Source of the DNA: a virus | Taxonomy: Duplodnaviria; Heunggongvirae; Uroviricota; Caudoviricetes | Direction: 5' to 3' (one strand) | DNA: 12,617 nt | IMG/VR virus record: IMGVR_UViG_646862323_000004 | Shown here: one piece after another, positions 1 to 12,617 of the stretch | How positions within the stretch are numbered: the stretch's first letter is position 1 | Layout of the letters: each line of letters begins with the position of its first letter | The notes under the pieces: model-generated | Database searches by the model: none | Told to the model about the DNA's origin: nothing | The model's input: the letters and a program-made list of their open reading frames with translations, nothing else | Translations under genes and position numbers: made by a program

Positions 1-1236
1 CTACGATAACCGCGCATTCAACATGGCTATCTGTTCGTCGTTCATGTCATCAATCCACATACCGTAAATTTCATACACCATCTGCGCAGTTTCATGCCCC
101 ATTTGGCTGGCTATAAATGCCGGGTTCGCTCCTGCCGTCAACAGCCAGCAGGCAAAAGTATGCCGCGTATGGTACGGATTACGGCGGCGAATACCAGCAC
201 GTTTTACTGCTGCATTCCACCTTGCCCCCAAACTGCTTACCGAGTAATAAGGTTTTTGTTTTCCGTTACACACCCTGGGCATGAAAACAAAATGCAGTTT
301 TTGCTTTTCGGTTCTGCCGTACTCCCGATGATAAAAGGTGATTTCGCTTTTGCGATGATGCCCGGTCAGTTTGTATTGCTCCTTCAGTGCTTCAAGAGCA
401 GGCTGCAGTAGTGTTACTGTTCGGATCCCGGCATTTGTTTTTGGGGGACCGAACATATCAAGTATCGTCAGGTTTCTTCTGACATTCACTATTCCCTTTT
501 CGAGATCCACATCCTCCCACGCCAGAGCTGCCAGTTCCCCGTGACGAAGTCCTGAGTAAACGGCAAATTTCCACAAGTTCTGGCTCTGTCCTTTTTCACT
601 TTCCATTAATGCATTGAATTCTGTTTTAGATAACGGATCAGGCTTTATTCTGTTTCGCTGTAATTTTTTTACTCCTTCAAATGGTTTAGTTGATATAAAT
701 CCCGACTGATACGCAAAACGCAACAGCGAACAGAGCAGGGCGATATAGTTATCAACTGTGCGCACGGTTCTTCCTTTTTTGTTGGATCTTGGATTATCCA
801 GGTAAAGCGTTTCTCCATGCAGCAGTTCATTCCGGTAGTTTAAGATATCGCTATAACGAATATGTGATATCGGGGTACTTTCACAAATTATTATTCTGAG
901 TGTTTTTAATTGTGATTTCGTTTTCTTCATTGTGTTTGTTGTTAACTCTGTCTCTTTAATTTTTGTCCAGATATCACAAAGCTCTCCGAACGTTTTTATG
1001 ACTCTCGTTGTCACCATTTTTGCCCCAGTGCTGGACTGGGGAAAACGTCTTAAATACTCAAATTCACCGGAGTTTATTTCATGAACTATCAGCGATCTTA
1101 AATTTCCGGCCTTTTTAATATTACTGTTTGTAATCTCCCAGCCTTTTAATGTTTCCCGACATCGTTTTCCTCGAAACATGAACCAGATGCGAATGTATCT
1201 ACCTCTAATCTCGACACCTGTTGGTAATTTAGACAT
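1..1236 (-). CDS. intR: Tyrosine-type phage integrase, 411 aa (Rac IntR-like)
   Basis: Full ORF with ATG at 1236-1234 and TAG at 3-1. C-terminal region carries the R...HxxR...Y tyrosine recombinase signature (RRNPYHTRHTFA...YEIYG). Translation matches my recollection of Rac IntR. Confidence 0.93.
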   Translation of the reverse strand: MSKLPTGVEIRGRYIRIWFMFRGKRCRETLKGWEITNSNIKKAGNLRSLIVHEINSGEFEYLRRFPQSSTGAKMVTTRVIKTFGELCDIWTKIKETELTTNTMKKTKSQLKTLRIIICESTPISHIRYSDILNYRNELLHGETLYLDNPRSNKKGRTVRTVDNYIALLCSLLRFAYQSGFISTKPFEGVKKLQRNRIKPDPLSKTEFNALMESEKGQSQNLWKFAVYSGLRHGELAALAWEDVDLEKGIVNVRRNLTILDMFGPPKTNAGIRTVTLLQPALEALKEQYKLTGHHRKSEITFYHREYGRTEKQKLHFVFMPRVCNGKQKPYYSVSSLGARWNAAVKRAGIRRRNPYHTRHTFACWLLTAGANPAFIASQMGHETAQMVYEIYGMWIDDMNDEQIAMLNARLS

Positions 1237-1237
1237 A

Positions 1238-1453
1238 TCATGAGTCTTTGATAAACTGATTTATCTTTGGATAGTTGTACCAGATAATCCCTCGTTTGCT
1301 GTCTGGCTTACCTAAAGGAGATACTCGTTTGAAGTGGAAGCCCTCCACCCAACAGTTCTGGCGGTATGCTTCAATTTGTCTGGCCCCCAGACCAGTGCGA
1401 AGCATCAGGCCGTATTCAACCATCCACTCTTCATTAAAGATTACTTGTGCCAT
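1238..1453 (-). CDS. xisR: Excisionase-like protein, 71 aa (YdaQ/XisR-like)
   Basis: Small ORF immediately upstream of int; its stop lies 1 nt from the int start. The track ORF begins at a TTG (1477); the first ATG is at 1453-1451, giving 71 aa, the length I recall for YdaQ. Confidence 0.8.
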
Positions 1454-1531
1454 CGCATCACCTCTGGCAGGCGCCAATGTTAGACTGAAATTGACGCCCG
1501 ATGTTGATTATTAATAATCAGCTATGAAGTT

Positions 1532-1741
1532 TTAATTTGAATACAATGCAATTCTCGAGGACTGAAGTTTCTCGCAATTAAAATTTATCAGTTTTACTTT
1601 CTGCTCTCTGGAAACGCCTGCTTCTTTTTTACCTGAGAGCATTTTTTCGCATTCTGATTTCGTTAGTTTAGATTTTGAATATCTTGTCCAGTTAGTAGGA
1701 GTGCCACCTTCCTTTTCAATAGTGGCGGTAATTTTATACAT
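1532..1741 (-). CDS. ydaC: YdaC-like small protein (DUF1187), 69 aa
   Basis: Minus-strand ORF. Start assigned to the ATG at 1741-1739 (MYKITATIEKEGG...) because longer starts would overlap ralR by about 80 nt; the product is then the 69 aa I recall for YdaC. Confidence 0.72.
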   Translation of the reverse strand: MYKITATIEKEGGTPTNWTRYSKSKLTKSECEKMLSGKKEAGVSREQKVKLINFNCEKLQSSRIALYSN

Positions 1742-1928
1742 GAACACCTCCATTATTATTTCCAGTGGTTCGTTTATTCCATCTTTCGAGTGCTTCTTTT
1801 TCACTTCCACCATAACCGGTTCGGGATTCGCATCCGTTACACTTCGCTCGGTAATATCCTGAAATGGCTTTCACCGTTACTGATGGACAACCACAAAATG
1901 GACATGGTTTAACATTGTCATATCTCAT
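1734..1928 (-). CDS. ralR: Restriction-alleviation protein RalR/Lar, 64 aa, Cys-rich
   Basis: ATG at 1928-1926 gives a 64-aa protein with CPFCGCP...CNGCES zinc-finger-like motifs. Its stop overlaps the ydaC start by 8 nt. Confidence 0.85.
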   Translation of the reverse strand: MRYDNVKPCPFCGCPSVTVKAISGYYRAKCNGCESRTGYGGSEKEALERWNKRTTGNNNGGVHV

Positions 1929-1984
1929 AATTTTTCTCATAAAAAATATTTCAAGTTGGCGGTGCATTACACCGCCAGGCTGAA

Positions 1985-2794
1985 TTATTCCTCTGAATTA
2001 TCGATTACACTGTATTCCCCGGTTAATACAGAGGAATCTGCAGGATCGATTGTCAGTGGTTCCTTTTCATCCATTGATACTGCACGCTGGATCTCAATTG
2101 ATACGGGCAGATATTTGAACAGGCGACGAATAGCCGTTTTCTTTGCCATTTCTTCCCAGTGAGTTACCCACGGCCCGTTATTACCAGCTTTACTCAGGCT
2201 GCGCACCAGCTCAATCTGTTTGCGCGTCATAACTTCAAACTGAGTACCTCCGTCTTTCAGTCTTGCGACAGCATAGACGTGGGTAACCGGGGCATCTTCG
2301 TTTTCTCCCGGGCGGTGTATTAACTTTTCATCAAGGCCAAATTCGAAGCTAAACTCGTCACCTTCACGGACAACACGGGCTGACAGGCTGGCGATTTGAC
2401 CAGAACGGCGAGCCAGATCAATCATGCCGCGATAGCCAATGATTAGCTGAACGTTCTTTTTACCGCTCTTTTCGTTTTTATTACCAAAAGGCAGTAAATA
2501 TGCATGACCGAGGGCGCTACCTGGCTCAAGTCCGAGCTGTGAACACTGTACGATCGCACTGACAAAACTCATAGTGTCACAGTTTCCTAACGCCGGAACT
2601 TTACGAATTTCTGTGGTGGCGATACGGATCATACGTTCAGCCGTCATATGGCGTGGAAGAGCTGCTGCCAGTTGCTCTTTCATTGATGGCTGGTTAATAA
2701 AACTAATCACGTCGCTATTTTTAACTGCTGCTGGTGCACGGTTTCCCTGAGTTTTTTGCAGATCGGCTTTTGCGATTGGTGGTTGCTTAGTCAT
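1985..2794 (-). CDS. recT: RecT single-strand annealing protein, 269 aa
   Basis: ORF translation from the ATG at 2794-2792 ([17 protein letters not shown]...) matches my recollection of RecT over its whole length. The track ORF has 19 extra upstream codons. Confidence 0.93.
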
Positions 2795-3629
2795 TTGCAT
2801 ATTCCTTAGCCCAGCGGGGTAGTGATAATGTCTTAATAGCTGGCCATTCATCGGTATTCAGGCAGTCAGACAGGGTTCGCAGATTGCGGTGATATTCCTG
2901 TTGACCTGCCAGTTTTGCTTCTTCGCCCATCATGAAAATTTCAACCGGATAACGTCCGCATTCAATAGTTGTGCTGGCAACCAGAAAAACGAAAGTTGGC
3001 TGCACTCCAAACTGTGCTTCATAACCGTCACTGTAGAATGCATCCTGAACGTGATAGCGGTAGTCGTAATAAGCGGTTTTGAATCGTTGAATATCCGCCG
3101 TAGTTTTCACGTCCATGATCCAGTGAAATTCAGGGATAATTTTGTCCGGACGGCACCGACACAAAATTCCTGTTTCAGGATCTTCCCAGTAAATTGATGA
3201 TTCAGCGTGTCCGGCGCTTTCAACAAGCCATTGCCCCAGCGGCAAAGCCATAACGCTTTGATACATGAGTTCAATTTTCCGGCCTTCTTCCGCAGTGATA
3301 ACCGTTTTTCCTGTGCTTGCGCATTCCATCAGAAACGCTTTCTCTTCTTCTTTTCCGGCGTTTGTACGGCGGTTAAATTCAGGTGCTACGATAAAGCGGT
3401 TACTGAATTCTTCCGGTTCAAGTACCCGGCAGTGGAAAGCAGTTCCTAAATCGAGCGTTTTTGTCTTTGTGGTGTCCACGGGGGCATTTTTACGCCACAA
3501 ATATAGTGCCGGAGTATCAGCAATGTCATCGAGCTGAGACTTACTGATACCGGGACCCGCGTGGTAATTCTCATTCGAAATTCCGTAATAAATACCTGGC
3601 TCTATGTCTTCTACGATTTTAGTTCCCAT
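2787..3629 (-). CDS. recE: RecE C-terminal exonuclease-domain ORF, 280 aa, out of frame with the recE N-terminal fragment
   Basis: Translation (…[23 protein letters not shown]...[13 protein letters not shown]) corresponds to roughly the last 280 residues of the 866-aa RecE as I recall it. It begins with an ATG at 3629-3627 created by the junction, with no clear Shine-Dalgarno upstream. Confidence 0.8.
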
Positions 3630-3886
3630 GTCATGGAGTCTTTGCTGAGTTGATAGCGTTCACTCCAGGTAAAATCGATCTCACCTTCAGCGGGCAGGTC
3701 ATTAACGACAGGAAAATTCGTGGCAACAGCTTTAAAATAGCTGCTCAGTTTTTTACCTGACTTAACGATCAGGTAGTCCAGAGTGGCACAGGTCGATTCA
3801 AAATCGTTGCTTGCCCACAGGACGACGTCAGGTTCACCGGATGATTTTTTCGCTTTCCGTAACAGGAAGAGTGGTTTTGTGCTCAT
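3611..3886 (-). pseudogene. recE: RecE N-terminal fragment (about 90 aa) ending in a premature TAG after a deletion junction
   Basis: [24 protein letters not shown]...KDSMTWELK is the RecE N-terminus as I recall it, then S-stop. It overlaps the C-terminal ORF by 19 nt in a different frame, so about 500 codons of recE are missing. Confidence 0.72.
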
Positions 3887-3957
3887 TGTTTTTTAACCTC
3901 AACTCAGATTAAAATTCGTTTTGTTCAGTGAATGATCTTGCCGGATACACACTGTTC

Positions 3958-3989
3958 ATAGCCTGCGCCATACGCAGGCTATTTCTTTC
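3958..3989 (+). terminator. Perfect 10-bp hairpin (ATAGCCTGCG / CGCAGGCTAT, 5-nt loop) followed by TTCTTTC on the plus strand
   Basis: Read directly from the sequence at 3958-3982 with the T-rich run at 3983-3989. It lies between racC and recE, antisense to the operon. On the minus strand the stem is not followed by a U-tract. Confidence 0.3.
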
Positions 3990-4263
3990 AGATTTCACCT
4001 TTTAATTTCATTGCAATTAGAGTTGCCAGAAATTCGGCTTTTTTTTCTGCGGGCAGATTCTTTCCGATATGCACCAGGCACATTTTTTTGACACCTTCAT
4101 CAAGTGTTTTTACGTTGCCTGATGGACCATCGATATCAACCACAGTGAATGGGGTTTCTTTATTTTCTGTTTTAATTACGTAGCCAATGCGCTTTCCTTC
4201 CAGATTCACCTCGTGAACAATGTCATCGGTAGTTACAACAGTGGCTTCATAATTGGTAATCAT
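3988..4263 (-). CDS. racC: RacC, 91 aa
   Basis: ATG at 4263-4261 is preceded by AAGGAG at 7-nt spacing. The translation (MITNYEATVVTTDDIVHEVNLEGKR...) matches my recollection of RacC. The track ORF starts 16 codons upstream at an ATG with no ribosome-binding site. Confidence 0.85.
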   Translation of the reverse strand: MITNYEATVVTTDDIVHEVNLEGKRIGYVIKTENKETPFTVVDIDGPSGNVKTLDEGVKKMCLVHIGKNLPAEKKAEFLATLIAMKLKGEI

Positions 4264-4337
4264 GTTTTTCTCCTTAATTAAGGTTGAGCGAATACCTGCC
4301 ATTTCTGGCATAAATTCAGTTTCGAATAGTCAATTAA

Positions 4338-4508
4338 TTAAAGTTCATGTGCCATCTGGTCTTTTTCGGCACAAGCTTCACTGCAATATTTTCTCGGTTC
4401 GTCTTTTGATAAAATCCCGTGCATGAAGTGAAGCATTCTTTCAATAGCTTTGCTTTCTTCAACGTCTTTTTTGCAAAGGTGGTAAGCACATTTTATTTTC
4501 TTAGTCAT
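4338..4508 (-). CDS. ydaE: YdaE-like Cys-containing small protein, 56 aa
   Basis: Hand-translated ORF absent from the track: [56 protein letters not shown]. Its ATG at 4508-4506 overlaps the kilR stop (ATGA). Confidence 0.72.
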   Translation of the reverse strand: MTKKIKCAYHLCKKDVEESKAIERMLHFMHGILSKDEPRKYCSEACAEKDQMAHEL

Positions 4509-4729
4509 CACCATGACTCCGCCTTTACAGGTAAACCATCACGACCGAGGAAGACTTTAATCATGCGGTCAGTAATGCATGTTTTTGTGGTCAGGTTACG
4601 AATATATAGTTTTCGCTTTTTAATATTGTTTGCCGAGGCAATATATGTCCGGCCTTCATGAAGAACATAATCGCCAGGAGTCACACACTGACGTGGTATT
4701 TCATCAGTTCCGAAGTGATGTGCAATCAT
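4508..4729 (-). CDS. kilR: KilR, 73 aa (FtsZ-targeting cell-division inhibitor)
   Basis: ATG at 4729-4727 is preceded by GGAG. The translation ([26 protein letters not shown]...) matches my recollection of Rac KilR in sequence and length. Confidence 0.88.
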
Positions 4730-5170
4730 AATTATCTCCATTTTTACAAATGAACTTTGTTGATGCGGTGCCTGGTGCCTCCAGGTGACTGCAACCAGTT
4801 AACAATTACAGTCGGCTTTCCCACCCAAACCAATAAGGACTAACATGACTTTTAACTGTGCCACGTGCGCTTAGCCGCATTCACCGCATCACAAAATTCA
4901 CTTTAAAAAGGGCGGACATCAGCCGAACTTCAAGAAAAAAACTGATGCCGCCAGGACTACACACAGCAATGTCGTTATTTACAACCGGAGGCGCACTCCC
5001 ACCATTTAAATTTAACAGACAAGACCGACTCTTTATGGATATCGGAAATGCGCCTTCGTGTTGTGCCCGGTTTTATTTCACCACCTCCGGGCTTCGGTGG
5101 TCTCGGCTATACCCCTACAGCGAGAGCTTGTGTTAACATTTCAATACCCTTACAGTTGAGAGTTATTGAT

Positions 5171-5659
5171 ATGTTGGATGTATTTACTCCATTGTTGAAA
5201 CTTTTTGCTAACGAGCCACTCGAAAGACTTATGTATACGATTATCATTTTTGGTCTCACTCTCTGGCTGATACCGAAAGAGTTTACTGTCGCATTCAATG
5301 CTTATACTGAAATACCTTGGCTCTTTCAGATTATCGTTTTTGCCTTTTCTTTCGTGGTCGCCATTTCCTTCTCAAGATTGCGAGCGCATATTCAAAAGCA
5401 TTATTCATTACTACCAGAGCAACGAGTATTGCTTCGTTTATCTGAGAAAGAAATCGCTGTATTTAAAGATTTCCTTAAAACAGGAAATCTTATTATCACT
5501 TCTCCTTGCCGTAACCCGGTTATGAAAAAATTAGAACGGAAGGGCATCATTCAACATCAGAGTGATAGCGCAAACTGTTCTTATTATCTCGTCACCGAAA
5601 AATACTCCCATTTTATGAAGTTATTCTGGAACAGCAGGAGTAGACGTTTTAATCGTTAG
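5171..5659 (+). CDS. sieB: Superinfection exclusion protein SieB, 162 aa, membrane protein
   Basis: Translation from the ATG at 5171 (MLDVFTPLLKLFANEPLERLMYTIIIFGLTLWLIP...) is 162 aa with hydrophobic helices. The 41 upstream codons of the track ORF look non-coding. Confidence 0.9.
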   Translation: MLDVFTPLLKLFANEPLERLMYTIIIFGLTLWLIPKEFTVAFNAYTEIPWLFQIIVFAFSFVVAISFSRLRAHIQKHYSLLPEQRVLLRLSEKEIAVFKDFLKTGNLIITSPCRNPVMKKLERKGIIQHQSDSANCSYYLVTEKYSHFMKLFWNSRSRRFNR

Positions 5660-5811
5660 CTTACTGTGTGCTTCTCCAACCATCGGCGCGCACCAGTTTC
5701 GGTTTTAAATGTTTTGCTTTTGGTATACGTCATGGCAGTGAACGTTCCATCCTGGTTGGGGAACACGCCGCACACCAGGGATTCGTTGTTGCCGAGGTCG
5801 ATTTTTTGCAT
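5656..5811 (-). CDS. ydaF: YdaF-like small protein, 51 aa
   Basis: Hand-translated ORF absent from the track: MQKIDLGNNESLVCGVFPNQDGTFTAMTYTKSKTFKTETGARRWLEKHTVS. Its stop overlaps the convergent sieB stop. Confidence 0.72.
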   Translation of the reverse strand: MQKIDLGNNESLVCGVFPNQDGTFTAMTYTKSKTFKTETGARRWLEKHTVS

Positions 5812-5821
5812 TTTTCGCACC

Positions 5822-5956
5822 TCACATCTTGTTGTTGCGGATAGAGGCTTCTGCTTGCCAGAGATCCCAGTCGTTGCTACGTAAAGCCTGCACAGCCGGG
5901 CTGTAAGTGATACCGCAACAATCCATCAAATACTGAACTACTTCGTAATGCACCAT
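5822..5956 (-). CDS. ydaG: YdaG-like small protein, 44 aa
   Basis: Hand-translated ORF absent from the track: [52 protein letters not shown] ribosome-binding site lies 7 nt upstream of the ATG at 5956-5954. Confidence 0.72.
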
Positions 5957-5978
5957 CTTATCTCTCCCCTTAACGCCG

Positions 5979-6167
5979 GGTGTCGCCTATGGCACCTCCG
6001 CAGGCAGTGCTGGCTACTGGTTTTTACAGTTGCTCGATAGAGTCACGCCCTCACAGTGGGCAGCAATAGGTGTGCTGGGTAGTCTGGTGTTTGGCCTGTT
6101 GACGTATCTGACAAATCTTTATTTCAAGATTAAAGAAGATAAGCGTAAGGCTGCACGGGGAGAGTAA
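5979..6167 (+). pseudogene. 5'-truncated class II pinholin (phage 21 S21 / EssD-like); first 9 or so codons and the start codon missing
   Basis: The in-frame translation [62 protein letters not shown]-stop matches S21 residues 10-71 as I recall them. There is no ATG, GTG or TTG start in frame after the upstream stop at 5946. Confidence 0.75.
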
Positions 6168-6171
6168 TTCA

Positions 6172-6516
6172 ATGACTCAAAACTATGAACTGATTGTGAA
6201 AGGGATCCGCAATTTTGAGAATAAAGTTACGGTAACTTTAGCGTTACGGGACAAAAAACGCTTTGACGGTGAAATTTTAGACCTGGACATCTCGCTGGAC
6301 CGTGTTGAAGGTGCCGCGCTGGAGTTTTATGAGGCAGCAGCCAGAAGGAGCATCAGACAGGTCTTCCTGGATGTTGCTGCAGGGTTATGTGAAGGGGATG
6401 AGCAGTCACCGGAAAAGCGCCCCATAATTTTAGAGGCGCAGGGTGTGTGGATAACCTACAAAGGAAAACTGCCGGGAAGAATTACTGGTTCACTGAAGAC
6501 TCCGCCGAAATGGTAA
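6172..6516 (+). CDS. DUF1327-family protein (Qin YdfR-like), 114 aa, in the lysis cassette
   Basis: ATG at 6172 lies 5 nt after the pinholin stop. The translation (MTQNYELIVKGIRNFENKVTVTLALRDKKRFDGE...) resembles the YdfR family found between holin and endolysin genes in Qin-type prophages. Confidence 0.78.
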   Translation: MTQNYELIVKGIRNFENKVTVTLALRDKKRFDGEILDLDISLDRVEGAALEFYEAAARRSIRQVFLDVAAGLCEGDEQSPEKRPIILEAQGVWITYKGKLPGRITGSLKTPPKW

Positions 6517-6754
6517 TTTCACCAGCATATTTTTCTTCCAGTAATACCGCCAGCCACTTGAAAGAATTTTGTTGTTGCTGGGACCATTTGGGGTTGAGTG
6601 ATTCAAGCTGGAGCGATGCCAGTGTTGGTTGCATTTGTTCCTTGGGAATTGAGAATGCCAGATATGAAAATGCGACAGTAAGGGCATTTACATCATCCCG
6701 AAGCTTGGAAATGCAGTCGAGCAACTCCTGTAGAGAAATGGTGCTATTGTCCAT
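6482..6754 (-). CDS. Hypothetical 90-aa protein of predicted helical character, convergent with and overlapping the DUF1327 gene
   Basis: ATG at 6754-6752 is preceded by GAGAGGA at about 7-nt spacing. Codon usage is coding-like, whereas the competing plus-strand ORF 6447-6779 translates to Ser/Cys-rich junk. I recognise no family. Confidence 0.45.
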   Translation of the reverse strand: MDNSTISLQELLDCISKLRDDVNALTVAFSYLAFSIPKEQMQPTLASLQLESLNPKWSQQQQNSFKWLAVLLEEKYAGEITISAESSVNQ

Positions 6755-6859
6755 AAACAATCCTCTCTATTGTATTTAACTATTCCTTGCCTGATTCAAC
6801 AGGCCGGGACAGATAAACATATCCAGGGTTCAGAAACCGATAAATCCTGATAAATATCC

Positions 6860-7393
6860 ATGAACGCAAAAATCAGATACGGCCTGTCGGCTGCCGTTCT
6901 GGCACTGATTGCCGTCGGTGCGCCTGCGCCTGATATTCTCGACCAGTTTCTGGATGAAAAAGAAGGTAACCACACAACGGCATACCGCGATGGTTCCGGT
7001 ATATGGACCATCTGTCGTGGTGCCACAATGGTGGATGGTAAGCCCGTCATACCGGGAATGAGGCTGTCGAAGGAAAAATGCGACCAGGTTAACGCTATTG
7101 AACGTGATAAGGCGCTGGCATGGGTGGAGCGCAATATTAAAGTACCACTGACCGAACCACAGAAAGCGGGTATAGCGTCATTTTGTCCCTATAACATTGG
7201 CCCCGGTAAGTGTTTCCCGTCGACGTTTTATAAGCGGCTGAATGCCGGTGATCGTAAGGGTGCATGCGAGGCGATTCGCTGGTGGATAAAAGATGGTGGG
7301 CGCGATTGCCGCATACGTTCAAATAACTGCTATGGACAGGTTATTCGTCGTGACCAGGAAAGCGCATTAGCCTGTTGGGGGATAGATCAGTGA
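6860..7393 (+). CDS. SAR endolysin (phage lysozyme, T4-lysozyme/GH24 type; R21/RrrD-like), 177 aa
   Basis: N-terminal Gly/Ala-rich signal-anchor-release segment ([17 protein letters not shown]) followed by the E...D...T catalytic motif ([18 protein letters not shown]). No Shine-Dalgarno is visible upstream of the ATG. Confidence 0.9.
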
Positions 7394-7854
7394 GCAGAGT
7401 CGCCGCGATTATTTATGCTCTGGTTATCTGCATCATCGTCTGCCTGTCATGGGCTGTTAATCATTACCGTGATAACGCCACCGCCTACAAAGAGCAGCGC
7501 GACAAAAATGCCAGAGAACTGAAGCTGGCGAACGCGGCAATTACTGACATGCAGATGCGTCAGCGTGATGTTGCTGCGCTCGATGCAAAATACACGAAGG
7601 AGTTAGCTGATGCGAAAGCTGAAAATGATGCTCTGCGTGATGATGTTGCCGCTGGTCGTCGTCGGTTGCACATCAAAGCAGTCTGTCAGTCAGTGCGTGA
7701 AGCCACCACCGCCTCCGGCGTGGATAATGCAGCCTCCCCCCGACTGGCAGACACCGCTGAACGGGATTATTTCACCCTCCGGGAACGACTGGTAATGATG
7801 CAGGCCCAACTTGAAGGTGCTCAGCAATACATAACCGAACAGTGTTTAAAGTAA
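7390..7854 (+). CDS. rzpR: Rz-type i-spanin, 154 aa from a GTG start overlapping the endolysin stop (GTGA)
   Basis: N-terminal transmembrane helix ([19 protein letters not shown]) followed by a charged coiled-coil region. The track ORF starts 5 codons upstream at a TTG. Confidence 0.85.
7610..7795 (+). CDS. rzoR: Rz1-type o-spanin lipoprotein, 61 aa, nested in the +1 frame of Rz
   Basis: AAGGAG ribosome-binding site before the ATG. Signal peptide with lipobox (LVVVGC) and a proline-rich mature region ([15 protein letters not shown]), entirely embedded within the Rz gene. Confidence 0.88.
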
Positions 7855-7991
7855 AATCTTAACTACAATATGATTCATTTTGATGATTGTTTCATAAGGA
7901 ACAGTGAAGTAAGATCTAAGAGGAGTTAAATTTTATACAGTATAATCATAATATTGCAGCAAGGTGGTTATAATTGAAAGAATATTTAGAT

Positions 7992-9450
7992 ATGAATACA
8001 TCTCATGTAAGAGTTGTTACTCATATGTGTGGGTTCCTGGTTTGGCTCTATAGTCTTTCAATGTTGCCACCAATGGTTGTAGCATTGTTTTATAAAGAAA
8101 AAAGCCTATTCGTTTTCTTTATAACTTTCGTTATATTTTTTTGTCATTGGTGGCGGAGCGTGGTATACAACTAAGAAATCTGGCATTCAATTACGTACCC
8201 GTGATGGGTTTATTATAATTGTAATGTTTTGGATTTTGTTTTCTGTTATTAGTGCATTCCCTTTATGGATTGACTCAGAACTTAATTTAACGTTCATTGA
8301 TGCTCTGTTTGAAGGGGTTTCTGGAATAACAACAACAGGAGCAACTGTAATTGATGATGTTAGTTCATTACCTCGGGCATATTTGTACTATCGGTCACAG
8401 TTAAATTTTATAGGTGGTTTAGGAGTTATTGTTCTGGCGGTTGCTGTATTGCCATTATTGGGTATTGGTGGTGCAAAGCTTTATCAGTCAGAAATGCCGG
8501 GGCCATTTAAGGATGACAAACTCACTCCCCGCCTGGCCGATACGTCACGGACACTGTGGATAACTTATTCTTTATTAGGTATTGCTTGTATTGTCTGTTA
8601 TAGACTTGCAGGAATGCCTTTGTTTGATGCTATTTGTCACGGGATTTCCACAGTTTCGCTTGGTGGTTTCTCAACTCATAGCGAGAGTATCGGATATTTT
8701 AATAACTATTTGGTTGAGCTGGTGGCTGGTTCTTTTTCCCTGCTATCGGCTTTCAACTTCACTCTTTGGTATATTGTTATTAGCAGGAAAACGATAAAAC
8801 CTTTAATCAGAGATATTGAACTTCGTTTCTTTCTGTTAATAGCCTTAGGGGTGATCATTGTTACCTCTTTCCAGGTCTGGCATATAGGTATGTATGACTT
8901 GCATGGAAGTTTTATTCATTCGTTTTTTCTTGCCAGCTCCATGCTCACTGATAATGGTTTAGCTACGCAGGATTATGCAAGCTGGCCCACGCACACGATA
9001 GTGTTTTTGCTGTCGTCAAGTTTCTTTGGGGGATGTATAGGTTCAACTTGTGGTGGAATTAAGTCACTTCGATTTCTTATACTTTTCAAACAAAGCAAAC
9101 ACGAGATAAATCAGCTTTCTCATCCCAGAGCGTTGTTGAGTGTAAATGTAGGAGGGAAGATAGTTACAGATCGTGTAATGAGGTCTGTATGGAGTTTCTT
9201 TTTTCTTTATACTCTCTTCACGGTGTTTTTTATACTGGTGTTAAATGGTATGGGATATGATTTTCTTACATCATTTGCAACAGTGGCTGCATGTATTAAT
9301 AATATGGGATTAGGTTTTGGGGCTACTGCATCGTCATTCGGAGTGCTTAATGACATTGCAAAATATTTAATGTGCATAGCTATGATTCTTGGTCGCCTTG
9401 AAATTTATCCTGTTATTATATTGTTTTCAGGTTTTTTTTGGCGCTCCTAA
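7992..9450 (+). pseudogene. trkG: TrkG potassium-uptake protein gene disrupted by a +1 frameshift (extra C near 8145)
   Basis: Frame 3 reads MNTSHVRVV...FVIFFC then HWWRSVVYN-stop (8172-8174). Frame 1 from 8146 reads IGGGAWYTTKKSGIQLRTRDGFIIIVMFW and continues to 9450. The span is 1459 nt, one more than 486 codons. The region is strongly AT-rich. Confidence 0.85.
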
Positions 9451-9532
9451 TATATGGCTGATTTATAATTGTGAGTTTAATATTATATTGACTCACTCAT
9501 TGATCCAATACCTAACTTTACCAGCAACACCT

Positions 9533-9570
9533 CCGCCCCCAGTAGCACTGGCTGCTGGGGTGCGTTTTAT
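9533..9570 (+). terminator. Candidate intrinsic terminator downstream of trkG
   Basis: Imperfect GC-rich stem (CGCCCCCAG ... CTGGGGTGCG) at about 9533-9564, followed by TTTTATTC. Read from the sequence; not energy-scored. Confidence 0.3.
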
Positions 9571-9587
9571 TCATAAAGCAAGGCTGT

Positions 9588-9983
9588 ATGAGCGAGAAAT
9601 TAAAGATAGTCTATCGCCCATTACAAGAATTGTCACCGTATGCGCACAACGCCAGGACGCACAGTACTGAGCAGGTGGCACAACTGGTAGAAAGTATTAA
9701 GCAATTCGGCTGGACTAATCCGGTGCTGATTGACGAAAAGGGCGAAATTATTGCGGGTCACGGTCGTGTTATGGCGGCTGAAATGCTCAAAATGGATTCT
9801 GTTCCGGTCATTGTTCTGGCCGGAGATACAACCTACAGGGAATGGTTTTTGCGTCAGCCTTACACCAGACAAAAACAGATTGTGGGGGAAACCCGGGCAA
9901 AGCTGATTCGGGATGGCGGTATGTCGCCAGATGAATTTTACACCGATAAAGGCGAATACCCGGATCGCAACAGTAAGCGGTAA
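9588..9983 (+). CDS. ynaK: YnaK-like ParB/Srx-type N-terminal domain ORF, 131 aa, with an aberrant C-terminal extension
   Basis: The first 80 or so residues (…IIAGHGRVMAAEMLKMDSVPVIVLAG) look like a ParB N-terminal nuclease-like fold. The remainder (DTTYREWFLRQPYTRQ...) has no ParB character and overlaps the next ORF. Confidence 0.68.
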   Translation: MSEKLKIVYRPLQELSPYAHNARTHSTEQVAQLVESIKQFGWTNPVLIDEKGEIIAGHGRVMAAEMLKMDSVPVIVLAGDTTYREWFLRQPYTRQKQIVGETRAKLIRDGGMSPDEFYTDKGEYPDRNSKR

Positions 9984-10668
9984 TACATCCCTTATAACAG
10001 CCAAAGCTGAACAACAGGGCGAGTGGACCTACTATGAGGCCACTTATACAGCTAATACGGACATTGATACCGTTAACTGTGCTTTTTATATGACAAATAA
10101 AATAAGTAATGAGCCATTCTATGATGACTCAACATTAACCATGACGACGCCGCAAATTGAACTGGGCAATACGGCATCGTCATTTATTGTAACTACAATG
10201 CCAACAACACGCGCAAGTGATGTGGTTACTATCCCCTCGGCGAATAACCTGTCAACACGGCCTTTTACAGTATTGTGCGAAGTAAGGAGGAACTGGAGTA
10301 CACCGCCCAATGTTGCGCCAAGGATATTTGATGTTGGAGGGCACAGTATTGATGATAATTATTTATCGCTGGGGTTTGTTTCAACAGGAAAGATAAGCGC
10401 CAACGTAGGAATGGTTCAGCCACAAATTTCCTCAGATGGAGAAAGGTTCATTGTGGGTGTGAGAGCTAAATCTGATTTATCAGTAAATGCAATATGCAAT
10501 GGTAATTATACAACAAACCTTAATGGTAAAATATTTGGAGTTACAGCAACATCGTACCGGTTTGGTGGGCAGACCGCAGCAGGAACGCGTCATTTGTTTG
10601 GACACATCAGAAATTTCAGAGTCTGGTTTAAAGAATTAAATGACAGGCAAATCAAGGAGGCAGTATGA
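9913..10668 (+). CDS. Tail-fibre-like protein fragment, 251 aa, with a C-terminal concanavalin-A/LamG-like jelly-roll domain; probably 5'-truncated
   Basis: Thr/Ser/Asn-rich beta-type composition. The C-terminus (...RFGGQTAAGTRHLFGHIRNFRVWFKELNDRQIKEAV) resembles the end of LamG-type domains. No Shine-Dalgarno precedes any in-frame Met; an in-frame stop lies at 9904-9906. Confidence 0.5.
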   Translation: MAVCRQMNFTPIKANTRIATVSGNTSLITAKAEQQGEWTYYEATYTANTDIDTVNCAFYMTNKISNEPFYDDSTLTMTTPQIELGNTASSFIVTTMPTTRASDVVTIPSANNLSTRPFTVLCEVRRNWSTPPNVAPRIFDVGGHSIDDNYLSLGFVSTGKISANVGMVQPQISSDGERFIVGVRAKSDLSVNAICNGNYTTNLNGKIFGVTATSYRFGGQTAAGTRHLFGHIRNFRVWFKELNDRQIKEAV

Positions 10669-10943
10669 AAGATTTAACTTTGAAATTTCCTGGTAACAGA
10701 GAGTTTAAATCCTTCCTGTCATCTCTTGACTGGGAGGAAGATGAAGACCTCCAGAATAAACTGTTAGTCGATGAAATTGGTTTCACCTACACAGAAACAG
10801 GGGTAACTGAAGAGGGAGAACCTGTCTGTATCCGGAATAACGGTTATTTTGTCAACATTCGCATTCTTGATGACTTGTTTGATGTTTCTGTATTCTCTGA
10901 TTATGTCGTGGAGCTGGAAACACCGCTTCGGGAATGGAGCTGA
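10665..10943 (+). CDS. Hypothetical acidic protein, 92 aa
   Basis: Consensus AAGGAGG lies 5 nt upstream of the ATG, which overlaps the preceding stop (ATGA). Asp/Glu-rich with no hydrophobic segment. I recognise no family. Confidence 0.6.
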   Translation: MKDLTLKFPGNREFKSFLSSLDWEEDEDLQNKLLVDEIGFTYTETGVTEEGEPVCIRNNGYFVNIRILDDLFDVSVFSDYVVELETPLREWS

Positions 10944-10955
10944 AAGGAGGAAATA

Positions 10956-11249
10956 ATGGATATAAGCCCCTTACTTCATGCACTTTGTGCTGTGGCTGCG
11001 CAGATACTGGTTGGTCTTTTTACCGGAAACTGGGCTTACGGAGCGATAGCCGGTTGTACGTTCTTCATTGCGCGTGAACATACCCAGGCAGAATATCGCT
11101 GGATTGAAATGTTCGGGCATGGCAAGCGAATGAATATGCCGTGGTGGGGCGGTTTTGATCCGCGCGCGTGGGATGTGGCAAGCCTGATGGATTTTGCTGT
11201 GCCGGTGGTGGCGTGTCTGCTGGTCTGGCTGTTGGTTAATCGTGGGTGA
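10956..11249 (+). CDS. Hypothetical small integral membrane protein, 97 aa, about three hydrophobic segments
   Basis: Consensus AAGGAGG lies 4 nt upstream of the ATG. Hydrophobic stretches [32 protein letters not shown] and [19 protein letters not shown] recognise no family. Confidence 0.62.
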
Positions 11250-11259
11250 AAAAAGGTGG

Positions 11260-11379
11260 GCTGTATATGCAACGGAGGAAGAAACCTCGTTGCTGGAAGC
11301 ATGGAAAAAGTATCGGGTATTGCTGAACCGTGTTGATACGTCAACTGCACAGGATATTGAATGGCCAGCACTGCCGTAG
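11260..11379 (+). pseudogene. tfaR: 3' remnant of a tail fibre assembly gene (tfa); conserved C-terminal 35 or so codons only
   Basis: Translation ...[36 protein letters not shown]-stop matches the lambda Tfa C-terminus as I recall it. There is no in-frame ATG; the upstream sequence in this frame overlaps the membrane-protein gene. Confidence 0.7.
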
Positions 11380-11476
11380 GGTAAAACATATAAATTCTAT
11401 AATTAGATGTATCTTTCCATTTACGGCAAGGAAGGGGGCTTGGAAGACGTAAAGCATCTCACACCGAGATTATTTT

Positions 11477-12067
11477 TTATATGTCAGGTGTCTGAAGTTT
11501 TGCTTTGGCTCTTAAAATGGTTTGCCGCGAGGTTTTGAATTCCCGGGCAATGGCACTTATACTTACACCTGACTTAATTCGTTCGAATACCACCTGTTTC
11601 TGTTCTTCATTTAACACAGGTGGTCGACCAAAACGTTTCCCTGCGCCGCGGGCTCTTACTATCCCGGAATGAGTGCGTTCAAGTAAAAGGTCTCGTTCAA
11701 ATTCAGCGACTGCTGAAATTACTTGCATCATCATTTTTCCTGTTGGACTGGTCAGGTCAATGCCCCCCAATGCTAAGCAATGCACTCTGATACCTGTTTC
11801 GGTCAGTTGTTCCACTGTTTTCCTGATATCCATTGCATTACAACCAAGGCGATCCAATTTTGTCACAATCAATTGATCACCACATTTCAGGCGAGCAAGC
11901 AACCGGTTAAAACCAGGACGCTCACTGGTTGCTGCTGAGCCACTAATGTGTTCTTCGATTATTTGCTGAGGTTTGATTTTAAAACCTGCACTTTCGATTT
12001 CCCGGCGTTGATTTTCGGTGGTCTGATCCAGCGTTGATATCCGACAGTAAGCAAAAATTTGAGACAT
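11477..12067 (-). CDS. pinR: Serine recombinase, Pin/Gin/Hin-family DNA invertase, 196 aa
   Basis: N-terminal catalytic motif ([11 protein letters not shown]), resolvase fold and C-terminal helix-turn-helix ([20 protein letters not shown]). Sequence and length match my recollection of PinR. Confidence 0.93.
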
Positions 12068-12383
12068 AGTGAGACTCTATACGAAATTGGTGTTCATATC
12101 ATAATGCATCTCAGAAAATAATTATGATTATTTTTGTGCATATTTGTATGTACACGTTCGAAAATAAACGAATGCGTATGCAACCCCGTAATTTTGGTGA
12201 GACCCAAAATCGATTTTGTGAAAAATGGCTTTAACTCGGTTTGTTTTTCGAGTTCCGGGCGGACTCAAGGAAGAAGAATAGTGTTGCGTGTTATTTTAAC
12301 CAGATTTCAAGTTGTTTGGTCGTGGAAAAGTGGAGCAAAATGTTGTTAAAGTGGAAAAATGATAAAAAAGTAAGTTTATTATA

Positions 12384-12617
12384 TTACATTTTACCATTTA
12401 AATTTTGGTTGTCTTTAAGAACTGATATCGCTGTTTGTAATAATTCTTTGTTATCCAGCCATGATTTTTTCTTTATGTTTCCTTCAATGTAATCAAGCAA
12501 TGTTCTGGTATTGATAGGTCTTCCCTGTTTTGCTACTTCCACTACAGCATCCCCTAGGATAATTCTTACTTCAGGAAGCTGCGCAGGGAACCACTTTAGG
12601 GTGTCTTTTGATTTCAT
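12384..12617 (-). CDS. ynaE: YnaE/YdfK-family small protein, 77 aa
   Basis: Complete ORF with ATG at 12617-12615, the last three bases of the window. Translation MKSKDTLKWFPAQLPEVRIILGDAVVEVAKQGRPINTRTLLDY... matches my recollection of YnaE. Confidence 0.85.
   Translation of the reverse strand: MKSKDTLKWFPAQLPEVRIILGDAVVEVAKQGRPINTRTLLDYIEGNIKKKSWLDNKELLQTAISVLKDNQNLNGKM

Follow-up and report, generated by a model that had tools for sequence, protein, structure and literature searches.

The recE gene of the prophage sequence studied here is very probably a pseudogene specific to one laboratory lineage. The 12,617-base window (the whole stretch of DNA that was analysed) is best read as the Rac prophage of BL21-lineage Escherichia coli B, in which 1501 bp have been deleted out of frame from within recE, and the open reading frame (ORF) that still spans the nuclease domain as an accidental by-product of that deletion.

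The prophage and its features

The window comprises the Rac cryptic prophage from intR through ydfK, and is matched over its full length by the genomes of BL21, BL21(DE3), C41/C43, BLR, NEB Express/T7 Express and similar strains. The sole difference from the BL21-type sequence is one additional base (12,617 vs 12,616), a homopolymer variant in trkG (T7 vs T6) that is private to the window. The features of the recE region are listed in Table 1.

Table 1. Features of the recE region, in window coordinates
Feature	Position	Strand	Remarks
Genes of the minus strand, in order			intR, xisR, rcbA, ralR, recT, two recE pieces, racC, ydaE, kilR
recT	1985..2794	-	Intact; 269 aa, WP_000166319.1; PF03837 match; own AAGGA Shine-Dalgarno (SD) sequence
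C-terminal ORF	2787..3629	-	280 aa: MGTK followed by RecE 591-866
N-terminal recE remnant ORF	3611..3886	-	91 aa: RecE 1-90, Ser, TAG
TAG ending the N-terminal remnant	3611..3613	-	First base 16 nt past the A of ATG 3629
Deletion junction	3617/3618	-	Common prefix to 3617, common suffix from 3618; AA common to both sides
AAAA run in CUA AAA UCG UAG	3617..3620	-	Putative slip site; N- and C-terminal frames differ by -1
ATG opening the C-terminal ORF	3627..3629	-	9-12 nt upstream of the junction; no SD
GAGG SD-like element of the native recE ATG (3886)	3897..3900	-	-6.6 kcal/mol

Size, junction and frame of the deletion

The extent of the deletion was established by a base-level comparison of the window with the corresponding region of E. 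coli B ATCC 11303, taking the common prefix and common suffix of the two sequences; REL606 was also compared. An earlier note on this DNA had claimed a large internal out-of-frame deletion of recE joined near 3611-3629, and this is upheld: 1501 bp are missing, with the junction at 3617/3618, as given by the comparison with the ATCC 11303 and REL606 genes. The gene in the window is shorter by exactly this amount (3n+1) than the intact recE of these B strains, which has 2601 nt and 866 codons, while the flanks are 100% identical. REL606 encodes the same RecE protein as ATCC 11303 (WP_000105139.1), and K-12 RecE differs from it at one residue.

The missing stretch can be given as either nt 271-1771 or nt 269-1769 of recE, as the AA microhomology is assignable to either side of the junction. 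The last whole codon on the N-terminal side is codon 90 (AAA), and the native sequence picks up again inside codon 591 (ATC), codons 1-90 and 591-866 being kept and joined out of frame. The previous estimate that about 90 N-terminal and 280 C-terminal codons of the 866 survive is accurate for the former, all 90 of which are native, and slightly too high for the latter, of which 276 of the 280 are native.

Distribution and origin of the deletion

A probe of 120 nt centred on the junction was compared with 5426 complete E. coli genomes. It is matched contiguously at 100% in 32 of these, all of them BL21 derivatives. Coverage of at least 80% of the junction query is found in 33 genomes, comprising the 32 contiguous BL21-type sequences and 11PC, which carries a different deletion. 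The B strains ATCC 11303, NCTC10537, REL606, B-ZidR and B-DidR, the last two of which are drug-resistant derivatives of E. coli B, have an intact recE between identical flanks, as do several natural isolates whose Rac is of the same B type. The deletion is therefore distributed as a BL21-lineage deletion, being present in BL21 derivatives and not in REL606 or other B strains. Because all 32 genomes with the junction are BL21-type and the other B strains are intact, the deletion is, on the evidence of these sequences, real and of a single origin in the laboratory lineage leading to BL21.

The same junction is also present in two IMG/VR contigs; that these are laboratory-strain DNA is a guess. 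The possibility that the break in frame is an artefact of sequencing or assembly, the real recE being intact or fused in frame, draws some encouragement from the variant in trkG, which shows that the source sequence is fallible. However, an identical junction is shared by 32 complete genomes independently assembled in different laboratories and on different platforms, and by the two IMG/VR contigs, and the gap is one of 1501 bp rather than a homopolymer indel. The probability of an artefact is accordingly negligible, and the concern about assembly that had been attached to the frame discontinuity can be set aside in favour of a genuine deletion.

A single illegitimate-recombination event at a 2-nt microhomology would account for the removal of the 1501 bp from recE, and it would have occurred in the laboratory lineage to BL21 after the split from REL606 and the other B strains. 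According to a preprint on the BL21 suf deletion, in a passage citing Table 4 of Studier 2009, genome analysis brought to light a number of large deletions that occur only in the BL21 lineage and are presumed to stem from UV treatment; the loss across sufA-sufB is another example (bioRxiv 10.1101/811059). The lesion in recE is most likely one of these deletions, although the assignment is indirect. Like them, it is restricted to BL21 derivatives and does not occur in REL606 or other B strains; like them, it is kilobase-sized with minimal homology at the junction. Furthermore, the window carries another deletion seen in BL21 only, at 9956/9957, where 2544 bp including genes of the tail-fibre region have been lost with a 2-nt microhomology (AT), apparently by an event similar to that in recE. 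A 2014 paper, drawing on comparative genome papers, counted recE among the genes whose 'authentic' K-12 copy was moved into BL21(DE3) by transduction, and so treated the resident gene as non-authentic (PMC4158980); this and the lineage distribution support the assignment.

Coding capacity of the recE remnants

As the deletion is out of frame, and translation from the native start stops after 91 codons, recE is a pseudogene. The N-terminal remnant covers positions 1-89 of the 203 in Pfam PF06630 and is labelled 'RecE family exodeoxyribonuclease' by the NCBI annotation pipeline PGAP (WP_024181909.1), which records 2787-3617 as a pseudogene 'missing N-terminus'. The lesion is already known as that of the BL21 lineage, is annotated as a pseudogene and is no new biological feature. 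Neither the lineage lesion nor the existing pseudogene annotation had been recognised in the earlier note.

Residues 29-264 of the C-terminal ORF match positions 1-222 of the 233 in the PF12684 (PD-(D/E)XK) profile. The alignment of this ORF with PDB 3H4R (E = 2.8e-182, chain residues 4-265 aligned) contains a single mismatch, Pro in the ORF vs Leu in the chain. The structural and Pfam matches together settle the matter of completeness: as judged from the predicted protein, the PD-(D/E)XK nuclease domain is complete. Full-length ExoVIII/RecE was defined by the NCBIfam equivalog NF007259, with a cut-off of 1269 bits, which neither of the leftover ORFs reaches, with 623.7 bits for the C-terminal and 129.1 bits for the N-terminal one, against 1831.4 bits for intact B-strain RecE. 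The gene that follows, recT, had been described as intact and directly downstream, and is indeed so; its accession is the same as in strains with intact recE, and its first 8 nt coincide with the end of recE, such that the nuclease ORF has the adjacent, translationally overlapping recT that characterises a RecE with its partner.

The retained segment can be compared with RecE truncations of known activity. E588 is a 279-residue truncation (588-866) that is reported to keep the 5' exonuclease and is used with RecT for ET recombination (PMC11257833). The suggestion that the C-terminal ORF starts near the boundary of a functional truncation is correct, since its first native residue, I591, lies 3 residues inside E588. 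Relative to E588, the BL21 ORF (591-866) lacks the first 3 residues, and it extends 15 residues further towards the N-terminus than the crystallised fragment 606-866 (3H4R), its native N-terminus falling between the start of E588 and residue 606. The two differ in their means of expression: E588 is produced from plasmids with a designed ribosome-binding site, whereas the BL21 ORF begins with the foreign residues MGTK and has neither an SD nor an evident promoter. Translation of such a truncation would call for proven coupling or for a ribosome-binding site ahead of the start codon; the BL21 ORF has the ATG but no such site.

Translation of the nuclease reading frame

The start codon of the C-terminal ORF had been thought to be created by the junction. 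This is not the case: the ATG at 3629-3627 already exists in intact recE as nt 258-260, spanning codons 86/87 (ACA TGG) out of frame, and the deletion only changes the frame into which it opens. In the intact gene this ATG begins an out-of-frame ORF of just 26 codons; it is in the nuclease frame in the window because the deletion is of 3n+1 bases. The nuclease ORF is thus best seen as an accidental by-product, in which a pre-existing out-of-frame ATG happened to land in the nuclease frame.

The strength of potential SD sequences was estimated as the energy of the duplex with the anti-SD of 16S rRNA, the median over all positions in the window being used as background. The best duplex at ATG 3629, at -0.9 kcal/mol, falls short even of the background median of -2.1 kcal/mol, and by this measure no SD is present. 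The corresponding energies of the neighbouring starts are -6.6 (native recE), -6.0 (recT) and -9.2 kcal/mol (racC), in agreement with the earlier remark that ATG 3629 lacks a clear Shine-Dalgarno sequence. Independent initiation at this codon is therefore expected to be poor.

Translation could alternatively reach the nuclease frame from the native recE start. The N-terminal remnant had been said to stop 18 nt past ATG 3629, and this is accurate for the last base of the TAG at 3613-3611; its first base comes 16 nt after the A of the ATG. The upstream ORF hence ends within a few tens of nt of ATG 3629, the spacing expected of a reinitiation site, and termination followed by reinitiation without an SD does occur in bacteria. 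Ribosomes terminating at this TAG might then restart at ATG 3629 to give an active MGTK-RecE(591-866), a latent minimal RecE working with RecT. Several observations are consistent with such a product: RecE 606-866 and the PF12684 domain are both present in their entirety in the C-terminal ORF, the native part of this ORF starts just inside the functional E588, recT is intact, the upstream 91-codon ORF has a usable SD (GAGG), and ATG 3629 is the AUG closest to the TAG. Furthermore, the nuclease domain alone (RecE 564-866) can replace the full-length protein genetically (PMC11611040). Against this, the duplex energy of -0.9 kcal/mol at the restart codon would predict a low efficiency, and literature text searches gave nothing on whether BL21 expresses its own RecE or RecT and no report of endogenous RecET activity in this strain.

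A second route would be frameshifting. The C-terminal frame is the N-terminal frame shifted by -1, a Lys AAA codon is available in both at the junction, and the tRNA-Lys of E. coli is shift-prone on runs of A. A -1 slip on A_AAA could join RecE 1-90 to 591-866 as a protein of 366 aa, and the run stands just before a rare UCG codon and the TAG. However, it consists of only four A and is not part of a full X_XXY_YYZ heptamer, the local fold around the slip site is weak, and intact recE contains the same AAAA run with no known frameshifting. Such a fusion is most improbable. Judging from the sequence, restart or a -1 slip is possible but probably weak. The C-terminal ORF would then be translated at a trace level if at all, either by restart after termination at the TAG 16 nt downstream or by a rare -1 slip.

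Transcription of the operon

Any translation of the nuclease ORF would also depend on transcription of the operon. In K-12, recET is silent unless activated by sbcA mutations (PMC9504249), and the requirement for activation of this type even in that strain also argues against a latent minimal RecE. The homology between the window and K-12 stops 26 bp upstream of the ydaG start, and in place of K-12 racR through ydaW (L005 9484-13207) the window has lysis genes, such that the B-type Rac has neither racR nor the ydaG-racR spacer. A consensus scan of the K-12 stretch found its only strong leftward promoter-like site, TTGACA-17-TATAGT, in this spacer, adjoining a palindrome similar to one between racR and ydaS. 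The same scan found no promoter-like site on the minus strand of the window between 4200 and 7000. With neither racR nor the promoter-like site that K-12 has upstream of ydaG, the early-left operon as a whole would be expected to be poorly transcribed in B strains.

A promoter-like site within the C-terminal ORF itself (3529-3500, minus strand) was considered and discarded, as were terminator-like sites, neither class being commoner than in shuffled sequences.

The failure of the consensus scan to find a promoter-like site for the operon in the B-type prophage is a further point against a latent minimal RecE, which is unlikely. The by-product interpretation is preferred, and the 'startable' nuclease ORF is, at the level of the sequence, a fact with no supporting expression signal.

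An instructive comparison is with the sbcA-type deletions of K-12, in which, as reportedly described by Chu, Templin and Clark in 1989, an upstream gene is fused to the C-terminal part of recE. These likewise lose much of N-terminal recE and keep the nuclease domain and recT. By contrast with the BL21 deletion, which is out of frame, they are in-frame fusions behind an active promoter and were selected for exonuclease VIII. Nothing suggests that the BL21 deletion was selected for RecE activity.

A right endpoint shared with a second deletion

The right end of the BL21 deletion lies at recE nt ~1770, at V590/I591. The mink isolate 11PC (NZ_CM137005.1) also has an internal out-of-frame deletion in recE, of ~1.37 kb, with a 2-nt microhomology and an intact recT, and its gene is annotated as 'RecE family exodeoxyribonuclease, frameshifted'. 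The right endpoint of this deletion is at most 1 nt from that of BL21, while the left endpoint differs (nt ~462-464), as does the allele, which has a middle region of the 683R6/STEC383 type. The two deletions are alike in being out of frame and in having a 2-nt microhomology; that of 11PC is unique to this one genome, a single natural isolate. The same position also marks a boundary among intact genes. In the STEC383-type recE, present in ~85 genomes, homology to the K-12/B allele ends at this point, beyond which the nuclease module is a different and longer one, paired with another RecT.

One explanation is that the endpoint is not random, recE nt ~1770 being a preferred breakpoint for recurrent deletions and module exchanges. 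An independent deletion in a different allele, with a different left end and a right end within 1 nt, would fit this proposal, as would the switch of module at the same point in the ~85 STEC383-type genomes, and a shared right endpoint is not predicted by purely random deletion. However, only two deletions are involved, both from a search that required both BL21 flanks, and the microhomology is just 2 nt. Selection favouring functional exchanges of domains can account for the mosaic boundary, although it cannot explain why two out-of-frame deletions end there. A scan for other junctions at this boundary in IMG/VR and metagenome contigs, using a pattern with non-G at position -3, returned only the BL21 junction from IMG/VR, twice, and none from the metagenome contigs.

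Hairpins were considered as a cause of the shared endpoint and rejected. The folds of 91-nt single-stranded DNA, taken from intact B recE for the BL21 endpoints and from the 683R6 allele for the 11PC-type left end, are unremarkable (z = -0.6 for the BL21 right end, -0.1 for the BL21 left end and +0.4 for the 11PC-type left end), and this too counts against a preferred breakpoint. Inverted repeats noted by eye (CGGGA/TCCCG and GGGATC/GATCCC) are too short to carry weight. The two-ORF recE of phage vB_EcoS-683R6 was examined as a potential natural split of the gene; the split lies beside a run of N (XXXXXXXX in translation), which marks an assembly gap, and it was discounted. A preferred breakpoint is quite unlikely on this evidence, and with two cases coincidence remains the simplest reading of the shared endpoint.

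Implications

The boldest combination of these possibilities, in which all BL21 strains hold a dormant minimal RecE-RecT pair accessible by restart or slip and V590/I591 is a recurrent point of breakage and exchange, is very unlikely. If it were true, a transcribed Rac early-left operon would yield an E588-like exonuclease beside an intact RecT, and the V590/I591 position, if recurrent, would have been used by both deletions, in BL21 and in 11PC, as well as by the natural swaps of nuclease and annealase modules.

For the engineering of BL21, the deletion means that the strain cannot supply full-length RecE, the form that the literature links with efficient linear-linear recombination, and whatever RecE activity might be left would depend on a weak restart. 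In metagenomics, the recE junction is a handy marker of BL21 DNA, and two IMG/VR 'viral' contigs carry it. The lesion is otherwise mostly of little consequence, affecting a normally silent gene of a cryptic prophage that is already a RefSeq pseudogene. The point of some general interest is that its breakpoint coincides with a natural module boundary of RecE, at which a second, independent deletion also ends.

Variation in recE

The right ends of the BL21 deletion and of the out-of-frame recE deletion in strain 11PC, a mink isolate, agree to within 1 nt, and the 11PC deletion is an event independent of that in BL21. It is at this same point that the STEC383-type recE alleles (1048 aa, found in approximately 85 genomes) change to a different nuclease module, whose partner RecT is also different. 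Neither sequence nor structure gave a reason why the two deletion ends and this module switch should coincide.

Another natural route to truncation, involving IS1A, is observed in E. coli ST12468 (NZ_CP103694.1, 1749-3299). The IS element lies directly upstream of the recE remnant, which begins approximately 30 nt inside the nuclease-domain region and is labelled by PGAP as a PD-(D/E)XK pseudogene missing its N-terminus; recT is intact. Two overlapping ORFs, of 555 and 332 aa, are annotated for recE in Escherichia phage vB_EcoS-683R6 (ON470595.1, 666-3331). Because a run of N adjoins the split in this record, a natural split gene was rejected in favour of a probable assembly gap.

Coordinates of features in the window and in comparison sequences
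Feature	Sequence	Coordinates	Strand	Remark
Shared recE right endpoint	window	3616-3618		recE nt ~1770
Shared recE right endpoint	11PC	3240-3260		recE nt ~1770
Nuclease-module switch in recE	STEC383	2575-2585		recE nt ~1770
trkG, two ORFs	window	7974..8174 and 8224..9450	+	reading of window
trkG, intact	NC_012971.2	7992..9449		annotation
Residual 'hypothetical protein' ORF, 738 nt	BL21(DE3) NC_012971.2	9930..10667		left by 2544-bp deletion
BL21 recE junction	IMGVR_UViG_3300017643_000048	3583-3620
BL21 recE junction	IMGVR_UViG_3300009034_004111	3992-4029

Divergence of Rac between B strains and K-12

The Rac prophage of the window and the B strains lacks racR, ydaS, ydaT, ydaU, ydaV and ydaW (window 5983-7416 versus 9484-13207 in the K-12 MG1655 comparison sequence, L005), in place of which are found essD, a ydfR-like gene, a lysozyme gene and an Rz-like lysis gene. 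The K-12 ydaG-racR spacer contains TTGACA-17-TATAGT (L005 9655-9627), a leftward promoter-like site close to the consensus, and next to this site is the palindrome TAGGCTATGCCTA. This spacer is also absent from the B-type Rac, although kilR is nonetheless intact. B strains thus have neither the repressor nor the likely early-left promoter.

Differences specific to BL21 and to the window

A run of 7 T in trkG (window 8136-8142, + strand), as opposed to the 6 T of all complete BL21-lineage and B-strain genomes, splits this gene into two ORFs and accompanies a total length of 12,617 nt against 12,616 nt in the references; the best genome match around the run has 99.2% identity over 121 nt. Either the source strain has the extra T as a private variant, or it arose from a sequencing error in the homopolymer.

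Comparison with REL606, ATCC 11303 and natural isolates of the same Rac type places a second BL21-specific deletion, of 2544 bp, at window 9956-9957, with 2 nt of microhomology (AT). Lost with it were a DUF6651 gene and the greater part of a tail-fibre N-terminal-domain gene; the additional T of trkG makes the coordinates of the residual ORF 1 higher in the window.

The BL21 recE junction recurs exactly in two 'viral' IMG/VR contigs from metagenome-derived collections, which suggests that the datasets behind both contain BL21 laboratory-strain DNA. This junction could be used as a contamination marker.

Follow-up and report, generated by a model that had tools for sequence, protein, structure and literature searches.

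The window, our term for the whole 12,617-nt stretch of DNA analysed here, matches the Rac prophage of Escherichia coli BLR(DE3), a strain of the B lineage, at 100% identity. Its minus strand carries all of the genes from position 1 to about position 4740, comprising intR, xisR, rcbA, ralR, recT, recE, racC, ydaE and kilR. RefSeq annotates racC (91 amino acids; 3988–4263, minus strand) on the identical BLR(DE3) sequence and in MG1655, and the neighbouring 5′ part of recE is a 91-amino-acid open reading frame (ORF; 3611–3886, minus strand) that matches Pfam Exonuc_VIII (E = 1.3e-58) and agrees with K-12 RecE residues 1–90 at 90 of 90 positions. These two genes flank a spacer of 101 bp (3887–3987), where the first-pass annotation of this DNA had correctly placed a strong hairpin, and the comparison with K-12 that it called for found the spacer to be identical to E. 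coli K-12 MG1655 1417387–1417487. Only two positions differ from K-12 across window 3617–5300, window 3986 being equivalent to MG1655 1417486, and because the spacer is identical to that of K-12, published K-12 maps apply to it.

The RecE frame is broken after residues 1–90 by a frameshift that results from an internal deletion in the window strain. The recE remnant spans 2787–3886 (minus strand), with an overlapping ORF at 2787–3629 that encodes four new residues followed by RecE residues 591–866 (100% identity). Since the recombination-active RecE fragment of a published study runs from residue 588 onward (PMC3945230), the predicted product of this ORF might still be active if it is translated. 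The K-12 Rac immunity region (racR, ydaS and ydaT) is missing at about window 5660–8200, as judged against two K-12 copies (L002 and L014), so that the leftward operon must be repressed in another way than in K-12. Beyond ydaF and a small hypothetical gene, the gene order is essD, a ydfR-family gene, the rrrQ lysozyme gene, a lysis protein gene and trkG; a partial Rfam match to IS009 at 11247–11345 (plus strand) reached 68.7 bits, below the gathering score of 117.

The recE and recT genes of Rac, on which RecET recombineering is built, form E. coli's classic cryptic recombination system, and their silence has been debated since the sbcA mutants. The accessible papers state of these mutations only that they activate recE, and one published table enters sbcA as another name for both racC and recE; the placing of sbcA-type mutations in this spacer by the first-pass annotation thus found no support in these papers. 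The two genes that flank the spacer are also a linked blocker–trigger pair, in which RecE triggers a retron toxin–antitoxin system and RacC blocks it.

Hairpin structure and RNA 3′ ends in K-12

The hairpin is a stem-loop at 3958–3982 (plus strand), described here by its sequence, fold, terminator scan and pair counts, and it lies 5 nt away from the racC stop codon. Its left arm ATAGCCTGCG (3958–3967) and right arm CGCAGGCTAT (3973–3982) form a perfect 10-bp stem, with six G–C pairs and no mismatch, around the 5-nt loop CCATA (3968–3972). The T-rich tract TTCTTTC (3983–3989) follows on the plus strand, where the tail TTCTTTCA has the five or more T in eight that the terminator scan requires; the U-tract it encodes is interrupted (UUCUUUC), with a longest U run of 3–4 nt (4 in the table of TRS termini cited below). 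The minus strand continues past the stem as GAACAGTG, which holds no T-run. A perfect 10-bp stem with a T-tract on the plus strand only, which the first-pass annotation had reported for 3958–3989, is thus read directly from the sequence.

Folding of the plus-strand RNA gave −17.6 kcal/mol (z = −5.73), and the free-energy estimate that had been asked for therefore describes a stable stem-loop; the minus-strand RNA gave −18.8 kcal/mol (z = −5.20), and 0 of 200 shuffles were as good for either strand. A consensus scan of the window placed the hairpin second among terminator-like sites, on the plus strand only, the window as a whole holding 14 such sites against 13.0 in shuffles, which is not an excess. 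Stems of 10 bp or more without a mismatch, around loops of 3–8 nt, were expected 0.11 times per dinucleotide-shuffled window and observed twice. Taken by its sequence alone, the hairpin is unusual, not decisive and not proof of function, and a palindrome that arose by chance and has no function draws its support from the 7.7% of shuffled windows that hold at least one perfect 10-bp hairpin. A second perfect 10-bp palindrome of the window (5466–5491) lies inside sieB, where AAGATTTCCT and AGGAAATCTT enclose a loop of 6 nt; it is AT-rich and without a T-run.

Two published K-12 data sets list an RNA 3′ end at this hairpin. Term-seq placed one at MG1655 1417486 on the plus strand, equivalent to window 3986, in the class ‘antisense, racC’ (Adams et al. 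2021, PMC7815308, supplementary file 1), and the flanking sequence printed for this coordinate is exactly the present hairpin (PMC7815308). The 3′ end in that table is the 51st base of a 61-nt string, as verified on the sgrS row, and the RNA accordingly ends as ...GGCUAUUUCU-3′, four bases past the stem. The file has one sheet for each of three growth conditions and gives the coordinate three times (PMC7815308); in the first two of the entries shown, read counts averaged 185,664 and 146,140 (PMC7815308). For comparison, among the LB OD 0.4 entries shown, most on the plus strand had counts of 1,000–20,000, SokC had 66,698 and an FtsO-type end within ftsI had 103,354 (PMC7815308). The counts at the hairpin are far above most of the plus-strand entries shown, and we therefore regard this as an abundant RNA end.

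The second data set, a list of TRS termini from LB RNAtag-seq, gives a terminus at 1417483–1417495 on the plus strand, labelled ‘Antisense racC’, with its dominant position at 1417487, equivalent to window 3987 (PMC10687069). Its signal is 0.98–0.998 with an adjusted p value of about 0, and it ranks 151 among all tested positions (PMC10687069). Two independent K-12 maps therefore agree on a plus-strand 3′ end that falls 4–5 bases beyond the stem, inside the U-tract. This 3′ end is already catalogued, uninterpreted, in two public lists as an ‘antisense racC’ row. Mapping of 3′ ends on both strands had been proposed as a check, and it found ends on the plus strand at 1417486 and 1417487 and, in 1417400–1417499, none listed on the minus strand by either study (PMC7815308, PMC10687069), an absence of limited weight, since K-12 keeps the operon repressed. 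The bicyclomycin-based table of Rho regions likewise has no coordinate in 1417400–1417499 (PMC7815308), which is an absence from a list and not a direct assay of Rho.

Term-seq 3′ ends alone cannot tell termination apart from trimming by exonucleases that stop at a stable hairpin, and all of the expression data are from K-12, the window strain belonging to the B lineage and lacking racR. An in vivo 3′ end that coincides exactly with the U-tract in two independent studies already contradicts a functionless chance palindrome.

Spacer types and pairing across prophage copies

Collections of genomes and of viral contigs yielded 169 spacer copies, which we reduced to 30 distinct sequences of types A, B and B′. 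Read on the plus strand, type A (the window and K-12) is ATAGCCTGCG-CCATA-CGCAGGCTAT-TTCTTTC, type B is AGGCCTGCAC-NNN-GTGCAGGCTT-TCTTTTTTTC and type B′, found beside a diverged racC, is GGCCTGCAC-TGA-GTGCAGGCC-TTTTTCC. Types A and B have no sequence relation to each other between the hairpin and the block before recE. A T-run directly follows the stem on the plus strand in all three types (TATTTCTTTC, TTTCTTTTTTTC and CTTTTTCC) and on the gene strand in none of the three.

Formal pair counts were made for the terminator stem alone, on an alignment of 24 distinct spacers with nine shared stem pairs. All 216 of 216 cells form standard pairs in the plus orientation, and sliding the partner columns lowers pairing to 18–46%. 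Both sides have changed at two stem pairs, from A–U to U–A at pair 76–98 and from A–U to G–C at pair 84–90. The loops, in at least ten versions, vary around near-invariant stems, which fits selection on pairing. These compensatory changes, the full pairing over 24 distinct spacers and the recurrence of hairpin and T-run in three otherwise different sequence types again speak against chance, an explanation to which we give hardly any credence. Conservation carries limited weight in all of this because the relatives are close, their racC genes being 97–100% identical.

The substitutions also bear on which strand is read. In the gene-strand orientation 200 of the 216 cells pair, and each of the 16 failures is an A·C or C·A mismatch that corresponds to a G·U pair in plus-strand RNA. 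Six of seven strand-discriminating substitutions favour the plus-strand RNA (a type-B G·U at pair 77–97 and the changes in L037, the L061 group, L128 and, within a second hairpin described below, L008 and L061), and the seventh, in the loop-closing pair of L040/L098, favours the gene-strand RNA. This 6:1 asymmetry has a one-sided binomial probability of about 0.06 and is not significant by itself; as an argument from sequence for the plus-strand RNA it is suggestive only.

The functional molecule might instead be the sense mRNA, in which the hairpin, coming after the racC stop codon, would stabilise the mRNA, be cut by RNase III or attenuate the transcription or translation that goes on into recE. 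The sense fold is equally good (−18.8 kcal/mol, z = −5.2), and the L040/L098 variant pairs only in sense RNA; yet a U-tract is missing from the gene strand of every spacer type, and the sense orientation alone accumulates A·C mismatches (16 of 216 stem cells, against 0 in antisense). Folding of the entire sense spacer predicts three hairpins, with one of them over the recE Shine–Dalgarno sequence. This weak hairpin of the recE 5′ untranslated region (UTR; 3891–3914, minus strand), predicted from the sense-strand fold and conserved in all spacer types, consists of 9 A/U-rich base pairs between AGGUUAAAA and UUUUAAUCU and would occlude the Shine–Dalgarno motif GAGG. Minus-strand 3′ ends are missing at 1417400–1417499 from both studies, which counts for little given repression of the operon in K-12. 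Silencing of racR derepresses racC, recE, recT, ralR, xisR and intR together, so the hairpin does not effectively block gene-strand transcription. We consider a sense-strand function improbable. The suggestion of the first-pass annotation that an RNA structure here affects read-through from racC into recE thus gained no evidence, since the gene strand lacks a U-tract and racC, recE, recT and genes downstream are derepressed together. A bidirectional terminator, with a U-tract on each side, was not found either; the gene strand continues after the stem as GAACAGTG in type A and CTGAGTGAAG in type B.

The spacer behaves as a set of interchangeable cassettes A, B and B′ (window 3887–3987; loci L008–L167), bordered by the racC stop codon and by the hexamer ATTTTA/TAAAAT, and each cassette occurs either before recE (protein start MSTKPLFLL...) or before a different exonuclease gene (MSTDKQVYPLY...). 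The loop (3968–3972) is found in both orientations on identical stems, as CCATA and TATGG in type A (L024, L027, L051, L052, L086 and L097) and as ACT and AGT in type B (L011 versus L033/L035), which implies that the loop of a perfect palindrome has been inverted repeatedly, and in both of these independent sequence types.

Such an inversion signature, together with a variable A/B cassette that starts right at the hairpin, past the racC stop codon, is what would be expected if the palindrome mattered as DNA, forming a cruciform or a hotspot of template switching at a boundary where prophage modules recombine, with the RNA 3′ end incidental. A role of this kind leaves the one-sided T-run, the wobble asymmetry and the strong strand-specific RNA 3′ end unexplained, and we think it very improbable as an account of the hairpin; it would in any case be compatible with a terminator and not an alternative to one.

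Of 5426 complete E. coli genomes, 1594 (about 30%) carry the 79-nt type-A segment, in single copy and always beside racC. A dispersed repeat or REP-like element was rejected on these same grounds. A RacC-based genome scan for more distant relatives returned Escherichia and Shigella only, plus two metagenome-assembled contigs that are probably E. coli DNA. These contigs, labelled ‘Proteobacteria bacterium’ (L004) and ‘Candidatus Nanosynbacter’ (L007), carry racC and a spacer 99–100% identical to those of E. coli, and their labels are probably a binning artefact or contamination. A match labelled ‘Actinobacillus phage’ proved to be an ordinary type-B spacer.

Probable termination of antisense transcription in the spacer

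Because two 3′-end maps coincide with a conserved stem, a plus-strand T-run and a wobble pattern that suits plus-strand RNA, we interpret the element as an intrinsic terminator for antisense transcription. The hairpin and its T-rich tail very probably form a unidirectional intrinsic terminator on the plus strand, directed against racC and recE. The first-pass annotation had proposed an antisense terminator of this orientation, and that proposal is borne out by the ends at 1417486 and 1417487 on the identical K-12 sequence and by the comparative data. Like canonical E. coli intrinsic terminators, the element has a G+C-rich stem, a short loop, a U-rich tail and a 3′ end a few nucleotides into the tail; unlike them, it follows no annotated gene on its strand and has an interrupted U-tract (UUCUUUC). 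It differs from the bidirectional terminators of convergent genes in being unidirectional, the second U-tract being missing.

RNA polymerase moving rightwards on the plus strand would make the stem-loop and then the U-rich stretch, and the RNA would be released 4–5 nt past the stem. The result would be an abundant plus-strand RNA whose 3′ end lies 1–2 nt short of the racC stop codon, and antisense transcription would thereby be kept within the intergenic spacer. Confining a constitutive antisense transcript to the spacer is a plausible role for the terminator. What is new here is modest, namely the assignment of a known 3′ end to a conserved, unannotated antisense terminator that belongs to a familiar class; it illustrates that comparative sequence analysis can assign uninterpreted rows of public 3′-end catalogues. 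Even if the RNA has no regulatory role, the locus is a clean example of a terminator fencing in antisense transcription.

A candidate antisense RNA and its relatives

The terminator follows no annotated plus-strand gene, and neither MG1655 nor BLR(DE3) has an annotated plus-strand feature at the hairpin. The best candidate for a source of the transcript is a putative sigma-70 promoter at 3886–3915 (plus strand), with a −35 element TTGTTT (3886–3891), an 18-bp spacer and a −10 element TAAAAT (3910–3915). It is the top promoter-like site within 500 nt upstream on the plus strand and ranks 33rd among 125,820 scored configurations in the window, and its −35 element overlaps the recE start codon (CAT, 3884–3886). 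The predicted start near 3922–3923 would give an RNA of 64–66 nt, a putative cis-antisense RNA of about 64–66 nt (3922–3987, plus strand) that has a measured 3′ end and would lie wholly within the racC–recE spacer, complementary to the recE 5′ UTR. Two Cappable-seq supplements list no transcription start coordinates for the region, and the length of the RNA and its own promoter are predictions from sequence.

The block TTGTTT-18-TAAAAT is intact in 131 of 133 copies found by a racC anchor, and the TAAAAT hexamer is kept in 30 of 30 distinct spacers while adjacent bases vary. Divergence between types A and B runs from the racC stop codon to exactly this hexamer. Conservation of the block does not single out a promoter, because the block is also the recE ribosome-binding region and part of the sense-strand hairpin over it.

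When folded from the predicted start at 3922, the type-A RNA forms two hairpins (−24.7 kcal/mol, z = −4.77), as does its type-B counterpart (−26.8 kcal/mol, z = −4.5). The second predicted hairpin (3926–3954, plus strand) abuts the terminator on its 5′ side, with CAGTG (3926–3930) pairing with CACTG (3950–3954). The type-B version pairs GAGTGA with TCACTC, so that the outer pair changes from C–G to G–C around a common AGUG/CACU core, and in the type-B variants L008 and L061 pairing is kept through G·U in the plus orientation only. This 5′ hairpin was left out of the formal pair counts, MAFFT having placed its type-A and type-B versions out of register.

A small protein encoded on the plus strand was considered and rejected. 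The candidate ORFs (GTG at 3928–4005, 25 amino acids, running through the terminator; ATG at 3933, 9 amino acids; 3783–3896; and 3811–3912) were set aside because none has a visible ribosome-binding site and they are not common to the type-B spacer. Rfam 15 returned only chance-level matches over 3887–3990 (E ≥ 0.5; 13–19 bits, against gathering scores of 36–112) and no match on the type-B spacer of L168, and a literature search for a named RNA or a discussion of the spacer found nothing relevant.

On this evidence from sequence and fold, we lean slightly towards a dedicated cis-antisense RNA of about 64 nt, with two hairpins, that would start from the TTGTTT-18-TAAAAT promoter. The less likely, and still serious, contender dispenses with a dedicated small RNA gene. 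The hairpin would then stop heterogeneous long antisense transcripts from spurious promoters in the AT-rich recE and recT genes, or protect them from 3′ exonucleases. Several weaker promoter-like sites do lie 200–500 nt upstream on the plus strand, the two Cappable-seq supplements are silent on a start site, and E. coli has a large set of antisense 3′ ends and commonly makes Rho-terminated antisense RNAs (PMC7815308). Such a by-product sits less well with a very high read count in the entries shown and with a TRS signal of 0.99, which indicates a clean stop. Moreover, the terminator and the TTGTTT-18-TAAAAT block persist before a different exonuclease gene, where a recE-internal promoter would not be shared, and both of the unrelated spacer types fold to the same two-hairpin shape from the predicted start.

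An RNA of the kind we favour would be complementary to the mRNA of the opposite strand; its 3′ end lies inside the racC–recE spacer, and silencing of racR derepresses racC jointly with recE. Being abundant, unannotated and present between racC and recE in about 30% of complete E. coli genomes, it is a candidate regulator of this junction. One possibility, put forward tentatively and by analogy with the action of phage lambda OOP RNA on cII, is that it lowers or uncouples recE expression, through pairing with the racC–recE mRNA or through convergent transcription. The routes could be pairing followed by RNase III cleavage, as with OOP, or polymerase collision at the promoter on the recE start. 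More doubtful still is the full picture in which a constitutive antisense RNA gene of about 64 nt fills the spacer as at least two cassettes (A and B) of the same two-hairpin shape, with the racC stop codon at one end and a shared promoter at the other, and uncouples recE from racC such that the exonuclease is kept off in lysogens or the RecE:RacC ratio is set.

Among characterized systems, lambda OOP appears to be the closest analogue of the racC–recE RNA, and RalA its nearest neighbour. OOP is reportedly a 77-nt antisense RNA of the early rightward operon, with a demonstrated promoter and size and a demonstrated effect on cII that depends on RNase III. Both would be short RNAs directed against a lambdoid early operon, complementary to the mRNA at a gene junction and ended by an intrinsic terminator of their own, with a predicted size of about 64 nt for the racC–recE RNA against 77 nt for OOP. 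They differ in that OOP overlaps the cII coding region at its 3′ end, in a rightward operon, whereas the racC–recE RNA is intergenic in a leftward recombination operon; the two have no sequence similarity, and the racC–recE RNA, which has no Rfam match, is measured at its 3′ end only.

RalA is present in full length at window 1557–1735 (plus strand; Rfam RF02694, 225 bits), antisense to the rcbA/ralR region, and the leftward operon therefore already has one functional antisense RNA gene. It resembles the racC–recE RNA as a plus-strand RNA antisense to the Rac leftward operon. It differs in its length of 179 nt and in its partner ralR, which RefSeq annotates as a type I toxin–antitoxin endonuclease toxin; the racC–recE RNA has no similarity to RalA and lies between two non-toxin genes.

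KilS- and DicF-type small RNAs likewise come from the early-left region of cryptic lambdoid prophages, and in MG1655 kilS lies about 0.9 kb from the racC–recE hairpin. These are gene-strand RNAs, and DicF is trans-acting, whereas the racC–recE RNA shares no similarity with them and is encoded on the other strand. The window itself has weak Rfam matches to DicF at 4910–4965 (minus strand; 39.1 bits, against a gathering score of 48) and to STnc100 at 4722–4908 (35.5 bits), and these matches, within 4722–5002 on the minus strand, coincide with kilS (MG1655 1418405–1418502, about window 4905–5002), upstream of kilR.

Follow-up and report, generated by a model that had tools for sequence, protein, structure and literature searches.

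The window analysed here, a stretch of 12,617 bases, corresponds to the cryptic Rac prophage of E. coli BL21(DE3) (NC_012971.2:1397168–1409783) except for one inserted base, and it was also matched over its whole length in about 30 BL21-derived complete genomes. Its left end, where intR and xisR lie, adjoins ttcA, and it carries recT, recE, racC, ydaE, kilR, sieB, ydaF and ydaG on the left and trkG on the right (99.3–99.9% DNA identity), as expected for a member of the Rac group. The RefSeq annotation gives the order ttcA, intR, xisR, rcbA, ralR, recT, recE (split), racC, ydaE, kilR, sieB and ydaF on the left, followed on the right by a hypothetical gene (ydaG), essD, a YdfR-family gene, a hypothetical gene, the lysozyme gene, a lysis protein gene, trkG, ynaK', tail-fibre fragments, pinR and ydfK. 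The Rac prophage of K-12 MG1655 (b1345–b1375) occupies the same ttcA site and shares the left arm (int, xis, rcbA, ralR and recT to ydaG) at 99.3–99.9% identity; the two prophages also have trkG, ynaK, pinR and ynaE in common on the right, and both lack Q and the late promoter. The only Rfam match over the window was the sRNA RalA, the antitoxin of the type I toxin–antitoxin system RalR/RalA, which is present at full length (1557–1735, plus strand; RF02694, 225 bits).

The left-arm genes nearest to the locus of interest are well preserved. The gene encoding the FtsZ/MreB inhibitor KilR (4508..4729, minus strand; phrog_294 'Kil protein', E=4.6e-37; also annotated in RefSeq) is intact, and its product is identical to K-12 KilR at 72 of 73 residues. 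The KilS sRNA, in the kilR 5' UTR, is retained at 4905..5002 (minus strand), as mapped from K-12 positions 1,418,405–1,418,502. Published start-site data indicate an independent promoter for KilS (PMC8175672), with a start at about window position 5002; the region 4720–5080 is identical to K-12 at 360 of 361 positions, and an extended −10 element (TGtTAAATT) ends at 5009, seven nucleotides upstream of the mapped KilS 5' end. Two further intact genes, both annotated in RefSeq, follow: sieB, for superinfection exclusion (5171..5659, plus strand; PF14163, E=3e-31), and ydaF (5656..5811, minus strand; DUF1391, PF07151, E=2.3e-28). The first remaining gene of the early-left operon is ydaG (5822..5956, minus strand; phrog_14709, E=1.8e-36), the product of which shares 39 of 44 residues with K-12 YdaG.

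Between the ATG of ydaG (5956–5954, minus strand) and a remnant of the pinholin gene essD there are only 22 nt, in agreement with a preliminary description of this DNA, which had placed the ydaG start about 20 bp from the beginning of the pinholin homology (at about 5979). These 22 nt (5957..5978, minus strand) are the last of the leader of the leftward transcript; they hold the ydaG ribosome-binding site (GGGGAGAG, minus strand) and are identical to positions 10458–10479 of the K-12 Rac sequence (hereafter L002). The breakpoint was set by a three-way alignment of the window with K-12 Rac, which provides the left flank, and with an apparently complete Rac-type prophage from strain 500111 (NZ_CM129039.1; hereafter L003), which provides both flanks. 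Similarity to K-12 Rac (99.3%) extends up to 5982 and returns only from 7417, with no K-12 similarity for 5983–7416, whereas the 500111 prophage matches the window at 3614–5802 (99.3%) and at 5970–9818 (99.5%). At the junction, K-12 reads CCCCTTAACGCCGGGTG followed by GCGGAAC, intact essD of 500111 reads GATAAGTTAACAACAGGTG followed by TCGCCTATGG, and the window reads CCCCTTAACGCCGGGTG followed by TCGCCTATGG. The tetranucleotide GGTG is present at both parental sites (L002 10480–10483 and L003 15997–16000) and only once in the window (5979..5982), without filler DNA. Since both flanks are collinear with a single undeleted relative and GGTG was kept once, the crossover can be placed within GGTG, so that the alignment with K-12 Rac and an intact relative, as proposed in the preliminary description, does define the breakpoint. 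GGTG is nested in an imperfect match of 10 out of 13 positions (5970–5982; TTAACGCCGGGTG versus TTAACAACAGGTG). By our own arithmetic, a random junction would have a microhomology of at least 4 bp with a probability of about 0.016, and the microhomology is therefore suggestive, a hint at the recombination mechanism and not a proof of it. Neither a long repeat nor an IS element nor an att-like site was found at the junction, which would be consistent with an event independent of RecA and of site-specific recombinases.

The pinholin remnant, essD' (5979..6167, plus strand), consists of codons 10–71 and the stop codon of an S21-type gene. From Gly10 (codon 5979–5981) to the stop, it is identical to intact EssD of strain 500111 at all 62 residues, and Rac leader sequence stands in place of the first nine residues (MKSMDKLTT), which include both Met codons. 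The preliminary description had estimated that the start and about nine codons were removed, and the comparison with intact EssD gives exactly nine. The frame 5958–6167 matches the Pfam profile of phage 21 holin S (PF04971, class II holins) at positions 3–63 of 64 (E=5.6e-33) and, by sequence, essD' thus belongs to this family. In S21, the equivalent of EssD residues 10–71 contains the two membrane segments as well as the charged C-terminus. However, the canonical Met1/Met4 dual start and the ribosome-binding site of a functional S21-type pinholin are deleted in essD', there is no Q-dependent late promoter upstream, and no in-frame ATG, GTG or TTG occurs from the stop codon at 5946–5948 up to a TTG at 6030. 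RefSeq nevertheless records a 70-residue 'phage lysis protein EssD' (WP_012775985.1; 5955–6167), with an ATC start at 5955 that overlaps the ydaG start codon, and this entry looks like an over-annotated pseudogene. A chance in-frame match, TTAAC(G/A), imitates Leu7–Thr8 of EssD, and both the HMM and PGAP, the annotation pipeline of NCBI, therefore stretch the apparent essD towards the N-terminus. A promoter or fusion ORF created by the junction was looked for and none was found, the 70-residue essD being accounted for by the ATC start and the TTAAC(G/A) mimicry.

The lysis cassette to the right of the junction is otherwise intact. The DUF1327 gene ydfR (6172..6516, plus strand; PF07041, E=8e-42) had been described as dead, but its product has the same RefSeq accession (WP_000193293.1) in the complete prophage of strain 500111, and so does that of the phage lysozyme gene (6860..7393, plus strand; PF00959, E=1.3e-24; WP_000992105.1). 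The Rz spanin gene (7390..7854, plus strand; PF03245, E=9.4e-53) is truncated in K-12 and intact here, as is the embedded Rz1-like ORF (7610–7795). An antisense gene of unknown function (6482..6754, minus strand; phrog_2411, E=4.7e-59) lies inside the cassette, has a 35-nt overlap with the 3' end of ydfR and occupies the same position in strain 500111 and in phage Chlobot; right of the junction, no other gene is transcribed in the direction of ydaG. In a functional lambdoid late operon, Q and a late promoter stand upstream of the lysis cassette. Both are missing here, and ydfR, the lysozyme gene and Rz/Rz1 are thus intact genes without Q or a late promoter.

The 500111 prophage shows what has been lost. 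It carries, in order, recT, recE, racC, ydaE, kilR, sieB, ydaF, racR, ydaS, ydaT, ydaU, ydaV, DUF1627 and DUF977 genes, small ORFs, hokD, DUF968 and RusA genes, an antitermination protein gene, two hypothetical genes, essD, the YdfR gene, a hypothetical gene, the lysozyme gene, Rz, trkG and ynaK, and then the terminase, head and tail genes. The missing segment corresponds approximately to L003 4719–16000 (roughly 11.3 kb). On the immunity side, the loss comprises the OL/PL promoter–operator region, racR, the rightward promoter with its operators, the Cro-like ydaS and the CII-like ydaT; downstream of these, the replication genes ydaU and ydaV and a nin-like region including hokD, DUF968 and rusA; and, on the late side, the Q antiterminator and the two genes that follow Q, the late promoter region and the essD start. 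Pfam searches of this segment identified YdaS_toxin/P22_Cro, YdaT_toxin, DUF1376 (YdaU), an IstB/DnaA-type ATPase (YdaV), DUF968, RusA and Antiterm Q (PF03589, L003 13005–13826), and racR, hokD and the two genes after Q are annotated there. In the window, by contrast, no repressor or antiterminator family was matched among the ORFs of 5650–7134, the seven remaining small ORFs of this interval had no Pfam match, and the arrangement typical of the Rac immunity region (racR divergent from ydaS–ydaT, with RacR operators) is missing. Both the alignment and the Pfam results thus agree with the proposal that the immunity, replication and antitermination modules between ydaG and the pinholin are gone, and the profile search found no repressor or antiterminator gene hidden in the interval. 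Strain 500111 lacks ydaG and has GGGGTAG where K-12 has GGGTGG, which indicates that the true ancestor had a K-12-like left part and a 500111-like interior, and the size given for the deletion is accordingly an approximation.

We conclude that the interval is very probably the scar of one internal deletion of about 11 kb in the Rac lambdoid prophage, as the preliminary description had read it, fusing the early-left operon to the lysis cassette. An ancestor akin to the complete Rac-type prophage of strain 500111 would have lost about 11.3 kb, presumably by illegitimate recombination between one GGTG copy 23–26 nt upstream of the ydaG start codon and another in essD codons 10–11. The deletion would then have been fixed in a lineage including E. 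coli B (REL606 and BL21), leaving a prophage that could be neither induced nor replicated and the late genes of which would not be switched on.

Lambdoid phages are well known to have mosaic genomes, and S21-type holin/YdfR/lysozyme cassettes are common, with some match to window positions 5983–6900 in 5145 of 5426 complete E. coli genomes; the Rac left arm might therefore have been joined to the lysis cassette of a DLP12- or Qin-like prophage. We consider such a mosaic origin very unlikely. The right flank is collinear, in the same order (essD, ydfR, phrog_2411, lysozyme, Rz and then the Rac-specific trkG, and ynaK; 99.5%), with a single Rac-type prophage, that of strain 500111; its KilR and SieB proteins, encoded to the left, are identical to those of the window, as are its YdfR and lysozyme proteins. 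By contrast, the identity to the K-12 Qin cassette was only about 88%, over 48% of the query. It is this collinearity through trkG that disfavours a mosaic. Repeated prophage sequences can also yield misjoins of two prophage regions in short-read assemblies, a possibility raised in the preliminary description. With a coverage of at least 80%, the same junction was, however, detected in 63 of the 5426 complete E. coli genomes, mostly at 100% identity, and these independent genomes come from different laboratories and platforms, so that the probability of a misassembly is negligible and this explanation can be excluded. Besides REL606, several BL21(DE3) assemblies, ATCC 11303 and NCTC10537, the carriers include isolates of seawater, chicken and human origin and one from milk, labelled "C". 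The undeleted ydaG–racR arrangement is kept in 1084 genomes. In strain WB61 (NZ_CP020025.1, 2013765–2015573), matches to recE and racR fall within about 1.8 kb of one another, with ydaF and sieB annotated beneath, which suggests another, different internal Rac deletion variant.

The deletion removed regulatory DNA together with genes. In the K-12 spacer between ydaG and racR, we predict a leftward promoter, TTGACA-17-TATAGT (11 of 12 matches; L002 10655 to 10627), flanked by TAGGTAATGCCTAAT and TAGGCTATGCCTAAT (region L002 10627–10682). Both sequences fit the published RacR operator consensus, (T/A)TAGGC-n3-GCCTA(T/A) (PMC9638921). At the divergent racR/ydaS promoter of K-12, three copies of this motif are present, and a 35-nt inverted repeat relates the leftward promoter region to the rightward (racR/ydaS) promoter region. 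The promoter and its operators are predicted from the sequence and from K-12 RNA-seq; the papers on Rac consulted here describe only the three operators at racR/ydaS, and a 2025 paper on YdaT does not include a leftward promoter. When RacR is displaced in K-12, ydaG, ydaF, ydaE, racC, kilR and ydaC are upregulated 40–70-fold (PMC6765115). The predicted promoter and operators all lie to the right of L002 10483 and hence in the deleted DNA, and no RacR operator-like site was found in the window at up to two mismatches. The K-12 leader of the predicted leftward transcript (L002 10458–10622) is 85–90% conserved in many other E. coli prophages and folds only modestly better than shuffled sequences (z=−1.96); Rfam searches of this leader and the immunity region of K-12 produced no match at E≤1. 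As Rac lacks an obvious N gene, the K-12 leader could conceivably contain an RNA antitermination (put- or nut-like) element.

A racR homologue elsewhere in the genome, for which the preliminary description had advised a search, was not found at the DNA level: blastn with a BL21-specific tag and K-12 racR matched one place per BL21-lineage chromosome, corresponding to the tag only, and three places in K-12 records. This result agrees with the published observation that racR PCR from BL21(DE3) gave no product (PMC6765115). Since the operators are gone, more distant RacR relatives would bind nothing here. In K-12, racR is essential only owing to the toxicity of ydaS/ydaT (PMC5700373), and the loss of racR in the B lineage may have been tolerable because the repressor, ydaS/ydaT and the repressor-controlled ydaG–kilR promoter were all removed in one event.

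These findings bear on the control of kilR. It had been suggested that the toxic kilR gene escaped the control of any cognate repressor in cis; kilR is indeed kept and racR is absent, but the gene is not left uncontrolled by the loss of the repressor, since the predicted leftward promoter under RacR control was lost along with it. It is known that kilR is silenced by Rho/NusG and freed via OxyS (PMC12482147; PMC5793797), and in the B lineage the retained gene would be left with the KilS leader promoter and Rho/NusG-dependent silencing. Nor is kilR without racR paradoxical or rare. A K-12 laboratory construct deleted from sieB to ydaU, which has kilR but no racR, is viable, and in surveyed strains kilR was present in 48% and ydaS, always together with racR, in 34% (Krishnamurthi et al. 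2017, PMC5700373). Like the B-type prophage, this construct lacks racR, ydaS and ydaT and has an intact kilR; the two deletions differ in extent, the engineered deletion removing sieB, ydaF and ydaG and ending in ydaU, whereas the B-type deletion runs from upstream of ydaG to essD. The further suggestion that any promoter driving ydaG to int must sit in or beyond the lysis region can apply at most to ydaG and ydaF, as kilR has the KilS start. We infer that ydaG and ydaF are silent and that the KilS promoter is used in BL21.

It could still be argued that, as a result of the deletion, a promoter of the lysis cassette, with that of the phrog_2411 gene as the most plausible one, came to drive ydaG and ydaF, and that its transcripts read through into kilR and recET. 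Such rewiring is compatible with an internal deletion and could give repressor-independent expression that matters to the host. The phrog_2411 gene is intact and oriented towards ydaG, and a relaxed scan returned TTGAAT-19-TACAAT (6799 to 6769) as the best candidate promoter for it, with no intrinsic terminator detected between this candidate and ydaG. However, a 19-nt spacer is poor, and the candidate fails the standard promoter/terminator scan of 4400–7400, in which neither a minus-strand promoter nor, right of the junction, a terminator was detected. Moreover, the roughly 530 nt of untranslated antisense RNA from the phrog_2411 stop to ydaG would be a typical Rho substrate, and sieB is convergent with any such transcript. 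As the relaxed scan yielded weak candidates only, we claim no promoter right of the junction and regard the rewiring as unlikely. A further reading, also improbable, is a natural uncoupling in which kilR and recET, having lost the RacR-controlled leftward promoter, are expressed from the KilS promoter only, perhaps with phrog_2411 read-through, and gated by Rho/NusG. If this were true, B strains would run the OxyS–NusG–KilR division checkpoint without a prophage repressor, and B and K-12 would differ predictably in how they respond, in a KilR-dependent manner, to bicyclomycin, to peroxide and to proteins that displace RacR.

K-12 Rac has undergone a deletion of its own, of 8,990 bp (L003 8445–17434), from the DUF1627/ydaW gene into Rz. 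K-12 therefore lacks essD', ydfR, phrog_2411, the lysozyme gene and the 5' part of Rz (window 5983–7416), whereas it keeps 3.7 kb missing from the window (L002 10484–14202), with the leftward promoter region, racR, ydaS, ydaT, ydaU, ydaV and part of ydaW. The nin region, Q and the late promoter fall within both deletions, the endpoints of which differ (8445–17434 in K-12 and about 4719–16000 in B), and this indicates independent, overlapping events. Five nucleotides of unmatched filler are present at the K-12 joint (L002 14203–14207). Together with the K-12 deletion, the B-type scar provides a clean case of a prophage safely disarmed by the loss of its repressor plus all the targets of that repressor, and it explains the persistence of kilR without a cognate repressor. 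The absence of racR, ydaS and ydaT also explains why BL21-family hosts tolerate RacR displacers that kill K-12, such as C.Csp231I (PMC6765115).

The absence of racR from BL21(DE3) has already been published, and the junction is an instance of ordinary, documented prophage decay. Two papers that mention Rac with BL21 or REL606 do not treat this junction. Rac in B was probably first described in the comparison of the B and K-12 genomes by Studier and colleagues in 2009.

Three other changes were observed in the window. With respect to K-12 and REL606, recE has a 1501-bp internal deletion at 3614–3618, with a 5-bp overlap at the joint. It is out of frame and results in a 91-residue N-terminal ORF (3611–3886) and a 280-residue C-terminal nuclease ORF (2787–3629); among the top-ranked records, it was essentially restricted to BL21-derived genomes and was absent from REL606 and ATCC 11303. 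The base by which the window differs from BL21(DE3) is an inserted T at 8144 (TTTTTTTG followed by the additional T and CATTGG), as compared also with REL606, K-12 and strain 500111. It causes a frameshift that splits trkG into two ORFs (7974–8174 and 8224–9450), and this trkG frameshift was seen in this window only, the insertion occurring in none of the top-ranked complete genomes; in the milk isolate "C", another single base has been inserted, in the adjacent T-run (T8 instead of T7). Finally, a second BL21 deletion with respect to REL606, of about 2.5 kb, is located at 9956–9957, where the sequence that follows ynaK has become joined to a tail-fibre fragment (ORF 9913–10668).

Follow-up and report, generated by a model that had tools for sequence, protein, structure and literature searches.

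A conserved small gene opposed to the lysis operon in the Rac prophage of Escherichia coli B, probably a self-contained moron unit

Results and Discussion

The locus and its annotation

The window, the whole stretch of 12,617 nucleotides that was analyzed, belongs to the Rac prophage of an E. coli B/BL21-type strain. On its minus strand it carries a 90-aa protein-coding gene (6482..6754, 273 nt, with the ATG at 6754 and the stop codon at 6484-6482), placed between two plus-strand genes. One of them is ydfR (DUF1327; 6172..6516; Pfam PF07041, E 8e-42), which belongs to the silent late/lysis operon, and the other is a lysozyme gene of the ydfQ/rrrQ type (6860..7393), a divergent neighbor that is silent in the lysogen. 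Since ydfR ends at 6516, the minus-strand ORF overlaps it along 6482-6516 (35 nt), and since the lysozyme gene begins at 6860, both are separated by a divergent spacer of 105 bp (6755-6859). Both figures, as well as the presence of a 90-aa antisense ORF with a good ribosome-binding site between the DUF1327 gene and the endolysin, had already been given in a preliminary description of this DNA and are borne out by the sequence, in which a strong Shine-Dalgarno, AGAGAGGA, has its GAGG at 6765-6762, 7 nt before the ATG. An in-frame TTG at 6760, upstream of the ATG, is used neither by homologs nor by PGAP.

The same description regarded the ORF as unrecognized, which does not hold. It is annotated as a hypothetical protein in REL606 (ECB_01336), BL21(DE3) (ECD_RS07140), E. 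coli C, S88, and CFT073, as well as in ~1,200 further complete genomes, and the identical RefSeq protein, WP_000370546.1, is found in E. coli C, REL606, and BL21(DE3). The PHROG 2411 profile covers residues 1-90 of 90 of the protein (hmmscan, E 4.3e-59), which is thus a full member of the PHROG 2411/WP_000370546.1 family, with no difference from it; the family carries no description. To this family we add its reach into Serratia, Sodalis, and Citrobacter, an assignment of ribosome-profiling reads, and a predicted three-helix fold. Nothing was found in the published literature on ybl58, WP_000370546.1, the locus tags, DUF1327 together with lysis, or ydfR together with holin, and the gene is absent from the supplements of a six-strain transcriptome paper.

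Conservation of the antisense frame

Alignment of 205 IMG/VR loci is gapless over the 273 nt and comprises 42 distinct sequences, 37 of them with an intact frame. Variable sites among the distinct sequences distribute as 19, 19, and 42 over codon positions 1, 2, and 3, and the dN/dS of the minus-strand ORF is 0.31 among these related loci and 0.17 against the copy adjacent to iha, for which dS is ~1.3. Across 41 distinct natural variants, five in-frame stops are observed, while ~20 are expected when the same substitution numbers are placed randomly. Judged from these comparisons, the minus-strand ORF exceeds chance and its protein is under purifying selection. An ORF that is not conserved and tolerates stops in related prophages, the outcome that the preliminary description had named as contrary to its proposal, is therefore not what was found, the frame being conserved with dN/dS values of 0.17-0.31. 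Nonetheless, five singleton nonsense variants and several frameshifted variants of 94 aa occur, indicating that the gene is dispensable in some hosts.

Remote homologs and their contexts

Remote homologs of 81-99 aa, showing 28-40% identity and sharing the motif AFSYLAFS...L.FES.N, were found in Serratia, Chimaeribacter, Sodalis, Gibbsiella, and Chania, while copies in Citrobacter are closer (52-63% identity, 83-85 aa). A conserved protein family of the Enterobacterales is thereby flagged. The homolog of Serratia and Chimaeribacter occupies a fixed chromosomal slot, pyrC-dinI-X-bssS-solA. A link to the SOS response was considered and discarded: no LexA box is present near the gene in the window, and the LexA box in Serratia is that of dinI, with the dinI terminator preceding the homolog. 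The ORF unit also appears adjoining iha, in phage Chlobot, and in an Stx2k phage in which the lysozyme gene beside it is swapped for another lysis module. The Citrobacter copy adjoins a different holin, Phage_holin_2_3.

Upstream region and candidate promoters

The sequence preceding the ATG travels with the gene as a block of 116-128 nt conserved across contexts (6755..6882, minus strand), reaching 6882 in the iha-adjacent copy and 6870 in the Stx2k phage. Taking this conservation as a guide, the block probably holds the promoter of the gene. Its Shine-Dalgarno region is TAGAGAGG (6762..6769, minus strand), and the stretch GAGGATTRTTT-ATG is invariant in all 22 distinct upstream variants among the 205 related loci.

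Two candidate promoters can be read on the minus strand. The one proposed in the preliminary description, P1 (6769..6799), consists of TTGAAT (6799-6794) and TACAAT (6774-6769) with a 19-nt spacer, and both hexamers are indeed present at these positions. Its predicted start near 6762 would sit on the Shine-Dalgarno and remove it, and its -35 hexamer is the loop of a small hairpin, GCCUG-UUGAAU-CAGGC (6789..6804, minus strand), at the edge of a segment that is present or absent among prophages. Analogous hairpins are seen upstream of the Citrobacter gene and of another antisense gene, that of E. coli THO-008, described below.

The second candidate, P2 (6816..6844), combines TTTATC (6844-6839), a 17-nt spacer, and TATGTT (6821-6816), agrees with the consensus at 8/12 positions, and would yield a leader of ~54 nt that retains the Shine-Dalgarno. 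It is conserved in 20/22 distinct upstream variants, single-locus variants showing one change per hexamer, and it is also found in the THO-008 cassette and in the iha copy, with TATGAT in the Citrobacter one. In variants lacking the ORF, CAGGTT replaces TATGTT in 3/6, while one of them keeps TATGTT, so that the correlation of this element with the presence of the antisense gene is imperfect. A consensus promoter scan returned no site above threshold in the spacer, P1 and P2 included. On balance, TTTATC-17-TATGTT is the preferred candidate promoter from the sequence features considered here.

Hairpin downstream of the gene

A terminator-like hairpin, GCGCCUC-(9 nt)-GGGGCGC followed by UUUU (6413..6439, minus strand), lies 42 nt past the stop codon, antisense within ydfR. 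Its 7-bp GC-rich stem is present in the minimum-free-energy fold. A terminator scan missed it because of its 9-nt loop and its run of only four U. Stem and U-run are unchanged in 198 of the 204 loci counted, with a stem change in 7 loci, and the hairpin is kept in the iha copy and in Citrobacter with one-sided changes that preserve pairing, although this conservation is confounded with coding constraint, as the hairpin sits in the ydfR coding sequence. No known RNA family was detected in 5800-7500.

Ribosome occupancy in published data

Published ribosome-profiling tables allow expression to be evaluated in REL606 (Favate et al., eLife 2022; PMC9645810), the values used here covering the ancestor and Ara-1 part of them. 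Supplementary file 1 lists, for Ara-1 replicate 1, 150 Ribo-seq reads (58.6 TPM) of ECB_01336 and 0 reads of ECB_01332-01335 and ECB_01337. In supplementary file 2, which combines replicates of the ancestor and Ara-1, its baseMean is 248, with a log2 fold change of -0.25, whereas its neighbors reach 0.1-0.85 (ydfR 0.47, lysozyme gene 0.85, holin stump <1). The second signal of the examined Rac segment is that of trkG, ~sevenfold under ECB_01336. Gene lengths in these tables (273, 345, 534, 138, 135, and 156 nt, each +50) fit the window, and ydfQ is named there as ECB_01337. The paper does not say whether its quantification was strand-specific, and the footprints are placed on the minus strand because ydfR and the lysozyme gene are free of them.

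According to these tables, ribosomes occupy the gene in E. coli B (REL606) during exponential growth, with the neighboring Rac genes essentially silent. Lack of any ribosome footprint over 6482-6754, the other finding that the preliminary description had set against itself, is thus not supported, as REL606 reads of unspecified strand are assigned to the gene. Expression while flanking phage genes are silent is also a feature of morons, and the gene presents it as far as a source with unstated strand-specificity allows. Few bacterial strains are used as widely as BL21 and REL606, and in the examined Rac segment nearly all the Ribo-seq signal of these tables comes from this gene, which is yet nameless and belongs to a family with no description.

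Predicted features of the protein

AlphaFold models exhibit three helices (8-35, 38-52, and 59-76) and a disordered tail, with mean pLDDT values of 77.5 and 80.5. The ~10 C-terminal residues, encoded in the overlap with ydfR, are the variable and disordered ones. The protein is acidic (pI 4.4; GRAVY -0.19) and has no membrane-spanning segment, its maximum Kyte-Doolittle score over 19 residues being 0.88. The product is thus predicted to be an acidic, soluble three-helix protein.

Searches for function returned little. Pfam and NCBIfam have nothing for the protein, its remote homologs, or the protein of the alternative cassette, and PADLOC gives no match at E 0.1 or better for the protein, three remote homologs, and the alternative-cassette protein. 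PDB sequence profiles produced only noise (E ~0.5-1), and Foldseek against PDB and BFVD gave generic helical matches, none with E ≤0.001. Features of a member of the lysis cassette (holin, antiholin, endolysin, or spanin) are not displayed either, the gene lying on the opposite strand and its product having neither a membrane segment nor a Pfam lysis domain.

A mobile segment and an alternative cassette

Most of the gene lies in a 292-bp segment (6512..6803) that some collinear prophages lack and others replace. It is absent in SCEC020007 and two others, otherwise collinear, and in the K-12 prophage Qin ydfR abuts rrrQ; of 5,426 complete E. coli genomes, 1,221 carry the segment. The GC content of the segment is 0.425, to be compared with 0.475 for ydfR and 0.517 for the lysozyme gene, a modest difference. 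Both its presence in some relatives only and its composition agree with those of a moron.

In E. coli THO-008 and many others, the same site, with break points at 6508 and 6816, is occupied by an alternative antisense gene (WP_001557934.1, 86 aa). Both genes have the same orientation, similar size, and a common upstream backbone that includes TTTATC-17-TATGTT, and the alternative cassette is ordered as upstream backbone, hairpin, Shine-Dalgarno, ORF, and terminator. On the contrary, the alternative gene has its own canonical terminator with eight U, while the ORF has the hairpin inside ydfR. Homology between both proteins was discarded, since BLASTP found nothing and hhalign probabilities were ≤1.6%. 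The junction between ydfR and the endolysin gene thus appears as a recurrent insertion slot for antisense genes. The surroundings of the lysis cassette are seen more generally as a moron hot spot, with stx, iraM, and iss observed there.

Interpretation and alternative explanations

We consider it likely, with a probability of roughly 0.7, that the ORF is a bona fide small gene that forms a self-contained moron unit, inserted in reverse in the late lysis operon between ydfR and the endolysin gene. Its transcription would start no more than ~128 nt ahead of the ATG, either in the spacer or at the very beginning of the lysozyme gene, and would end at the hairpin and its four U (6439-6413) inside ydfR, in which case the ydaG-ydaF-kilR-recET genes would not be fed. 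Being head-on to late transcription, the gene should be on in the lysogen, and collision should silence it when the late operon becomes active.

It is scarcely credible that no gene exists here and that gene callers only keep an ORF that arose by chance or that mirrors a plus-strand coding sequence. A plus-strand ORF of 110 aa (6447-6779) does share its wobble positions with the minus-strand one and has a similarly low dN/dS (0.25), and no function or Pfam family is known for the minus-strand protein; because wobble positions coincide, codon-position periodicity alone cannot separate the ORF from its mirror frame. However, the plus-strand frame is broken by stops in 21/42 variants, and also in the iha copy, and matches neither PHROG nor Pfam, whereas for the minus-strand protein distant homologs of equal length occur in genomic contexts unrelated to each other, the predicted fold is confident, and ribosome footprints are recorded. 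Stop-codon retention and the distant homologs choose the minus-strand frame over the mirror one, and we regard the chance or mirror reading as refuted, the minus-strand ORF being a genuine, conserved prophage gene. The preliminary description made the ORF the possible first gene of a long leftward transcript which, in a Rac prophage devoid of its early region, would start at a spacer promoter, cross ydfR and the holin stump in antisense, and reach ydaG, ydaF, kilR, and recET. All these genes share the minus strand with the ORF, the native leftward promoter region is missing, with ydaG abutting the 5'-truncated holin at ~5956-5985, and the hairpin with four U is not a strong consensus terminator, so that some read-through is conceivable. 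Such a transcript is, even so, very doubtful: the hairpin is conserved and precedes the leftward genes, the same promoter-ORF-hairpin unit stands in intact phages and at non-phage sites with no ydaG operon downstream, and in the tables considered the ORF has a Ribo-seq baseMean of 248, while the ydaG-like gene has 0.12, ydaF 0.19, and kilR 0 (PMC9645810). The three genes are also left out of the combined RNA/Ribo analysis of that paper, which may reflect low counts. As far as these ribosome occupancies tell, which lie at ~0-0.2 for ydaG, ydaF, kilR, and recET, the co-expression with these genes that a first cistron of the Rac leftward operon would display is not seen, and the picture of a real gene standing by itself would replace that of a new long leftward operon.

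Regarding what such a gene might do, a role in cis or at the RNA level, in which head-on transcription and antisense overlap with ydfR lock leaky lysis genes in the lysogen and the protein is secondary, would explain why orientation is always against the late operon and beside lysis genes in E. coli, the Stx2k phage, and Citrobacter. It would also agree with the unrelated antisense gene at exactly the same site in other prophages, as selection for antisense transcription itself would produce, and with the complementarity of the 3' UTR to ~100 nt of ydfR mRNA. We find it improbable, considering that (i) purifying selection acts on the protein sequence, (ii) 28-40% identity is kept in Serratia chromosomes, and the gene is also kept beside iha, both of them settings that offer no lysis genes to be silenced, and (iii) many prophages with the same lysis genes have no antisense gene. 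The protein might instead regulate lysis, for example by inhibiting the holin, YdfR, or the endolysin, and so set its timing or block premature lysis. Its position beside varied lysis cassettes (class II holin and lysozyme, a second holin with an M15 endolysin, and Phage_holin_2_3 in Citrobacter) and its tight linkage to the 3' end of ydfR, even in Citrobacter and in the iha remnant, are consistent with this role, which is nonetheless rather unlikely for a protein with no membrane segment whose gene, running opposite to the late operon, would fall silent at the very time the lysis proteins are made. Moreover, its Serratia chromosomal orthologs are flanked by dinI and bssS, away from any lysis genes, and a general hot spot for morons would by itself place the gene in these surroundings.

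For the self-contained moron unit, our best guess is that its protein works by binding to a partner protein and influences host physiology in lysogeny rather than lysis. It is conceivable, though unlikely as a whole, that the family, including the prophage copies and the Serratia dinI-X-bssS gene, is an undescribed small acidic helical regulator that prophages express only in lysogeny, its head-on placement coupling shut-off to the onset of late transcription. Such a regulator might be a superinfection-exclusion or anti-defense factor, or an inhibitor of a host protein. If so, the junction between ydfR and the endolysin gene would serve as a dedicated site at which antisense genes specific to lysogeny are interchangeable.

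Comparison with known systems

Among lambdoid phages, morons such as lambda bor run opposite to the late operon and are active in the repressed prophage. Bor and Iss, the products of bor and of its relative iss, are lipoproteins of the outer membrane that take part in serum resistance. Like morons of the lambda bor type, the ORF is a small extra gene of the late region, in opposite orientation and present in some relatives only, with GC below that of its flanks and expression in the lysogen while the late genes are silent, and it may have its own promoter and terminator. On the contrary, its protein is predicted to be cytoplasmic, acidic, and helical, and it lies between ydfR and the endolysin gene instead of after Rz, with its 3' end overlapping ydfR. 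Apart from the points raised above, there is nothing unusual about it as a prophage moron.

Embedded antisense overlapping genes have also been reported in E. coli, as collected in the reference list of PMC11101190, and the ORF resembles them in lying on the strand opposite to an annotated gene and partially overlapping it. Unlike them, only its last 35 nt overlap ydfR while its body occupies its own 292-bp segment, and the two genes thus form an ordinary convergent pair.

Identity and coding capacity of the minus-strand gene

The minus-strand ORF at 6482-6754 is a real and expressed gene, but it had been annotated before, and the operon architecture proposed for it is unsupported. The window is a Rac-type prophage; it shows 100% identity with E. 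coli C over 5900-7000 and with REL606 over the cassette segment 6512-6803, and its internal recE deletion agrees with BL21-lineage records. The gene order around the ORF is sieB, ydaF, a ydaG-like gene (5822-5956, minus strand), a 5′-truncated class II holin gene (45-aa ORF 6030-6167, the PGAP call beginning at 5955), ydfR/DUF1327 (6172-6516, plus strand), the ORF itself, the lysozyme gene (6860-7393, plus strand), Rz/Rz1 and trkG. As the preliminary description had it, the ORF comprises 273 nt and 90 aa, overlaps ydfR by 35 nt, is separated from the lysozyme gene by 105 bp, and has a good ribosome-binding site, with the Shine-Dalgarno sequence (SD) AGAGAGGA followed 7 nt further on by the ATG. 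Contrary to that description, it is not unrecognised: the very same CDS is annotated by PGAP as a 'hypothetical protein', WP_000370546.1, identical across E. coli C, REL606 (ECB_RS07100) and BL21(DE3) (ECD_RS07140), with near variants annotated in S88 and elsewhere. A match to PHROG 2411 (function unknown) covers the whole protein (E 4e-59), while Pfam, NCBIfam and PADLOC returned no family for it. The 292-bp segment carrying the ORF occurs in 1,221 of 5,426 complete E. coli genomes, CFT073 among them, and in three deposited phage genomes.

Conservation in related prophages bears out the claim of a gene. The 205 related IMG/VR loci align without gaps over the 273 nt and reduce to 42 distinct sequences with at most 44 differences, 37 of which keep the frame open, all beginning with ATG. 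Codon positions 1, 2 and 3 have 19, 19 and 42 variable sites, dN/dS among these variants is 0.31, and in-frame stops appear in 5 variants, each seen once, against ~20 of 41 expected if as many substitutions as observed fell on random positions. The iha-adjacent copy of strain F11, at 72% identity, keeps the 90 codons with a dN/dS of 0.17 at dS ~1.3, and an IncF plasmid copy adjoining an autotransporter gene has 92 codons. Judged from these alignments, the ORF is a real coding sequence. Truncated forms and frameshifted 94-aa variants also exist, so the gene is sometimes lost, as expected for decaying prophages.

A plus-strand mirror ORF (6447-6779, 110 aa) spans the entire minus-strand gene and shows the same coding periodicity (dN/dS 0.25) because the wobble positions coincide; it is interrupted by stops in 21 of the 42 sequences, and no family match was found for it. 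Frame tests applied to antisense ORFs should allow for such mimicry. The two diverged copies lying outside any lysis cassette (comparison loci L210, 2446-2718, and L209, 2471-2749) are both flanked by transposase remnants, one being divergent from iha (siderophore receptor/adhesin) and the other located by the IncF-plasmid autotransporter gene; the iha copy retains remnants of the spacer upstream of the lysozyme gene and of the ydfR 3′ end.

Expression in the lysogen

Ribosome occupancy was evaluated from the supplementary count tables of Favate et al. (eLife 2022, PMC9645810), recorded for exponential-phase cultures in glucose minimal medium. For ECB_01331-01337 and ECB_01339, transcripts are listed with lengths (each gene plus 50 nt) of 539, 206, 185, 188, 395, 323, 584 and 1508, which are those of sieB, ydaF, the ydaG-like gene, the holin stump, ydfR, the ORF, the lysozyme gene (ECB_01337, named ydfQ, 'predicted lysozyme') and trkG, and because of this match the old REL606 tag of the ORF is taken to be ECB_01336. 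In Ribo-seq replicate 1 of Ara-1 this tag has 150 reads (58.6 TPM), with 0 reads for ECB_01328-01335 and ECB_01337. In the Ribo-seq DESeq2 table comparing Ara-1 with four ancestor replicates, its baseMean is 248 (log2 fold change -0.25), and the other values are 0.19 for ydaF, 0.12 for the ydaG-like gene, 0.10 for the holin stump, 0.47 for ydfR, 0.85 for lysozyme and 35 for trkG. Multi-mapping is no issue since the segment is single-copy in REL606, and no Rfam family was detected at the ORF region. PMC9645810 leaves the strand-awareness of its quantification unstated; the only plus-strand genes able to read through the ORF region are ydfR and the lysozyme gene, and as both lack footprints in these tables, the minus-strand ORF is the parsimonious source. 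Within the data of this source, the ORF is thus shown to be ribosome-occupied in the lysogen while its flanks are silent.

Probable limits of the transcription unit

Homology 5′ of the ATG ends at 6870 in the Stx2k phage and at 6882 in the iha copy, and therefore the promoter should lie within ~128 nt of the ATG. The hexamers of the preliminary description, TTGAAT (6799-6794) and TACAAT (6774-6769), are indeed present with 19 nt between them; the '-35' is, though, the loop of a small hairpin (6804-6789), and a start ~7 nt past TACAAT would land on the SD. Another candidate, TTTATC-17-TATGTT (6844-6816, minus strand), agrees with the consensus at 8 of 12 positions and would leave the SD whole in a leader of ~54 nt. 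This element is kept in 20 of 22 distinct upstream variants, with single-locus variants showing one change per hexamer, and also in the alternative cassette of THO-008 and in the iha copy; Citrobacter reads TATGAT. Among six ORF-less variants, CAGGTT replaces TATGTT in three and TATGTT is kept in one.

At the other end, a terminator-like hairpin, GCGCCUC-(9 nt)-GGGGCGC followed by UUUU (6439-6413, minus strand), lies 42 nt past the stop codon and belongs to the minimum-free-energy fold. Stem and U-run are unchanged in 198 of the 204 loci counted, with a stem change in 7 loci, and the hairpin is kept, with one-sided pairing-preserving changes, in the decayed iha-adjacent ydfR remnant and in Citrobacter, where the automatic alignment puts one arm out of register. 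Its role as a terminator is only suggestive, because it falls below the criteria of the terminator scan and sits within ydfR coding sequence. In PMC9645810, the minus-strand genes downstream of the ORF show essentially no ribosome footprints and are missing from the combined RNA/Ribo analysis, which may reflect low counts.

The upstream block, ORF and hairpin also occur as a set where no ydaG operon is present. In phage Chlobot and S88 they separate holin-ydfR from lysozyme, in the Stx2k phage they have ydfR on one side and a second holin plus M15 endolysin on the other, and a further copy adjoins iha. The ORF hence behaves as a self-contained unit, and the hairpin, the footprint-poor downstream genes and these arrangements all speak against the proposal that it heads a leftward operon into ydaG. 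Its own promoter would lie within 6755-6882, its transcript would end at 6413-6439, and head-on late transcription in lytic growth would probably switch it off.

Just upstream of the conserved block in phiSTEC1575-Stx2k (locus L228, 2880-2920), a strong terminator-like hairpin, GGGCCGCUGGAGGCCC with six U after it, is encoded on the late strand and lies between the antisense gene and the second holin/M15-endolysin module; with this module, the phage has two holin genes flanking the pair formed by ydfR and the antisense gene.

The insertion site between ydfR and the lysozyme gene

Comparison of close relatives shows, at a single site, a conserved protein-coding gene that some carry, some lack and some have replaced. 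Homology with SCEC020007 and two similar prophages stops at 6511 and restarts at 6804, while that with THO-008 breaks at 6508 and 6816, the gap being filled by a different cassette, in which the same upstream backbone is followed by a hairpin, an SD, an 86-aa ORF (WP_001557934.1) and an eight-U canonical terminator. No relatedness of WP_001557934.1 to the 90-aa protein was detectable. In K-12 Qin the ydfR C-terminus is different, and the ydfR stop overlaps the rrrQ start. The GC content of the segment is 0.425, versus 0.475 for ydfR and 0.517 for the lysozyme gene. Presence, absence or replacement at one site together with lower GC being hallmarks of a moron, the segment is considered one, and the ORF an uncharacterised member of this known kind of prophage element.

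The THO-008 antisense cassette (L207, 2040-2531) is equivalent to window 6509-6815 and truncates ydfR; WP_001557934.1 belongs to a cluster of >200 member sequences, and its terminator reads GCCGC...GCGGC followed by eight T. The K-12 Qin overlap (L206, 1990-2005) takes the form ATGA, which suggests, from sequence, ydfR-rrrQ translational coupling; any antisense cassette or spacer in between breaks this putative coupling. The lysozyme start of the window (6840-6862) reads AAATATCC-ATG, without a recognisable Shine-Dalgarno.

Wider family, predicted structure and possible role

Profile searches, first of 1.8 billion representatives and then of a 5.8-billion set, indicate that the family extends beyond Escherichia. 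Homologs of 81-99 aa and 28-40% identity were found in Serratia (many species), Chimaeribacter, Gibbsiella, Chania, Sodalis and Acerihabitans, those of Citrobacter being nearer (52-63%), and all share the motif ELL..I..L....L..AFSYLAFS......L...L.FES.N. The Serratia and Chimaeribacter homolog, X, occupies a fixed chromosomal slot, pyrC-dinI-X-bssS-solA (31-35% identity; L212 5001-5282, L217 4001-4285 and L220 4001-4270). In S. marcescens a LexA box and a terminator belong to dinI itself, so X seems to form a unit apart from it. In a Citrobacter freundii prophage, the homolog and a holin-lysozyme pair of another kind diverge; as in the window, the homolog runs against the late operon and converges on a ydfR-like C-terminal fragment.

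AlphaFold2 predicts three helices (8-35, 38-52 and 59-76), the same from alignments of 14 and 47 sequences (mean pLDDT 77.5 and 80.5, respectively), with the C-terminal 8-10 residues, encoded within the ydfR overlap, disordered and variable. The protein is acidic (pI 4.4), no membrane segment was found in it, and comparing its fold and sequence with solved and viral structures gave generic helical matches only.

Its antisense position between ydfR and the lysozyme gene might suggest a 'safety lock' acting in cis or by antisense on the lysis genes, a reading that, set beside the dN/dS of 0.31 and the Serratia and iha-adjacent copies, is improbable. That the protein itself regulates lysis would suit its recurrence by holin-lysozyme genes, in Citrobacter too, but is likewise doubtful, the Serratia homologs being chromosomal. 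The favoured guess is a function directed at the host, exerted in the lysogen by binding to another protein; it draws on the small size, acidity, solubility and helical fold of the product, on the orthologs in Serratia chromosomes, and on one copy that sits in a virulence-island context.

Other features of the window

The recE gene (2787-3886, minus strand) has an internal deletion of ~1.5 kb, leaving a 91-aa N-terminal ORF (3611-3886) and then an out-of-frame 280-aa C-terminal nuclease part (2787-3629); recE is intact (2,601 nt) in REL606 and E. coli C, and BL21-lineage records match the window exactly. The trkG gene (7974-9450) appears in two frames (ORFs 7974-8174 and 8224-9450), likewise split in E. 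coli C (annotated as frameshifted) and annotated as intact (1,458 nt) in REL606 and in the BL21(DE3) RefSeq record; the window thus has both a BL21-type recE deletion and a frameshift in trkG. The junction of the Rac early-region deletion is at 5955-6030, where the start codon of the ydaG-like gene (5954-5956, minus strand) abuts the class II holin gene lacking its native first ~8 codons. The PGAP essD call is 213 nt long from 5955, where the codon is ATC, and the first canonical start is a TTG at 6030.

Follow-up and report, generated by a model that had tools for sequence, protein, structure and literature searches.

A probable double deletion scar in the Rac prophage of the Escherichia coli BL21 lineage carries the remnant of a side-tail-fibre gene

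The region described here is in all probability (about 0.94) a double deletion scar in a Rac prophage, in which a 251-codon open reading frame (ORF) represents a non-functional fragment of a side-tail-fibre gene left by prophage decay. The window analysed, that is, the whole stretch of DNA of 12,617 nt, is the defective Rac prophage of the Escherichia coli B/BL21 lineage. Its positions 9400-11400 are 100% identical to the corresponding part of the genome of E. coli BLR(DE3), for which the PGAP annotation gives the following gene order: trkG, an ynaK pseudogene lacking its C-terminus, a 245-aa 'hypothetical protein', two hypothetical proteins of 92 and 97 aa, a tail-fibre-assembly pseudogene fragment and pinR. 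The parent of the fragment is a known fibre gene, already sequenced and annotated, and the event is of a textbook type in prophage decay; it is not a new gene. The features of the region are listed in Table 1.

Table 1. Features of the scar region and of the genes that follow it (positions in the window).
Feature	Position	Strand	Description
ynaK stump	9588-9818	+	Codons 1-77 of the ParB/Srx N-terminal domain gene of Rac
Chimeric ORF	9588-9983	+	131 codons: 77 of ParB_N, ~46 of the minor head gene, 8 out-of-frame fibre codons, then a stop
Left scar	9817-9818	+	TG microhomology; ynaK-head seam
Minor head fragment	9817-9957	+	141 bp, codons ~304-350 of 370 of a Mu-F-like phage minor head protein, in frame with ynaK
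TGA in the fibre frame	9904-9906	+	Three codons before the first ATG, inside the out-of-frame head-gene fragment; closes the frame upstream
251-codon ORF	9913-10668	+	ATG start; from the open-reading-frame listing
Right scar	9956-9957	+	AT microhomology; head-fibre seam
Side-tail-fibre 3' remnant	9956-10668	+	Codons 439-674 and stop (last 236 codons of 674)
CBM-like beta-sandwich, C-terminal half	9958-10215	+	Related to the Rhodobacter gene transfer agent head-spike fibre; cut by the putative deletion
ConA/LamG-like jelly-roll domain	10216-10665	+	Complete, C-terminal; presumed glycan-binding tip of the fibre
orf92	10665-10943	+	Start overlaps the fibre stop (ATGA, 10665-10668); perfect AGGAGG; phrog_1361, E = 4e-39
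orf97	10956-11249	+	97-aa small hydrophobic (membrane) protein; perfect AGGAGG; phrog_1443, E = 2.4e-58
tfa 3' fragment	11269-11379	+	111 bp, PGAP pseudogene; seam of the fibre module to the Rac backbone (pinR side)

The junction was mapped by pairwise blastn against related loci and by hand-checked alignments, the loci including an intact Rac-like prophage of strain HCM-21C-2 (L004) and a K-12-type locus (L003). Three segments were obtained, with a 2-nt overlap at each seam: ynaK up to position 9818, a minor head gene from 9817 to 9957, and the fibre gene from 9956. Up to 9818, the window shares 99.0-99.3% identity with ynaK of the K-12-type locus and of the intact prophage; beyond this position these two loci, unlike the window, continue as ...ATTGTTCTG TCTGGCCTGACGGATGAGCAG. 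The ynaK stump matches the ParB_N family (PF02195) with 29.3 bits against a cut-off of 26.3 (residues 23-77, profile positions 20-78 of 95), and this match stops at profile position 78, exactly at the seam. It had been predicted from the letters alone that the likeness to ParB ends at about 9825, after ...VPVIVLAG; the similarity does end there, but its precise limit is 9818, after ...VPVIVL.

The segment that follows is identical at 141 of 141 positions to positions 31778-31638 of the intact prophage, inside a gene annotated as 'phage minor head protein'. Its translation (AGDTTYREWF...DKGE) agrees with that protein, and residues 78-123 of the ynaK frame (AGDTTYREWFLRQPYTRQKQIVGETRAKLIRDGGMSPDEFYTDKGE) correspond to minor head residues ~304-350. 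The parent minor head protein (370 aa) matches PF04233 and phrog_241, its Mu F domain lying at residues 153-273; this domain (PF04233; phrog_241) is absent from the window, where codons ~304-350 alone were kept and are recognisable by nucleotide identity. A distant-mode search with positions 9790-9990 showed that many E. coli prophages have the head piece in their minor head gene, with 97-100% identity among the matches listed.

Alignment to Rac-like prophages thus places a breakpoint at 9818, but the sequence between 9819 and 9955 is neither ynaK nor fibre. The original prediction, a deletion joining ynaK to the distal part of a side-tail-fibre (Stf) gene, holds in that a distal part of such a gene was left behind; it fails in that a 141-bp head piece lies in between and two scars are present, so that a direct ynaK-fibre junction is ruled out by the blastn segments. 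The deletion that truncated the fibre gene thus joined it to the head-gene piece and not to ynaK. The tail of the ynaK frame that does not resemble ParB is not noise either; it consists of an in-frame piece of the head gene and, after it, eight out-of-frame fibre codons.

The complete fibre gene is found in REL606 (L006) and AS19 (L005), with the order trkG, ynaK stump, head-gene piece, a DUF6651 gene, a gene for a 674-aa fibre, orf92, orf97 and a tfa fragment. This 674-aa parent (WP_024182056.1; ECB_RS07130 in REL606) is annotated as a 'prophage tail fiber N-terminal domain-containing protein'. The remnant protein is identical to its residues 439-674, so that comparison with intact Stf proteins yields a C-terminal region only, as anticipated, and no mismatch separates the 1,458 nt at positions 9956-11413 of the window from REL606 (L006 from 7211). 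A stretch of 2,542 bp present in AS19 and REL606 (L005 4169-6710) is missing from the window. In the latter two strains, the ynaK stump runs without a change of frame into the final 67 codons of the minor head gene and on to the natural stop of that gene (REL606, L006 4299-4730; AS19, L005 3799-4230). This ynaK-head chimera of 143 aa is named 'chromosome partitioning protein ParB' in some annotations.

Two successive deletions most probably explain the arrangement of the window. In the first and older one, an illegitimate deletion would have brought codon 77 of ynaK next to codon ~304 of the minor head gene, with the reading frame preserved; these two points lie ~6.4 kb apart in the intact Rac-like prophage. 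In the second one, restricted to the BL21 lineage, a deletion of 2,542 bp between two 'AT' dinucleotides would have removed the remainder of the head gene, the DUF6651 gene and, from the 674-codon side-tail-fibre gene, codons 1-438. No repeat longer than the 2-nt microhomology was detected at the deletion end points, which led to the rejection of homologous recombination between repeats as the cause and points to illegitimate end-joining or replication slippage.

The change could also be read in the opposite direction, the BL21 arrangement being ancestral and REL606, B and other strains having acquired the 2.5 kb through an insertion or a recombination event. Apart from the fact that an indel is formally symmetrical, nothing speaks for such a gain, and it can practically be dismissed: the longer form has whole genes, for DUF6651 and for a 674-aa fibre that includes the N-terminal domain, follows the gene order of viable phages and is present in unrelated natural isolates, whereas the shorter form starts in the middle of a domain. 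On these grounds, a deletion in BL21 is to be preferred to an insertion in REL606, a direction of change that is read from gene completeness and natural isolates, not from dated ancestors.

The distribution of the two seams among strains was determined with positions 9790-9990 as a query against 5,426 complete E. coli genomes. The full query was found with 100% identity in 32 of these genomes, all of them BL21 or derivatives, including BL21(DE3), BLR, C41, C43, BL21-AI, Rosetta2, T7 Express/NEB Express, BAP1, B95.deltaA and others. In another 32 of the 5,426 genomes, the match extends to the second seam only, which corresponds to the ynaK|head seam without truncation of the fibre gene. Among the matches listed for this second group (28 of 32) are REL606, B, ATCC 11303, AS19 and drug-selected B derivatives, as well as natural isolates from humans, poultry, cow's milk and seawater. 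Since the ynaK|head seam occurs in natural isolates, the first scar appears to be old and natural, while the second scar arose in the laboratory lineage leading to BL21. A gene with the N-terminus of the 251-codon ORF was not found outside the BL21 lineage in the 5,426 complete genomes; an intact homologue of the same length with this N-terminus, which according to the original prediction would have spoken against a deletion, was thus not encountered in other lineages. With the seam at 9956/9957 as a clean marker, a single locus suffices to tell BL21-lineage strains apart from REL606, B and ATCC 11303.

With regard to translation, the 251-codon ORF opens with 14-15 codons (MAVCRQMNFTPIKAN) of minor-head-gene sequence read out of frame. 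PGAP places the start at the next ATG, at 9931, and annotates the resulting 245-aa 'hypothetical protein' (WP_012775983.1) as an ordinary CDS and not as a pseudogene. Several features noted beforehand were recovered here: (i) the stop just upstream is a TGA in the same frame as the ORF, (ii) no ribosome-binding site was recognised, a match of at least four nucleotides to AGGAGG at a distance of 4-12 nt being absent before all in-frame ATG, GTG and TTG codons of the first 500 nt, including those at 9913 and 9931, (iii) the overlap with the ynaK frame, given as 70 nt, measures 71 nt, the two being read in different frames, and (iv) the fibre stop is coupled to the downstream genes, through the ATGA for the first of them and a start 12 nt past the previous stop for the second. 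A perfect AGGAGG is located 4-5 nt before each of these two downstream genes (orf92 and orf97). A scan of positions 9400-11500 for promoters and terminators was uninformative, with counts no higher than in shuffled sequence. Most likely, the remnant is translated to no useful extent. A missing Shine-Dalgarno sequence is not a strict barrier, however, and low-level translation from the ATG at 9913 or 9931 may take place.

The domain content of the remnant was compared with that of its parent. In the parent fibre, residues 3-132 form the 'prophage tail fibre N-terminal' domain (PF08400; E = 7.8e-67), and residues 195-674 match phrog_1419 ('tail protein'); the remnant matches positions 543-793 of the 793 positions of phrog_1419. 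PF08400 gave no match in the 251-aa ORF, and the window holds a fragment of an Stf-type member rather than a member. The remnant comprises half of a CBM-like beta-sandwich and a terminal ConA/LamG-like jelly roll. For the former, the profile NF048003 (GTA_spike_fiber) scores 29.6 bits with the window ORF, below the cut-off of 36 and over profile positions 105-181 of 182 only, against 68.3 bits over positions 1-181 with an untruncated 404-aa homologue. A homologue profile, from a search that gave 15 proteins, mostly fragments, finds Rcc01080 (PDB 6TB9) with E = 1e-4. In predicted structures, the beta-sandwich part reaches a pLDDT of 81-91 in its intact context versus 46-65 in the stump, whose N-terminal half-domain lacks six of about thirteen strands.

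For the C-terminal domain, Laminin_G_3 (PF13385) matches over profile positions 4-151 of 151 (24.9 bits against a gathering threshold of 27.6; E = 2.5e-5). The last ~150 residues are modelled as a two-sheet jelly-roll beta-sandwich with a lectin fold, also when taken alone, with a moderate confidence (mean pLDDT 60-64) from a shallow alignment of 15 sequences. The near-threshold match and the model agree with the LamG/ConA-like C-terminus that had been read from the sequence, and the jelly-roll fold on which that reading depended is indeed the one predicted. The description of the remnant as an orphaned receptor-binding domain is right for the LamG-like domain, which is whole, but incomplete, since half of a beta-sandwich, cut at about position 105 of 182, is retained as well. 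In an intact phage, the jelly roll would most likely bind a surface glycan, as suggested by its lectin fold and its position at the fibre tip. The remnant has neither the anchoring N-terminal domain nor a start codon nor a ribosome-binding site, and the prophage is without head and tail genes, so that it cannot act as a fibre.

A different view would be that the 251-codon ORF is a genuine free-standing gene, started at ATG 9913 or 9931 and encoding a soluble lectin-like protein of ~245 aa, perhaps aided by the orf92 product, with some role in BL21 such as the binding of an envelope glycan. It is an annotated CDS (PGAP), its LamG-like domain is complete and still adopts a jelly roll when modelled alone, and the downstream genes orf92 and orf97 are intact. 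This view is nevertheless very unlikely, including the role in BL21: the ORF opens with out-of-frame head-gene codons, it has no Shine-Dalgarno sequence, its N-terminal half-domain, reduced as described above, cannot fold natively, and the form is known from one laboratory lineage only, so that selection had no chance to shape it. As a long shot, very improbable indeed, a read-through transcript might allow weak translation of the stump in BL21, starting at ATG 9913 or 9931, and the resulting protein, folded with the help of the orf92 product, would be a free LamG-type lectin domain that binds a B-strain envelope glycan. If this were true, phage adsorption or envelope properties could be subtly altered in the most widely used protein-expression host.

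It is next to impossible that ynaK and the fibre remnant are read as a single protein, with a ParB_N domain bearing a receptor-binding domain. One public contig of 2,286 bp does encode an in-frame ynaK-head-fibre chimera of 359 aa (P0001; …MSPDEFYTIKANTRIATV…); relative to the window it has lost 1 nt near 9946, in ACC GAT AAA, and it may be a real variant of a BL21 derivative or a sequencing error. In the window, by contrast, the ynaK frame is that of 9588 and ends with the stop at 9981-9983, whereas the fibre is in frame +1, closed by the TGA at 9904, and the sequence of 9790-9990 recurs with 100% identity in 32 of the 32 complete BL21-type genomes. On informal inspection, no sign of a programmed -1/+1 frameshift was noticed in 9907-9983. 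An in-frame fusion in the window is thus refuted by the reading frames, the sole chimera being that of the one short contig with its 1-nt deletion. The preferred reading, a fibre gene fragment in a double deletion scar, accounts for the ORF as a by-product of decay.

Downstream of the remnant, orf92 and orf97 are intact passengers with their own ribosome-binding sites. The orf92 product is an acidic protein of 92 aa, and phrog_1361 homologues occur in 144 phage records. In 40 rows sampled of these 144, the match usually abuts an annotated fibre gene, in lambdoid, T1-like, Dhillonvirus, Seuratvirus and T5-like phages, and the annotations under the match include a 'putative lateral tail fiber chaperone' in phage VogelGryff. 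From this co-occurrence, the orf92 product is probably a fibre-specific assembly partner or chaperone distinct from Tfa. The orf97 product is 100% identical in phage 21, where it is annotated as a 'putative membrane protein', in 1H12 and in many lambdoid phages, in which the gene sits behind fibre modules; Aeromonas and Halomonas phages gave weaker partial matches. The gene may encode a membrane 'moron' or serve in superinfection exclusion. Positions 11269-12617 match the intact Rac-like prophage L004.

Other parts of the window were also inspected. The trkG gene (7992-9450) contains an extra T at position 8144 (TTTTTTTGTCATT versus TTTTTTTGCATT in BLR(DE3) and REL606), which causes a frameshift after about codon 51 and splits the gene into two ORFs (7974-8174 and 8224-9450). 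This insertion was found in 0 of 5,426 complete E. coli genomes, the best matches (99.2%) showing one gap, and it is either a mutation private to the source strain or a sequence error. The antitoxin sRNA RalA of the RalR/RalA toxin-antitoxin pair of Rac is located at 1557-1735 (Rfam RF02694, 225 bits); it is the sole Rfam match in the window, and a non-coding RNA in the scar region was accordingly rejected. Upstream of trkG, at ~5955-7854 (L001 2557-4456), the B-lineage Rac prophage carries a lysis cassette composed of essD, a ydfR-family gene, an rrrQ-type lysozyme gene and a gene for an Rz-like lysis protein. At this position, the K-12-type locus L003 carries ydaS, ydaT, ydaU, ydaV and a DUF1627 pseudogene. 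The lysis cassette and the yda genes are a mosaic difference between the Rac prophages of B and K-12.

The practical value of these results lies mostly in annotation, and they raise neither a new mechanism nor an open biological question. The RefSeq entry found in every BL21-type genome is a 245-aa 'hypothetical protein' and should carry a flag as a pseudogene fragment (side tail fibre). REL606 and BL21(DE3) were reportedly compared by Studier et al. in 2009 (J Mol Biol 394:653). A description of the Rac scar was not found in the open-access full text searched.

Among known fibre systems, the closest is the REL606 fibre itself, which is followed by the same two genes with the same ATGA overlap. 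In lambdoid phage 1H12, the fibre gp23 (YP_009909514.1, 673 aa) is 98% identical over the 236 aa of the remnant, a level shared by the fibres of a group of lambdoid phages, and the gene order is gpJ, fibre, orf92 and orf97. Compared with the REL606 and 1H12 fibres, the window is without codons 1-438, i.e. the PF08400 domain, an Ala/Glu-rich shaft and half of the first distal beta-sandwich, as well as the start and the ribosome-binding site. The homologous gene follows gpJ in phage 1H12 and in strain HR5-1, whereas the upstream neighbours of the remnant in the window are trkG, the ynaK stump and the head scrap, not a gpJ tail module. The Stf-type arrangement of a distal receptor-binding region followed by a coupled accessory gene is present, with orf92 overlapping the fibre stop.

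The stfR/tfaR genes of the K-12 Rac prophage and the Stf/Tfa system of lambda occupy the same position as the parent fibre gene, between the J/lom region and pinR, and share the N-terminal PF08400 domain. However, the distal part of K-12 stfR and lambda Stf is unrelated, with a lambda/T4 gp37-like tip and a Tfa chaperone, whereas the parent fibre ends in a CBM-like sandwich and a LamG jelly roll, and the gene for the 92-aa partner comes next, tfa being reduced to the 111-bp remnant. The jelly-roll domain can further be compared with the ConA-like lectin/glucanase superfamily (laminin G/LNS, pentraxin, BoNT Hc-N and CBM40), with an identity of only 10-16%.

The head spike fibre Rcc01080 of the Rhodobacter capsulatus gene transfer agent (6TB9; NF048003) shows a sequence-level similarity in the penultimate beta-sandwich (E = 1e-4; 68 bits for the untruncated protein). 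This domain is carried on the capsid in Rhodobacter but in a tail fibre here, and the window keeps profile positions 105-181 only, below the cut-off. In strain HR5-1 (L002 7499-8713), a 404-aa protein (P0002), which equals residues 271-674 of the same side tail fibre, is named 'phage head spike fiber domain-containing protein' in RefSeq, a name derived from NF048003; the start assigned to P0002 is an internal Met that lies downstream of a broken stf N-terminal pseudogene. Such a product name is misleading, because the domain sits in a tail fibre and not on a capsid.

Finally, lateral or side tail fibres of T1-like, Dhillonvirus and T5-like coliphages contain a counterpart of the 236-aa region with 43-75% identity. 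The lateral fibres of T1-like, Dhillonvirus, Seuratvirus and T5-like phages (JenP2, KarlJaspers, VogelGryff) have in common the LamG-ended module and the overlapping gene for the 92-aa partner. They differ in their N-terminal attachment parts and virion types, and in these phages, unlike in the window, the genes are complete and functional.

Follow-up and report, generated by a model that had tools for sequence, protein, structure and literature searches.

Gene content of the locus

The locus lies in the Rac prophage of E. coli B/BL21(DE3), where two small open reading frames (ORFs) encoding proteins of 92 and 97 amino acids (aa) are intact and are flanked by a truncated side-tail-fibre gene and a stump of the tail-fibre assembly gene tfa (Table 1).

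Table 1. Features of the locus. Positions refer to the window, i.e. the whole 12,617-nucleotide stretch of DNA that was analysed.
Feature	Position	Strand	Remarks
Truncated side-tail-fibre gene, C-terminal LamG-like tip	9913..10668	+	251-aa ORF, ends in conserved RHLFGHIRNFRVWFKELNDRQ tail
Shine-Dalgarno AAGGAGG of 92-aa gene	10654..10660	+	Within the end of the fibre ORF; 4 nt to ATG
92-aa acidic soluble protein gene (phrog_1361)	10665..10943	+	Putative accessory gene of LamG-tipped lateral/side fibres
Shine-Dalgarno AAGGAGG of 97-aa gene	10944..10950	+	Right behind the 92-aa stop codon; 5 nt to ATG
97-aa small inner-membrane protein gene (predicted; phrog_1443; UniRef name 'Ybl63')	10956..11249	+	Three predicted helices, near-invariant loop; independently mobile
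tfa (tail-fibre assembly gene) C-terminal stump	11269..11379	+	Caudo_TAP match; recombination scar, travels with the 97-aa gene

The architecture set out in a preliminary description of this DNA was recovered throughout. Both ORFs have the extents given there, the 92-aa start codon shares an ATGA with the stop of the upstream fibre ORF, and both genes carry strong translation signals, AAGGAGG being a motif of which the 12.6-kb window contains just three copies. With a pI of 4.08 (D+E = 21 versus K+R = 8) the 92-aa protein is acidic, and the two ORFs end just before the tfa remnant, which RefSeq annotates as a pseudogene 'missing N-terminus'. The corresponding BL21(DE3) proteins are WP_000654171.1 (92 aa) and WP_000355360.1 (97 aa), both intact and both named 'hypothetical protein'.

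By its alignment the upstream ORF retains no more than the last third of a side tail fibre, at the C-terminal end, with residues 13–251 corresponding to positions 543–793 of the 793-position phrog_1419 'tail protein' profile and intact homologues measuring 660–800 aa. Its tip matches Pfam Laminin_G_3 with an E-value of 2.5e-5 and 24.9 bits, under the 27.6-bit gathering cut-off. The tfa stump matches positions 95–130 of the 131-position Pfam Caudo_TAP profile (E 3.1e-16) and also follows the 97-aa gene, with spacing unchanged, in PhiR49_1_star, phage 21 and two loci of Escherichia ruysiae (L005 and L006), which shows that it belongs to a conserved mobile module and is not a product of local decay; by locus number, this placement is seen in L002, L003, L005 and L006. 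The junction between the 92-aa and 97-aa genes in phage 21 is identical in sequence to that in the window.

No sigma-70-like promoter was identified on the + strand between positions 9490 and 11535 of the window, and both genes may therefore be silent in BL21. We consider it an even chance that the two ORFs are inert relics in this host, kept intact by nothing more than the recent date of the fibre-truncating deletion. That deletion removed all head and tail genes from ynaK to the tip and left the fibre its last 251 codons, and the E. ruysiae L005 copy is 100% identical for both proteins and 98% identical in the tip, which implies little time for decay. Such an account covers the BL21 copy only, however, and is silent on the two families at large, both of which are under strong purifying selection; moreover, read-through from trkG or ynaK is possible, and the 97-aa protein, if expressed, could act without the fibre. 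The practical consequence for BL21 is probably nil.

As described previously, neither protein could be placed in a family of assigned function. Searches returned no Pfam, NCBIfam or PADLOC family and no PDB sequence-profile match, comparison of predicted folds gave no informative match for either protein, and the PHROGs matches were confined to families of unknown function. Literature searches by accession, PHROG identifier and the name 'Ybl63' gave nothing relevant to either protein, and neither is mentioned in the BASEL papers, the DT57C paper, the P22 SieA paper, the Tai paper or the Hf4s preprint.

The 92-aa gene accompanies LamG-tipped fibres

The 92-aa protein is a full-length match to phrog_1361 (E 4e-39), and its AlphaFold2 (AF2) model has a beta-alpha-alpha-beta-beta fold (pLDDT 89.7). 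At all 12 loci examined, from temperate and virulent phages alike, its gene lies immediately 3′ of a LamG-tipped lateral or side fibre gene and is co-inherited with it, the junction being a 4-bp overlap, a 1-bp overlap or a zero gap. Six of these loci are from BL21, phage 21, Shigella (L161), PhiR49, L159 and IdasGreatGrand, and six from virulent phages (Tequintavirus IrisVonRoten, VSe12 and Stokescottia; Nonagvirus JenP1; Warwickvirus tonn; Dhillonvirus rolling). A second fibre gene with a conserved N-terminus (MVTKT or MATST) usually begins 10–13 bp past the 92-aa gene (119 bp in VSe12). The position is that of a tfa gene, and the annotation of phage 21 shows no fibre-assembly gene between J and sitD, where only a 20-residue tfa remnant is detectable.

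All 11 aligned LamG tips share the tail RHLFGHxRNxRxWxKELTDxQ. Identity between 92-aa proteins is uncorrelated with identity between the tips (Spearman 0.05), as illustrated by one pair at 91% versus 40% and another at 51% versus 79%, which suggests that the protein, if it acts on the fibre at all, acts on the conserved C-terminal tail. The preliminary description had allowed that these proteins might turn out to be members of a known family with a mundane role, such as a tail-fibre chaperone. For the 92-aa protein no match above noise to Caudo_TAP (PF02413) or to a chaperone family was found in Pfam or NCBIfam, while a fibre-accessory role is indicated by genomic context.

On this contextual evidence a function in fibre assembly or docking is the most likely one for the 92-aa protein. 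We propose that it is a dedicated accessory of lateral and side fibres with a LamG-like end, translationally coupled to the fibre gene, and that it would most likely operate in the cytoplasm during the late phase of infection, where it would help to assemble the fibre or serve as an adaptor that docks a second, distal fibre protein. It would probably work via the invariant C-terminal tail of the fibre and not via the variable receptor-binding surface. Its client fibre is truncated in BL21, where it is thus probably a functionless leftover. The protein appears to be an obligatory companion of widely exchanged lateral fibres (T5-like, Drexlerviridae, Dhillonvirus, Queuovirinae and lambdoid), and in phage engineering a fibre transplant will probably need the 92-aa gene to be moved too.

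The two genes are independent

The two genes had been described as a two-gene cassette that might encode a toxin/immunity or anti-defence pair, with the suggestion to survey whether they always co-occur. They do not: among 70 species-level loci carrying the 97-aa gene, 66 are without both the 92-aa gene and the LamG tip, and a profile of the 92-aa family gave no match in these remaining loci. The other four are all Escherichia-type, including one labelled as a Collinsella MAG. Conversely, the 92-aa gene occurs without the 97-aa gene in four virulent groups (T5-like, Drexler-, Dhillon- and Nonagvirus phages), and in PhiR49, L159 and IdasGreatGrand a whole fibre gene stands between the two. Base composition further separates them, as GC content is 42.3% in the fibre tip and 40.9% in the 92-aa gene and then rises to 53.4% in the 97-aa gene and 49.5% in the tfa stump, a jump of 12 points that falls at the 12-bp junction. 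Together, separate occurrence and the GC seam argue against a toxin/immunity or anti-defence pair, and show that the 92-aa and 97-aa genes are independent and not a functional pair.

Cooperation of the two proteins, whether in an exclusion system or in one of the pairs named above, is accordingly very improbable, even though the genes are adjacent, both have strong translation signals, and both are present in phage 21 and in 74 of the 80 best-matching IMG/VR contigs. All 80 contigs are at least 95% identical and do not count as independent observations. P22-like, P2-like, phiHAP-1 and cellular contexts of the 97-aa gene have no 92-like gene, the examined virulent phages have the 92-aa gene alone and always coupled to a fibre, and PADLOC returned zero families for both proteins. 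A distant 92-like family, phrog_18574, abuts a 97-like gene directly on its 5′ side in Comamonas kerstersii, and related 92-like proteins abut 97-like genes at three further loci (L021, L025, L032). These neighbours make some functional link of the families possible, although the relationship between phrog_18574 and the 92-aa family is weak (hhalign E 0.012, probability 3.6%).

Predicted structure and topology of the 97-aa protein

The 97-aa protein belongs to phrog_1443 (E 2.4e-58), with further matches to phrog_34165 and, weakly, phrog_9191. Its AF2 model (pLDDT 91.1) has helices at residues 4–23, 26–52 and 74–96, leaving 1–3 residues beyond the third helix. Hydropathy peaks at helices 1 and 3, helix 2 being only moderately hydrophobic, and the phage 21 record for the homologue lists two TMDs (TMHMM). 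These predictions uphold the earlier designation as a multi-pass membrane protein, with the number of membrane-spanning helices left uncertain by the character of helix 2 and by the phage 21 record. Lysine and arginine residues together average 5.5 in the loop joining helices 2 and 3 and fewer than 0.3 in every other non-membrane segment. Applying the positive-inside rule, we infer an inner-membrane protein with an N-in/C-out topology, in which this loop would be directed toward the cytoplasm.

The loop comprises 34 residues and is almost invariant. In 116 divergent representatives, at least 92% of sequences conserve H8, R40-E41, Q44-A45-E46, W72 and P83, while R58 is kept in 89% and D79 in 79%; H8 and D79 are polar residues within predicted membrane helices. 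The signature H8...RE..QAEYR...R58...W72...D79...P83 is retained despite a median overall identity of 40%. An exhaustive profile search of 1.84 billion representatives revealed no domain fusions, all 449 relatives being ~60–146 aa in length. A sub-threshold Pfam match to the PhoR N-terminal domain (E 0.037) was rejected as compositional.

Distribution and genomic settings of the 97-aa gene

Among 5426 complete E. coli genomes, 1909 (35%) carry the 97-aa gene, at 3938 places (median 2, maximum 7 copies), and carriers include strains B and C, Nissle 1917, LF82 and ST131 isolates. The 92-aa gene was found in 1132 genomes at 1203 places, a count that reflects megablast sensitivity. The 97-aa family is very common yet unstudied.

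The 97-aa gene is found behind non-homologous receptor-binding genes in temperate phages of three morphotypes (sipho-, myo- and podoviruses) from four proteobacterial classes. Lambdoid phages have it behind stf, and the P22-like phages Gally, JEP4 and 611R6 between tailspike and integrase, with an OafA-type O-acetylase adjoining it in the conversion locus of 611R6. At one locus (L160) it occupies the tailspike-to-holin slot, after a pectate-lyase tailspike and ahead of a lysis cassette. A Leclercia P2-like prophage encodes it directly behind a fibre gene with a Peptidase_S74 domain, phiHAP-1 between a tail-fibre assembly gene and FI, and Comamonas behind gpJ-type tails; other preceding genes encode an S74 tailspike in Desulfovibrio and a LamG fibre in Chelativorans. 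The tailspike–integrase slot and the place after the phiHAP-1 fibre-assembly gene bear out the earlier proposal that a membrane protein is encoded here at a position typical of conversion or exclusion genes. In Gally the surroundings show a moron architecture, in which a terminator with a 9-bp stem after the tailspike is followed by an AT-rich spacer with a promoter-like site, an AAGGAG motif and then the 97-aa gene, an arrangement that indirectly favours expression from the prophage.

All seven E. coli phage carriers checked bear an integrase (phage 21, Gally, JEP4, 611R6 and IdasGreatGrand) or were obtained as prophages (PhiR49 and Tritos). The 97-aa gene is absent from the fibre locus of all six virulent coliphages examined that have a LamG fibre and 92-aa module, and none of the six is among the matches listed in a phage-wide 97-aa search.

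The family also has cellular members. In Aeromonas (L157) the gene is flanked by pirin and RIO1 and its vicinity is free of phage genes, and four more Aeromonas loci from three species (L009, L011, L015, L016) have neighbours of matching size. Lipid A acyltransferases are also encoded nearby in Aeromonas, but on the opposite strand and past RIO1. In sphingomonad-type genomes the gene adjoins ligA, pnp, nadB and similar genes, and no conserved partner of the cellular copies was detected, the sphingomonad neighbours being heterogeneous. The jumbo Aeromonas phage PS1 (~237 kb) has a copy away from its tail genes, next to a helicase/terminase gene and an HNH endonuclease.

Cellular copies at non-phage Aeromonas sites and beside sphingomonad housekeeping genes, as well as the setting in PS1, could indicate that the 97-aa protein is a general factor of membrane physiology (a small enzyme, a transporter regulator, or an ion- or metal-binding module), i.e. 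a host-fitness gene with no exclusion role. The polar signature resembles a catalytic or ligand-binding site more than an arms-race interface, and PADLOC returned no match for the protein, both of which are in keeping with such a role. We regard it as rather unlikely all the same, because it leaves unexplained why the gene is placed behind receptor-binding genes in three morphotypes and four proteobacterial classes. Furthermore, neither a fusion to an enzyme or transporter nor a conserved neighbourhood with one was detected, the 449 relatives all being short and the sphingomonad neighbours heterogeneous, and some 97 residues would be small for an enzyme unless it were oligomeric.

Tight coupling to late tail genes is seen in lambdoid, P2-like, phiHAP-1, JEP4 and Comamonas contexts. 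The preceding tail gene shares the strand of the 97-aa gene and lies close to it: the two overlap by 4 bp in Chelativorans, Comamonas kerstersii, JEP4 and phiHAP-1, abut without a gap (0 bp) in Leclercia and stand 12 bp apart in the window, and in 611R6 the 43-bp spacing recurs after a 38-aa fibre stump. With spacings that range from a 4-bp overlap to 43 bp, a late function fits as well as a lysogenic one. The protein might then be a late morphogenesis or release factor that assists fibre or tailspike maturation at the membrane, modulates lysis, or reduces loss of progeny on debris. Peptidase_S74-terminated receptor-binding proteins precede it in three contexts, further genes follow it in the Leclercia P2-like prophage, lysis cassettes lie directly downstream in L160 and L012, and a promoter of its own was not found in the lambdoid context. 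We nevertheless judge a late role of this kind to be distinctly unlikely. The examined virulent coliphages with a LamG fibre and 92-aa module are without the 97-aa gene, which is hence dispensable for building or releasing such virions; the preceding receptor-binding proteins are unrelated, yet the 97-aa protein hardly varies; the Gally terminator and promoter-like site separate the gene from the tailspike; cellular copies have no phage partner; and the protein departs from class I holins in the features given below.

Proposed roles and significance

We estimate a probability of about 0.45, slightly short of even odds, for the following account as a whole, i.e. two independent genes, one encoding a fibre accessory (92 aa) and the other a conversion- or exclusion-type membrane protein (97 aa). 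Cassette recombination in phage tail-fibre loci would have set the two genes side by side, after which decay of the Rac prophage in E. coli B would have left both of them behind. The 97-aa protein belongs to a broad family of ~100-residue proteins, predicted to lie in the inner membrane with three helices. The family has cellular members, and temperate phages have repeatedly placed a copy right after their last receptor-binding gene, a known moron slot.

The times of expression and biochemical roles proposed here for both proteins are inferred. A possible role in exclusion or lysogenic conversion fits the position of the 97-aa gene (the P22-like tailspike–integrase slot, beside an O-acetylase), and our best guess is that lysogens produce the protein, that it is made late in infection as well, and that its target is some conserved process at the inner membrane. 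It could alter envelope or surface-polysaccharide biogenesis, or it could block genome entry of superinfecting phages. Direct masking of surface receptors is not expected, since the loop is predicted to face the cytoplasm and there is almost no periplasmic exposure. Sphingomonads, to our knowledge, lack LPS, and an LPS-specific role can thus not cover the whole family. Nor do the cellular copies, the PS1 copy and a loop that hardly changes between E. coli and Alphaproteobacteria match what is typical of exclusion proteins co-evolving with phage targets.

A wider proposition, which we consider doubtful, is that the 97-aa family is an unrecognised, widespread class of prophage-expressed inner-membrane proteins of cellular origin, which would act via the invariant motif, predicted to be on the cytoplasmic side, on a conserved membrane process of the host and so mediate broad superinfection exclusion or envelope conversion.

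If the 97-aa protein is an exclusion or conversion factor, its family would be among the commonest prophage-borne modifiers of E. coli phage susceptibility, and would bear on phage-therapy host range and on the reading of phage screens in B-lineage hosts. The invariant polar motif, together with the cellular relatives, may offer a route to a conserved membrane target.

Comparison with known systems

The 92-aa protein is most readily compared with tail-fibre assembly proteins (lambda Tfa, P2 G and Mu U of the Caudo_TAP family; T4 gp38 and gp57A), which it resembles in being encoded immediately 3′ of a fibre gene with translational coupling. It is likewise small, acidic and soluble, and in phage 21, whose annotation has no intact tfa close by, it stands where tfa would.

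For the 97-aa protein, T5 Llp and phi80 Cor had been put forward as precedents. FhuA is masked by Llp and by the Cor proteins of phi80 and N15, all of them outer-membrane lipoproteins. A lipobox is absent from the 97-aa protein: its HALC stretch is not one, its N-terminus is acidic without a basic n-region, and Cys11 falls in a variable column of a 68-sequence alignment. Exclusion factors of the Llp/Cor type adjoin receptor-binding loci (PMC11990801), and the 97-aa gene is likewise found beside receptor-binding genes in lambdoid, P22-like, P2-like, phiHAP-1, Comamonas and Desulfovibrio contexts. The likeness ends there, in that the 97-aa protein is predicted to span the inner membrane with its conserved loop in the cytoplasm and almost nothing in the periplasm. 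Given this predicted topology, it is unlikely to block adsorption via an outer-membrane receptor, and the proposed precedents are not supported.

O-antigen seroconversion genes located downstream of tailspikes offer a positional parallel. They include gtrABC in P22, oac in Sf6 and, in epsilon15 and D3, genes for small membrane proteins that inhibit the polymerase; phiV10 has a gene of this kind at such a site as well. The 97-aa protein is also small and hydrophobic and encoded in the same slots, from tailspike to int in the three P22-like phages and from tailspike to holin in L160. It has no Pfam match to GtrA, glycosyltransferase or acyltransferase-3 families and differs in being tied to no particular O-antigen-specific tailspike and in having members in sphingomonads and at non-phage sites. 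The slot between fibre assembly and sheath genes harbours, in P2, an exclusion gene that the phage does not require, and the phiHAP-1 and Leclercia homologues are like these Z/fun-type morons in position only.

Two further identities were considered and rejected. Class I holins have three TMDs, short loops and a charged C-terminal tail, and their genes adjoin that of the endolysin; the 97-aa protein has a 34-residue loop, no C-terminal tail, cellular copies and no Pfam holin match, and the lysis cassette of the window is located elsewhere, at 6030–7854. Tai tail-assembly-interference proteins are encoded mainly upstream of the packaging module and are not described as membrane proteins.

The injection blockers P22 SieA, T4 Imm and HK97 gp15 are small inner-membrane proteins, as is predicted for the 97-aa protein, which matched no annotated exclusion family in Pfam, NCBIfam, PHROGs or PADLOC. 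Imm comes from a virulent phage, and gp15 has a host homologue, YebO, a situation similar to that of the 97-aa family with its cellular members. SieA and gp15 belong to temperate phages, whose prophages express them (PMC10883804), and SieA has three predicted transmembrane helices (PMC10883804), as many as the model of the 97-aa protein has helices. SieA differs in being 162–164 aa long, in being encoded upstream of the tailspike and in acting on P22-like phages only, and the known Sie proteins are much less conserved and less widespread than the 97-aa family.

Sequence features and family assignment

Consistent with the preliminary description of this locus, the two ORFs downstream of the fibre remnant are intact, are annotated in RefSeq as hypothetical proteins and carry strong translation signals: AAGGAGG occurs three times in the window, two of them 4 and 5 nt before these ATGs, and the ATG of the 92-aa gene overlaps the fibre stop as ATGA. 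The first product is indeed acidic (pI 4.08), and neither protein could be placed in a family of known function. The 92-aa and 97-aa proteins match phrog_1361 (E = 4e-39) and phrog_1443 (E = 2.4e-58), respectively, both end to end and both families of unknown function; Pfam, NCBIfam and PADLOC gave no match for either, and profiles of both families found nothing meaningful among PDB sequences. AF2 models were confident yet uninformative (pLDDT 89.7 and 91.1 for the 92-aa and 97-aa proteins), and structure comparison matched the 97-aa model to generic helical bundles. The exact 97-aa sequence bears the UniRef name 'Ybl63'; no paper was found by that name, or by accession or PHROG id for either protein.

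Features of the window, in gene order, and of compared loci (L-numbers denote loci of this analysis, L001 being the window)
Feature	Sequence	Coordinates	Remark
Lysis cassette of B-strain Rac	window	6030-7854	essD, ydfR-like, rrrQ lysozyme, Rz; between sieB/ydaF and trkG
Rz-like 'lysis protein' gene	window	7375-7854	
61-aa ORF	window	7610-7795	nested in Rz-like gene, other frame
trkG	window	7992-9450	split into ORFs 7974-8174 and 8224-9450, different frames
Extra T	window	8144	in T-run 8138-8150
ynaK/head-morphogenesis chimera ORF	window	9588-9983	3' of trkG
Side-tail-fibre remnant	window	9913-10668	last 251 codons only
Conserved fibre end	window	10579-10665	
92-aa ORF	window	10665-10943 (+)	WP_000654171.1
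97-aa ORF	window	10956-11249 (+)	WP_000355360.1
tfa stump	window	11269-11379	
pinR	window		opposite strand
97-aa homologue	Aeromonas rivipollensis (L157)	8001-8309	
87-aa homologue	Aeromonas phage PS1 (L169)	3429-3692	
Stretch with 38-aa stump and 97-aa homologue	phage vB_EcoP-611R6 (L167)	5983-6426	
Stretch with Peptidase_S74 distal fibre and 43-bp spacing to the 97-aa gene	lambdoid E. coli locus (L159)	4918-6288	
Late operon	Comamonas kerstersii prophage (L012)	5209-9620	

Linkage of the two genes

Treating the ORFs as a two-gene cassette, as had been proposed, proved to be the wrong frame. Among 70 species-level loci with a relative of the 97-aa gene, the 92-aa gene and the LamG tip were present in only four, all Escherichia-type sequences (one labelled as a Collinsella MAG), and the 92-aa family profile had no match in the other 66. 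The 92-aa protein was found in 143 phage records, and all six virulent phages examined (Tequintavirus IrisVonRoten, VSe12 and Stokescottia, Nonagvirus JenP1, Warwickvirus tonn and Dhillonvirus rolling) carry its gene in a fibre locus that lacks a membrane gene. In PhiR49_1_star, the E. coli locus L159 and IdasGreatGrand the two genes stand apart, with an entire second fibre gene between them. Base composition shifts across the 12-bp junction, from 42.3% GC in the fibre tip and 40.9% in the 92-aa gene to 53.4% in the 97-aa gene and 49.5% in the tfa stump. The stump also follows the 97-aa gene at equal spacing in phage 21, PhiR49 and two Escherichia ruysiae loci, indicating that the 97-aa gene and the stump form one mobile piece and the fibre tip and the 92-aa gene another. 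Co-occurrence of both genes in 74 of 80 IMG/VR contigs is not independent evidence, because these contigs are near-identical E. coli sequences.

We regard a functional pairing of the two proteins as very improbable. In its favour, a Comamonas kerstersii prophage provides the clearest adjacency of such genes outside Escherichia, with a 95-aa distant relative of the 92-aa family (phrog_18574) abutting a 98-aa member of the 97-aa family, and related proteins of 171-188 aa take the position of phrog_18574 in three more loci (L021, L025, L032). The Comamonas genes belong to a late operon of tightly overlapping genes in the order gpJ (1782 aa), a tail assembly chaperone-like gene, 250-aa, 388-aa, 95-aa, 98-aa and 148-aa genes, an M15 endolysin gene and Rz.

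The 92-aa protein as a fibre-locus factor

The 92-aa gene is linked to the gene of a LamG-tipped fibre. In all 12 loci examined, a fibre with a C-terminus homologous to window positions 9913-10665 ends where the 92-aa gene starts, with an overlap of 4 bp or 1 bp, or no gap, between fibre stop and 92-aa start. Intact upstream fibres measure approximately 660-800 aa, and a second fibre gene usually begins 10-13 bp 3' of the 92-aa gene (119 bp in VSe12), its product having a conserved N-terminus of MVTKT or MATST. Distal subunits of such fibres are conserved at the far N-terminus alone, the presumed attachment point (BASEL, PMC8594841). The window and phage 21 carry the 97-aa gene in this slot instead of a second fibre, and no intact fibre-assembly gene is annotated in the phage 21 fibre neighbourhood.

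All 11 aligned fibres (L001, L002, L003, L155, L159, L161-L165, L172) share an end of about 30 residues, RHLFGH(I/V)RN(F/L)R(I/V)W(H/F)K(E/A/T)LTD.Q, while identity over the preceding ~120 residues is 31-79%, excepting the closest pair (98%). From the alignment, this nearly invariant tail looks like a handle, conserved at the 3' terminus of the fibre gene, for recombination or docking. Tip identity did not predict identity of the 92-aa protein (Spearman 0.05, 55 pairs, last 150 residues of the fibre): the 92-aa protein of the window is 91% identical to that of phage 21 with tips at 40% and 51% identical to that of Stokescottia with tips at 79%, and PhiR49 and L159 share 97% in the 92-aa protein and 44% in the tip. 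A specificity-matched chaperone was rejected since the two identities do not track each other; a partner of the 97-aa membrane protein was likewise rejected. We infer that the 92-aa protein is an accessory factor of the fibre locus that acts on conserved fibre parts, either assisting fibre assembly or serving as an adaptor on which the distal fibre subunit docks. It is a mundane, unannotated companion of one tail-fibre class, and as its client fibre is truncated in BL21 the copy there is probably redundant.

The 97-aa family

The 97-aa family is widespread and uncharacterised. It comprises 577 clusters at 90% identity, and an exhaustive profile search yielded 449 representatives at 50% identity, all of approximately 60-146 aa, among which there were no fusions. 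A signature computed on 116 divergent members (median 40% identity to the window protein) consists of H8 in helix 1, R40-E41 and Q44-A45-E46-Y47-R48 at the end of helix 2, and R58, W72, D79 and P83; two segments of 12 and 15 residues are almost invariant across enterics, Aeromonas and Comamonas. The proposed multi-pass topology held, with helices predicted at 4-23, 26-52 and 74-96 (pLDDT 91); the number of transmembrane domains varies with the source, the phage 21 record giving two. Loop 40-73 contains a mean of 5.5 K+R, compared with <0.3 in each other non-membrane segment, and under the positive-inside rule this concentration predicts a cytoplasmic loop and an N-in/C-out orientation. Next to nothing of the protein is predicted to be exposed to the periplasm.

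In temperate phages the 97-aa gene lies 3' of the last host-recognition gene, whichever type that is: lambdoid stf with or without a distal fibre; a P22-like tailspike followed directly by integrase (Gally, JEP4, 611R6); a pectate-lyase tailspike followed by a lysis cassette; a P2-like fibre with a Peptidase_S74 domain (Leclercia); the phiHAP-1 fibre-assembly gene, with the sheath gene immediately after; giant gpJ-type tail modules (Comamonas); an S74 tailspike (Desulfovibrio); and a LamG fibre (Chelativorans). The arrangement in Gally is classic moron architecture: between the tailspike gene and the 97-aa gene come a strong terminator, then an AT-rich spacer harbouring a promoter-like element, and finally a good ribosome-binding site. 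The 611R6 homologue is part of a conversion locus, adjoining an OafA-type O-acetylase, and a 38-aa stump ('tail fiber protein') lies 43 bp ahead of it. This spacing recurs in the lambdoid locus L159, 3' of a Peptidase_S74 distal fibre, which suggests that transfer of the gene between phage types took along a fragment of the preceding gene. Lifestyle was checked for seven E. coli phage carriers, and all are temperate. Of 5426 complete E. coli genomes, 1909 carry the gene, at 3938 places (57 on plasmids), with a median of two and up to seven copies, and every sampled entry is annotated as a hypothetical protein.

Members of the family also occur outside temperate phages. An Aeromonas rivipollensis homologue (L157) lies between pirin and RIO1-family kinase genes with no phage genes within 16 kb, and four more Aeromonas loci from three species (L009, L011, L015, L016) have neighbours of equal size, giving five loci in four species; the site was recognised by Pfam context in L157 and by the sizes of neighbouring ORFs in the remaining four. 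It appears to be conserved, non-phage and chromosomal, which suggests that these copies are cellular in origin or have been domesticated. Immediately past the site are two genes for lipid A acyltransferases. Sphingomonad-type Alphaproteobacteria (L049, L058, L068, L070, L050, L039, L037) have scattered cellular copies, singletons just 3' of housekeeping genes: ligA in three loci, identified individually, and elsewhere pnp, nadB-like, AMP nucleosidase and DAHP synthase genes. These loci have no conserved downstream partner, their 3' neighbours varying by locus. Sphingomonads are not known to have LPS. In the jumbo Aeromonas phage PS1 (~237 kb), an 87-aa homologue matches the family core (residues ~31-83) and adjoins a helicase/terminase gene and an HNH endonuclease, with no tail genes beside it; similar matches were found in Aeromonas phages PS2, AVP1 and pAEv1810 (~235 kb). 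Together, the cellular and jumbo-phage members point to a cellular small-membrane-protein family taken up by phages rather than a purely viral one.

State of the Rac copy

The window represents the Rac prophage of E. coli B, being identical to BL21(DE3) (NC_012971.2, intR to ydfK) except for one extra T in the trkG homopolymer. This sole difference over 12,617 bases could reflect either a true frameshift in the strain sequenced or a sequencing error in the homopolymer. Decay of this Rac copy is extensive. The ORF 3' of trkG is chimeric: residues 1-79 correspond to the ParB-like N-terminus of YnaK, and residues 77-123 match phrog_241 positions 299-345, the mid-part of a phage head-morphogenesis protein. 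The chimera marks a deletion scar, essentially all head and tail genes having been lost up to the fibre remnant. Both the 92-aa and 97-aa genes are probably relics in BL21. The 61-aa ORF within the Rz-like gene is absent from the RefSeq feature list of the locus; its first 20 residues form a lipoprotein signal with lipobox, and it looks like an Rz1-type o-spanin. Where B-strain Rac has its lysis cassette, K-12 Rac presumably carries the racR-ydaS/T/U/V/W immunity and replication region, so that the two copies would differ by large module replacements.

Proposed role and comparison with known systems

We posit, with modest confidence, that temperate phages carry the 97-aa protein as an accessory protein of the inner membrane that acts on a conserved membrane process. 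The argument is that its gene sits in recognised moron, conversion and exclusion slots, is absent from the examined virulent coliphages sharing the fibre module, shows autonomous expression signals in Gally and is indifferent to which receptor-binding protein comes before it; given this indifference, a chaperone or a receptor mask dedicated to a single such protein can be ruled out. The protein would act via its invariant, predicted cytoplasm-facing loop and intramembrane polar residues, and the outcome could be a changed envelope or surface polysaccharide or blocked genome entry of superinfecting phages. Such an exclusion or conversion role is plausible from placement and easy to test, and we tentatively assign it a probability of about one in four.

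Against the proposed role stand the close coupling of the gene with late tail genes that several phages show, the failure to find a sigma-70-like promoter on the + strand of the window between 9490 and 11535, a conservation pattern suggestive less of an arms-race interface than of a catalytic or ligand-binding site, and the cellular and jumbo-phage copies. These keep two alternatives alive, of which a general membrane-physiology factor seems unlikely and a late morphogenesis or release factor more doubtful again. A holin was rejected given the long loop, the missing charged C-terminal tail, the lack of a Pfam holin match and the cellular copies.

Compared with known systems, the 92-aa protein resembles tail-fibre assembly proteins in position and size but fails the sequence test for Caudo_TAP. 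For the 97-aa protein, the earlier suggested precedents Llp and Cor do not apply, these being outer-membrane lipoproteins and the 97-aa protein having no lipobox and a Cys11 that is not conserved. Nor are Tai systems related to it, by position or by type. SieA, Imm and gp15-type injection blockers and seroconversion morons share no detectable sequence with the 97-aa protein, but it is like both groups in predicted location and genomic slot.
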